Origin: a virus
Direction: 5' to 3' (one strand)
Length of the DNA stretch: 8,576 nucleotides
UHGV virus genome: UHGV-1373278
The notes under the pieces were generated by a model. It made no database searches and had not been told where the DNA came from. It saw nothing but the letters and a program-made list of their open reading frames with translations. Numbering within the stretch: the stretch's first letter is position 1; each line of letters opens with the position of its first letter. The position numbers were made by a program, and so were the translations under genes. This document shows, one piece after another, positions 1 through 8,576 of this stretch.

Positions 1-65
1 CAGTGGATTACGGTCTGTGACCAATGACGGCACCGGTAACGCCAGTTCCCGCCATCCTTACCATT

Positions 66-98
66 GGTGCGCATAATGTACGACTCGTTATGTTGAAA
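66..98 (+). other. dif-like XerC/XerD recombination site (putative prophage attachment junction)
   Basis: GGTGCGCATAA (66-76) is identical to the E. coli dif XerC arm as I recall it. It is followed by an 11-nt central region TGTACGACTCG (77-87), versus 6 nt in chromosomal dif, then TTATGTTGAAA (88-98), which matches the dif XerD arm TTATGTTAAAT at 9 of 11 positions. Confidence 0.5.
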
Positions 99-136
99 AG
101 GCCGCTGCGAAAATCGAATCCCGCAGCGGCCTCTTT
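96..136. terminator. Stem-loop, probable bidirectional rho-independent terminator
   Basis: Perfect 10-bp inverted repeat GGCCGCTGCG (100-109) / CGCAGCGGCC (122-131) with a 12-nt loop. Flanked by AAAA (96-99), which is a U-run on the - strand, and TCTTT (132-136). Lies just downstream of the - strand CDS ending at 163. Confidence 0.5.
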
Positions 137-162
137 AGCATAACGTCATTATGCGAACCATA

Positions 163-963
163 TTATATTATTTTTATTTTTGGAAGCACATCATTCATGA
201 CTTTGACTCTTCCTCCATCCTTCATTTTATAATGATGCCAACTATCTGATTGAGCAATCGCATCATCGTGTATTTCTTTCGATATAGCTAATAAGTCCGT
301 ATTCATCCATGAAAATATACCTTCATCTACAAACTGTTTTGATATCAGCTCATAGTGGCTATTCTTTTTTACCGCAACATACAATGGATATTTTCTTTCG
401 ATATTTTCAGCTAAGCTGTCAAATGATATTATTGAAAAGTCATCCCGTTGTTGGCCTCTAATTAATGAGGTTTTTAATACATTGCCTTCATATTCCGATC
501 TGCGGCCGTGAACTAATACATACTTGAAGTTAAAGGGATTTCTTGCCATATGAGCTGGCTCAATAAAACCTTGTAATGTGTTGTTTTTAAAGTGATTTCT
601 ATTTGATTCCTCATCAATCCATGCTCTCCATGTATTTATCTGCTGTAACGCCATATTAAAATCAGCATGAAAGTCTGTGGATTTATCTTTAAAGTATTTT
701 GAGGATGGTTTTTCTATTTCAACAAGTACCACATTCCAATTGTCTGAACTTTTTGCGAGATATACGAAATCTGGTTTGTAATCACTAGATAATGGTAATT
801 TTCTAAGTACGGTACAAAAATGAATCCCATGATTTTGTTCAAATTCTCTTGGGATGAACATGGTGTTTTCTTCTAAATAATTTTGGTAAACTTGTTCAAC
901 TTCATTTCTATCCAGCAATTGCATATATTCATTTCTTTTCTGAACAGCATCTTGACCATTCAT
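163..963 (-). CDS. Hypothetical protein, 266 aa, with PD-(D/E)xK-like nuclease signature; AT-rich accessory cargo gene
   Basis: Long uninterrupted ORF in visibly AT-rich DNA, where chance ORFs of this length are unlikely. ATG start at 963-961. Motif KPDFVYL followed 13 residues later by a hydrophobic strand and VVLVEIEKP (residues about 64-86) resembles the restriction-endonuclease-like D ... (D/E)xK core. Function not established. Confidence 0.65.
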   Translation of the reverse strand: MNGQDAVQKRNEYMQLLDRNEVEQVYQNYLEENTMFIPREFEQNHGIHFCTVLRKLPLSSDYKPDFVYLAKSSDNWNVVLVEIEKPSSKYFKDKSTDFHADFNMALQQINTWRAWIDEESNRNHFKNNTLQGFIEPAHMARNPFNFKYVLVHGRRSEYEGNVLKTSLIRGQQRDDFSIISFDSLAENIERKYPLYVAVKKNSHYELISKQFVDEGIFSWMNTDLLAISKEIHDDAIAQSDSWHHYKMKDGGRVKVMNDVLPKIKII

Positions 964-1105
964 ATAGTAGTTCCATTTTTAATTAGATTAGCTTAAGCAC
1001 TTTTTGGTGATATCGAATTTTTAGCGTTTAAGGTGGCCGAGAGCACCGCGAAGCGGTTCGGGGTTCAGTGACACCCGAACTTTACCGTGGTTTCCCGCGG
1101 CGGAG

Positions 1106-1528
1106 TTACCAGTAATATGACTTTCTTCTGTGCCACCAATAAAGTAGGCCGTATCCGACGATAAGAATCCCGAAGAACATCAGCGACATTCCCCAGCCAG
1201 TTCCGTACCACGAAACCATATCATCGAAAACTAACCCGCCCATTTCACGAACTCCGGCTGCTTCCTTAAGAATTGGTTTGAATACCGGAATCAGAAGGGC
1301 GATCGCAAGTGGAGCACACCAGCGAACAAGACCAGTTTCCATTTTGATCCCGAAAAAGATCCCCGCACCGACAACAAGCAACCAGACTATCAGGCCAGGC
1401 GCAGTTTCCAGTGCTGTTTGCCATTCAACATCGAAAGTTTTCATTAGCCAGGCAACAACTGCCAGACAGAAAGCAAATACGCCCACGACAACCAGTTCAA
1501 CGCCGCTTGTTTCGTTATTTCTACTCAT
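1106..1528 (-). CDS. Small integral membrane protein (about 140 aa, about 4 predicted TM helices)
   Basis: Start preferred at the ATG at 1528-1526 (MSRNNETSG...), preceded by an AGGA about 8 nt upstream. The ORF-track start at 1675 would overlap the upstream gene and its terminator hairpins. Protein has several long hydrophobic stretches (LVVVGVFAFCLAVVAWL, GLIVWLLVVGAGIFFGI, WCAPLAIALLIPVF, MSLMFFGILIVGYGLLYWW) and a basic C-terminus. Confidence 0.55.
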   Translation of the reverse strand: MSRNNETSGVELVVVGVFAFCLAVVAWLMKTFDVEWQTALETAPGLIVWLLVVGAGIFFGIKMETGLVRWCAPLAIALLIPVFKPILKEAAGVREMGGLVFDDMVSWYGTGWGMSLMFFGILIVGYGLLYWWHRRKSYYW

Positions 1529-1554
1529 CCTTTTGATCCTTTTTCGCTGTTCAA

Positions 1555-1616
1555 AACTCGCACAATAAAGAACGTGCAGTGTAGGTAATACTGCACGTTT
1601 GTACCATTCGTGGTAC
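1555..1616 (-). terminator. Two tandem hairpins downstream of the small regulator gene (- strand terminator candidate)
   Basis: Hairpin 1: GTACCA (1601-1606) / TGGTAC (1611-1616) with loop TTCG. Hairpin 2: 10-bp stem AACGTGCAGT (1571-1580) / ACTGCACGTT (1590-1599) with a 9-nt loop. On the - strand, hairpin 2 is followed by CUUUAUUGUG. Confidence 0.45.
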
Positions 1617-1799
1617 TTAATCCTTTTGTTTGGCAGACATGAGATCTTCTGCTGCATCTTTAGAGTAGTTATCAATCAGATAACCTAAAATCTCTGTCCA
1701 TGTAATTGTTTTTCCTAGTTTTACACTGGCATTTATAGCCAGTCGTTCTAGTTTCATTTTTCTTTCTTCCGTCACGTTATAAGTCGTGCGCTTTGCCAT
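1617..1799 (-). CDS. Small DNA-binding regulator candidate (60 aa, ribbon-helix-helix-like)
   Basis: ATG at 1799-1797. N-terminal pattern KRTTYNVTEERKMKLERLA (beta strand then helix) with a G-K-T helix cap fits an RHH (Arc/CopG-like) fold. Divergent from gII across a repeat-rich intergenic region, the position expected for a phage repressor. Confidence 0.5.
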   Translation of the reverse strand: MAKRTTYNVTEERKMKLERLAINASVKLGKTITWTEILGYLIDNYSKDAAEDLMSAKQKD

Positions 1800-1839
1800 T
1801 TTTTACGCTCGTTCAATGCAATATTTGAAGTGAGTATAC

Positions 1840-1968
1840 ATGCTCATGAACTCATATCATCCAAGCCTCTTGAACTCACTAGCTCACTGGTGTAATGTTA
1901 AAACACTAATGAACTACTGAACTCATGTGTTAGTAAGTCGTCATTTTTGCAATTTTGAGGATTTATTC
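1840..1968 (+). promoter_or_regulatory. gII upstream control region: iterated TGAACT(C/A)(A/C) repeats and a candidate sigma70 promoter; possible (+) origin region
   Basis: Four direct copies of TGAACTCA-like octamers at 1847-1854, 1871-1878, 1911-1918 and 1919-1926. Candidate -35 TTGAAC (1870-1875), 17-nt spacer, -10 TAATGT (1893-1898). GAGG (1957-1960) lies 8 nt before the GTG at 1969. Several short dyad symmetries (TCATGA, TGAGT/ACTCA) at 1830-1855. Confidence 0.4.
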
Positions 1969-3021
1969 GTGATCGATTGGCTTACCGGGATTTTCCCTTG
2001 CACACACAAACCGCTTCCGGCGGGGAGTGTTGTCAGCGTTGATGCTGACGGTGCAATTGAGTGGGAAACCGTTAAGCGACTGACTGTTCGCGGTTCGCAT
2101 GAAGCAACGATGAAAGTACGATCGATAGGATCTAATGGCGAAGGTAAAGCGACACATTTGTACATTGATGGTAATCCTTCCAAGTTTCTGCAGGGGCATT
2201 CTGTTGTTGGGTCGGATGATATACAAGGGCTCATGTTGACGGTCTATGCCAGGATTTTATCCTTATTGAATATTCCTCATGATTTAGCGTCTTATAAAGC
2301 CGTTATGGCAGGTCAGTATAAAATTTCACGTGTTGACATTAATTACATGTATTCATTATCTACGCTGGAAAATGTCAGATCATGGCTTTATGCCGCCGAA
2401 TTTAAAGCTAAAACACGCCATGGTCGCGCATGTGGGAAAGGCGGTACAGTTTATTTAGGTAAAAACTCCCGTCGATGGAGTCTGAAATTTTATTCAAAAT
2501 ATGATGAACACGTTTCTGGTAAAAAAGGGCACCAGATAGCCGAAGAGTTTGTACGAGCCGGGTTACTGGACTGGACGAAAGATAAATTACGTATTGAATT
2601 AACATTAAGAACAACTGAGCTTATTGATTTAAATTTAACGCTTGGCGCTAACTGGAATATGAAAACACCACGTCAATTATTCTCTGAATATGTAGGGAGA
2701 ATAGAAATGAATCAGAATGCTATTTTAAGTGATGAAAAAATAACGAAACTGCCAAGAAAAATACAGTCAACTTATTTACTTTGGAAACAAGGGGCTAACA
2801 TGAAAGAAATGTTACCTCATAACACTTTTTATCGCCATAGAAGAGAATTGCTTTCGTTCGGTATCGATATTAATTTCTATTGTGATTCACCAGACTCTAA
2901 TAACGTTGTTCCGCTAATAAGAACGCTGGAAGCCAAGCCAGCGGAAATCCCCTTATGGATTTATGAGAAAGGTTTTATTTTCGATTACAACCGTATTTCG
3001 CACGCCAGTAGCTGGCATTAA
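1969..3021 (+). CDS. II: Replication initiation protein pII (rolling-circle nickase), Ff gene II homolog
   Basis: No in-frame ATG near the 5' end, so a GTG start is inferred. GTG at 1969 has a GAGG RBS 8 nt upstream and gives MIDWLTG..., like Ff pII MIDMLVL... The alternative GTG at 1927 lacks an RBS. C-terminal region contains NVVPLIR, as in Ff pII (NVVPLVR). First gene in the Ff order. Confidence 0.8.
   Translation: MIDWLTGIFPCTHKPLPAGSVVSVDADGAIEWETVKRLTVRGSHEATMKVRSIGSNGEGKATHLYIDGNPSKFLQGHSVVGSDDIQGLMLTVYARILSLLNIPHDLASYKAVMAGQYKISRVDINYMYSLSTLENVRSWLYAAEFKAKTRHGRACGKGGTVYLGKNSRRWSLKFYSKYDEHVSGKKGHQIAEEFVRAGLLDWTKDKLRIELTLRTTELIDLNLTLGANWNMKTPRQLFSEYVGRIEMNQNAILSDEKITKLPRKIQSTYLLWKQGANMKEMLPHNTFYRHRRELLSFGIDINFYCDSPDSNNVVPLIRTLEAKPAEIPLWIYEKGFIFDYNRISHASSWH
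2707..3021 (+). CDS. X: pX, in-frame internal translation product of gene II (104 aa)
   Basis: In-frame ATG at 2707 preceded by AGGGAGA (2694-2700) with a 6-nt spacer. Product starts MNQNAILSDE, like Ff pX MNIYDDSAVL. An alternative in-frame ATG at about 2660 (MKTPRQ...) is possible. Confidence 0.55.
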   Translation: MNQNAILSDEKITKLPRKIQSTYLLWKQGANMKEMLPHNTFYRHRRELLSFGIDINFYCDSPDSNNVVPLIRTLEAKPAEIPLWIYEKGFIFDYNRISHASSWH

Positions 3022-3032
3022 AGGAAAGTAAT

Positions 3033-3350
3033 ATGTCTAATTATGGTCTTTTCGTTAAGGGTAAAATGTTGGGAGCCCGCCAACGTAATAAAGTTAATGG
3101 TCAGGGCTATTATAATGAAATTGGTATTGGCCTTGAAATACCTGATGGTTTTGGTGGTACAAAGCAGGATCAAATTATTATTCGAGTTTCTCAGGCTCTC
3201 GTTAACGCAGGTCTAATGAACCAGGCGAATGCTTTCATTGGGAAATTAGTTCAAATTCCTGTCTATGTCCGTGCGTGGTCAATGGAGGGTAGGGAAGGTG
3301 TAACTTATAATGTTTCTTCCGATGGTGGCATCGCAGAGATCAAAGGTTAA
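3033..3350 (+). CDS. V: Putative ssDNA-binding protein at the gene V position (105 aa; not recognisably Ff pV-like)
   Basis: ATG at 3033 with AGGA RBS (3022-3025) immediately after the gII stop. Size and position match gene V, but the sequence is Gly-rich and basic and does not match Ff/IKe pV from memory. Confidence 0.6.
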   Translation: MSNYGLFVKGKMLGARQRNKVNGQGYYNEIGIGLEIPDGFGGTKQDQIIIRVSQALVNAGLMNQANAFIGKLVQIPVYVRAWSMEGREGVTYNVSSDGGIAEIKG

Positions 3351-3352
3351 AT

Positions 3353-3439
3353 ATGGACGATGTTATTCAAATTTTGATAGCGTCTGGCATCGTTATTTCT
3401 TTTGGCCTCGGCGCGATTACTGCGGGGGTCTTTCGTTAA
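3353..3439 (+). CDS. VII: Minor coat protein pVII (28 aa)
   Basis: ATG at 3353. Small hydrophobic protein MDDVIQILIASGIVISFGLGAITAGVFR resembles Ff pVII (...ALGIIAGGQR). Stop TAA at 3437-3439 overlaps the next start (TAATG). Confidence 0.6.
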   Translation: MDDVIQILIASGIVISFGLGAITAGVFR

Positions 3440-3534
3440 TGTATATCGTTTATTTCTTCGGGGCTTATACCTTTGGTTTTGCCCTTTTCTATGCGGTCGG
3501 TTCATTTAAATCATTTTCTGACCGATTAATGTAA
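3439..3534 (+). CDS. IX: Minor coat protein pIX (31 aa)
   Basis: ATG at 3439 overlapping the pVII stop. MYIVYFFGAYTFGFALFYAVGSFKSFSDRLM resembles Ff pIX (MSVLVYSFASFVLGWCLRSGITYFTRLMETSS). Confidence 0.6.
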   Translation: MYIVYFFGAYTFGFALFYAVGSFKSFSDRLM

Positions 3535-3553
3535 CCTTAATGGAGTTATTCCT

Positions 3554-3796
3554 ATGAAAATTCTGTCTACTGTTAAATATAAAATTGCTCTGGCTTCAAC
3601 TGCGCTTTTTATTTCTGCAAGTTCTTTTGCGGCTGAAGGCGCTACAGGTGGTACTGATTATGCAGGTCAGGCAATGGATGCTTTGTTGACTCAGGCAAAT
3701 GATCTCATTGGTAAAGTATGGCCTGTTGTTGTTGCTGTGGTTGGCGCTGGGCTTGCCATTCGTATTTTCAAAAAATTCTCTTCAAAAGCGGTTTGA
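3554..3796 (+). CDS. VIII: Major coat protein pVIII precursor (80 aa; mature about 54 aa)
   Basis: GGAG RBS 8 nt upstream. Signal peptide [26 protein letters not shown], then mature AEGATGG... with a hydrophobic core and basic C-terminus [11 protein letters not shown], close to Ff/IKe pVIII (...KLFKKFTSKAS). Confidence 0.9.
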
Positions 3797-3805
3797 ATTT
3801 CACTC

Positions 3806-3830
3806 AGGGGCACTCGTTGCCCCTTTATTA
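3806..3830 (+). terminator. Rho-independent terminator after gene VIII
   Basis: Perfect 7-bp stem AGGGGCA (3806-3812) / TGCCCCT (3818-3824) with loop CTCGT, followed by TTTATT. Same position as the strong terminator after gene VIII in Ff phages. Confidence 0.7.
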
Positions 3831-3842
3831 AAGCGGGTTACT

Positions 3843-5165
3843 ATGAGAAGGAAAATATTAATTCTTTCCGCTGTCCTCATTTCTCCTTTTTCACATGCTG
3901 AGTCATGGGAAAGCATTACTAAATCCACTTATCAAAGTTCTGCCTACGCTGAAAGTAAGCAAATAACCAATCAGGATGGCTCTAAGATAACGGTTTACTA
4001 TATTGATGCTGCTATGCAGGCCTCCGCTTGTCAGGGTGCTAAATCCAGTGCTCAGAGTGTATTTACTCGGATTAAACCAACTTATGAGGGTATCTGGCCT
4101 GATTCTGAATTCCGTCTTGTTTTTACTGGCGATTGTACTTACAGCGATTCACCAGGGCAGAAGGATAAATATTGGTCTTTAACGGCTTATATTGTTGGTA
4201 ATATTCAGCGTTCTGTTCCTGATGAAAAACCTACTGACCCGACACCAGAAGAAATTTGTGAAGCGAAGCCGCCAGAAGAAGGTGTATTTAATAATGTTGA
4301 TTCATATGATGGTGGTCGCTATATCTACTATAACGGCTGTGAATATGAGGCTACTGGTGTCATTGTTTGTCAGGGTGATGGTACTGTTTGCGCTGCAACA
4401 TGGAAGCCTACAGGTGCTGTAGCTGACCCCTCTGATAAACCCTCAACCCCCCAAAATGGTGGTGGTGAGTCTGGCGGTGGTGAGTCCAGCGGTGGTGAGT
4501 CCAGCGGTGGTGAGTCTGGCGGTGGTGAGTCCGGCGGTGGTGAGTCCGGTGGTGGTGAGTCCGGCGGTGGTGAGTCTGGCGGTGGTGAGTCCGGTGGCGG
4601 TAGTTCTGGCGGTAGTTCTGGCGGTGGCTCTAGTGGTTCCAGTCTTTCTAAAGGTGATATTCAGTCTGCGATCGAAGGTGCTTCACCCAAAATAGCCAGC
4701 GATATTCATGATAAATTAACGGAGAAAGACACTTCATCAGATGATAAAAAAAATGCCGATGAACAAACCAGGAATAATATAAATCGTCTTGACGATTCCA
4801 TTAACAATCTTACGCGGGGGGCTGGCCGTTTTGCTGACCCTTCAGGTGGTGATTCTCGTTATGGAAAGGGCGACTCTGAATTAGATGGCGCTTCTACTTT
4901 GGCTGATTCTGAATTGGGAATTGAAAAGGATTCTCACGGTGCTTTATGGGAAGCGTTTTTAAATAAAGGTGCTATGCTGCCTAATTTACCCAATGGTAAC
5001 GGCTGCTCTGATTTTATTATTTTTCCCGGAGAGGTTTATCAGATTGATATTGGTTGCGATAAATTACTGACTATTAAAGATGTTCTTTCATGGGTTTTTT
5101 ATTGCCTTACGTTCTGGTATGTCTTTACTTCTTTAACTTCATTGCTTCGCAAAGGGGGTGAGTGA
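3843..5165 (+). CDS. III: Minor coat / adsorption protein pIII (440 aa)
   Basis: ATG at 3843 with signal peptide [19 protein letters not shown]. Cys motif [25 protein letters not shown] resembles the Ff N1 TolA-binding motif (CLWNATGVVVCTGDETQCYGTWVP). GGGES-repeat linker follows. C-terminal ...[40 protein letters not shown] resembles the Ff pIII C-terminus. The 3699 ORF-track start is an out-of-context upstream extension overlapping gVIII. Confidence 0.9.
4458..4640 (+). repeat. Tandem 15-bp in-frame repeat array encoding the (G-G-E-S-G/S) linker of pIII
   Basis: Nine near-identical 15-bp units GGTGGTGAGTC(T/C)(G/A)GC(G/T) from about 4461 to 4595, then degenerate Gly/Ser codons to about 4640. 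Confidence 0.85.
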
Positions 5166-5506
5166 TGCCTTTATTATTAGGTATTCCTGCATTGTTGCGT
5201 TTTCTTATTGGTCTTGTTCCTTTGTTTATTGGCTATGTGGCGAGTTTTTTAGCTCGACTTGCTACCAGAACAGGATTAATCGCCTTTGCATTGGTCGCAT
5301 TAATTACAACAACTGTTACGCTTTTAATGCAGTACCTTGCTGAGGTCATGTATAACGGTTTACCTGCTGATTTCTCCCATTTAATGGCGTCTGTATTGCC
5401 TGACCATTTTCAGGCGTGTGTTAACGTTATTATGGTTACTCGTATCAGTGTTTTTGTTTTCGATTTAAAACAAAAGTTTCTTGATTATGCAAACAGGGTG
5501 ATTTAA
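5165..5506 (+). CDS. VI: Minor coat protein pVI (113 aa)
   Basis: ATG at 5165 overlapping the gIII stop TGA (ATGA). [24 protein letters not shown]... resembles Ff pVI (MPVLLGIPLLLRFLGFLLVTLFGY...). C-terminal FVFDLKQKF matches Ff FIFDVKQKI. Confidence 0.9.
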   Translation: MPLLLGIPALLRFLIGLVPLFIGYVASFLARLATRTGLIAFALVALITTTVTLLMQYLAEVMYNGLPADFSHLMASVLPDHFQACVNVIMVTRISVFVFDLKQKFLDYANRVI

Positions 5507-6601
5507 ATGGCGGTTTATGTAGTAACAGGCAAATTAGGCTCAGGCAAGACACTTGTTAGTGTTTCCAGAATACAGGAAAGACTTGCTAAGGGTTGTCCTG
5601 TTGCCACTAATCTTGATCTTAAATTGCATAATATGCCTATGGTTGGGCGTTATGCGAAAAAAACGCGCGTTATTCGCATTCCTGACAAGCCTTCATTAAA
5701 TGATTTACTTGCTATTGGTATTGGGAATACATCTTACGATGAATCCCGTAATGGCCTCCTTGTACTTGATGAATGTGGTACTTGGTTTAATTCCCGCTCA
5801 TGGGGTGATAAAGACAGACAACCTGTTATTGACTGGTTTTTACATGCCAGAAAATTAGGCTGGGATATTATATTTTTGATTCAGGATATTTCGATAATGG
5901 ATAAGCAAGCTCGTCTGGCGCTTGCTGAGCATGTTGTTTATTGTCGCCGTTCAGATAAATTAAACATTCCTTTTGTTGGCTCCATTATGAATTTGGTTTC
6001 AGGGGCGAGATTTTCTTTACCAAAGGTACACTTTGGCATTGTCAAATATGGTGATAATGTTAATTCAATCACTGTTGATAAATGGATATATACAGGAAAA
6101 TCTCTTTATTCTGCTTACAATACCAAACAAGCGTTCACAGATAATTATCCTCATGGCGCATTTTCGCTTTTGCCACCATTTATCACGCACGGTCAATTTT
6201 CTGTTCACAGAGGATTTAATTATTATATGCGCCTCACTAAAATTTATTTTCGCAAATCGAACCGTCTTATATTAATGCTTTCTTTTTTGGCGCTGGGGCT
6301 TGCGTTTGGTTTCTGGCTCCAGTCTGGAAAGAATGTTGATGAAATCTCAGCTATTAAATCTGCTTATGCTGAACAGGCGAGGGCGGTAACGCCTGATTCG
6401 TCCAGTAACTTACCCCGACTTTCTATTAATTCTTTTTCACAACTTGGCTTTGACGTTTCCGTTACGTTTGTTGATGCTAAAGGTATGAAATATCAGTATT
6501 TTGATTTGATTAAAGATGGTTATTCCGTTGATATTAAAGATGCCTGTCGTGTTGTTATTAGAAAAGGCCGTTATTTACAGACTGTTACCTGTCAGGAGTA
6601 A
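5507..6601 (+). CDS. I: Assembly ATPase pI (Zot-like, 364 aa)
   Basis: ATG at 5507 immediately after the gVI stop. N-terminus MAVYVVTGKLGSGKTLVSV (Walker A) is nearly identical to Ff pI MAVYFVTGKLGSGKTLVSV. Extensive similarity continues (LLVLDECGTWFN, IIDWFLHARKLGWDIIFL). Confidence 0.9.
   Translation: MAVYVVTGKLGSGKTLVSVSRIQERLAKGCPVATNLDLKLHNMPMVGRYAKKTRVIRIPDKPSLNDLLAIGIGNTSYDESRNGLLVLDECGTWFNSRSWGDKDRQPVIDWFLHARKLGWDIIFLIQDISIMDKQARLALAEHVVYCRRSDKLNIPFVGSIMNLVSGARFSLPKVHFGIVKYGDNVNSITVDKWIYTGKSLYSAYNTKQAFTDNYPHGAFSLLPPFITHGQFSVHRGFNYYMRLTKIYFRKSNRLILMLSFLALGLAFGFWLQSGKNVDEISAIKSAYAEQARAVTPDSSSNLPRLSINSFSQLGFDVSVTFVDAKGMKYQYFDLIKDGYSVDIKDACRVVIRKGRYLQTVTCQE
6227..6601 (+). CDS. XI: pXI, in-frame internal translation product of gene I (124 aa)
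   Basis: In-frame ATG at residue 241 of pI (MRLTKIYFRKSN...), the same position and context as Ff pXI (Met241, MKLTKIYLKKF...), followed by a TM segment. Purine-rich AGAGGA lies about 12 nt upstream. Confidence 0.5.
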   Translation: MRLTKIYFRKSNRLILMLSFLALGLAFGFWLQSGKNVDEISAIKSAYAEQARAVTPDSSSNLPRLSINSFSQLGFDVSVTFVDAKGMKYQYFDLIKDGYSVDIKDACRVVIRKGRYLQTVTCQE

Positions 6602-6608
6602 TATTATT

Positions 6609-7874
6609 ATGCGCTCTGTTATTGTTGCTTTTTTATTTGCCTGTTCATTCTGCGTTTCTGCTGAAACTGTTAATTTAAATAATTCATCTGTTCGCTCATT
6701 TGTTCAGTGGTATTCTTCAAAAACTGGCAAGCCTGTTATTGTTAATCCTGATATTAAAGGAAACGTAACCGTATTTAATGCTGATGTTAATCCAGCAAAT
6801 ATTGATGATTTCTTTAAGTCTGTTCTGAATGCTAACGGTTTTGTCATGCTTTCTGGCAATCCTGCGGTAGTCTCTTTGCCGTCTAAATTACCTTCACAGA
6901 TGGTTTCGGATTCCGATGATTCTGATAACCAGTCTTATGATACTTTTCCTTCTGAGCCATCTTACCAGCCAGTACCTGTGGCGCTTACGGTCAGAAATTT
7001 TAAGCTGACAAAAGTTAGATCGTCCGATGTTCAGCAACTGATTAAAATTTATCTTGATTCTAATGGTGGTGGTAATGTCGTGGATTATCCAGGCAATAAC
7101 TCGCTGATTGTTTCTGCGCCTGACGAGCTGCTGCCGGTTCTGTCCGATTTTATCAATTCTGTGGATGTTGCCCGCGATCAGGTTCTCATTCAGTCGCTGA
7201 TGTTTGAAACCAGCTTGTCTGATGGCGTTGATTTATCGTTTGCGGCAGGTTCTGCATCCGGTCATAAGGTTGCGGGGGGCTTTAATACTTCTGCACTGGG
7301 TAGCGCTCTTTCTACGGCGGGCGGTTCTTTTGGTATTTTTGATGGTAACGTGTTGGCGCTGTCTCTGCGTGCTGTCCAGAGTAATTCACGCTCTAAGGTG
7401 ATTTCAACGCCGCGTATTCTTACTCAGTCTGGTCAGACTGGTTACATTTCCGTAGGTAAGAATGTGCCGTTTATCACCGGAAAGGTAACGGGCGAATCTG
7501 CCGGGGTAAATAATCCGTTTCAGACTATCGAGCGTCATGATGTTGGCGTTTCTCTCAAGGTAACGCCTGTTGTCATGGGTAACGGGCAACTAGTTCTGAC
7601 TATCGACACTCGCGCTGATTCAATCAGCAATGATGATCAGGCATCCGATATTATTACTAATCAGCGCCAGATTCAGACGACAGTCCAGATTAAGGATGGT
7701 CAGACGTTGTTATTGGGGGGGCTTATCGATTCATCGTTCAGCAATGCCGAGCGTTCAGTTCCAGTTATAAGTAAAATTCCTCTTATAGGCTGGATTTTCA
7801 GTAGCAAGGCAGACAGCAATGAACAGCGTATTATGTATATTTTGCTTACAGCACATATCATTCGTCCACTTTGA
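6609..7874 (+). CDS. IV: Outer-membrane secretin pIV (421 aa)
   Basis: ATG at 6609 with AGGAG (6594-6598) about 10 nt upstream. Signal peptide MRSVIVAFLFACSFCVSA. Strong similarity to Ff pIV throughout (VRSFVQWYSS..., NVPFITGKVTGESAGVNNPFQTIERHDVG..., DGQTLLLGGL..., SKIPLIGW-FSS). The 6516 ORF-track start is an upstream extension inside gI. Confidence 0.9.
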   Translation: MRSVIVAFLFACSFCVSAETVNLNNSSVRSFVQWYSSKTGKPVIVNPDIKGNVTVFNADVNPANIDDFFKSVLNANGFVMLSGNPAVVSLPSKLPSQMVSDSDDSDNQSYDTFPSEPSYQPVPVALTVRNFKLTKVRSSDVQQLIKIYLDSNGGGNVVDYPGNNSLIVSAPDELLPVLSDFINSVDVARDQVLIQSLMFETSLSDGVDLSFAAGSASGHKVAGGFNTSALGSALSTAGGSFGIFDGNVLALSLRAVQSNSRSKVISTPRILTQSGQTGYISVGKNVPFITGKVTGESAGVNNPFQTIERHDVGVSLKVTPVVMGNGQLVLTIDTRADSISNDDQASDIITNQRQIQTTVQIKDGQTLLLGGLIDSSFSNAERSVPVISKIPLIGWIFSSKADSNEQRIMYILLTAHIIRPL

Positions 7875-7918
7875 TGGATAGCGGGTAGGTGCGTGAGCCC
7901 TGCTCGCTATCCATCAAA
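7870..7918 (+). other. Large imperfect hairpin overlapping the gIV stop codon (candidate gIV terminator and/or packaging-signal-like hairpin)
   Basis: 14-bp perfect inverted repeat TTTGATGGATAGCG (7870-7883) / CGCTATCCATCAAA (7905-7918) around a 21-nt GC-rich loop that can extend the stem with G-U pairs. No U-run follows. In Ff the post-gIV intergenic region carries a terminator and the packaging hairpin. Confidence 0.4.
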
Positions 7919-7943
7919 TGGACATTATTGATTGGGGTAACTA

Positions 7944-8252
7944 ATGGATTCTTATGGGATTTTATCTGCTCTGGCAGAACGAACGATTACAGCGGAAGAA
8001 GCAAAAACAATGACACTTGCAGCCAGAAGTTCTTCGGCTCAGGTAAATGAAGCATCACTTGCTCTGTTACTGATTGATAATACTCTGGATGCGATCAAAG
8101 CAGCTGCCAGTGAAGGGAAAGGATACACTTTACTTCCTTCTTATGAGATTTCTGTAAAAGCCATTGATTTAGCAGAAGAATTTTTAAGGAAACAATGCGG
8201 CTATGTTATTGATAACCAGAATGGCGTAAGGACGGTCTATTGGTTTATATGA
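7944..8252 (+). CDS. Hypothetical protein (102 aa), accessory ORF downstream of gIV
   Basis: ATG at 7944 with a weak GGGG(T) SD-like element. Ala/Leu-rich, predicted largely helical, no signal peptide. No recognisable homology from memory. Followed by a structured region and a T7 run (8319-8325). Confidence 0.45.
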   Translation: MDSYGILSALAERTITAEEAKTMTLAARSSSAQVNEASLALLLIDNTLDAIKAAASEGKGYTLLPSYEISVKAIDLAEEFLRKQCGYVIDNQNGVRTVYWFI

Positions 8253-8369
8253 TAACCCCGGACAATGACAAAACTTGCTTTTGTTAGTGTCAGGGGTTGG
8301 CCAAGCCGAACAATTCTGTTTTTTTAGCGTTATTGCTGATTCGGCGCGGCAGCATTACGAGGAGATAAA

Positions 8370-8576
8370 ATGCAATTTTTCACATCCAGCGATACTGTAA
8401 TGTTATGTGCGAAGACCTGCGATCGCTGTGGTCGCCATGCGAAGACGGTGGTAGATGACATTGAGTTCAATGAGTTTCTGTCTGTTAATCACTTAGCTGG
8501 ATACGGTTCAATTTTTGGTGACAGTAATCGCTTAAAACTGGATTTATGCCAACATTGCCTGAAAGACGTCCTGGGC
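8370..8576 (+). CDS. Cys-rich (putative zinc-ribbon) hypothetical protein, 5' partial; continues beyond the window
   Basis: ATG at 8370 with strong GAGGAG RBS (8359-8364). Frame open for 69 codons to the window end. Contains C-x3-C-x2-C (CAKTCDRCG) and C-x2-C (CQHC) motifs. Missing from the ORF track because no stop falls in the window. Confidence 0.5.
   Translation, partial: MQFFTSSDTVMLCAKTCDRCGRHAKTVVDDIEFNEFLSVNHLAGYGSIFGDSNRLKLDLCQHCLKDVLG

Follow-up and report, generated by a model that had tools for sequence, protein, structure and literature searches.

To what type of attachment site does the structured region at positions 66-159 of the virus genome UHGV-1373278 belong, and how would it bring the phage into the chromosome of its host? 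The whole stretch of 8,576 nt that was analysed, read 5' to 3' on one strand (+), is referred to here as the window. A preliminary description of the region, made from the letters only, had interpreted it as an IMEX-type attachment region through which a filamentous phage exploits the host XerCD recombinase, and the arms, the fold and the dif junctions described below agree with that proposal. We consider it very probable that 66-159 is the CTXφ-type attP(+) of a filamentous phage of the UPΦ group and that this explanation holds as a whole. Our own observations concern the anatomy of the site, its predicted fold and the conservation of that fold, the prophage junctions and their orientation, the crossover in a sibling phage, and the tandem arrays. 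The UPΦ group (2020), the dif-integrated tandem lifestyle and the attP type (CTXφ, from 2005 onward; YpfΦ/CUS-1Φ) have already been published.

The window is one circularly permuted phage unit in which base 8576 joins base 1, and a second junction in or just beyond the window, as had been anticipated, is therefore not to be expected. The last ORF, which is split by the ends of the window, is contiguous in UM146 (L001:14123-14356). Moreover, the joined end and start of the window run unbroken through the tandem junctions of L002, L003 and L004, and into attR in L001 (UM146). The layout of the phage around its attachment site is as follows.

1927-7874, + strand: core phage genes gII, gV, gVII, gVIII, gIII, gVI, gI (Zot) and gIV (secretin)
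7944-8252 and 8372-27: extra ORFs after gIV, from the ORF list and the annotation of near-identical prophages
1-27, + strand: 3' end of the last phage ORF (77 aa, CxxC...CxxC, in the position of h2/YPO2281), which starts at 8372 and wraps around the window ends
28-65, + strand: spacer that separates the last ORF from the XerC arm; belongs to the phage and not to the host flank
163-963, - strand: cargo gene beside attP2 for the Shedu nuclease SduA, 266 aa (Pfam SduA_C, 2.4e-25; PADLOC SduA, 5e-111)

The core genes were called from Pfam, from the RefSeq annotation of near-identical prophages and from tblastn against IKe, I2-2, If1 and fd. Among the ten largest ORFs, which were scanned with Pfam, the domains G2P, G5P, G3P, Zot, secretin and SduA were recovered; no integrase or resolvase was found in these ten, and the other ORFs are too small to encode one. 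The label Ff-like that had been given to the phage is borne out by these domains and by pI, which is 66% identical to that of IKe, 63% to that of I2-2 and 53% to that of fd. A megablast against characterised phage genomes returned only short matches to IKe/PEar (gIV) and to If1 (intergenic), and no Rfam family was found in the window at gathering scores. The gII and gV proteins are 86% and 95% identical, respectively, to those of the CUS-1-like prophage L014, which is itself 99.6% identical to YpfΦ of Yersinia pestis (L013). Against the CUS-1/YpfΦ-type morphogenesis module of L014 (gVIII to gIV), however, pIV is only 27% identical and the other proteins gave no hit. The phage is thus a mosaic, its morphogenesis module being IKe-like, its gII and gV resembling those of YpfΦ/CUS-1Φ and its attP module being that of YpfΦ, and it matches the published UPΦ group, a relative of YpfΦ/CUS-1Φ. 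The possibility that the window is CUS-1 itself was discarded, the nucleotide identity in gII being only 79-80% and the morphogenesis genes being unrelated.

The attachment region consists of the following elements.

66-98, + strand: attP1 (site 1), dif-like; perfect XerC arm, 11-nt centre and XerD arm matching at 9/11 positions
66-76, + strand: XerC-binding arm of attP1, GGTGCGCATAA, an exact match to the dif XerC arm
77-87, + strand: central region of attP1, TGTACGACTCG, 11 nt, its first 3-4 nt being those of the XerC side of dif TGTATA
88-98, + strand: XerD-like arm of attP1, TTATGTTGAAA, 9/11 versus the dif XerD arm
100-131, no strand assigned: tip hairpin of the predicted folded attP(+); perfect 10-bp G+C-rich stem, 12-nt loop
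133-159, - strand: attP2 (site 2), a complete inverted dif-like site, GGTTCGCATAA-TGACG-TTATGCTAAAG
133-143, - strand: XerD-like arm of attP2, TTATGCTAAAG, 9/11; pairs with 88-98 in ssDNA
144-148, - strand: central region of attP2, TGACG, 5 nt; pairs with TG (77-78) and with the end of the attP1 centre
149-159, - strand: XerC-like arm of attP2, GGTTCGCATAA, 10/11; pairs with 66-76 with one G/A mismatch

The 11-mer GGTGCGCATAA is the XerC arm of the intact E. coli dif, GGTGCGCATAATGTATATTATGTTAAAT, which was read out from four chromosomes; the host arm is polymorphic and reads GGTGCACATAA in strains such as A22. By chance the exact 11-mer is expected 0.004 times per window, and the probability of a copy of the XerC arm with at most one mismatch inside 200 nt is about 0.002. 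In the hairpin, GGCCGCTGCG (100-109) pairs with CGCAGCGGCC (122-131) without a mismatch, and at 149-159 the + strand reads TTATGCGAACC, with one mismatch to the reverse complement of the XerC arm. The preliminary description had placed the perfect XerC arm, the 11-nt spacer, the imperfect XerD arm and the GC-rich hairpin exactly where we find them. It had also noted the inverted XerC element and its 10/11 match, but had called it a half-site; the XerD-like arm at 133-143, only 5 nt away, had been missed and turns it into a full inverted site. Since the second site is complete and inverted, the analogy is specifically to CTXφ, with its folded ssDNA, and not to IMEX phages in general.

Known duplex XerCD sites have a centre of 6-8 bp. 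In none of the variants does attP1 (11 bp; 10 in some copies) or attP2 (5 bp) have a canonical centre, and direct reading of the sequence revealed no XerD arm at a spacing of 6-7 bp from the XerC arm. These spacings weigh against the alternative in which the duplex replicative form is recombined as in VGJφ, with attP1 alone as XerCD substrate, XerC acting first, replication resolving the intermediate, and attP2 and the hairpin being incidental (e.g. a terminator and a decayed duplicate). The 12-bp attP1 of CTXφ has been stated to be unsuitable as a duplex (PMC4246890), and by analogy attP1 and attP2 of the present phage would as duplexes not be XerCD substrates either. Overall we judge recombination of the duplex form to be unlikely, also in view of the fold and the junctions to which we now turn.

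As single-stranded DNA, the region 62-163 is predicted to form one long imperfect hairpin (dG -31.4 kcal/mol, z -7.2 to -9.2), and none of 200 shuffles of 62-163 produced an equally stable fold. The - strand folds nearly as well (-30.5 kcal/mol), so that the folding energy cannot tell which strand is used. The same fold was obtained for all eight variants tested (z -8 to -12), with a common order of XerC-arm stem, 2 bp, a 5-6-nt bulge on the 5' side, 3 bp, XerD-arm stem and tip hairpin; the nucleotides that are bulged out in every predicted fold are the middle 5-6 nt of the attP1 centre. In the copy of the window the XerD stem contains two G·T contacts and one A/C mismatch, and the G/A mismatch of its XerC stem is repaired in other variants. 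The paired central region amounts to 5 bp here, versus 7 in CTXφ.

An alignment of 12 sequences was used to count covariation over 38 proposed pairs. In this alignment 95.6% of the cells are paired and compensatory changes occur in 9 pairs, values that were matched by none of 500 shuffles and compare with 0-1 compensatory pairs in slid controls, where it should be considered that a small number of lineages account for most of the covariation (mainly satellite site B and the clade formed by phage B, phage C and the satellite) and that relatedness is not corrected for in the shuffles. Among the pairs that change, three belong to the tip hairpin and two to the central region. More specifically, satellite site B has a different stem sequence at the position of the hairpin, with 3 compensatory pairs, and the end of the attP1 centre covaries with the attP2 centre (...GCG/TGGCG, ...ACG/TGACG and ...GCA/TGACA). 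Two protein-binding sites in inverted orientation would seem to be paired even if they did not fold. In unrelated elements, attP2 and the hairpin have been kept with compensatory changes, which argues against the incidental role that they would have if the duplex were the substrate. Altogether the fold is kept in at least seven different elements. The central region of site 1 starts with TGT in ten out of ten variants and is 10-11 nt long with a variable middle, and the XerD-like arm TTATGTTGAAA is invariant in 11 of the 12 aligned variants. The homology to dif beside the XerC arm is TGT(A) of attP1 versus dif TGTATA.

The hairpin lies between convergent genes (the stops are at 27 and 163), and it travels together with cargo genes in an IS1202-like transposon that lacks the XerC arm (see below). 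One might thus argue that the inverted repeat mainly serves as a terminator or as a boundary between the last ORF and the cargo gene, and that the copies in arrays arise mostly through homologous recombination with resident prophages, a process that has been raised as a possibility for superinfection by YpfΦ (PMC4266046). The tip hairpin 100-131 is possibly also a weak terminator. As a canonical intrinsic terminator it is not called by the terminator scan, its loop being 12 nt long and its T-tract poor. In addition, a terminator leaves unexplained why XerC and XerD arms are conserved on either side and why TGT is invariant, as well as the precise attL and attR at a naive dif, where the first integration cannot be homologous. 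We therefore hold a purely structural role to be very unlikely.

The junctions of integrated copies provide a more direct view of the exchange. Matches that cover at least 80% of the window, at 98-99% identity, were obtained in 47 E. coli genomes, and in all those inspected the prophage occupies the dif locus between hipBA and a ydeS/fimA-like fimbrial operon, with dif at its right end. The CUS-1/Ypf-like lifestyle that had been suggested for the phage is thus confirmed by dif-integrated prophages in E. coli, as published for UPΦ (PMC7307601). In UM146, attL consists of the hipA flank, GGTGCGCATAA, TGTACGACTCG, TTATGTTGAAA and the hairpin, in that order, and attR of the right end of the phage followed by an intact 28-bp dif. 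An intact 28-bp dif likewise forms attR in the arrays of window-type phages L001, L002 and L004, and the arrays of OU342919 and WL297 also end in an intact dif. OU342919, HUM3355 and WL297 contain at least two head-to-tail copies, and their phage-phage junctions carry an attP1-type site. Every attL examined (L001, L008, L009, L010, L012 and L014) has the host flank, the XerC arm and the attP1 centre. The orientation of the lysogens is always the one expected for an exchange of the + strand at attP1, and the attP2 centre was found beside the host XerC arm in no lysogen examined. Identical attL, attR and orientation would also be predicted by a VGJφ-type exchange of duplex DNA, and VGJφ equally needs TGT homology on the XerC side; the stable tandem arrays, however, speak against a reversible duplex site.

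According to the preliminary description positions 1-76 would be derived from the host. Given that the attL of a single lysogen has exactly the sequence of the window from base 66 on, one could suppose that the window begins in host DNA and that 66-98 is a hybrid attL made on the chromosome; the XerC arm is the same in host and phage, so that 66-76 alone cannot be assigned to either. Yet positions 1-27 are the 3' end of a phage ORF, 1-65 as a whole form the right end of the phage at tandem junctions, and base 8576 joins base 1. The spacer 28-65 is found upstream of the attR dif and at phage-phage junctions, and an identical 1-65 precedes attR and every phage-phage junction. At the empty dif of strain A22, moreover, the real host flank differs from window 1-65, contrary to what a host-derived left flank would show. 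A host origin of 1-65 is thus refuted, and the reading of 66-98 as a hybrid attL made on the chromosome is the least probable of those considered here, and hardly credible. We also considered that the right end had been captured from a Yersinia dif flank, as the left flank of L013 resembles 40-65. This was discarded, as L013:1-473 is 99.6% identical to the right end of L014 and represents a YpfΦ-YpfΦ junction.

In the phage of the window the crossover cannot be mapped, its XerC arm being the same as that of the host, and we therefore mapped it in a sibling. Two unrelated E. coli filamentous prophages (L008 and L009) and a 3.66-kb satellite in tandem copies (L010) reside at the same dif and have the same site architecture at 81-86% identity. 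Position 1 of the XerC arm is A in these elements and not G, so that the crossover can be seen. For phage B, in strain RIVM_C037794, attL combines the host G with the phage central region and the tandem junction combines the phage A with the phage central region, whereas attR (L018) is a complete dif with the phage A at position 1 of the XerC arm, followed by the host TGTATA and the host XerD arm. This pattern of bases places the exchange at the boundary of the XerC arm and the central region, on the XerC side only, and each central region remains joined to its own XerD arm. The junctions of phage B are those expected if XerC catalysed a single strand exchange that was then resolved by replication. 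An earlier suggestion that the crossover lies in the central region can thus be sharpened to this boundary; the host origin of 1-76 that had been attached to it is not retained.

Taken as a CTXφ-type attP(+), the site suggests the following course of events. In the packaged (+) strand, attP1 (66-98) would pair with the inverted attP2 (133-159), with the hairpin 100-131 as a cap, and form a dif-like duplex in which the XerC and XerD arms are paired, the centre is partly paired and 5-6 nt are bulged out. Host XerC is then predicted to cut after A76 (A76/T77) and to swap one strand with the top strand of the chromosomal dif, an exchange that the shared TGT pairing would stabilise, and the resulting pseudo-Holliday junction would be resolved by replication. 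The prophage would thereby acquire an attL of host flank, XerC arm and the phage sequence from the 11-nt centre onward, and an attR that is an intact dif. If neither attP1 (10-11 bp centre) nor attP2 (5 bp) is a XerCD substrate as a duplex, the integration would be effectively irreversible. The regenerated dif could take further copies, leading to tandem arrays, from which new genomes would be made by rolling-circle replication. The use of an ssDNA substrate, catalysis by XerC alone and resolution by replication are put forward here by analogy with the biology of CTXφ, and any role of EndoIII would likewise be assumed from that system. The viral strand of Ff phages has the same sense as the core genes, and we therefore take the packaged strand to be, presumably, the + strand of the window. 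An attP of this type explains why integration is locked in, why copies pile up in tandem and why dif is left free for other elements. In practical terms, the borders of such prophages in E. coli are better drawn at the boundary of the XerC arm and the central region.

The attP module is not restricted to the phage of the window. When one genome per species was scanned for the pattern, six contigs were found to contain the site, namely contigs of Y. pestis, Rosenbergiella, Kluyvera and Lelliottia and two E. coli-like ones in metagenome bins. The same architecture (attP1 centre of 10-11 nt, attP2 centre of 5 nt, hairpin) is present in YpfΦ, L014, L008, L009, L010 and the Rosenbergiella, Kluyvera and Lelliottia elements.

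The cargo gene beside attP2 occupies a variable slot, and other copies of the phage carry different genes at this position; a parallel is found in the defence-rich hypervariable region of Vibrio inoviruses (PMC12715192). About 870 additional E. coli records, plasmids in many cases, also contain window 88-161, which comprises the XerD arm of attP1, the hairpin and attP2. There this half of the attP is part of a 2.8-kb element that has TGT...ACA ends, shows a 5-bp duplication and encodes an ISNCY_2-type transposase together with a passenger (one copy has SIR2, another STM4504/CBY_0614); the element is inserted 5 bp from the XerC arm of the chromosomal dif or of a plasmid dif-like site. The dif-targeting IS1202 family has the same hallmarks, and some of its members carry passengers (PMC10132070; bioRxiv 10.1101/2022.12.17.520857). 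The IS1202-like inverted repeat sits exactly at the place that the XerC arm and centre would occupy, and several insertion and deletion scenarios may be considered for its origin. A second element of about 50 nt, at 1046-1096, also occurs in the transposon and is 98% identical to part of the major intergenic region of If1; the fold of the 1020-1120 element is not significant (z -1.2). Both borders of the cargo slot of the phage are thus contained in the IS1202-like transposon.

The two borders occur together in the UPΦ phage of the window, in a mini-satellite and in the dif-hunting IS1202-like element (about 870 E. coli records, plasmids and chromosomes), and the attP module and the ~50-nt element are both present in the Rosenbergiella and Lelliottia prophages as well. 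The attP module alone is found in CUS-1/YpfΦ and in two unrelated inoviruses. We tentatively suggest, as a possibility about which we have more doubt than confidence, that 88-161 and the ~50-nt element at 1046-1096 bracket a portable slot for defence genes, that competitors for dif swap cargo via these shared borders, and that the transposon constitutes an unrecognised route by which inovirus cargo (Shedu, SIR2, Abi-like) reaches plasmids. This wider context may be the more useful outcome. The dif of E. coli is a crowded site, at which at least four backbones of filamentous phages or satellites insert, as does an IS1202-like transposon. All of these elements contain parts of a common attP module and bring anti-phage genes with them.

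Comparison with known systems places the phage within a well-described landscape. The UPΦ phages have been reported to integrate in tandem at dif, with a tandem triple in ECONIH2, and to encode a gII and gV that are more than 85% identical to those of YpfΦ (PMC7307601). The ECONIH2 prophage named in that report matches the window at 98.4% identity (H22). UPΦ901 and its relatives share with the window an IKe/I2-2-like core, two extra ORFs after gIV and reverse-oriented variable ORFs by a dif-like site; the copy in the window has Shedu as cargo. The two-site folded architecture is a refinement of the published description and not a new element. The 'copy of dif' that has been reported at the start of the UPΦ genome is imprecise, the actual site being a two-part folded attP.

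The closest relatives of the site itself are those of YpfΦ and of CUS-1Φ from E. coli O18:K1:H7. Their attP1, hairpin and attP2 have essentially the same sequence as those of the window phage; attP1 of YpfΦ in Y. pestis NCTC5923 (L013) does not differ from that of the window, and the identity between L013:433-562 and window 40-169 is 95%. They also have in common with it the integration at dif, the regeneration of an intact dif at the 3' end, the tandem repeats and the variable ORFs by attL (PMC4266046). The protein identity of gII/gV is 86-95%, whereas the morphogenesis modules are unrelated and the accessory genes differ. YpfΦ has been observed to be mostly extrachromosomal in E. coli under laboratory conditions (PMC4266046), and YpfΦ and CUS-1Φ have both been assigned to the CTXφ type, in which the substrate is (+)ssDNA, XerC acts first and integration is irreversible (PMC4246890).

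With VGJφ and TLCφ the phage shares the use of host XerCD and dif as target, and VGJφ also regenerates a usable dif. Those phages, however, have a single duplex site of 28-29 bp with a centre of 6-7 bp, and their integration is reversible, whereas here there are two sites and neither has a canonical centre. The centres of 11 and 5 bp and the stable tandem arrays differ from what characterises VGJφ. TLCφ, whose attP lacks a proper XerD arm and which has an XafT activator, starts with XerD, while here the exchange was seen solely on the XerC side, the dif centre remaining joined to the XerD arm.

The likeness to CTXφ extends over all features read from sequence: no recombinase, location at dif, inverted pairing sites, non-canonical centres, homology on the XerC side, an intact attR and tandem arrays. 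In CTXφ the attP1 centre is 12 bp and the attP2 centre 5-7 bp, and neither site works as duplex DNA (PMC4246890, PMC3089051). The attP(+) of CTXφ likewise consists of two inverted dif-like sites with an over-long attP1 centre (12 versus 11 here) and a short attP2 centre (5-7 versus 5), and its attP1 centre starts with the bases of the host dif on the XerC side. In both phages the site is situated between the last rightward gene and leftward regulatory or accessory genes, and irreversible integration, which is predicted for the present phage, and tandem arrays are further points of agreement (PMC4246890, PMC3089051). Differences are the spacer between the sites, which is about 90 nt in CTXφ versus about 34 nt with a perfect hairpin here, the arms, which are enterobacterial in the window phage, and the secretin, which unlike CTXφ the window phage encodes itself. 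What is new is modest: the sequence confirms that the UPΦ phages use the YpfΦ/CUS-1Φ version of the folded-attP strategy of CTXφ.

Part of the folded attachment site of the phage is found well beyond the phage itself. The stretch of window 88-161, which holds the XerD arm of attP1, the tip hairpin and the whole of attP2, recurs as a piece of 72-74 nt with 93-96% identity in some 870 other records of E. coli, and 488 of its places are plasmid-borne. Outside the phage the piece sits within a 2.8-kb element that has TGT...ACA ends and a 5-bp duplication (ATGTT) and encodes a transposase of the ISNCY_2 type together with a passenger gene (SIR2 or STM4504/CBY_0614). Two examples are as follows.

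L005:3951-6751, element with the attP piece, on plasmid p94EC-1
L006:3941-6712, element with the attP piece, on the chromosome, at dif

A distance of 5 bp separates the element from an XerC arm, which belongs either to dif or to a dif-like site on a plasmid, the latter reading TGTGCGCACAA-TCTATC-TTATGTTAAAT. These features fit a dif-hunting transporter IS of the IS1202 family. The inverted repeat of the element takes the exact position that the XerC arm and central region would have in attP1.

The use of one dif by several elements can be read from the chromosome of E. coli RIVM_C037794, where the IS1202-like SIR2 element is followed by a tandem prophage pair and then by dif. The pair is formed by an unrelated filamentous prophage with an initiator of the Rep_trans type, and this arrangement shows that the regenerated dif is used successively by different elements.

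L008:6329-17082 and L018:1744-9753, serially occupied dif of E. coli RIVM_C037794

A satellite-like element was found in at least three tandem copies at dif in E. coli cM8a. It codes only for gII (69% identical to the gII of the window), a ssDNA-binding protein and two small ORFs, and each unit carries two folded-attP structures.

L010:9004-18096, satellite-like element with a unit of 3.66 kb, at dif
L010:12482-12590, second folded attP of the satellite

The tip hairpin of this second structure is a different one, its XerC arm covaries (AGTGCGTATAA with TTGTACGCACT) and its centre begins with GA, not TGT; the structure may therefore target another site.

The RefSeq record of UM146 (NC_017632) contains many N in the 3' end of hipA and the attL flank (L001:5780-6010), at the positions that distinguish the host flank from the right end of the phage. 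The pattern suggests that attL and a tandem junction were collapsed into one during assembly, and UM146 thus probably has further prophage copies besides the one shown. Contigs L012 and L014, assigned to metagenome bins of Candidatus Nanosynbacter and Ruminococcaceae, carry an E. coli hipA-dif flank followed by a UPΦ or CUS-1-type prophage; almost certainly they come from E. coli and were binned wrongly.

Within the phage, attP2 is directly adjoined by a cargo gene.

Window 163-963, - strand, Shedu SduA anti-phage nuclease gene (Pfam SduA_C, 2.4e-25; PADLOC SduA, 5e-111)

The same slot holds an STM4504/CBY_0614 Abi-like gene in the WL297 copy, the zinc-binding protein ECs_2282 and a 159-aa ORF in the UM146 copy, and yet other genes in the HUM3355 and OU342919 copies. 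The slot behaves as hypervariable and is probably defence-related.

Two further features lie in the window.

Window 3699-5165, gIII ORF
Window 1046-1096, element of about 50 nt, CCGCGAAGCGGTTCGGGGTTCAGTGACACCCGAACTTTACCGTGGTTTCC

The gIII ORF, which spans a G+C-rich stretch at about 4200-4800, is longer than the annotated gIII of near-identical prophages (1251-1323 nt), consistent with the varying number of glycine-rich linker repeats that has been reported in the g3p of UPΦ (PMC7307601). No Rfam family matches the short element, and the fold predicted for it does not reach significance (z -1.2). It is also present in Lelliottia and Rosenbergiella prophages, in the cM8a satellite and in the IS1202-like element, where it is placed upstream of the passenger gene. 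A part of the 'major intergenic region' of If1, a phage that does not integrate, matches it at 98% identity.

Follow-up and report, generated by a model that had tools for sequence, protein, structure and literature searches.

The Shedu proteins closest in kind to the one described here are those of Type 2, which make up 2,286 of the 7,687 Shedu proteins analysed by Gu et al. (2023); the type II 'miniature' proteins of Loeff et al. (2023) have a mean length of 254 aa. In the B. cereus Shedu, Gu et al. defined motifs II, III and IV as D249, E264 and Q295. Functional data come from a close allele, the Shedu of E. coli 41-1, whose sequence is given in Table S3 of Wang et al. (bioRxiv 10.1101/2022.06.16.496414). 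In that study, the 41-1 Shedu protected ∼10^3-fold against T4(C) and ∼10^2-fold against T4(hmC), left glucosylated T4 unaffected, and was active against 10-11 of 111 phages. No abortive or defence-mediated growth arrest was seen in infected cultures, the purified protein degraded phage DNA in vitro, and a Q110A substitution abolished defence. A 'minimal' Shedu, BAI39103.1, was reported to be active by a second group, and this protein is probably the pO111_1 allele. On the phage side, the literature on YpfPhi describes CTX-type paired Xer sites, XerCD integration at dif, and tandem arrays.

Here, we analysed a stretch of 8,576 nucleotides (the window) in which a Shedu gene, sduA, lies within a filamentous phage of the CUS-1/YpfPhi type. 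We judge it likely that sduA functions as a defence gene of the Type 2 Shedu kind, carried as lysogenic-conversion cargo of this E. coli phage. The Shedu family itself is well studied; what appears to be new is the combination of Shedu with CUS-1/YpfPhi, and our literature search turned up neither an inovirus with a Shedu gene nor any description of the CUS-1/YpfPhi slot as a locus for defence.

Table 1. Positions of sduA, its motifs and the surrounding phage features in the window
Feature	Position	Strand	Basis
attP, imperfect palindrome of two inverted dif-like XerC/XerD sites (66-98, 132-160); left slot border	63..160	.	Fold, self-match, prophage ends
Accessory (cargo) slot, whole	161..1105	.	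Breaks in backbone homology, other cargo
sduA, Type 2 (DUF4263-only) Shedu nuclease	163..963	-	ORF, PF14082, PDLC00378, AF2, Foldseek
Q108 codon, motif IV glutamine	640..642	-	Invariant; aligns with Q295 of B. cereus Shedu
Codons K63-P86 (KPDFVYLAKSSDNWNVVLVEIEKP): motif II Asp (D65, 769-771) and motif III E82-I-E84-K85 (709-720; E82, 718-720; E84, 712-714; K85, 709-711; codons placed by hand)	706..777	-	Conservation, profile alignment
sduA upstream spacer, presumed promoter and ribosome-binding site	964..1042	-	Homology to cloned functional fragment
Conserved three-hairpin element, right border of slot	1043..1100	-	Comparative alignment
Leftward backbone genes upstream of sduA: 140-aa membrane protein (1106-1528, phrog_4174) and 60-aa protein (1617-1799, phrog_2503)	1106..1799	-	

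A Type 2 Shedu nuclease with an E-x-E-K motif

In the ORF list of the window, sduA is an ATG-started ORF for a protein of 266 aa, and its boundaries, strand and length are exactly those of the initial annotation (Table 1). That annotation had read the product as PD-(D/E)xK-like and had named DUF4263 (Shedu), NERD and Mrr among the candidate families. We found that the protein matched Pfam SduA_C (DUF4263, PF14082) with 90 bits against a cutoff of 27 (E = 2.4e-25, residues 21-184) and the PADLOC SduA profile PDLC00378 at 5e-111, with residues 2-265 lying on profile positions 4-284 of 287. Pfam returned no NERD or Mrr domain, only SduA_C and a sub-threshold DUF6826; NCBIfam gave no match for the protein, and PHROGs gave weak matches alone, to families of unknown function. 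All 120 database homologs contained PF14082, and many carried the name 'Shedu immune nuclease family protein'. The NCBI label of the window protein is already DUF4263.

The proposed fold was borne out by structure prediction. The AF2 model of the 266-aa protein had a pLDDT of 94.4, and when it was compared with the PDB by Foldseek, the best nine matches were Shedu structures (8ti9, 8ps4, 8ti8 and 8ps5), with FokI next. E values for the solved Shedu nuclease domains ranged from 5e-6 to 6e-4, at an identity of only 15-19%. A single-sequence search of PDB sequences with the sduA product gave no match, and a family profile reached 8ti9 at E = 0.029, in an alignment beginning at residue 59.

In this family-profile alignment, D65, E82 and Q108 correspond to D249, E264 and Q295 of 8ti9, and E84 and K85 correspond to K266 and T267; the stretch D65...E82/E84, suggested earlier as a nuclease core, thus coincides at D65 and E82 with the catalytic D249 and E264 of the B. 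cereus Shedu. D65, E82, E84 and Q108 were invariant in 36 homologs (identity down to 38%), and K85 was a lysine in 34 of the 36 and an arginine in the remaining two, so that the putative catalytic residues are kept across the family. In the AF2 model, beta-2 begins at D65 and beta-3 ends at E82. Candidates for the motif I Glu are E23 and E31, both at least 90% conserved, which lie in the first helices, ahead of residue 59, where the PDB alignment starts.

Motif III here reads E-x-E-K: the canonical lysine position (K266) is occupied by the invariant E84, and K85 follows one residue on. The irregular E-I-E-K register, which had made the first nuclease call tentative, is real and family-wide, and, as read from the alignment, the predicted active site departs from textbook catalytic geometry. 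An acidic residue in the canonical lysine position recalls BamHI.

The DUF4263 domain begins at residue 21 of 266, with no N-terminal sensor domain before it, and on this ground we assigned the protein to the Type 2, or type II 'miniature', class. Past the domain (∼21-184) runs an 80-aa C-terminal extension that is conserved in, and specific to, the subfamily; a separate model of the last 81 residues was confident (pLDDT 93.7) and had no PDB neighbour (best match E = 1.8). The 41-1 Shedu, at 268 aa, is one residue off cluster P0009 and is 80.8% identical to the window protein over 266 residues, and Q110 of the 41-1 allele is Q108 of the window protein. Taken together, our analyses identify the product of the gene as SduA, a Shedu nuclease of Type 2 (DUF4263-only) and recognisably part of an established defence family.

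The attP-proximal cargo slot and the circulation of its cassettes

The window holds a complete Ff-like filamentous phage gene set, with Rep at 1927-3021 (PF05144, PF05155) and genes for a G5P-like ssDNA-binding protein, a major coat protein, a G3P-like adsorption protein, a G6P-like protein, Zot/pI and a pIV secretin. From its gene order, dif integration and the literature description, the phage is a member of the CUS-1/YpfPhi family. The two ends of the window are joined, last base to first, in an E. coli contig of 8,476 nt (GCA_012858715.2, L004), and the junction restores a phage ORF of 77 aa that is identical to WP_001159442.1. Because the ends join and the ORF is rebuilt, the window is either a circular permutation of the whole phage or one repeat of a tandem array. 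We found the same backbone in tandem arrays in E. coli F11, WL297 and 1368KP. The backbone is 96-99% identical at the nucleotide level to E. coli prophages, which a rough extrapolation from ranked matches puts in ∼100 complete genomes.

The left border of the slot is attP, which is of the CTX type known from YpfPhi, folds as ssDNA at -31.4 kcal/mol (z = -7.6) and gives a reverse self-match. Its site at 66-98, GGTGCGCATAA-TGTACGACTCG-TTATGTTGAAA, looks dif-like by eye when set against the E. coli dif sequence. The GC-rich tip of attP (100-135) may also terminate the leftward transcript. A search of Rfam returned nothing credible in the window, with one sub-threshold match over the attP hairpin tip. 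In integrated prophage contigs, homology was lost at about window position 63, so that sduA ends ∼100 nt from the prophage end. The initial annotation had placed the gene at a prophage edge; this holds once the phage is integrated via ∼63-93, but not for the circular phage genome as given.

The ORF has a GC content of 32.7% as compared with 42.0% in the remaining window, which puts a number on an AT-richness first judged by eye. Only 0.6% of all 801-nt windows were at or below the GC content of the ORF, and the phage genes ranged from 36.6 to 47.9%; GC3 of sduA (0.27) was close to that of the other phage genes (0.25-0.38). The gene is also AT-richer than its left flank (1-162, 51% GC), as claimed before, but that flank is not host DNA: it consists of the phage attP region and the end of the 77-aa phage ORF.

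Homology of the backbone to E. coli prophages stopped at 160-172 and returned at 1053, 1081 or 1106. We surveyed the slot in 26 loci, 23 from IMG/VR and three from E. coli genomes. It was empty, at 9 nt, in two phages (L034 and L036), and elsewhere held at least 10 unrelated cargo sets, including an AbiJ_NTD4+DUF7014 protein (STM4504 family; PADLOC candidate PDC-S32), a DpnII/MboI-type REase-domain protein with DUF6953, a CAP12/Pycsar-type TIR protein, and several membrane or zinc-ribbon proteins without a family. Backbone identity of the surveyed phages was 94-99% in most and ∼79% in the two empty-slot phages. The locus is thus variable among related prophages, in agreement with the earlier suggestion that sduA is cargo, acquired separately and lying between att and the replication module. 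All cargo sets measured had 34-36% GC, against 41.7% for the backbone, and six Shedu relatives (54-87% identical) measured 31-33.5%, even in the 60% GC context of Aeromonas. AT-richness is therefore a property of the travelling cassettes, which further supports separate acquisition.

Within the slot of the window, sduA is the only ORF longer than 50 aa, accompanied by one 50-aa antisense ORF. Its neighbours belong to the phage backbone and are common to phages with other cargo, making sduA a single-gene system. No methyltransferase ORF was found within the window by the ORF list or Pfam, and the locus does not, then, classify as restriction-modification. We considered a KELAB-type two-component Shedu and rejected it, since no partner ORF is present and KELB is longer and has an N-terminal domain.

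Upstream of sduA, a 74% DNA homology to the functional E. coli 41-1 Shedu clone spans the spacer and continues to window position 1097. A promoter/terminator scan, which also missed the attP stem, found no sigma-70 consensus site upstream of sduA; a promoter-like site was called at 1860-1833, upstream of the leftward block. From the shared spacer, we infer a promoter for sduA between the gene and the three-hairpin element. Read-through into sduA is also possible, as the leftward backbone genes share its orientation.

The right border of the slot, at 1043-1100, shares 94.8% identity with the major intergenic region of If1 and occurs in several inoviruses; elsewhere, it lies directly between an ISNCY transposase gene and a Shedu, SIR2 or STM4504 gene. 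Its structure is drawn from comparative alignment, in which three pairs of the consensus fold, each of them within hairpin 1, show compensatory changes. As + strand ssDNA, 1020-1110 folded no better than shuffled sequence (z = -0.8), and the element matched no Rfam family. We also considered whether it is an ISNCY terminus and did not favour this, as it is found in If1 and other inoviruses without a transposase and is not multi-copy in E. coli genomes.

The exact protein was found in one E. coli assembly (the GCA_012858715.2 phage contig) and one SRA run. Among 5,426 complete E. coli genomes, no locus covered the query across the slot, and among 50,697 deposited phage genomes, no relative exceeded 30% identity. 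Alleles 80-88% identical were present on 64 of 68 matching plasmid records (60 of the 68 being conjugative), typically with an ISNCY transposase gene immediately upstream (L006, L039, L046). The Serratia (L039) and Enterobacter (L007) copies of the cassette have both phage-type borders, namely the 1043-1100 element and the attP arm to about window position 91. The same borders accompany SIR2 at the E. coli dif locus, adjoining hipBA, and an STM4504 gene on IncF plasmids, again beside ISNCY. An IMG/VR contig (L047) carries a 54%-identical Shedu after the same element, between dif-like sites beside another inovirus, and this Shedu is 92.6% identical to an Edwardsiella tarda protein (P0016). For the Aeromonas and Acinetobacter relatives, the shared part is the ORF alone.

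These data indicate that inoviruses, inovirus remnants and plasmids share a circulating cassette, of which the phage copy is a single, rare placement; capture by the phage could be recent and possibly transient. The shared cassette borders suggest a route for defence genes between inoviruses and conjugative plasmids. A broader reading, which we hold only tentatively and at somewhat under an even chance, is that the attP-proximal CUS-1/YpfPhi slot is a cassette-exchange hotspot for small defence modules, bordered by 1043-1100 and the attP arm 89-166, that inoviruses, Xer-dependent remnants and plasmids share one cassette pool, and that the validated 'E. coli Shedu' is itself phage-derived. If so, cargo in the slot could account for the fitness effects of CUS-1 and YpfPhi. 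We also observed that one or both slot borders flank ISNCY-linked Shedu, SIR2 and AbiJ-like genes on IncHI/IncF conjugative plasmids and at the chromosomal dif locus.

Proposed role of sduA

The anti-phage role suggested for the gene in the initial annotation gains its support from the experimentally anti-phage 41-1 allele. Expression of sduA in a lysogen would run leftward and start either in the region upstream of the gene or, by read-through, in the regulator operon. SduA may form a homotetramer via its DUF4263 core, as Gu et al. predict for Type 2, and, lacking an N-terminal inhibitory sensor, would be constitutively competent. We propose that it cuts incoming dsDNA phage genomes directly, without abortive infection, so that the lysogen and its prophage would both be protected. 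Gu et al. proposed that self is spared through a sequence or modification preference. The 80-residue C-terminal extension may supply specificity; more speculatively, the chromosome, the circular ssDNA of the phage and its replicative form may escape cutting because they lack free DNA ends.

Four other readings of sduA are less consistent with the evidence than Shedu defence. The one that survives best, though we regard it as unlikely, is competition between mobile elements, in which SduA would keep out superinfecting filamentous phages, further Xer-dependent elements at dif or incoming plasmids by cutting their replication or transfer intermediates. It would suit YpfPhi, whose endogenous copy gives only partial superinfection immunity and whose arrays are dynamic, as well as the capacity of the type I E. 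coli SduA to stop linear DNA propagation and the carriage of close alleles by conjugative plasmids. However, the sole functional data for the clade concern protection against tailed dsDNA phages, closely related phages do without sduA, and we saw no sign here of activity on circular ssDNA.

It is improbable that sduA is a passive or decaying passenger, captured via recombination of the conserved slot flanks and unexpressed or inactive in the phage. The gene is very rare in a phage context and the scan gave no consensus promoter, which would fit such a passenger, but the ORF is intact and full length with all invariant family residues present, and its upstream spacer is homologous to that of the functional cloned fragment.

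Slightly less probable still is an addiction or toxin module, with a constitutively active nuclease that penalises prophage loss and so stabilises an unstable element. Type 2 Shedu may indeed be constitutively active (Gu et al.), a truncated B. cereus Shedu is toxic, and YpfPhi is unstable as an episome. The slot, however, contains no antitoxin or partner gene, and the close allele could be cloned by itself in E. coli and its product purified from BL21, with infected cultures free of defence-mediated growth arrest. Lastly, sduA adjoins attP near the replication module, as a phage housekeeping nuclease for replication, integration or excision might, but this phage family integrates by host XerCD, and the empty slots, together with unrelated genes in the slots of other phages (most with a 94-99% identical backbone), effectively exclude such a role.

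Comparison with known systems

We compared the locus, read as a Shedu defence gene in a filamentous prophage, with its nearest known counterparts. The window protein shares with the 41-1 Shedu its length class, the E-I-E-K motif and the motif IV glutamine, and the 74% similar upstream DNA includes the structured element. The 41-1 allele, which represents cluster P0009 of IncHI-type plasmids such as pO111_1, differs in its place on conjugative plasmids rather than in an intact phage, with an ISNCY transposase gene on one side and IS1 on the other, and in having two extra N-terminal residues. With the Type 2 'miniature' Shedu (Gu et al., 2023; Loeff et al., 2023), the protein has in common a DUF4263 core, a single gene, no sensor domain and a length near the class mean, and is set apart by its C-terminal extension and by E-x-E-K in motif III. 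The Type 1 Shedu of B. cereus (8ti8/8ti9) and E. coli (8ps4/8ps5) have the same nuclease fold and align at motifs II (Asp), III (Glu) and IV (Gln), but carry N-terminal sensor or clamp domains for autoinhibition or DNA-end sensing, and the B. cereus enzyme has the canonical E-x-K. Knowledge of Shedu itself is unchanged by our finding. The locus does offer a natural test case for self/non-self discrimination by a Type 2 Shedu, as the DNA of its host phage is both circular ssDNA and dsDNA.

CUS-1 (E. coli O18:K1:H7) and YpfPhi (Yersinia pestis) share with the window phage the backbone, paired inverted Xer sites, dif/XerCD and tandem arrays, and the attL-adjacent ORFs differ between phages. The published phages hold two ORFs 'with no predicted function' at this place, whereas the window phage holds a defence gene; the attL-adjacent cargo position of the family thereby gains a function.

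The Vibrio phages of Steensen et al. (2024) and the Pf phages of Pseudomonas (2025) are likewise small inoviruses with a defined variable locus rich in defence systems, although they belong to other phage lineages and other hosts. Shedu is never mentioned in the main text of Steensen et al. and is not among the eight systems of the Pf phages. The initial annotation had suggested that a nuclease for defence or superinfection exclusion would be undescribed for Ff-like phages. Defence cargo as such is documented in the filamentous phages of Vibrio and in Pf phages, and only the pairing of Shedu with CUS-1/YpfPhi is apparently unreported. Overall, our comparison extends defence cargo in small filamentous prophages from Vibrio and Pseudomonas to enterobacterial dif-integrating phages.

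Contents of the cargo slot

We compared the slot that holds the Shedu gene in the window, between the attP palindrome and a conserved three-hairpin element, with the same slot in related phages. In two of them, L034 and L036, the slot was empty, with only 9 nt at positions 4424-4432 of each. In the remaining slots of loci L001-L003 and L016-L037, we found at least 10 unrelated cargo sets, including 155+123 aa, 91+159 aa, 98+262 aa, 110 aa, 369 aa, and 101+216 aa. Many of those listed are membrane proteins, and a family search left several sets without any detectable family. We regard these sets as candidate uncharacterized defense or exclusion genes.

For the Shedu cargo itself, the fold of the C-terminal 80 residues of the subfamily was predicted confidently (pLDDT 93.7); a PDB structure search with this domain returned no significant neighbor (best E = 1.8). 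A second Shedu associated with an inovirus was found on contig L047, with a DUF4427 gene after it. The region has dif-like sequences at both bounds (positions 1-14 and 3020-3046) and adjoins a different inovirus, with Zot and secretin. It possibly represents an Xer-dependent mini-element or satellite in its own right.

Features of the window and their counterparts elsewhere
Feature	Window	Strand	Other loci	Remarks
attP palindrome, one arm, about 75 nt	89-166		L013 6001-6076; L014 4001-4072	94% identical
Shedu C-terminal domain, 80 residues (186-266)	166-408	-		small alpha/beta domain in model
Three-hairpin element, about 57 nt	1043-1100	-	L045 (If1) 1504-1553; L034-L036 3898-3948; L047 581-618; L015, L006, L013, L014, L039, L046	conserved; three short hairpins
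Gly/Ser/Glu-rich linker repeat	about 4450-4700	+		GGGES units; within G3P-like gene
102-aa ORF	7944-8252			phrog_4115
77-aa ORF, zinc-ribbon-like	8370-8576 joined to 1-27	+		WP_001159442.1; two CxxC pairs
Second inovirus-associated Shedu			L047 1-3050 (IMGVR_UViG_644736397_000001)	92.6% identical to Edwardsiella tarda protein

Slot boundaries beside defense genes

One arm of the attP palindrome also stands after a SIR2-family gene in the chromosomal dif region adjoining hipBA of many E. coli and, at a fixed position, after an STM4504/AbiJ-like gene on many IncF-size plasmids. In both settings, the cargo is flanked on the side opposite the arm by an ISNCY transposase gene that is often degraded. 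These loci have the appearance of phage or Xer-dependent elements reduced to their defense cargo.

The three-hairpin element reads, on the - strand, CCGCGG-GAAA-CCACGG, then GTTCGGG...CCCCGAAC, then CCGC-TTCG-GCGG. It occurs in the major intergenic region of If1 and is also present in several inoviruses; at other loci, it sits immediately between a gene for an ISNCY transposase and one for Shedu, SIR2, or STM4504. The element had no match in Rfam, and covariation was seen in hairpin 1 only. It is a candidate packaging signal, minus-strand origin, or RNA stabilizer.

Variation in the phage backbone

E. coli contig L004 is otherwise collinear with the window but 117 nt shorter, the difference falling somewhere in the span 500-8000. 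Because G3P of L004 is annotated at 401 aa, the extra sequence probably belongs to the linker repeat of the G3P-like gene; the linker of the adsorption protein would then be polymorphic in length.

Related E. coli prophages (H37-H45) matched the window only within 40-1627. Some of them encode a helix-turn-helix protein in place of the 60-aa leftward gene, which suggests that the same backbone carries alternative immunity or regulator modules. The 77-aa ORF spans the window ends and stops just short of attP. This ORF and the 102-aa one are probably the counterparts of the attR-adjacent ORFs of unknown function described in YpfPhi.

Follow-up and report, generated by a model that had tools for sequence, protein, structure and literature searches.

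The leftward control region of the window, that is, of the whole stretch of 8,576 bases analysed here, is best explained as an assembly of three separable parts, to which we give a probability of about 0.6: a repressor gene with its repeats, a pair of hairpins, and a membrane-protein cassette. The immunity region belongs to a known phage group and appears to carry a ribbon-helix-helix (RHH) repressor in place of the HTH protein RstR; this regulatory half is well supported computationally. All elements of the preliminary description are present at the positions given. The analysis shows the ORFs and their synteny, purifying selection, the predicted fold, the co-variation of motifs and the association of the hairpins with gII, whereas DNA binding, nicking, the structure of the transcripts and any role of the membrane protein are proposals. 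In kind, it is an ordinary immunity module, several details of which were undescribed before. Current understanding is not overturned; rather, the CTXphi model is extended to the CUS-1/Ypf group, with another repressor fold. The testable outputs are a repressor fold with its likely operator, a candidate origin with its nick site, and a point of module exchange.

Regarding its identity, the window corresponds to a single unit of a filamentous prophage (Inoviridae), with gII, gV, the coat genes, gIII, gVI, gI/Zot and gIV encoded in this order on the plus strand; gII gives a Phage_CRI match in Pfam (9e-70). About 90% of the window length is ~99% identical to prophages of E. coli UM146, F11 and others, which are found at dif, beside hipBA, and often in tandem copies; the differing ~10% is the cargo, at 163-1040. 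By these comparisons, the window is a unit of a dif-integrating filamentous prophage of the CUS-1/Ypf type, the group described in PMC4266046. The YPO2273 regulator of Ypf-phi and the CUS-1 regulator belong to this same phage group (99% DNA identity, E. coli UM146/F11-type prophages), and the attL-side ORFs of Ypf-phi, as described in PMC4266046, differ from those in the window. The searchable literature on Ypf-phi/CUS-1 gave no description of the RHH fold, of the TGAACT repeats, of the hairpin origin or of the 140-aa protein discussed below. Prophages of the CUS-1/Ypf and UP-phi types occupy dif in pathogenic E. coli, Salmonella, Klebsiella and Yersinia, including pandemic Y. pestis; to our knowledge, their control circuit has never been dissected.

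The features of the region are as follows.

163 to 963, minus strand: gene for a Shedu SduA anti-phage nuclease of 266 aa, variable cargo (PADLOC PDLC00378, Pfam PF14082)
1043 to 1100, no strand assigned: conserved hairpin element that separates the cargo from the membrane gene, with the sequences GTTCGGGG-TTCAGTGAC-ACCCGAAC and CCGTGG-TTTC-CCGCGG
1106 to 1528, minus strand: gene for a predicted 4-TM inner-membrane protein of 140 aa, optional cassette (phrog_4174)
1571 to 1599, plus strand: hairpin 2, with a 10-bp stem, AACGTGCAGT-(9 nt)-ACTGCACGTT, and loop GTAGGTAAT, candidate plus-strand nick hairpin (predicted nick T1586/A1587)
1601 to 1616, plus strand: hairpin 1, palindrome GTACCA-TTCG-TGGTAC, directly adjoining the RHH stop codon, candidate inverted repeat of the origin to which gII would bind
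1617 to 1799, minus strand: gene for a 60-aa RHH regulator with an ATG start, positional equivalent of RstR / YPO2273 (phrog_2503)
1833 to 1860, minus strand: candidate leftward promoter from the consensus scan, -35 ATGATA, 16-nt spacer, -10 TATACT
1843 to 1925, plus strand: four direct TGAACT(CA) repeats (copies at 1847, 1871, 1910 and 1918), candidate operators by their co-variation with the RHH strand
1870 to 1896, plus strand: candidate gII promoter read from the sequence, -35 TTGAAC, 15-nt spacer, -10 TGTAAT

As for the regulator, the 60-aa protein matches the profile of phrog_2503, a PHROGs family of unknown function, over residues 1-60 (3.6e-34), and it has hundreds of relatives. Its AlphaFold model, built as a monomer on a 58-sequence alignment, has a pLDDT of 92 and comprises an extended N-terminus, a helix at 11-28, a Gly turn and a long helix at 34-59, which is the arrangement of an RHH protein, namely an N-terminal strand and two helices joined by a tight Gly-containing turn; the defining strand-swapped dimer is not seen, because the model is a monomer. 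The RHH-like character that the preliminary description gave to this protein is therefore borne out by the predicted structure. Weak, sub-threshold matches with the ParG profile occurred in 12 of the 58 homologues; the Pfam and NCBIfam searches returned zero matches, so that the protein falls in no curated RHH family, and a profile search against solved structures gave chance matches only (best E 0.7). The predicted fold is that of Omega of pSM19035, ParG of TP228, CopG and Arc/Mnt, which are RHH repressors acting on short-repeat arrays; the 60-aa protein shares no sequence family with them, and its second helix is unusually long.

The gene had been put forward as a repressor candidate reading away from gII, and its position is that of a repressor: it is divergent from the replication initiator, with an immunity-specific spacer between the two, as holds for rstR. 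The same divergence from the replication gene is seen for its homologues in Vibrio phage VAI2 (annotated as RstR-like), in the 'environmental RstR' allele of CTXphi, in Dulem virus 53 and in If1 (unannotated), and likewise in prophages of Yersinia, Salmonella and Citrobacter. The RS region of CTXphi (rstR - ig-2 - rstA) has the same divergent order of repressor gene and initiator, and CTXphi, like the window, integrates at dif via a folded attP. The canonical RstR of CTXphi, with ~110 aa (NCBIfam phage_RstR), is of the HTH type, unlike the window protein, a predicted RHH. The RstR family model (NCBIfam NF041951, HTH_XRE-type) gives no match with the 60-aa protein, whose homology among RstRs is confined to the 'environmental RstR' / VAI 'RstR-like' allele, with 40-42% identity. 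Judged from the model, the protein is best described as an RHH-fold positional equivalent of the HTH RstR that falls outside the canonical RstR family. In Ypf, YPO2273 is a putative repressor, an RstR homologue at the rstR position, whose role is undemonstrated (PMC4266046).

The spacer between this gene and gII contains the four TGAACT repeats, and taken alone the cluster is only moderately unlikely as a product of chance, given that, when the 169-nt spacer was simulated 20,000 times under a Markov model, a 4-copy hexamer arose in 84 runs. The known RHH repeat-binders act on arrays of short repeats, and the window likewise has several such copies on one strand, one pair of them 8 bp apart. 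ParG binds ACTC boxes with an 8-bp periodicity. According to the title of PDB entry 2bnw, Omega binds direct heptad repeats. The layout of the repeats is kept across the RHH subfamilies, with the pair 8 bp apart near -124/-116 and the single copies near -77 and -53 from the RHH ATG; their sequence is not, and the upstream hexamer changes together with the N-terminal strand of the regulator, as follows.

N-terminal strand KRTTYNVTE: repeated motif TGAACT(CA)
N-terminal strand KRTTYTLAE: repeated motif TGAATTCA
N-terminal strand KRTTMAI[VT]: repeated motif ATGCAT / CATGCA
N-terminal strand KRYVYNVRE: repeated motif AATGAA
N-terminal strand GDTTVRINE: repeated motif GCATGC / ACGCAT

The repeats go with the regulator and not with the initiator, because three loci (L041-43) have an 86%-identical RHH protein and the same TGAACTCA repeats next to a gII without detectable similarity, whereas another locus (L006), with an 86%-identical gII and an HTH regulator, has no repeats. 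These comparisons bear on a different view of the cluster, in which the repeats would be iterons of the gII origin, as in the Ff origin upstream of gII, rather than operators. Ff gpII binds repeated sequences within its origin, and the repeats of the window do lie just upstream of gII; however, they follow the RHH gene and vary in sequence with its N-terminal strand, they persist in L041-43 beside a dissimilar gII, and they are missing from NU14-type prophages with an 86%-identical gII, so that the iteron assignment was rejected as most improbable. By co-variation and by independence from gII, the repeats at 1840-1930, which had been singled out beforehand as a possible target of the 60-aa protein, instead behave like RHH operators in the comparative data, and they are retained as candidate operators.

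Regarding the promoters, the leftward candidate is the sole minus-strand promoter-like site of the consensus scan, and repeat 1 lies within its spacer; GTATACT, ~35 nt upstream of the RHH ATG, is kept in several RHH subfamilies. The candidate gII promoter was passed over by the scan because position 2 of its -10 is a G; repeat 2 overlaps its -35, repeats 3 and 4 are just downstream of it, and the block TTGAACTCAyTAGCTCA..TGTA is kept in L041/L013. The 60-aa repressor would probably bind the four repeats of the 169-bp spacer as dimers, via its N-terminal strand; since the divergent promoters coincide in part with the repeats, the bound protein would silence gII, and with it replication and the virion genes, and would also regulate its own gene.

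Repressor and operator region together would form the immunity determinant. In NU14-type prophages, the block 1628-1969, consisting of regulator and spacer, has given way, exactly, to an HTH gene of 148 aa together with a spacer that contains an inverted repeat; the left flank is 92-98% identical and the right flank 80%, resuming at the gII start codon. The 148-aa HTH regulator has a weak match with the NCBIfam RstR model (7.9e-4, 19.7 bits against a cut-off of 80). In CTXphi, as in the window, the operator/promoter spacer is swapped as an immunity block between related phages. We consider it highly probable that the 60-aa protein is an RHH repressor that acts on the TGAACT repeats, silences gII, is autoregulated and determines immunity.

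The same gene might be thought to encode an antitoxin whose toxin is the downstream gene, here the membrane protein and elsewhere Fic/Doc, the pair stabilising the prophage without controlling replication. This is very improbable: no fewer than three unrelated genes occur downstream of a 100%-identical RHH protein, unrelated HTH regulators precede the same membrane gene, and hairpin-containing gaps of 88-150 nt separate the genes, whereas typical type II pairs overlap. Moreover, the RHH gene and gII diverge in every case, the promoters being overlaid by strand-specific repeats, and If1 and VAI2 carry the regulator without such a partner. Both the regulator gene and the membrane gene are under purifying selection, with dN/dS of 0.03-0.09 and 0.05-0.23, respectively.

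The second part of the region consists of the two hairpins, which occupy the 88-nt spacer between the genes of the 60-aa and the membrane protein; this spacer has a fold energy of -24.7 kcal/mol (z = -2.6 vs shuffles), and Rfam and tRNA scans of positions 1-2100 found no known RNA. The preliminary description took the hairpins as a sign of separate transcription units. Two hairpins do lie between the genes, but they are more than separators, in that they track the gII family and resemble the Ff origin. Of all the fetched loci, 48 have the gII family of the window, and 47 of these contain hairpin 2, the sole exception being cut by the contig end; none of the 32 loci without this gII family contains it. 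Because many loci are close relatives, these counts rest on a handful of independent lineages, and the association could partly reflect linkage. It is independent of whether the regulator is RHH or HTH, and of the downstream gene (membrane, Fic/Doc or other). The stems of hairpin 2 are invariant in 11 diverse loci, with a dS of 0.1-0.8 for the adjacent membrane gene. Hairpin 1 has two forms, GTACCA and GTCTCA..TGAGAC, that differ by two symmetric double changes, these compensatory changes being probably a single event; the GTACCA form occurs with a gII 92-100% identical to that of the window, and the GTCTCA form with a gII that is ~86-91% identical.

Read on the plus strand, the order is stem, loop GTAGGT-AAT, stem, and directly afterwards the palindrome GTACCA-TTCG-TGGTAC, which is the layout of an Ff-type origin: a hairpin with a T/AATA nick site and an adjacent plus-strand inverted repeat, specific to the initiator family. 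For comparison, the M13 origin reads GAGTCCAC-GTTCTTTAATA-GTGGACTC, with loop GTTCTTT/AATA, and then the repeat TTGTTCCAAACTGGAACAA; the resemblance of the nick sites is a 5-base motif. As in Ff (M13/f1), a coding-strand hairpin is located upstream of a Phage_CRI-family gII, its loop ends in T/AATA, and a second inverted repeat follows at once; unlike in Ff, where the stem sequences are unrelated to those found here, the repressor gene of the window lies between the candidate origin and gII. Breakpoints of other prophage classes also fall in this place, at 1546-1627: class B extends to 1627 and class C begins at 1546-1560, with the hairpins as their zone of overlap. In CTXphi, hybrid genomes arise by origin-to-origin replication across tandem prophages. 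The breakpoints at the hairpins would fit hybrids formed in this same way. As for the position of the nick site, RstA of CTXphi nicks the plus strand in Ig-1, adjacent to rstR, in the intergenic region at the far end of the repressor gene (PMC8265649), and the hairpins of the window hold the same relative position.

Because of the tracking of the gII family, the M13-like layout and the position equivalent to Ig-1, the two hairpins past the repressor stop codon are read as probably forming the core of the gII plus-strand origin. Hairpin 2 would hold the gII nick site in its loop (GGT/AATA), with cleavage predicted at T1586/A1587, and the palindrome next to it would bind gII; as minus-strand RNA, hairpin 2 may also attenuate read-through from the repressor promoter.

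The hairpins could instead be mere terminators or attenuators that end the repressor transcript, the membrane gene being transcribed independently and replication not being involved; we hold this to be possible but clearly less likely. They start immediately behind the repressor stop codon, the spacer is more stably folded than its shuffles (the z value above), and in the minus-strand RNA hairpin 2 is terminator-like, with its 10-bp stem and 9-nt loop followed by a UCUUUAUU tail. However, the terminator scan did not call hairpin 2, because its loop is 9 nt; the sequence of its stem is invariant across lineages against the neighbouring dS of 0.1-0.8, whereas a terminator needs pairing only; its link with the gII family spans the regulator gene, and it survives swaps of the downstream gene; and the consensus scan gave no promoter for the membrane gene. 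The roles as origin and as terminator are compatible and not mutually exclusive.

The third part is the membrane gene. Its start is the ATG at 1528, with the RBS AAAAAGGATCAAAAGG, giving a protein of 140 aa, the same as in the PGAP annotation of the E. coli relatives; a longer ORF of 189 aa (1106-1675) was rejected as the true gene, having a TTG start inside the RHH gene, while both annotation and conservation begin at the ATG at 1528. A four-TM membrane protein of roughly this length had been announced, and this stands: hydropathy gives four hydrophobic segments at ~10-29, 43-61, 67-83 and 112-132, and the AF2 model, of low confidence (pLDDT 66), has helices at 9-32, 36-62, 67-90 and 111-139. 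The charge distribution in 24 family members, a modest signal, fits an N-in/C-in topology, loops 1 and 3 being acidic and the C-terminus basic. The protein matches phrog_4174, a PHROGs family of unknown function, over residues 1-140 of 140 (7.5e-85). A HMMER scan of 1.84 billion representatives collected a family of 42 clusters, all of ~125-140 aa and none of them named, from Enterobacterales, Aeromonas, Vibrio and Methylobacter; in this family P85 is invariant, and P73, Y108 (in a WYG motif) and G125 are nearly so. Pfam, NCBIfam and PADLOC gave no match, tblastn against 50,697 phage records found nothing, and Foldseek of the low-confidence model against PDB and BFVD found nothing with E < 0.4.

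Regarding its context, the membrane gene is directly downstream of a regulator gene in 29 of 29 loci, the regulator being the RHH protein of the window, a 62% RHH variant, HTH148, or one of at least two further HTH alleles, which amounts to at least five alleles. Small RHH-like genes likewise precede the genes of membrane-protein homologues with 38-41% identity; for the distant family members, the context rests on L037 and L042 only, because the viral contigs contained no loci for P0180, P0177 and P0195. Conversely, in ten distinct contexts of an identical RHH protein, what comes next is the membrane gene six times, Fic/Doc three times and other genes once. Within 5,426 complete E. coli genomes, the membrane gene is present in 128 and the RHH allele of the window in 49, and both are adjacent in 27. 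Being optional, found with five or more regulator alleles and exchangeable for Fic/Doc, the membrane gene is a mobile accessory cassette, which occupies the first cargo-region slot; it is portable and dispensable, and not a fixed partner of the repressor. CTXphi, unlike the window, has no membrane gene at that position.

As for its function, the membrane protein would probably be expressed at a low level in the lysogen by read-through, which across the 10-bp hairpin is an assumption. PfsE of Pf4, RexB of lambda and SieA of P22 are small prophage inner-membrane proteins that block other phages, and the window protein is, like them, small and predicted to be in the inner membrane. RexB is a 4-TM protein co-transcribed with the repressor. 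To none of the three does the window protein have Pfam, PADLOC or fold similarity. The preliminary description had likened the region to a repressor plus superinfection-exclusion arrangement known from other filamentous prophages; in that form the precedent is absent, because PfsE of Pf4, the only characterised exclusion protein of a filamentous phage, is a single-pass protein of 30 residues encoded in the rightward core operon, away from the repressor (PMC8764522).

There is an even chance that the membrane protein is unrelated to exclusion, and is either a host-directed moron (envelope, stress tolerance, virulence) or serves the phage's own assembly or tolerance of it. The searches of Pfam, NCBIfam and PADLOC, and of PDB and BFVD with Foldseek, revealed no sequence or fold similarity to any known exclusion or defence protein; CUS-1 and Ypf-phi modestly increase host fitness in vivo, through genes that are unknown (PMC4266046); and the gene is optional, as the above counts indicate (presence in 128 of the 5,426 E. 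coli genomes, and in no more than 27 of the 49 that carry the RHH allele of the window). Within this alternative, an assembly role is unlikely, since phages with the same core genes lack the membrane gene, which is located within the leftward accessory region.

Among single roles, exclusion or defence at the inner membrane is the most plausible, although doubtful, and superinfection exclusion in particular is a guess by association, Fic/Doc being its slot-mate and defence cargo its neighbour. In such a role, the protein could block the Tol-dependent entry of other filamentous phages at the inner membrane. [quoted passage not shown] More speculative still, and improbable, is the proposal that the protein founds a new inovirus-borne exclusion family, blocking, independently of the repressor, a stage that many filamentous phages share, for instance Tol-dependent DNA entry, with a cassette spread by origin-to-origin replication across mixed tandem prophages; this mode of spread would explain the at least five repressor alleles found alongside the gene, and its place beside the origin hairpins.

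Finally, the downstream gene, described as nuclease-like and as a possible third member of one accessory operon, does encode a nuclease, Shedu SduA, with a full-length PADLOC PDLC00378 match (5e-111) and the SduA_C domain of Pfam (PF14082; DUF4263 / SduA_C nuclease domain) at 2.4e-25 and 90 bits, against a cut-off of 27. Its membership in an operon did not hold. A single operon of repressor, membrane gene and nuclease is unsupported and was rejected, because the cargo is variable, its GC content differs (~33% for SduA vs ~49% for the membrane gene), and the conserved hairpin element at 1043-1100 is interposed. Relatives have other, unrelated genes at the SduA position, and the SduA gene has no match in the 5,426 complete E. 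coli genomes; by its sequence context, SduA is a neighbour in a hypervariable cargo slot, outside the module. The repressor-adjacent slot carries anti-phage genes (Shedu, Fic/Doc), which bears on how small filamentous prophages shape the phage resistance of their hosts. The interposed element is 96% identical to the major intergenic region of If1, and in phages with other gII families an element of this type comes directly after the RHH gene.

As for the ends of the window, they lie within one and the same open reading frame: it is cut by the window end and resumes at the start, and therefore the window corresponds to one circularly permuted genome unit. The features around this junction, and those on the right-hand side of it, are the following:

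7944-8252: conserved 102-aa ORF located after gIV (phrog_4115)
8275-8576 joined to 1-27: 77-aa "mobilome" ORF with a CxxC...CxxC pattern
66-158 (approximate limits): long imperfect palindrome with dif-like XerC/XerD arms in both halves
163-963, - strand: complete gene of the Shedu SduA anti-phage nuclease, carried as cargo of the filamentous prophage
1043-1100: hairpin element, GTTCGGGG-TTCAGTGAC-ACCCGAAC followed by CCGTGG-TTTC-CCGCGG

The palindrome is a folded attP of the CTX type, with the arms GGTGCGCATAA...TTATGTTGAAA and their partner on the other half; conservation of the palindrome reaches 96-97% in all the prophage classes compared, and this reading agrees with the review on Ypf-phi (PMC4266046).

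The Shedu SduA gene has a GC content of about 33%, and the slot that holds it is hypervariable among the relatives, where its occupants include Fic/Doc, a Zn-ribbon and 159-aa pair, pairs of 94 and 262 aa and of 155 and 123 aa, and a 369-aa gene; the allele of the window had no match among 5,426 complete E. coli genomes.

Regarding the hairpin element, it had 96% identity with the intergenic region of phage If1, against values of at most 70% for coding DNA. In window-type phages the element is optional and placed after the membrane gene; in phages with other gII families, it occurs directly 3' of the RHH gene, and Dulem virus 53, which belongs to the latter group, has a variant of it in that position. 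Possible roles of the element are those of a packaging signal or of a further replication origin, either a second one or one for the minus strand.

Phage If1 (L002) also encodes a homologue of the RHH regulator, located within its "major intergenic region" and set apart from the replication gene by an insertion:

5119-5310, - strand: unannotated 63-aa RHH regulator homologue, 58% identity
5388-7086: IS200/IS605-type tnpA and tnpB (ORF348), directly upstream of the homologue

Finally, a Klebsiella spallanzanii prophage (L010) has two copies of hairpin 2, the candidate nick hairpin of the plus-strand origin, at 4707 and 4932 (225 nt apart), both between the HTH regulator and the membrane gene.

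Follow-up and report, generated by a model that had tools for sequence, protein, structure and literature searches.

The window analysed here, a stretch of 8,576 nucleotides from UHGV virus genome UHGV-1373278, is an Escherichia coli filamentous prophage of the UPphi type, copies of which (ca. 99% identical) are found, often in tandem, in 47 complete E. coli genomes. Pathogenic strains of E. coli, Salmonella and Klebsiella frequently carry filamentous prophages of the UPphi/If1 type. The gene content matches that of the UPphi group (PMC7307601), with IKe-like structural genes and a gII/gV module held in common with YpfPhi and CUS-1. On the plus strand gII (1969–3021; GTG start; Shine-Dalgarno GAGG at 1958–1961), the gene whose regulation is considered below, specifies a 350-aa protein with Pfam matches to Phage_CRI (4.7e-71) and G2P_X_C (2.3e-29). 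Its start is the same in the RefSeq annotation of an E. coli prophage which is 99.4% identical to the window over 90% of the length. It is followed by gV (3033–3350), gVIII (3554–3796), gIII and then gVI (both between gVIII and gI), gI (5507–6601) and gIV (6516–7874), after which come two small ORFs. The minus strand carries an SduA gene of the Shedu system (163–963), a gene for a 140-aa membrane protein (1106–1528) and that for a 60-aa regulator (MAKRTTYNVTEERKMKLERLAINASVKLGKTITWTEILGYLIDNYSKDAAEDLMSAKQKD; 1617–1799), which belongs to phrog_2503 and has a predicted ribbon-helix-helix (RHH) fold. The SduA gene is a complete anti-phage defence gene carried as cargo (PADLOC 5e-111; Pfam SduA_C 2.4e-25), and its region is swapped for other cargo, including a gene of the STM4504 family, among E. 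coli prophages that are otherwise ca. 99% identical. An Rfam scan of the whole window gave no relevant match.

The starts of the regulator gene and of gII face each other across an intergenic region of 169 nt (1800–1968). The initial annotation described four copies of TGAACT(C/A)(A/C) within 80 bp of this region, and these are indeed present, spanning 79 bp in total: TGAACTCA at 1847–1854, 1871–1878 and 1918–1925, and TGAACTAC at 1910–1917. Seven occurrences of TGAACTMM were counted in the whole window against an expectation of 1.16, a number reached in none of 200 shuffles, and an exact 8-mer of any kind was present three times within the 169-nt region in 14 of 3000 dinucleotide shuffles. 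Since a de novo 8-mer search with one mismatch allowed gave a weaker result (10 of 100 shuffles), the evidence from this single sequence is moderate; the comparison of related loci described below provides strong evidence for the boxes. The repeats are longer than was originally described, in that each site is made up of two or three tandem in-register 8-bp units. The unit is an 8-bp pseudo-palindrome, TGA-AC-TCA, which occurs inverted too, as TGAGTTCA. Elsewhere in the window the only exact TGAACTCA is at 8462–8469 on the minus strand, inside an ORF starting at ca. 8371 after gIV; it is adjoined by a partial copy, TGAGTTCAATGAGTTT, and is probably due to chance. There is also a 23-nt direct repeat with 78% identity (1780–1802, TAAGTCGTGCGCTTTGCCATTTT; 1934–1956, TAAGTCGTCATTTTTGCAATTTT), as a result of which the 5' leader of gII is in part complementary to the beginning of the regulator mRNA. 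This repeat could be fortuitous, or could link the two transcripts in an antisense manner.

The octets form three clusters: O1 (1839–1854; CATGCTCA and TGAACTCA in tandem), O2 (1871–1886; TGAACTCA and CTAGCTCA) and O3 (1910–1933; TGAACTAC, TGAACTCA and TGTGTTAG). Two candidate promoters, both of them consensus matches only, overlap this array. That of gII (1870–1898, plus strand) consists of a –35 hexamer TTGAAC (1870–1875), a 17-nt spacer and a –10 hexamer TAATGT (1893–1898). This promoter was proposed in the initial annotation, and its elements are present at a position that is kept in relatives, although the –10 hexamer agrees with the consensus at only three of six positions and the promoter scan did not report the site. 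It did report the candidate regulator promoter (1833–1860, minus strand), which has a –35 hexamer ATGATA (1860–1855), a 16-nt spacer and a –10 hexamer TATACT (1838–1833). In eight non-redundant loci TTGAAC is invariant and a TAnnnT hexamer is found 17–18 nt downstream in each; O2 therefore coincides with the –35 hexamer and spacer of the promoter for gII; numbered from the predicted start of that transcript, O3 lies at approximately +5 to +28. Likewise, all eight have a –10-like hexamer (TATACT, TATAAT or TAGAAT; 1.75 bits per column) whose distance from O1 is constant, so that O1 falls within the spacer of the divergent promoter of the regulator. A likeness between TTTGAAGTGAGT (1824–1835) and the nick region of the Ff phages, to which attention had been drawn, is weak, and only AGTATA (1833–1838) is kept in relatives; this reads as the minus-strand –10 hexamer TATACT, which TTTGAAGTGAGT overlaps.

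The conserved columns of the intergenic region are those of the boxes, a CCTCT before O2 and the two promoter-like hexamers. The distance between the starts of the O1 and O2 boxes is 24 bp in seven of the eight non-redundant loci, and 25 bp in the Providencia locus L004. The first octet of O2 is invariant (2.0 bits per column) while the second is nnAGnTCA or TGAGTTCA in the relatives, giving in locus L007 a perfect 16-bp palindrome. At O1 the box is inverted to TGAGTTCA in loci L005 and L007 without a change of position. Every locus that shares this regulator type (class 1) has an equivalent of O3, with one to three boxes in either orientation, at 37–53 bp downstream of O2. O3 is out of 8-bp phase with O1 and O2, and the two octets between the latter match the box poorly; a continuous protein coat over the region is therefore not supported.

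The comparison of 1800–1968 with related inoviruses, which the initial annotation had recommended, was carried out and reveals that the boxes track the 60-aa regulator across three Rep types. CUS-1 from E. coli NU14 (L003) possesses a pII 86% identical to that of the window and an unrelated regulator, a 148-aa helix-turn-helix protein. Nucleotide homology to the window is 92% over 1084–1627 and 80% over 1970–3357, with none in between: regulator and intergenic region have been replaced together while the flanks are conserved. The intergenic region of CUS-1 is not alignable to that of the window and contains no TGAACT box, but an inverted repeat of its own. Conversely, nine other loci with regulator homologs that share the N-terminal strand KRxTYNVTE have boxes, sometimes inverted, at the same three places. 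The loci in which the regulator is kept come from Providencia (L004), metagenomes (L005/L006 and L009), bacterial genome assemblies (L007/L008 and L010), Brenneria (L012), Phytobacter (L013) and Scandinavium (L014/L035). Their regulators are 58–98% identical, with an N-terminal stretch KR(T/A/M)TYNVTE. In L004 to L010 the Rep protein is of the If1 type, which resembles the window pII only in stretches of 42–98 residues at 27–37% identity, and in L014 it is a Rep_trans protein, so that three Rep types in all accompany this type of regulator. All of these loci have two to four exact TGAACTCA or TGAGTTCA boxes within 133–195 nt, versus none or one in the other 3–8 kb. In the third comparison, the pII of If1 is 84% identical to that of L009, and the regulator of If1 and the If1-like contigs L039 and L040, which are uninterrupted, is 56% identical to that of the window, with a diverged strand (TMAIVA, within the stretch KRTTMAIVA). 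No boxes were found in If1, L039 or L040. On the strength of these three comparisons the boxes follow the regulator, apparently its N-terminal strand, and not Rep.

With respect to If1 itself (L001, NC_001954), the homolog of the 60-aa regulator is unannotated and lies in the so-called major intergenic region (4080–6100). An IS200/IS605 element, comprising a Y1 transposase and "ORF348", which is a TnpB (OrfB_IS605, 4.7e-33), is inserted between the regulator gene and gII, while L039 and L040 keep the original junction. The gII of If1 apparently starts 147 nt upstream of the annotated ORF320.

Since the module swaps track the regulator and not Rep, the TGAACTCA repeats are likely to be the operator boxes of the divergent 60-aa predicted RHH protein, which would repress gII as part of a swappable immunity cassette. 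Of the functions first suggested for the repeats, that of repressor operators is thus the one with strong support: wherever this regulator type occurs the boxes accompany it, and they sit on both candidate promoters and on the predicted start of the gII transcript. The co-occurrence of regulator and boxes is in part simple co-inheritance, as expected from their physical linkage. Conservation of the boxes appears to go beyond linkage, to judge from the L004 spacer, which has diverged past alignment with the boxes still there, from the fixed spacing and from the inversion of boxes in place.

The other function suggested was that of iterons bound by pII, in which case the region would be the (+) strand origin. 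In Ff the origin is located in the intergenic region before gene II, where pII binds repeated elements by the nick, and TGAACTC is one base removed from TGGACTC of the Ff origin. This is nevertheless extremely unlikely. CUS-1 has a closely similar pII and an unrelated intergenic region without boxes, and the boxes are present with two other Rep types (If1-type and Rep_trans). As single-stranded DNA, 1836–1935 folds no better than shuffled sequences (z –0.35), and the nick-like TTTGAAGTGAGT is unconserved apart from its AGTATA hexamer. The core (+) origin of Ff has no match in 1840–1968, and the box region contains neither a nick consensus nor a nick hairpin with inverted repeat and does not co-vary with the pII type; a better candidate, which does follow this pII type, lies at 1570–1622. 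The origin of CTXphi, too, is in Ig-1, beyond rstR, and not in ig-2 (PMC8265649). Dual use of the boxes, by the regulator as operators and by pII as a portion of its recognition site, has nothing specific in its favour, other than that replication and transcription signals overlap in some rolling-circle replicons. It would require three unrelated or distant Reps to read one octet which the near-identical pII of CUS-1 does not, and is exceedingly improbable.

The best candidate for the (+) origin (1570–1622, plus strand) is situated on the other side of the regulator gene from the boxes, ca. 250 bases away. It consists of the hairpin AACGTGCAGT-GTAGGTAAT-ACTGCACGTT, a T, and the inverted repeat GTACCA-TTCG-TGGTAC. 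The M13 origin has the same layout (GAGTCCAC-GTTCTTTAATA-GTGGACTC, TT, GTTCCA-AAC-TGGAAC) and is nicked in the first loop (PMC11765958), and the 11 nt from the end of the TAAT-A loop to the inverted repeat are common to Ff and to 1570–1622. The single-stranded fold of 1562–1628 has a z score of –5.5 relative to shuffles, against the –0.35 of the box region. Such a unit is present in all loci with this pII type, i.e. the window, L011 to L013, CUS-1 and I2-2. It is identical in L011, L012 and L013, shows compensatory changes in the inverted repeat of CUS-1 (GTCTCA/TGAGAC), and is found at 2667–2712 in I2-2, the gene II product of which is 57% identical to the window pII; the loci with If1-type pII yielded no match to the unit. 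Judged by these sequence comparisons, the (+) origin is probably at 1570–1622. The initial annotation had held that an origin elsewhere, for example downstream of gIV, would speak against its proposal; the origin does probably map elsewhere, though at a site other than downstream of gIV. A role of the hairpins as terminator of the regulator transcript, in addition to or in place of that as origin, is also conceivable. Against a terminator and nothing else, the T-rich tail is lost in L012 and L013 while the hairpins are kept, and they are kept in I2-2 as well. An Ff-like nick motif on the minus strand, GTTCTTTATTGTG (ca. 1562–1574), was considered and dropped since it is unconserved in L012 and L013. 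The probable origin at 1570–1622 matters for the building of phagemids and for rolling-circle release from tandem prophages.

I2-2 (L045, NC_001332), which is regarded as non-integrating, has the order origin-like unit, minus-strand regulator homolog, gene II. The homolog (2712–2918) is frameshifted, reading MKKPVRTTASITTEKKK...VTWTD and then out of frame, and is either a pseudogene or the product of a sequencing error in the record.

A further structured element of 57 bp is present at 1043–1100 and contains three hairpins (CCGC-GAA-GCGG; GTTCGGG-GTTCAGTGACA-CCCGAAC; and, after TTTA, CCGTGG-TTTC-CCGCGG). It is ca. 90–98% identical in If1, in Providencia and metagenomic inoviruses, in phiAFP1 and in one Vibrio cholerae locus, which has a Rep of an unrelated type, Phage_GPA. 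Across loci the third stem varies in sequence with its pairing kept. Everywhere but in this window the element is directly 3' of the regulator gene. There is no match to it in CUS-1 or in the sampled parts of L011 to L013, and further copies, on 438 plasmids and in 706 E. coli records, are apparently relics of prophages. The element may function as a (–) strand origin, or as the (+) origin of the If1-type pII. A G4-type complementary-strand origin was rejected: there is no similarity to G4-like phages, and the plasmid copies look like prophage relics.

The boxes might alternatively be sites for a host factor, or reiterated –35-like hexamers, with no connection to the phage regulator. TTGAAC matches the –35 consensus at four of six positions. 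Transcription of gII in YpfPhi responds to the host regulator RovA (PMC4266046). Yet CUS-1 and If1, which share the host E. coli, lack the boxes, while the prophages of Providencia, Brenneria, Phytobacter and Scandinavium have them whenever this regulator type is present, and boxes are kept in inverted orientation, which a –35 element would not tolerate. LexA acts at the rstA promoter of CTXphi, but a search of the present region found no LexA box. We consider a host-factor or –35 explanation very unlikely, and return to the regulator itself.

The predicted structure of the 60-aa protein has the beta-alpha-alpha fold of some 45 residues, and a G-x-(S/T/N) turn between the two helices, a general feature of the RHH family, is found at G29-K30-T31, T31 being invariant in close homologs. 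Pfam has no family for the window protein, Foldseek gave no match for it, and phrog_2503 is annotated as being of unknown function; the family is small, with 70 representatives among 1.84 billion proteins. When 48 relatives were compared with Pfam, six matched ParG (best E 0.052) and one RHH_3, all below threshold, as is the ParG match (E 0.062) in a profile search against PDB sequences. There is accordingly no significant match to a curated RHH family or solved structure in Pfam or the PDB profiles, and homology of the regulator to ParG is not established. Pseudomonas phage PMBT54 has been described as carrying an omega-like RHH ORF (PMC10534721).

ParG of plasmid TP228 is a small RHH repressor of parFG which acts at eight ACTC boxes with an 8-bp period and in either orientation, one dimer per box, inversion of a box being tolerated (PMC3130281). 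The window array resembles this site: its boxes are short, contain ACTC, recur in register at an 8-bp period within each cluster, and flip between direct and inverted orientation from one orthologous site to another. Given that ParG is also the best, albeit weak, sequence match, the array might be a ParG-like centromere. Unlike TP228, the window has no ParF partner, with no ParA/ParF-type ATPase among its ORFs or Pfam matches, and the regulator is without the long, flexible N-terminal tail by which ParG contacts ParF (PMC3130281); the boxes are distributed in three short clusters rather than in one long array. Equally, the array might be an activator site for the regulator's own promoter, against which the box over the –35 and spacer argues for occlusion. 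A centromere or activator site is hardly to be expected here, and we retain the interpretation of the boxes as operators for repression.

The symmetry of TGA-nn-TCA would suit a two-fold symmetric dimer. We infer the binding of the regulator, its stoichiometry, repression and autoregulation, and propose the following scheme. Each 8-bp unit would be bound by one regulator dimer through its two-stranded ribbon (residues ca. 4–10, RTTYNVT), the paired N-terminal strands which in RHH dimers enter the major groove, and adjacent dimers would bind cooperatively. With O2 on the –35 and spacer and O3 on the start of the transcript, bound regulator would silence gII and the genes behind it by blocking RNA polymerase at the gII promoter. 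Shut-off of gII would reduce replication and virion production and confer immunity to superinfection. Since O1 lies in the spacer of its own promoter, the regulator would also exert negative autoregulation, at higher occupancy. The regulator gene and intergenic region would make up one exchangeable cassette, bordered by the stop codon of the regulator and the start codon of gII.

This type of mechanism, a small repressor on tandem boxes over a promoter, is already well known. CopG, a small RHH protein, represses the initiator gene of the rolling-circle plasmid pMV158 and its own gene from the promoter Pcr, and MetJ binds tandem 8-bp pseudo-palindromic met boxes with one dimer per box. These differ from the present case in protein family, box sequence and replicon, and CopG uses a single 13-bp pseudo-symmetric element. 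Among filamentous phages the closest parallel is rstR/ig-2 of CTXphi, where RstR acts in an allele-specific manner on ig-2 to give immunity, and where regulator and intergenic region are exchanged as an allele-specific cassette between conserved flanks (PMC11509585). In both, the regulator gene is divergent from the replication gene and operators between the two, putative ones in the window, overlie the rep promoter, which in the window is a consensus match. The (+) origin of CTXphi is in Ig-1, on the far side of the regulator gene (PMC8265649), and so is the candidate origin at 1570–1622 here with respect to its own regulator gene. In contrast, RstR is a helix-turn-helix protein whereas that of the window has 60 aa, a predicted RHH fold and tandem boxes of 8 bp. 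The new part, as far as the structural prediction goes, is that an unannotated RHH family would take the place of helix-turn-helix proteins, the only repressors of integrative inoviruses to have been described so far.

A function can thereby be proposed for an unannotated small gene family and for the intergenic region controlling replication in UPphi/If1-type prophages. The mosaic relationship of UPphi to CUS-1 and YpfPhi would be explained by a common replication module combined with different immunity cassettes, and the type of cassette would predict which prophages co-exist or exclude each other.

Other relatives of the regulator appear to have repeats of their own. In the alignment of 48 relatives variability is highest at the alternating positions of the strand (N8 and T10 of the window protein), and other strand types pair with other repeats: five copies of GAGAATAC/GTATTCTC in Alteromonas phage phiAFP1, TGAGGACA with TGAGGTCA in L037, TGTGCACT with TGTGCAGT in L042, TGTATACA with CGTATACA in I2-2, and TAAACAyTyATG in If1 and Xenorhabdus. 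Of these class-specific repeats only those of phiAFP1 and L037 pass the shuffle test; those of L042, If1 and Xenorhabdus were recognized by inspection, and the per-region de novo test is weak for If1-like loci, Xenorhabdus and L042. We would give about even weight for and against a broader proposal, that phrog_2503 is a ParG-related RHH family from which many inoviruses of gammaproteobacteria (UPphi, If1, I2-2, Alteromonas phiAFP1, and prophages of Xenorhabdus and Providencia) derive their exchangeable determinant of immunity, its variable ribbon residues pairing with their own tandem octets and the cassette being combined freely with at least three Rep types. If true, the family would constitute a natural data set for the recognition code between RHH ribbon and DNA, and homo- and hetero-immune filamentous prophages would become predictable.

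Lastly, two non-coding elements lie towards the ends of the window. At 65–160 there is a long forked hairpin on the plus strand (z –6.7) with two inverted dif-like sites (GGTGCGCATAA...TTATGTTGAAA and, on its other arm, TTTAGCATAA...TTATGCGAACC), which CUS-1 and the loci with If1-type pII have also conserved; no intact 28-bp dif was found in the window, and the element looks like a single-stranded attP for XerCD in the style of CTXphi. The non-coding segment 8251–8356, after a 102-aa ORF, shares 86% identity with CUS-1 and 73% with L009 amid unrelated genes, and is a candidate cis element, for example a packaging signal or (–) origin.

Follow-up and report, generated by a model that had tools for sequence, protein, structure and literature searches.

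An 8,576-nt filamentous prophage unit of the UPΦ group, very probably a recombinant of two inovirus lineages

Can the divergent replication genes of a filamentous prophage with conserved morphogenesis genes be explained by module exchange? The question is raised by a stretch of 8,576 nucleotides (virus genome UHGV-1373278, referred to here as the window), in which the original prediction described a mosaic Ff-type prophage with an exchanged replication cassette. The range that it gave, 1969-7874, runs exactly from the GTG start of gII to the stop of gIV and contains the inovirus genes in Ff order on the plus strand; all eleven expected genes are intact and their starts are plausible. We conclude that the window is very probably one complete genome unit of a UPΦ virus, recombinant between two inovirus lineages.

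The morphogenesis block (3353-7874) comprises gVII (3353-3439), gIX (3439-3534), gVIII (3554-3796), gIII (3843-5165), gVI (5162-5506), gI (5507-6601; Pfam Zot, 6e-41) and gIV (6609-7874; Pfam secretin, 5.7e-43), all on the plus strand. The amino acid identity of its proteins is 52-74% to IKe/I2-2, 29-56% to M13 and ~20-24% to YpfΦ. For pI the values against YpfΦ, I2-2, IKe and M13 are 23, 65, 66 and 56%, and for pIV they are 24, 74, 72 and 51%; taking pI, pIV and pIII together, the window is nearest to IKe/I2-2 (54-74%), then to M13/If1 (26-58%), with YpfΦ the farthest (20-24%). The N-terminus of pI was correctly described as nearly identical to Ff (M13 has the same residue at 18 of positions 1-20 and at 117 of positions 1-150), and the C-terminus of pIII visibly aligns with that of M13 pIII, as had been claimed. 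Within pIII a G3P_pilus-bind domain (residues 23-126) comes first, followed by Phage_Coat_A (residues 136-177). The broader statement that the morphogenesis genes are Ff/IKe-like holds for gene order and family matches, but IKe/I2-2 are nearer than Ff in every one of them; judged by these identities, "Ff-like" is a loose label and Lineavirus-like (IKe/I2-2) is more accurate.

Turning to the replication cassette, gII (1969-3021, plus strand) encodes a rolling-circle replication initiator of 350 aa; a ribosome-binding site, GAGGA, precedes its GTG start, and the product matches Phage_CRI (4.7e-71) and G2P_X_C (2.3e-29). The protein had been thought to share mainly its C-terminus and N-terminus with Ff; family homology proved to be full-length (TIGR01629, 1.1e-76, residues 2-338), although identity to M13 is only 27%, compared with 95% to Brenneria, 87% to YpfΦ, 57% to I2-2 and 25% to IKe. 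An in-frame ATG at 2707 on the plus strand (codon 247 of gII, preceded by GGGAGAA) is the candidate start of gX (104 aa), and the codon number equals that of I2-2 gene X. The protein in the gene V position (3033-3350, plus strand; 105 aa, of which 17, or 16%, are Gly) is indeed unlike Ff pV: it belongs to PF17426 ("Putative_G5P", 3.2e-51) and not to the Ff gene V family, and it gave no BLAST match to gene V of M13, IKe or If1. It is predicted to bind ssDNA through an OB fold whose nearest resemblance is to SSB/PriB, and its identity to YpfΦ, I2-2, IKe and M13 is 94, 39, 15 and 11%, respectively. IKe and M13 share 60% in pII and 45% in pV, and both are 11-27% identical to the window in these proteins. 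On such comparisons the cassette is not novel but of the I2-2/YpfΦ type.

A per-gene discordance test, which had been proposed together with the mosaic, was carried out with identity matrices and grouped gII/gV with YpfΦ and gI/gIV with IKe/I2-2. Nucleotide identity to YpfΦ in 50-nt windows rises from ~40% to 70-94% between 1969 and 3350, and blastn with YpfΦ and a prophage of Klebsiella spallanzanii covered 1970-3357 at 80%, plus att and origin patches only; in both comparisons the breakpoints coincide with the start of gII and the stop of gV. The YpfΦ, Brenneria, K. spallanzanii and Phytobacter prophages are 86-95% identical to the window in pII and 87-95% in pV, and their sole detectable similarity in morphogenesis is a partial secretin match of 27-28%. 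The discordant identities and the breakpoints at the two ends of gII-gV bear out a mosaic with an exchanged replication cassette, and none of the tests spoke against that architecture. Vertical divergence without any exchange, in which gII and gV would have evolved faster than all other genes of an Ff/IKe-like phage until they were no longer recognisable, would be in keeping with the fast evolution common in replication proteins and with II/X family homology that pII retains over its full length. This reading is almost certainly wrong, being contradicted by the identity of pII (87%) and pV (94%) to a phage whose other proteins stand at ~20-24%, and by the sharpness of the breakpoints. Moreover, pV falls in a different Pfam family with a predicted fold nearest SSB/PriB, and IKe pII is 60% identical to that of M13, like the other IKe genes, yet 22% identical to that of its close relative I2-2, with which IKe shares 85% in pI and 93% in pIII. 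An origin of the architecture in a misassembled contig is unlikely, given that the element is found in 47 complete genomes (see below).

Two non-coding elements appear to accompany these modules. The candidate plus-strand origin (1572-1616, plus strand) consists of a hairpin, ACGTGCAGT-GTAGGTAAT-ACTGCACGT, at 1572-1598, followed by the inverted repeat GTACCA-TTCG-TGGTAC at 1601-1616, and its fold has z = -3.4. The layout equals what we take to be the M13 origin core, which was located in the M13 sequence. The hairpin is kept in all compared loci where the region could be examined, namely YpfΦ, K. spallanzanii, Brenneria, Phytobacter, a MAG labelled Aerococcus and the I2-2 IG (2666-2691), and no match was found in a Rheinheimera locus (pII 44%), IKe, M13 or If1; it co-occurs with the present pII type, I2-2 included. 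Since the hairpin sits between two minus-strand genes and a T-rich run comes after it on the minus strand, it could also, or instead, be a terminator. The packaging (morphogenetic) signal hairpin (7864-7923, plus strand; DNA fold -24.5 kcal/mol, z = -8.0) overlaps the last bases of gIV, and its apical 21-22 nt are 95 and 91% identical to the annotated morphogenetic signals of I2-2 and IKe. Separately, a conserved non-coding 50-nt element at 1047-1096 is 98% identical to the If1 major intergenic region (5052-5101) and present in only 31 E. coli records; its fold is no better than that of shuffles (z = -0.9).

According to the model that we propose, gVII-gIX-gVIII-gIII-gVI-gI-gIV and the packaging hairpin would come from the IKe/I2-2 (Lineavirus) lineage, and the candidate origin, gII/gX and gV would be of a type shared with YpfΦ/CUS-1-like dif prophages and, at a greater distance, with I2-2. 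The hairpin would function as the origin and be nicked by pII, followed by rolling-circle synthesis, and the OB-fold pV would coat the single strands. For assembly, machinery of the IKe type would recognise the packaging hairpin only, with pV being replaced by pVIII on export via pI/pIV. Because there are interactions among the origin, pII, pX and pV, and likewise among the packaging signal, pVII, pIX and pI, each set would be exchangeable as a unit, which would explain breakpoints at the start of gII and the stop of gV.

The direction of cassette transfer is something that we infer, and a reversed polarity is possible, if rather doubtful: the cassette would be vertical in I2-2/UPΦ, a UPΦ-like donor would have passed gII/gV to YpfΦ-like phages, and IKe would have gained an Ff-type cassette. 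I2-2 is collinear with the window (origin hairpin, frameshifted regulator remnant, gII, gV, morphogenesis block, packaging signal), and the identities between them in pII (57%) and pV (39%) are near the 52-74% of the other genes, so that the history of the cassette could be partly vertical in an ancestor of I2-2 and UPΦ, YpfΦ-type phages being the recipients. However, saliva inoviruses and Dulem viruses also have a PF17426-type pV (30-36% identity), and among database entries it is their Zot proteins that come nearest to YpfΦ Zot (40-46%), a combination that suggests, from thin sampling, a deep tie of this pV type to a YpfΦ-like morphogenesis clade. In addition, IKe pII and pV are as M13-like as its other genes, which fits vertical descent in IKe.

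The recombinant UPΦ unit that we favour is also a closed one. Joining 8370-8576 to 1-27 on the plus strand yields an intact ORF of 77 aa with a CxxC...CxxC motif (5′ part in the former, 3′ end in the latter, TGA at 25-27), annotated as a 234-nt CDS in UM146 and WL297. Window positions 1-80 equal UM146 12330-12409 (100%), directly following 12329, where window position 8576 aligns. The ORF split across the ends and the continuity in UM146 thus indicate that 8576 joins position 1. Prophages in 47 complete E. coli genomes are ~99% identical to the window over 7.5 kb, and the UPΦ901 primers UPphi_shortFW and IntCheck_RV both match it exactly, the latter at 7971-7990 inside orf102. The UPΦ group consists of temperate, filamentous Enterobacterales phages that are dif-integrated, often in tandem (Shapiro & Putonti 2020, Virus Evol 6:veaa030, PMC7307601). 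Judged by the exact primer matches, this published description and the 99% identity to E. coli dif prophages, the window is a UPΦ virus.

The dif-like junction cited in the original prediction is real, but it lies at 66-98, outside 1969-7874. This imperfect site reads GGTGCGCATAA-TGTACGACTCG-TTATGTTGAAA; a second, inverted site is found at 133-159, with a G+C-rich hairpin between them, and together they form an attP-type region (65-160, plus strand) predicted to fold as ssDNA into a forked hairpin (-31.4 kcal/mol, z = -8.3; 0 of 200 shuffles as good). The window contains no full dif with ≤3 mismatches, and the UM146 prophage has an intact dif at its right end. As for CTXΦ, integration would make use of the host's XerCD and of attP in its hairpin form. 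Identity to YpfΦ is 95-97% over the att region and 87-94% in pII and pV, and close copies of the window lie beside hipA at dif in ExPEC-type strains such as UM146 and F11; with the dif-type junction, this could point to CUS-1/YpfΦ itself, the classical filamentous prophage that is found at dif in E. coli O18:K1:H7 and Yersinia pestis. That identity is refuted and scarcely credible, as nucleotide similarity to the 8.74-kb YpfΦ unit is confined to 1970-3357 (gII-gV) and short att/origin patches, pI, pIII and pIV are 20-24% identical, and the regulator is a different protein. Furthermore, CUS-1 is reported to be 99% identical to YpfΦ over 7.1 kb, and 85 complete E. coli genomes carry the genuine CUS-1/YpfΦ type as a prophage in its own right, against 47 for the window type.

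It had been supposed that uniformly high identity to a single known phage would count against a mosaic; such identity exists, trivially, to the 47 E. coli genomes and the UPΦ group, but the phage is still mosaic. This ancestry was already published in 2020 (PMC7307601), and the window is neither CUS-1 nor a new phage; phage I2-2 had been titled a case of "module evolution" (Stassen et al. 1992). Nor is the window likely to be a decaying, non-functional remnant. UPΦ901 infection could not be established in the laboratory (PMC7307601) and some UPΦ copies have premature stops in genes I-IV; here, however, all eleven expected genes and the cis elements are intact in a closed unit, and UPΦ901 lysogens shed DNase-protected phage DNA.

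The variant is marked by its accessory genes. A Shedu-type SduA nuclease of 266 aa with a PD...EIEK motif (163-963, minus strand) matches Pfam SduA_C (2.4e-25) and PADLOC PDLC00378 (5e-111, residues 2-265); the exact protein is present in UPΦ-type prophages and one YpfΦ-type prophage, and the cargo has no match among 5,426 complete E. coli genomes. The accessory orf140 (1106-1528, minus strand) is 96% identical in amino acids to the K. spallanzanii YpfΦ-type prophage and 86% to Phytobacter, and a putative regulator of 60 aa (1617-1799, minus strand) is 98% identical to Brenneria and 97% to Phytobacter; neither matched Pfam, PADLOC or NCBIfam. The regulator, putatively ribbon-helix-helix-like from a reading of its residues, is 58% identical to an unannotated intact If1 ORF and has a frameshifted copy in I2-2; an HTH protein takes its place in YpfΦ-type prophages. 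The accessory orf102 (7944-8252, plus strand) has no significant family match. Beyond the 2020 paper, our analysis adds the exact 8,576-nt unit, the predicted SSB/PriB-like OB fold of pV, a candidate plus-strand origin that moves with gII, an IKe/I2-2-type packaging hairpin that moves with the morphogenesis block, and a Shedu (SduA) defence gene in the accessory slot.

Among known systems, UPΦ901 (UMB0901, NZ_PKHH00000000) has been shown to integrate at dif in tandem and to release phage DNA that is protected from DNase (PMC7307601). It has the same gene order as the window, is like it a tandem prophage associated with dif in E. coli and other Enterobacterales, is likewise nearest to IKe and I2-2 with YpfΦ matches of >85% aa in genes II and V only, and shares a variable GGGES-type repeat in gIII; published core-gene identity within UPΦ is at least 98% aa (PMC7307601). 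It differs in that the UPΦ901 query is 7,560 bp against the 8,576-nt unit, and the dif-proximal accessory slot of the window holds Shedu SduA, whereas no defence genes or nucleases are mentioned in PMC7307601.

I2-2 (Lineavirus) is the only cultured phage with the present pII type (57%) in a collection of 50,697 records and gives the best pV match there (40%); the origin hairpin, packaging signal and entire morphogenesis block (52-74%) are common to both. Unlike the window, it is without a dif-like site and the accessory ORFs, its small-regulator copy appears frameshifted, and its pII/pV are much farther from those of the window than YpfΦ's are. IKe (Lineavirus), described as non-integrating (PMC7307601), resembles the window in its morphogenesis proteins (53-72%), pIII domain order and packaging hairpin loop, but has Ff-type gII/gV (60%/45% to M13; 25%/15% to the window), and the origin hairpin was not found in it. 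YpfΦ/CUS-1 share dif integration in tandem arrays whose copies meet at an imperfect dif (Derbise et al. 2007; Gonzalez et al. 2002; review PMC4266046), the att region (95-97%), gII/gV (80% nucleotide identity), the origin patch and a variable accessory slot at the same place that can carry the same SduA and orf140 cargo, whereas their morphogenesis genes are barely related or unrelated (20-24%; pIII of 570 aa) and an HTH-type regulator stands against the 60-aa protein of the window. Finally, Ff (M13/fd/f1) differs in pII (27%), in a pV with no detectable sequence relation and in the N-terminal domain organisation of pIII, and no att site or accessory genes were found annotated in the M13 record; it shares with the window the gene order, pI (56%, with 18 of 20 N-terminal residues), pIV (51%) and an origin with the same hairpin-plus-inverted-repeat layout.

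Open reading frame listing and family scans of the window recovered a complete inovirus gene set on the plus strand in the order of the Ff phages (M13/fd/f1), with genes II, X (candidate), V, VII, IX, VIII, III, VI, I and IV all intact. Gene II (1969-3021) begins with a GTG preceded by a GAGGA ribosome-binding site and encodes a 350-aa protein matching Pfam Phage_CRI and G2P_X_C as well as TIGR01629, and an in-frame ATG at 2707 would start the candidate gX. It is followed by gV (3033-3350; 105 aa, 16% glycine), by gVII, gIX, gVIII, gIII and gVI, by gI of the Zot family (5507-6601) and by gIV, which encodes a secretin (6609-7874). The original prediction had placed a mosaic Ff-like prophage at 1969-7874, a range that runs exactly from the gII start to the gIV stop. 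Upstream of gII, the minus strand carries genes for a 266-aa SduA-type nuclease (163-963), orf140 (1106-1528) and a putative 60-aa regulator (1617-1799). Between gIV and attP, the plus strand carries orf102 (7944-8252) and a 77-aa CxxC...CxxC ORF (8370-8576 plus 1-27, TGA at 25-27). None of pV, the regulator, orf140, orf102 and SduA matched an NCBIfam model, and the sole Rfam match over the whole window at E ≤ 1 was a chance-level sRNA at 98-149.

The ORF that starts at 8370 leaves the end of the window, and positions 1-27 complete its reading frame; moreover, in an alignment with E. coli UM146 window position 8576 falls at 12329 and position 1 at 12330. Because of this closure and continuity, the 8,576 nt of the window are exactly one circularly closed phage genome unit, either a circular genome in permuted form or a single repeat from a tandem array. 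Tandem arrays of the same type of element were found in strain WL297 and in record CP057371. The latter array (CP057371.1, 2346-19142) lies beside hipA and is heterotypic: a copy of UPΦ, a group of dif-associated filamentous prophages, with SduA cargo adjoins a UPΦ copy with UM146-type cargo (91-aa and 159-aa ORFs). The gIII linker (4456-4700) encodes a Gly-rich GGGES/GGSS repeat array that differs in length among copies (pIII spans 430-445 aa in relatives), and this variation accounts for most indels relative to UM146 and WL297. Variability in pIII repeat length has also been reported for UPΦ (PMC7307601).

Every protein of the window was compared with those of M13, IKe, I2-2 and If1, using fetched genomes. 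Identities to IKe, I2-2 and M13, respectively, were 66, 65 and 56% for pI, 72, 74 and 51% for pIV, 54, 54 and 29% for pIII, and 62, 55 and 44% for pVIII, and for pVI the values were 53% (IKe) and 35% (M13); over the morphogenesis genes, identity to M13 was 29-56%. The annotated morphogenetic signals of I2-2 and IKe match the tip of a long hairpin at 7864-7923 (z = -8.0), which places the packaging signal with the morphogenesis block.

The replication proteins gave a different result. The window pII was 57% identical to that of I2-2 over its full length (E 5e-136) and only 25% and 27% identical to those of IKe and M13, and pV was 39-40% identical to its I2-2 counterpart (E 5e-26), with no match to IKe (15% in a forced alignment), M13 (11% in a forced alignment) or gene V of If1. 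Moreover, pV belongs to Pfam PF17426, a family distinct from the Ff gene-V helix-destabilising family, which bears out the earlier suggestion that this protein does not resemble Ff pV. Structure prediction gave pV an SSB/PriB-like OB fold, and a PDB sequence search with pV returned nothing at E ≤ 10; it is plausible that the protein is a functional analogue of Ff pV with either a different ancestry or a very deep divergence. IKe and I2-2 are themselves discordant, being 85% identical in pI and 93% in pIII but only 22% in pII. Stassen et al. 1992 refer to this module swap in their title, in a study that reportedly concerned I2-2.

A scan using one genome per species detected pII at 86-95% identity in Yersinia pestis, Klebsiella spallanzanii, Brenneria alni and Phytobacter, and the Y. 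pestis locus is YpfΦ, a filamentous prophage present in tandem units of 8,742 nt, to which the window is 87% (pII) and 94% (pV) identical in amino acids. Both pII and pV are common to the window and these prophages at 86-95% aa identity, whereas no similarity of the morphogenesis genes to any of the four was detectable beyond a partial secretin match of 27-28%. Forced global alignments of pI, pIII and pIV gave 20-24% identity to YpfΦ, compared with 54-74% to IKe and I2-2. Nucleotide alignment of the window with YpfΦ and with the Klebsiella prophage was confined to 1970-3357 (80% identity) and to short patches at att and the origin, and in 50-nt windows identity was 70-94% inside 1969-3350 and about 40% outside. 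Thus, the boundaries of the exchange are the gII start and the gV stop, and the discordance among proteins, with pII and pV pointing to YpfΦ and pI, pIII and pIV to IKe and I2-2, agrees with the mosaic that the original prediction had proposed.

Mosaicism was also observed inside the cassette itself (1969-3350) in comparison with Brenneria alni. There the shared segment extends leftwards through the regulator, with the regulator and gII at 88-96% nt identity and gV falling to 64-88%. In amino acids, the window gV more closely resembles its YpfΦ and K. spallanzanii counterparts (94-95%) and gII its Brenneria counterpart (95%), so the histories of the two genes are partly separate. Two contigs bearing the cassette are labelled as MAGs of Candidatus Nanosynbacter (JARKOR010000214.1) and Aerococcus (JAUMZL010000036.1), the former matching 7.5 kb of the window at 98% identity; these labels most likely reflect binning contamination.

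Between orf140 and the regulator lies a hairpin, ACGTGCAGT-GTAGGTAAT-ACTGCACGT (1572-1598, z = -3.4), with GTAGGTAAT as its loop, and after it comes the inverted repeat GTACCA-TTCG-TGGTAC (1601-1616). This hairpin is kept in YpfΦ, K. spallanzanii, Brenneria, Phytobacter, the Aerococcus-labelled MAG and, with one loop mismatch, I2-2, and it found no match in a Rheinheimera locus (pII 44%), IKe, M13 or If1. We take the core of the M13 origin to be GAGTCCAC-GTTCTTTAATA-GTGGACTC followed by TTGTTCCAAACTGGAACAA, a sequence that was located in the M13 genome used here, and this core has the same layout of a hairpin and then a second repeat. We infer that the hairpin and repeat at 1572-1616 constitute a plus-strand origin that travels with gII. 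Lying between two minus-strand genes, the hairpin could instead be a terminator; however, the near-exact conservation of its loop in I2-2 disfavours a purely structural role. Returning to the candidate origin, the second repeat of the window, Brenneria and Phytobacter differs from the version in YpfΦ, as might be expected if the repeat had a part in pII specificity. The Ff nick-site core CTTTAATAGT is confined to the minus strand of gIII, and so the window is without an Ff-type origin.

The dif-like junction noticed earlier is present at 66-98 as GGTGCGCATAA-TGTACGACTCG-TTATGTTGAAA, an imperfect dif with a centre of 11 nt instead of the 6 nt of dif; canonical E. coli dif, allowing up to 3 mismatches, was absent from the window. 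A second dif-like site lies in inverted orientation at 133-159, and the two sites flank a G+C-rich hairpin (region 65-160). When folded as ssDNA, both sites pair to give a forked hairpin of -31.4 kcal/mol (z = -8.3). Paired dif-like sites forming a forked ssDNA hairpin are the arrangement described for the attP of CTXΦ. The same attP arrangement has been proposed for YpfΦ (review PMC4266046). In UM146, the prophage adjoins hipA and has an intact dif at its right end.

According to the model, the origin, pII, pX and pV would form one interacting set and the packaging signal and assembly proteins another, and two separate sets would explain why the breakpoints fall at module edges. A cis site also seems to accompany each module: gII has the candidate origin, and the morphogenesis block has the packaging hairpin. 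As to the direction of transfer, saliva inoviruses and Dulem viruses have pV proteins of the PF17426 type (30-36% identity), the Zot proteins of these viruses are the closest database relatives of YpfΦ Zot (40-46%), and in one of these viruses pV adjoins a gene annotated as a replication initiation factor. Together, these observations suggest that the YpfΦ-like clade is the original home of this pV, with I2-2 and UPΦ as recipients. The polarity could be the reverse, with a shared ancestor of UPΦ and I2-2 already carrying the cassette: collinearity of I2-2 with the window reaches from the origin hairpin to the packaging signal and takes in a frameshifted regulator copy, and pII and pV of I2-2 come near its other proteins in identity to the window. 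We consider this unlikely, however, given the saliva and Dulem distribution of pV and the observation that pII and pV of IKe are as similar to M13 as its other genes, which would fit vertical descent in IKe.

Homologues of the regulator were observed on the minus strand of If1 (5119-5322), as an intact 67-aa ORF of 58% identity, and of I2-2 (2720-2918), where the copy appears frameshifted; both are unannotated and lie in an 'intergenic region'. These copies fit a temperate ancestry of the two phages; alternatively, the old I2-2 record may contain a sequencing error. A non-coding element of 50 nt (1047-1096) is 98% identical to If1 5052-5101, whereas the proteins of the window and If1 are at most 58% identical. 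It was detected in 31 E. coli records only, with few plasmid matches. Its fold was no better than that of shuffled sequences, and a minus-strand origin or priming signal was considered for it and found no support. In If1 itself, in the region 5388-7086, 'ORF348' is an IS605 OrfB/TnpB (Pfam 4.7e-33, with a Cas12f1-like TNB domain), an unannotated 147-aa minus-strand ORF beside it is an IS200-type Y1 transposase (1.2e-27), and 'ORF320' is a diverged pII (G2P_X_C 4.9e-25); annotations in the old If1 record (eryA, R-pyocin) are misleading.

The accessory slot next to the dif-like sites holds the SduA gene (163-963), whose product matched Pfam SduA_C (2.4e-25) and, near full length, the PADLOC Shedu SduA model (5e-111). 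Judged by its sequence, this 266-aa protein would qualify as Shedu, being a single protein with a DUF4263/SduA_C PD-(D/E)xK domain. No match to this cargo was found among 5,426 complete E. coli genomes, and UM146 and WL297 have other genes in the dif-proximal slot. The exact protein was found in 271 indexed blocks of a wider collection and inside UPΦ-type prophages in several chromosomal contexts. SduA and orf140 also occur together in one YpfΦ/CUS-1-type prophage (GCA_005919045.1, 7337-10801) with an HTH regulator, a 570-aa pIII and a 341-aa Zot, and the accessory module is thus common to two lineages whose morphogenesis genes are unrelated. Neither defence genes nor nucleases are mentioned in the UPΦ paper (PMC7307601), and in the portion of the literature covered by a search for Shedu together with inovirus only Xylella genomics papers matched. 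A dif-adjacent Shedu gene shared by two otherwise unrelated prophage lineages may interest researchers of defence-gene mobility.

A joint reading, which we put forward tentatively as possible rather than probable, is that gII/gX/gV and the origin form a self-contained replicon that entered an IKe-type backbone at least twice, in I2-2 and in UPΦ, at the same junctions, with the second inverted repeat appearing to co-vary with pII, and that the dif-proximal slot may traffic a working Shedu gene between UPΦ and CUS-1/YpfΦ. If so, dif filamentous prophages would be vehicles of anti-phage immunity in Enterobacterales, and the frameshifted regulator and origin hairpin left in I2-2 would be direct evidence of a temperate ancestry of the classical non-integrating phages.

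Shapiro & Putonti 2020 described UPΦ901 and 229 related "UPΦ viruses" in E. coli, Salmonella, Klebsiella, Citrobacter koseri and Y. enterocolitica, which are integrated in tandem at dif with partial dif at the repeat junctions and are closest to IKe and I2-2 (PMC7307601). Their core genes I-X, at ≥98% aa identity to UPΦ901, are surrounded by extra ORFs, including the conserved h1 and h2 where IKe and I2-2 are intergenic (PMC7307601). UPΦ901 is <20% identical to YpfΦ in every gene but II and V, which exceed 85% aa identity, and this II/V module is <15% similar in IKe and M13 (PMC7307601). Two UPΦ901 primers matched the window exactly, UPphi_shortFW at 4423-4442 and IntCheck_RV at 7971-7990, and UPphi_shortRV matched with 2 mismatches. 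The window was 99.0% identical in nucleotides to the UM146 dif prophage over 7,471 nt, and ≥80% of it was present in 47 complete E. coli genomes. With primer matches, published description and E. coli prophage identity as proxies, the window is very probably a UPΦ virus. From position and the primer site in orf102, we infer that orf102 and the 77-aa ORF are the equivalents of h1 and h2. CUS-1 had been the first guess, from the dif context and matches to UM146 and F11 (ExPEC), and was ruled out on finding that YpfΦ aligns only across gII-gV.

The mosaic reading is therefore right and already known, because the same gII/gV split has been described for UPΦ (PMC7307601): the element belongs to a described phage group, and current understanding is unchanged. 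For filamentous phages, module exchange was already documented with I2-2 in 1992, and the UPΦ split was published in 2020. The analysis adds the exchange boundaries, the module-linked cis sites, the predicted pV fold and the Shedu cargo, of which the cargo and the cis mapping are modest additions.

Among known systems, the window differs from Ff (genus Inovirus) in having neither Ff-type gII/gV nor genome-wide high identity. Its morphogenesis block, packaging signal and pIII domain order (G3P_pilus-bind first, then Phage_Coat_A) are all of the IKe/I2-2 type, as in Lineavirus, a placement that the UPΦ authors only propose (PMC7307601). CUS-1 and YpfΦ are ~99% identical in nucleotides over a ~7.1-kb regulation, replication and assembly region (review PMC4266046), and a YpfΦ unit used as query detected 99.6% elements in 85 complete E. 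coli genomes, separate from the 47 with the window type; the window, in contrast, lacks ~7 kb of 99% identity, its alignment being restricted to 1970-3357 (80%) and small stretches at att and the origin. With UPΦ it shares all core genes and two extra ORFs between gIV and attP, a closed unit with an imperfect dif, relatives adjacent to hipA and dif, tandem copies (WL297, CP057371), and high similarity to YpfΦ in pII and pV only, the rest being closest to IKe and I2-2.

Follow-up and report, generated by a model that had tools for sequence, protein, structure and literature searches.

An IKe-type attachment protein in a filamentous prophage of Escherichia coli that probably belongs to the dif-integrating UPφ group

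The viral DNA analysed here (UHGV-1373278; 8,576 nucleotides over its whole length, referred to as the window) carries a gene III whose product, the attachment protein G3P or pIII, is built differently from that of the Ff phages fd, M13 and f1. This raises the question of whether the protein contains a novel receptor-binding domain or only an arrangement that is known from other filamentous phages, and which primary receptor it would use. The window comprises the whole genome of an inovirus as a prophage, with all core inovirus genes intact. Its features are as follows.

163-963, 1106-1675 and 1617-1799, minus strand: three left-end ORFs
1927-3021, plus strand: gII (Pfam Phage_CRI and G2P_X_C)
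3033-3350, plus strand: gV (Pfam PF17426 'Putative_G5P', E=3e-51)
3353-3439, plus strand: gVII-like ORF of 28 codons
3554-3796, plus strand: gVIII (Pfam Phage_coatGP8)
3843-5165, plus strand: gene III, attachment protein G3P/pIII (440 aa and stop; ORF intact in translation)
5162-5506, plus strand: gVI (Pfam DUF5455)
5507-6601, plus strand: gI (Zot)
about 6609-7874, plus strand: gIV (secretin)
7944-8252, plus strand: small ORF

Gene III is thus flanked by gVIII and gVI. Its ATG at 3843 corresponds to the first residue of the IKe and I2-2 pIII proteins in the alignment, and the NCBI protein P0001, an 'attachment protein' of 440 aa, is identical to the product (100% identity, 100% coverage). The start was therefore fixed at 3843. 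The database entry of P0001 is already annotated with both Pfam domains that are discussed below. Between gVIII and gIII, at 3806-3829, a hairpin (AGGGGCA-n5-TGCCCCT) is followed by TTTATT; in IKe, this position has a stem-loop with an annotation as potential terminator of transcription.

The protein could be divided into the following segments.

3843-3899, plus strand: signal peptide, residues 1-19 (aligns to the annotated 19-aa IKe signal peptide; the mature 4EO0 construct aligns from residue 20)
3900-4226, plus strand: D1, residues 20-128, IKe-type G3P pilus-binding domain and presumed binder of the primary receptor (phmmer, Pfam, AF2/Foldseek)
4218-4250, plus strand: Pro/Glu-rich connector between D1 and D2, residues about 126-136, not Gly-rich (alignment with IKe, I2-2 and PEar1; dip in pLDDT)
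4230-4427, plus strand: D2, residues 130-195, predicted TolA-binding domain and homologue of Ff N1 (PDB, Pfam and AF2 matches)
4458-4640, plus strand: single Gly-rich linker, residues 206-266, (GGGES)n followed by GGS/GSS
4641-5162, plus strand: C-terminal domain (CT) with hydrophobic anchor, residues 267-440 (aligns to the fd G3P CT)

The first-pass annotation had pointed out a single Gly-rich linker, and translation and TRF agree that residues 206-266 form the only such stretch in the gene III product. The linker is coded by a 15-nt tandem repeat of about ten copies (TRF: period 15, 10.2 copies at 4461-4613, with repeat sequence over 4458-4625). Its length varies: the proteins of cluster P0002 are 100% identical to the window protein in every domain and 15 aa shorter in the linker. 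The copy number of GGGES has been described as the main difference in g3p between UPφ isolates (PMC7307601).

The N-terminal part had been regarded as unrecognisable, which did not hold. In a phmmer search against PDB sequences, the top match was chain 4eo0_A (E=3.3e-26, query 20-128 over chain residues 2-110), and Pfam assigned residues 22-125 to PF21443, G3P_pilus-bind, with 89.1 bits against a cutoff of 27 (E=2.5e-25). 4EO0 is the pilus-binding domain of IKe pIII. The crystal structures of both IKe domains, 4EO0 and 4EO1, were released in 2012, and D1 is also a Pfam family. In IKe p3, D1 binds the pilus and D2 binds TolA, as summarised in a passage of PMC6431161 that cites Jakob et al. 2012.

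The Cys-rich motif at 4335-4409 corresponds to residues 165-189 and aligns to N1 of fd/M13, so that its proposed likeness to Ff N1 was sound. It is part of a larger domain. D2 gave the second-best PDB match with 4eo1_A (E=3.9e-25, query 130-195), followed by the N1 entries of fd/M13 G3P (8b3o, 1tol, 2g3p, 1g3p and 1fgp) with E-values between 5e-19 and 1e-10, and it scored 25.6 bits with Pfam PF05357 (Phage_Coat_A; cutoff 20.8). Its start near residue 130 corresponds to ESCLAKP in fd. The four cysteines C139, C166, C176 and C183 are in register with C7, C36, C46 and C53 of fd and are invariant across 31 homologues. The stretch of about 180 residues that had been described as lacking similarity to Ff N1 and N2 is indeed unlike Ff in its N-terminal part, but because the N1-like domain begins near residue 130 and is larger than the 25-residue motif, the non-Ff part comprises only 109 aa, residues 20-128.

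A structure of residues 20-205 was modelled with AF2 from an alignment of 31 homologues (mean pLDDT 93.6, pTM 0.56). It contains two domains with the folds of IKe D1 and D2. The pLDDT falls to 82-83 in the model blocks 101-120, that is, protein residues 120-139, around the connector between D1 and D2. A pTM of 0.56 beside a pLDDT of 93.6 is consistent with two domains that, in the model, would have no fixed relative orientation. The best match of D1 in a Foldseek search against the PDB was 4EO0 with a TM score of 0.95 on the target, an rmsd of 1.2 Å over 106 columns and 46% identity. D2 was most similar to 4EO1, the TolA-binding domain of IKe (TM 0.90, rmsd 1.1 Å, 71% identity). After these two entries, the next PDB matches were N1 structures of fd/M13 and If1.

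The pIII proteins of the window, IKe, I2-2 and PEar1 are collinear in a four-way alignment from the signal peptide to the C-terminus, and all four have the Pro/Glu connector (SVPDE-P...) and a single Gly-rich linker. What appears odd beside Ff is therefore how pIII is normally organised in the IKe/I2-2 lineage. When pIII was compared by tblastn with 50,697 phage genomes, only IKe, I2-2 and the Erwinia phages PEar1, PEar2, PEar4 and PEar6 were found, essentially over the full length and with 53-55% identity. A megablast search of the whole window against phage genomes gave small patches only, namely about 190 bp of gIV with 80% identity to IKe and PEar and 58 bp to If1; the relationship to IKe is thus visible at the protein level only. 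The If1 patch (window 1043-1100) matches the annotated 'major intergenic region' of If1 with 94.8% identity and is the only nucleotide similarity to this phage. Either a conserved hairpin (origin, packaging or terminator) or a remnant of recombination could explain it.

These results bear on two other readings of the protein. A conventional Ff-type pIII (N1, linker, N2, linker, CT) that had merely been misparsed would account for the presence of both an N1 homologue and a CT homologue, but the N1 homologue is the second domain (residues 130-195, after D1) and there is only one Gly-rich stretch. Ff N2 was not found: none of the fd G3P matches obtained with phmmer against the PDB extended to fd residues 87-217, and Foldseek against the PDB returned no N2-type fold. 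The fd matches were limited to N1 (fd residues 5-86) and CT (fd 217-403), the latter with query 226-437 in 8b3o, a cryo-EM entry of the virion tip. We give the Ff-type reading practically no chance. Scarcely more credible is a receptor-binding domain or domain order new to characterised filamentous phages. It was suggested by the N-terminal domain without similarity to Ff N1 or N2 and by the one Gly linker, but D1 matches the IKe pilus-binding domain in sequence (E=3e-26) as well as in fold (TM 0.95), the same order and single linker occur in IKe, I2-2 and PEar1, and the identical database protein carries both Pfam domains. Of the earlier proposal of a different domain order or a novel receptor domain, the difference from Ff thus stands; the novelty does not, as order and domain are those of the IKe/I2-2 G3P. 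At the same time, the protein is not nearly identical to that of any characterised phage, with only 53-54% identity. The architecture of gene III and its N-terminal domain are therefore already known, the fold since 2012, the phage group since 2020, and an identical protein is present in annotated form.

As to the phage itself, many E. coli genomes, UM146 and F11 among them, have chromosomal prophages with 99% identity to the window. In UM146, the prophage adjoins hipBA, and a perfect 28-bp dif site marks its right end (L004 12395-12422). In the window, the 15-bp XerC-side half of dif, GGTGCGCATAATGTA, is located at 66-80, and the half after it is degenerate; a search of the window for the complete 28-bp dif of E. 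coli found none at up to 3 mismatches. Positions 1-65 look like the final part of another phage unit upstream, as would be consistent with prophages arrayed in tandem. In some genomes, the window has matches at up to 15-16 places.

UPφ phages were described as relatives of IKe and I2-2 that are integrated at dif, often in tandem, in E. coli, Salmonella, Citrobacter, Klebsiella and Yersinia (Shapiro & Putonti 2020, PMC7307601). They have reverse-oriented accessory ORFs next to dif and extra ORFs after gIV, where IKe has an intergenic region (PMC7307601). The window has the UPφ traits of gene order, dif, GGGES repeat and accessory ORFs, as judged by the published description. Homologues annotated as 'attachment protein' occur in the same five genera, E. 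coli, Salmonella, Citrobacter, Klebsiella and Yersinia, and 55 of the 5,426 complete E. coli genomes (∼1%) carried gene III, with few exceptions chromosomally and frequently in more than one copy. Gene III hence very probably belongs to a filamentous E. coli prophage of the UPφ type that is related to IKe and I2-2 and integrates at dif, and it encodes an attachment protein with the IKe-type architecture. The paper on UPφ901 does not discuss a division of pIII into D1 and D2 (PMC7307601).

An identity with CUS-1/Ypfφ had been suspected from the location at dif and hipBA and from the ExPEC hosts UM146 and F11. It was dropped because Ypfφ/CUSφ share only genes II and V with UPφ, all other genes having less than 20% identity (PMC7307601), and because an IKe-like pIII with GGGES is a signature of UPφ. 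UPφ genes II and V are more than 85% identical to those of Ypfφ and less than 15% similar to those of IKe (PMC7307601), while the rest is IKe-type; the genome is thus mosaic and combines a Ypfφ-type module for replication with an IKe-type module for structure and assembly. Partial matches to the window with 90-95% identity were obtained for about 700 E. coli records, which we suspect to have this replication module in common.

The ORF at 163-963 on the minus strand (266 aa) encodes a full-length SduA nuclease of the Shedu anti-phage defence system, judging by its profile matches (Pfam SduA_C E=2.4e-25; PADLOC PDLC00378 E=5e-111). As cargo of a filamentous prophage, this ORF is reverse-oriented and lies directly downstream of the dif-like site. 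The ORFs that adjoin dif in UPφ were reported as novel and of unknown function (PMC7307601). In the UM146 copy, the same slot contains a gene for an ECs_2282-family Zn-binding protein and hypothetical genes instead, which makes it a variable accessory slot; the cargo next to dif differs between copies of the UPφ-type prophage. A defence system carried by an inovirus may merit a separate study. Gene III was also seen with 71% nucleotide identity on the E. coli plasmid NZ_CP183160.1 (14,488 bp), which may be the replicative form of another IKe-like phage, or a dimer.

In each of the 60 homologues compared, D1 had diverged more than the other domains. Across the family, its identity to the window protein goes down to about 20-30%, and that of D2 ranges from 53 to 88%. 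P0025, for example, is 32% identical in D1, 88% in D2 and 64% in CT, and P0046 29, 85 and 54%, respectively. Among E. coli UPφ variants, dN/dS was 0.15 for D1 versus 0.03-0.05 for D2 and CT. For IKe and PEar1, which otherwise have about 92% identity between their genomes, dN was 0.42 in D1 and 0.06 in CT. The fast evolution of D1 fits what is expected for a host-range determinant, and the PEar phages of Erwinia amylovora show that, within the IKe-type family, divergence of D1 goes together with a change of host. Six relatives from Citrobacter/E. coli, Pantoea, Tatumella and metagenomes (P0049, P0053, P0055, P0056, P0058 and P0060) have 53-75% identity in D2 and 55-59% in CT. In the N-terminal domain, their identity is only 18-25%, and a precomputed PF21443 call is absent; another type of receptor-binding domain may occupy this position in the six proteins.

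All domains are under purifying selection, so gene III is functional and not decaying. It is very unlikely that it is a decaying remnant in a domesticated prophage without a current infective role. New laboratory infections could not be established with UPφ901 (PMC7307601), as would be expected of such a remnant, but the ORF is intact, dN/dS lies between 0.03 and 0.15 over all domains, the core inovirus genes are intact, and virion DNA of UPφ901 was detected in culture filtrates (PMC7307601).

From the homology, folds, order and conservation of the domains, we infer the binding partners of a functional pIII as follows. By homology, D1 at the virion tip would capture a retractile filament on the host surface, the best candidate being a conjugative pilus bound at its tip, by analogy with IKe and I2-2 and their IncN and IncI2 pili. 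Retraction of the filament would bring the virion tip to the envelope, where D2 would then bind the C-terminal domain of TolA (domain III) as coreceptor, and the Gly-rich linker would give reach and flexibility. CT would anchor pIII in the virion cap and insert into the inner membrane, and the ssDNA would enter. TolA as the partner of D2 is suggested by 71-73% identity to the TolA-binding domain of IKe and about 48% to N1 of fd.

The primary receptor is less readily named. It had been suggested that it differs from F pili, and the sequence comparison points the same way, since an N-terminal domain unrelated to Ff N2 makes an F-pilus receptor unlikely. With only 45-47% identity between D1 of the window and D1 of IKe, I2-2 and PEar1, the receptor specificity of these phages is not transferable. 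UPφ901 failed to infect E. coli with IncI plasmids, including JE-1, the standard host of I2-2 (PMC7307601). Possible reasons are a receptor other than IncI2 pili or a very low infectivity. D1 of UPφ may thus have kept the fold of IKe and been retargeted from pili of the IncN, IncI2 or IncP type to another conjugative pilus or to a chromosomally encoded filament or surface structure. We consider this possible, if only tentatively. D1 is the fastest-evolving domain with only 47% identity to D1 of IKe and I2-2, the UPφ901 filtrates did not infect the IncI-bearing strains including JE-1, the PEar phages infect Erwinia amylovora with a strongly diverged D1 on an IKe-like backbone, and the prophage is found in the chromosomes of diverse E. 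coli, Salmonella, Citrobacter, Klebsiella and Yersinia. On the other hand, conjugative pili are the receptors of every characterised member of this fold family, and every isolate of the published collection that carried UPφ901 also had an IncI plasmid (PMC7307601); the failed infections may reflect only low efficiency, superinfection or culture conditions. If D1 was retargeted, this would explain both the failure on IncI hosts and the spread of the prophage across the Enterobacterales, and the D1 variants of the relatives, some without a PF21443 score, would form a receptor-switching series.

Whichever filament is bound, D1 (nt 3900-4226) is a defined module of 109 residues with which the receptor question can be addressed. 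The identity of the receptor would explain how a prophage present in ∼1% of the complete E. coli genomes, including the ExPEC strains UM146 and F11, has spread in the Enterobacterales. There is little to gain on the architecture, as the order of receptor domain and TolA domain was solved for IKe in 2012 and the UPφ group was published in 2020.

The attachment protein is most similar in its organisation to those of IKe (NP_040576) and I2-2 (NP_039621) of the genus Lineavirus. Like these, it consists of D1, connector, a D2 with four cysteines, one linker and the CT anchor, and in IKe and I2-2, too, gene III lies between gVIII and gVI. The predicted folds of D1 and D2 superpose on the IKe domains at 1.1-1.2 Å. 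Overall identity to the two proteins is 53-54%, with 47% in D1, 71-73% in D2 and 52-53% in CT. The linker consists of regular (GGGES)n repeats, whereas IKe has repeats of the GGDT/GGS type, and gene III starts with ATG instead of the GTG of IKe and I2-2. Moreover, the phage of the window integrates at dif and carries cargo genes, while IKe and I2-2 are non-integrating. The pIII proteins of the Erwinia phages PEar1, PEar2, PEar4 and PEar6 (host Erwinia amylovora) have the same architecture with 53% identity, and their D1 is strongly diverged from that of IKe. The G3P of the Ff phages fd, M13 and f1 resembles the window protein in N1, which corresponds to D2 (E down to 5e-19, about 48% identity, four cysteines), in the homologous CT and in the presence of Gly-rich linker sequence. 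It differs in that Ff G3P has an N2 domain, the TolA-binding domain in first place and two Gly linkers, whereas the pIII of the window is without N2 and has the TolA-type domain second and one linker; the fold of its primary-receptor domain is unrelated to that of Ff.

Follow-up and report, generated by a model that had tools for sequence, protein, structure and literature searches.

The E. coli filamentous prophage represented by UHGV virus genome UHGV-1373278 carries a long hairpin across the stop codon of its secretin gene. Judged by sequence comparison, this hairpin is probably the packaging (morphogenetic) signal of the phage and the orthologue of the signal of phage IKe. The window, meaning the whole 8,576-nt stretch of DNA that was analysed, corresponds to one full unit of a dif-integrating inovirus of the CUS-1/YpfPhi type, and an identical prophage is present in UM146. 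The proposed signal lies on the plus strand at 7864-7923 and overlaps the end of gIV (6609-7874, plus strand), which encodes the secretin that serves as virion export channel. This assignment is based on the Pfam domains Secretin and Secretin_N and on GspD N0 domains, and it is supported by the RefSeq annotation of UM146. Yeh et al. (2023) regard the packaging signals of integrative filamentous phages as largely unknown, and no description of a CUS-1 or YpfPhi packaging signal was found in the literature.

The hairpin is built around a perfect 14-bp inverted repeat, located with a repeat finder and by reading the sequence. Its 5' arm at 7870-7883 (TTTGATGGATAGCG) and its 3' arm at 7905-7918 (CGCTATCCATCAAA) are complementary at 14/14 positions and lie 21 nt apart. 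As the preliminary description had stated, the 5' arm starts two bases before the gIV TGA (7872-7874), which it thus contains; the 3' arm is non-coding. The 21 nt between the arms had been described as a GC-rich loop. The distance holds, but most of these nucleotides are paired, and the true loop is the 4-nt GTGA at 7893-7896. Folding of 7864-7923 as RNA and as ssDNA gives identical structures, in which the minimum free energy structure equals the centroid. The 27 pairs are arranged as a 5-bp basal helix, a bulged C7869, a 20-bp helix, a bulged T7890 and a 2-bp helix carrying the GTGA loop. In the basal helix, GTCCA (7864-7868) pairs with TGGAC (7919-7923) beneath the bulged C7869, and the last three codons of gIV fall within the hairpin, on the 5' side of its basal part. 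Above the perfect arms, GGTAGG and CCTGCT form six extra pairs, two of which are G.T, and above T7890 a G-C and a C-G pair lead to the loop. This apical core, GGTAGG-T-GC-GTGA-GC-CCTGCT, occupies 7884-7904 of the plus strand.

Folding of the plus strand, which had been suggested as a check, yields a structure far more stable than shuffled sequences. The RNA fold has a dG of -46.4 kcal/mol (shuffles -17.2 +/- 3.0; z -9.6) and the ssDNA fold a dG of -24.5 kcal/mol (shuffles -6.8 +/- 2.1; z -8.5), with 0/200 shuffles as good in either case. Among 80-nt ssDNA folds across the 8.6-kb window, the hairpin is the most stable. A simple calculation puts the number of perfect 14-bp inverted repeats within 60 nt that chance would produce in 8.6 kb at about 0.002. 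The hairpin occurs as a single copy per genome, is identical in 48 of the 49 E. coli genomes that have it, and is found unchanged in 10 more assemblies whose cargo genes differ. No Rfam family (4,227 families, E up to 1) matches it.

The assignment as a packaging signal is carried by homology to an annotated element. The covariance model R1, comprising the hairpin and its relatives, matches IKe 6146-6193 with 50.7 bits (E about 1e-11 to 1e-12). In the RefSeq entry of IKe (Lineavirus), NC_002014, positions 6141-6196 are annotated as 'stem loop structure pot. transcription termination, morphogenetic signal' and straddle the end of gIV at 6151. The account of Yeh et al. (2023) places the IKe signal at nt 6141-6197 and credits its functional mapping to Peeters 1985 and Russel & Model 1989. 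When the IKe intergenic region is compared with the window by blastn, the signal hairpin is the only match (82% over 38 nt, E 4e-4). The preliminary description had raised a morphogenetic signal as a possibility; homology to the IKe element lends this support beyond an analogy of position.

Both elements lie across the gIV stop codon and consist of the same three parts, a basal helix, an interruption at the stop codon and a long upper helix. They share the apical core GGTAGG-T-GC-NNNN-GC-CCTGCC with its T.G wobble and bulged T, and a motif on the ascending limb that reads CGGGTAGGTG in IKe and CGGGT-A-GGTG in the window (7882-7891, plus strand; CGGGT 7882-7886, GGTG 7888-7891). A CGGGT / GGTG motif common to the f1 and IKe packaging signals was noted by Russel & Model 1989, in the words quoted by Yeh et al. 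(2023); in f1 it reads CGGGTGTGGTG. Whereas the IKe stem contains internal loops, the pairs in the window are interrupted by only two 1-nt bulges, and the ssDNA fold of IKe has a dG of -18.2 compared with the -24.5 given above. The sequence of the lower stem is wholly unlike that of the window, the difference having come about via compensatory changes. The surroundings differ as well: in IKe, replication origins follow within 200-450 nt after the hairpin and show no homology to the window, which has cargo ORFs and an attP instead. The phage of the window integrates at dif, which IKe is not known to do. The IKe-type element is also present in the Erwinia phages PEar1-6 and in contig L102; over IKe and these phages the same covariance model scores 50.7-72 bits.

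The preliminary description had made its proposal dependent on conservation in related phages. A hairpin spanning the gIV stop codon, with compensatory changes, is present in every relative whose pIV is at least 70% identical (70-100%, including IKe, PEar1 and L102, a 6,744-nt IKe-like contig). In a MAFFT alignment of 70-nt segments (A1), indels were misplaced and the RNAalifold consensus was weak; it was superseded by an ungapped 49-nt alignment of 8 sequences (A2) and a covariance-model-guided alignment of 12 distinct sequences (A4). In A2, 93% of the cells are paired and 10/22 pairs have changed on both sides, and 0/500 shuffles equal either value. In A4, 91% of the cells are paired, compared with 32-47% with slid partners, and compensatory changes are seen at 12 of the 22 pairs. 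The two perfect arms covary among relatives, the 3' arm varying in step with the 5' arm. The stem structure is maintained by selection among the related phages.

The apex, too, can be followed in A2, A4 and the per-pair tables. Of the 12 distinct relatives in A4, 11 keep the core GGTAGG-T-GC-loop-GC-CCTGCC almost unchanged except in the loop, while L094 differs at several positions. All 12 retain the T7886.G7902 wobble and an extrahelical T7890, and the G7884.T7904 pair is G-C in most relatives. Five loci were excluded from the pair counts: L090, L096 and L097, the most divergent close relatives with a covariance-model match, albeit a weak one (E about 0.004), and L093 and L098, which gave no match to the model. 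A hairpin still forms at the stop codon in all five. When all ssDNA folds of a locus are ranked, the 100-nt segment at the gIV stop is among the top 5% in 27 of the 28 loci whose pIV is at least 45% identical, and in 21 of those 27 it is the single best; the same holds in only 1 of 72 more distant loci. A search of IMG/VR for the apical motif returned 70 matches. Those adjacent to pIV were confined to this clade and to relatives already found, and they alone sit in long hairpins; the remaining matches look like chance, their number being roughly that expected for 16 fixed bases.

Packaging signals of other inoviruses resemble the hairpin to different degrees. The f1 signal (Ff hairpin A, about nt 5500-5577) is likewise a long imperfect plus-strand hairpin with its base within the gIV stop codon, and it carries CGGGT closely before GGTG on the ascending limb. 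It is longer (about 78 nt), and a comparison by eye revealed no similarity past the short motif. Loop and sequence of the f1 signal are reportedly largely dispensable, according to the statements in Yeh et al. (2023) on this element, unlike the apex described here, which is sequence-invariant across the clade of the window. In Xanthomonas integrative phages, the packaging signal is a short hairpin inside gII (Yeh et al. 2023), so that integrative inoviruses do not all have their signal next to gIV. This signal is also a cis-acting ssDNA stem-loop required for encapsidation of an integrative inovirus; it differs in having a stem of 7-8 bp, in being orientation-independent, in needing specific loop bases and in lying within the replication gene rather than after gIV. 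No sequence relationship between the Xanthomonas signal and the hairpin was seen. If1 has its own hairpin directly after gIV, the sequence of which is unrelated to that of the window. A 58-nt stretch common to If1 and the window is a separate element at 1043-1100.

The stem cells of the alignments contain 29 G.T wobbles and no A.C, and it is therefore the plus strand, which is both packaged and mRNA-sense, that folds. The covariance model scores 70.8 bits on the plus strand versus 35.3 on the minus strand. The plus strand thus appears to be the strand selected to fold, which may be taken as an evolutionary proxy for orientation specificity. The Ff signal is orientation-dependent (Russel & Model 1989, as cited in Yeh et al. 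2023). YpfPhi virions hold circular plus-strand ssDNA, and a signal on the plus strand is therefore required.

Because plus-strand ssDNA and mRNA have the same sequence, their covariation footprint is the same, and a role at the RNA level would leave an identical one. An RNA element of this kind, placed where the gIV message ends, could be a non-canonical terminator or attenuator (Rho-dependent or other) acting between gIV and orf102, or a 3' stem that shields the mRNA from exonucleases, either as its main function or as a second one. The very high stability of the RNA hairpin would suit it, as would the G.U wobbles, which fit RNA as well as plus-strand ssDNA. The IKe annotation quoted above also names potential transcription termination, and the Ff intergenic region is said to contain the major rho-dependent terminator. 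We nevertheless consider an RNA-level element unlikely. Ribosomes halting at the TGA would melt the lower stem, and orf102, which has its own Shine-Dalgarno sequence, begins only 21 nt past the stem. A protective stem has no need of an apex that is invariant and conserves both a mismatch and a bulge. The DNA 3' of the hairpin varies, being non-coding and intergenic in IKe and different again in L091, which means that the conserved role cannot lie in regulating orf102. The attenuator envisaged by the preliminary description is thus abandoned as a conserved function.

With an intrinsic (Rho-independent) terminator, the hairpin has in common a stem with G+C, a 4-nt loop and a position directly after a stop codon. 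This candidate was rejected, in agreement with the earlier view that the site lacks a U-run and is not a simple intrinsic terminator. The stem is followed on the plus strand by ATTATTGATTGGGG, a T-run is missing on either strand, and the site is absent from the terminator scan. In addition, the apex is invariant and the stem greatly exceeds the usual length. In most relatives, too, the stem is not directly followed by a T-run, a T-rich stretch in L098 being located about 10 nt further, and the lack of a U-tract in the window and its relatives also speaks against termination of this kind as an RNA-level function.

A stable ssDNA hairpin on the plus strand after gIV, the region of the minus-strand origins of Ff and IKe, could also prime conversion of the plus strand into the double-stranded replicative form by RNA polymerase or primase. 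A minus-strand origin at this site is, however, very improbable. The minus-strand origin hairpins of IKe are annotated separately from its packaging signal, at 6333-6385 and 6410-6438, and nothing similar to them (6333-6438) was detected in the window, the hairpin included. The promoter scan gave no site in or beside the stem, and other structured candidates for this function lie at 1021-1100 and 8254-8298.

The last explanation considered is a recombination site, either a Xer/dif-type attP hairpin or a site of cargo insertion. GGTGCG, with which the XerC arm of dif begins, occurs in the apex, and homology to relatives stops at the base of the hairpin; the identity of L091 with the window ends immediately past TGGAC at 7923. 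The genuine Xer attP is located elsewhere, at 65-158, where inverted dif-like sites form a forked ssDNA hairpin of the CTX type. The dif-like sites GGTGCGCATAA...TTATGTTGAAA (about 66-98) and an imperfect inverted partner (about 133-158) fold together into the second large ssDNA structure of the window (dG -31.4 for the 116-nt stretch folded). The sole Rfam match in the window, at 98-149, lies inside this attP and is at chance level. An attP of the Xer/dif type has dif-like XerC and XerD arms (11 + 6-12 + 11 nt), which in the CTX type pair to form a forked hairpin. Like CTXphi attP(+), the hairpin at 7864-7923 is an ssDNA secondary structure of a dif-integrating inovirus, but it lacks XerC/XerD binding arms: no dif-like arms and no match to the XerD arm or central region were found in it. 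The same element is present in IKe and the PEar phages, which are not known to integrate. The PEar phages have 10-11 ORFs, all with counterparts in IKe (PEar paper). A recombination site is the least probable of the explanations weighed and can hardly be maintained.

For the hairpin as a packaging signal, a route of action can be drawn by analogy to Ff and IKe. In Ff, pV coats the plus strand and leaves the signal hairpin exposed, and pI is also said to have a role in reading the signal. Ff genetics assigns recognition to pVII and pIX (Russel & Model 1989, through the paper citing it). The window encodes the corresponding proteins on the plus strand: the ssDNA-binding protein gV (3033-3350; Pfam Putative_G5P, E 3e-51) and the two presumed signal readers, the 28-aa tip protein gVII (3353-3439) and the 31-aa tip protein gIX (3439-3534). 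The 13 C-terminal residues of pVII, SFGLGAITAGVFR, are identical to those of IKe pVII. pIX is 58% identical to IKe pIX and retains the C-terminal pattern FKS.S.R. Rolling-circle replication would set free a circular plus strand, which pV dimers would cover except for the 27-bp duplex, leaving it to protrude at one end of the pV-DNA rod. At the inner membrane, the duplex would be recognised by the pI/pXI assembly ATPase and by pVII and pIX through their C-termini; this would start assembly and determine which way round the DNA lies in the virion. pVIII would then take over from pV while the pIV secretin lets the growing filament out of the cell.

The invariant apex with its T.G mismatch and extrahelical T is probably the specificity determinant, while in the lower stem double-strandedness alone may be required. 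This freedom of sequence would allow the 5' side to encode the end of pIV, with the non-coding 3' side tracking its changes. More tentatively, and with rather less than even confidence, the 21-nt apex may be a sequence-specific address label that is read by the invariant pVII C-terminus and sets the packaging specificity of the IKe / CUS-1 / YpfPhi clade.

The result is confirmatory rather than surprising; a hairpin of this kind is to be expected in such a phage, but it had previously not been pointed out for this prophage group. CUS-1 and YpfPhi are phages with a reported link to fitness in E. coli K1 and Yersinia pestis. The signal now constitutes a 60-nt testable element, which can be used for phagemid/helper construction, for tracking mobilisable DNA and for comparing signal recognition across IKe-type phages. 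The clean covariation indicates that the signal has stayed on the gIV stop codon even though attP and cargo genes split the remaining ancestral intergenic region. Next after the hairpin come a pair of small cargo ORFs, then the Xer attP and a cargo gene of defence type, and the hairpin seems to mark a fixed boundary past which cargo genes are exchanged. If the apex is indeed an address label, IKe-type phages and the widespread E. coli CUS-1/YpfPhi prophages could package each other's ssDNA, and this cross-packaging could extend to the prophages of Yersinia pestis, given the reported 99% identity of YpfPhi to CUS-1. Any replicon acquiring the 50-nt element could then be packaged, and the hairpin would provide a ready-made orthogonal packaging tag for phagemid engineering.

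The gIV ORF of this phage comprises 452 codons and ends with a TGA at 7872-7874; in E. coli UM146, which carries an identical prophage, RefSeq places the start of the gene at the equivalent of window position 6609. Its end overlaps a perfect 14-bp inverted repeat, TTTGATGGATAGCG (7870-7883) and CGCTATCCATCAAA (7905-7918), the arms of which are fully complementary, begin two bases ahead of the TGA and are separated by 21 nt, as the preliminary description had it. The spacing of 21 nt is correct, but the spacer is not an unpaired loop, since most of it pairs when the region is folded as RNA or ssDNA. Six further positions (GGTAGG/CCTGCT, including two G.T) are followed by an extrahelical T7890 and by two pairs closing a GTGA tetraloop, and a basal helix of 5 bp (GTCCA, 7864-7868; TGGAC, 7919-7923) lies beneath a bulged C7869. 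The complete hairpin (7864-7923) is therefore larger than first described, with 60 nt and 27 bp, and takes in the final three gIV codons. It is very stable both as RNA (ΔG -46.4 kcal/mol, z -9.6) and as ssDNA (ΔG -24.5 kcal/mol, z -8.5; no shuffle was equally good), and, with DNA parameters applied along the whole window, it is the most stable 80-nt fold (z -5.7), above 71-150 and 1991-2070. The stem is not followed by a T-run on either strand, and the lack of a U-tract rules out an intrinsic terminator, as had been suspected from the sequence.

For comparison, loci carrying pIV relatives were retrieved from one-genome-per-species and IMG/VR collections, and the DNA around every pIV stop was examined. 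A stop-straddling hairpin is present in all 16 distinct sequences with 70-100% identical pIV, including IKe and an IKe-like contig of 6,744 nt, and likewise in the separately fetched Erwinia phage PEar1. Four contigs that contain this inovirus of enterobacterial type, or a related one (pIV 49-100% identical), are labelled Candidatus Nanosynbacter, SAR11 single-cell genome, Actinomadura and Paenibacillus (L003, L009, L012 and L022), most likely due to contamination or mis-binning. Most relatives share an almost unchanged apex, GGTAGG-T-GC-(3-4 nt)-GC-CCTGCC, down to its bulged T and its T.G wobble. In the lower stem, the sequence varies and the pairing is kept, as seen in the window (GATGGATAGCG/CGCTATCCATC) and in the loci L091 (GATGGCTGGCG/CGCCAGCCATC), L129 (GAGGGTGCCG/CGGTATCCTC) and L100 (GAGCGTGTCA/TGACACGCGC).

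In an ungapped 49-nt alignment of eight sequences (A2), 93% of the cells are paired (33-46% in slid controls) and 10 of 22 pairs show changes on both sides, values reached by 0 of 500 shuffles. A covariance model built on A2 picked up four more sequences (IKe, L101, L103 and L094), and the resulting alignment of 12 distinct sequences (A4) has 91% paired cells (slid controls 32-47%), both-side changes at 12 of 22 pairs (0 of 500 shuffles reach these values) and three to five distinct pair types at several pairs. Fitting to the model biases A4 towards structure, but the unfitted A2 leads to the same answer. The stem cells contain 29 G.T and no A.C combinations, which indicates that selection acts on the + strand and not on the complementary one; the + strand has the coding sense and is the one that inoviruses package.

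The covariance model matches IKe at 6146-6193 with 50.7 bits, within the morphogenetic signal annotated in RefSeq at 6141-6196, where gIV ends at 6151; Yeh et al. (bioRxiv 2023) place this signal at nt 6141-6197. According to their account, the f1 and IKe signals were defined by functional mapping and genetics (Peeters et al. 1985; Russel & Model 1989), their orientation is critical, and the ascending limb of the Ff stem contains CGGGT closely followed by GGTG. This motif is common to f1 (CGGGTGTGGTG), IKe (CGGGTAGGTG) and the window (7882-7891), and the f1 hairpin, too, starts inside the gIV stop codon. The signal hairpin is the only part of the IKe intergenic region with a counterpart in the window. 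In Ff, the signal is described as being read by pVII and pIX, and both proteins are conserved here: pVII ends in the same 13 residues as IKe pVII, and the C-terminal pattern of pIX is retained.

Based on this homology to the IKe signal, the hairpin at 7864-7923 is probably the packaging signal of the CUS-1/YpfPhi-type phage, which supports the first of the two roles initially proposed. The other, an attenuator, and any regulation of the downstream orf102 (7944-8252) are rejected as conserved functions because the sequence 3' of the hairpin differs between relatives. By analogy with the steps known from Ff, the hairpin duplex would be left exposed on the pV-coated + strand, and pVII/pIX and the pI/pXI complex would recognise it at the inner membrane, which would start assembly and set the polarity of the DNA in the filament. 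The conservation pattern suggests two functional parts: an apex probably read by both sequence and shape, as its mismatch and bulge are kept, and a freely covarying lower stem that may only need to be double-stranded, with a 5' side presumably constrained by coding for the end of pIV and a 3' side that follows it. An RNA-level role, either Rho-dependent or mRNA-stabilising, may exist, possibly alongside packaging; the IKe annotation, which names potential transcription termination, and the Rho-dependent terminator that the Ff intergenic region is said to contain point in this direction, but such a role leaves the invariant apex unexplained. A minus-strand origin is unlikely, because the origin hairpins of IKe are separate and show no similarity to the hairpin of the window.

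The window carries the standard inovirus gene set, consisting of gII (1927-3021; Phage_CRI and G2P_X_C), gV (3033-3350; Putative_G5P), gVII (3353-3439) and gIX (3439-3534), two small ORFs with 71% and 58% identity to IKe pVII and pIX, gVIII (3554-3796; 80 aa, at the major-coat position), gIII (ending at 5165; attachment protein by the UM146 annotation), gVI (5162-5506; 114 aa, DUF5455 in UM146), gI (5507-6601; Zot) and gIV (6609-7874; Secretin domains). Within gIII, tandem 15-nt repeats (GGTGGTGAGTCCrGC, ~4460-4600) encode a Gly/Ser/Glu-rich linker of the attachment protein; pIII ranges from 414 to 431 aa between prophage copies, and the ORF in the window has 488 codons. The segment 1991-2070 in the 5' part of gII ranks third in stability among the ssDNA folds of the genome (ΔG -21.5, z -4.8). 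It is a possible replication origin or other cis element inside the replication gene, by analogy with the cis element reported within the replication gene of Xanthomonas phages.

At least 80% of the window is found at ~99% identity in 47 of 5,426 complete E. coli genomes. The matches inspected are chromosomal, often in tandem copies, and adjoin hipBA, a locus which we take to be dif. In the tandem array of NZ_OU342919, position 1 directly follows position 8576, and the window is therefore one complete 8,576-nt unit; orf78 (77 aa, CxxC motifs) runs from 8370-8576 on into 1-27, which makes the window either a circular permutation or a single unit of a tandem prophage array. These features agree with those of the CUS-1/YpfPhi group, described as ~8.7 kb in size and dif-integrated, with tandem copies, virions containing circular + ssDNA, two small ORFs by attR and variable ORFs by attL (Derbise & Carniel).

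The attP at 65-158 consists of two inverted dif-like sites, GGTGCGCATAA-TGTACGACTCG-TTATGTTGAAA (~66-98) and the complement of GGTTCGCATAA-TGACG-TTATGCTAAA (~133-158), with a perfect 11-bp G+C-rich hairpin between them. They fold into a CTX-type forked hairpin (116-nt stretch 55-170 as ssDNA: ΔG -31.4, z -7.6), consistent with the model of XerCD/ssDNA integration put forward for YpfPhi. The hairpin at 7864-7923 is thus not the integration site, and its interpretation as a Xer or cargo-recombination site is contradicted both by this genuine attP and by the fact that IKe and the PEar phages, which are not known to integrate, have the element as well.

Beside attP, the product of a cargo gene (163-963, - strand) is 266 aa long and has the C-terminal nuclease domain of Shedu SduA (PF14082, E 2e-25), and this filamentous prophage therefore bears an anti-phage defence-type gene. 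Other prophage copies carry STM4504/CBY_0614-family, PD-(D/E)XK nuclease, Fic, Mob_CxxC_CxxC or unnamed ORFs at this place. A ~55-nt element with three small hairpins (1043-1100) shares 95-98% identity with part of the 'major intergenic region' of If1 (5049-5105), a phage otherwise diverged from the window (pIV identity 49%). Of 5,426 E. coli genomes, 689 contain it, 428 of its places being on plasmids; in pAPEC-O78-ColV, for example, it lies ~60 nt upstream of an STM4504/CBY_0614-family gene. Candidate functions are a priming site, an origin or one end of a mobile cargo cassette. The same If1 region contains an unannotated reverse-strand ORF (~5140-5310), the DNA of which is 70% identical over 129 nt to a 60-aa regulator-like gene of the window (1617-1799, - strand). 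An imperfect hairpin with 20-nt arms (8254-8298; 85% complementary) begins two bases past the orf102 stop, with a T7 run ~20 nt beyond it (~8319-8326), and is a candidate terminator or minus-strand origin.

When the windows of each locus are ranked by ssDNA energy, the 100 nt at the pIV stop fall into the top 5% in 27 of 28 distinct loci with at least 45% pIV identity and come first in 21. These loci comprise IKe-like, If1-like, Xenorhabdus and Photorhabdus phages; below 45% identity, only 1 of 72 loci has its stop region in the top 5%. The If1-like and Xenorhabdus hairpins are unrelated in sequence to that of the window, and in the IMG/VR search the apical motif adjoins pIV only in the IKe/CUS-1 clade, the isolated other matches looking like chance. 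Ten more assemblies of the same phage with different cargo each contain one identical hairpin at the end of the secretin gene.

A packaging-signal hairpin is a textbook element of inoviruses. Rfam contains no family for this one, and for this prophage group no packaging signal is described in the YpfPhi/CUS-1 review or elsewhere in the searchable literature. Of some note are the clean covariation of the stem and the constancy of the apex, in which both the T.G wobble and the bulged T are retained. Homology with relatives stops exactly at the base of the hairpin: identity to L091 (pIV 93%) ends at the last base of TGGAC (7923/7924), with different ORFs beyond, and the 3' foot looks like a boundary for cargo exchange. 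The hairpin has been kept fixed to the gIV stop, and the rest of the old intergenic region is split by two small ORFs, attP and defence-type cargo.
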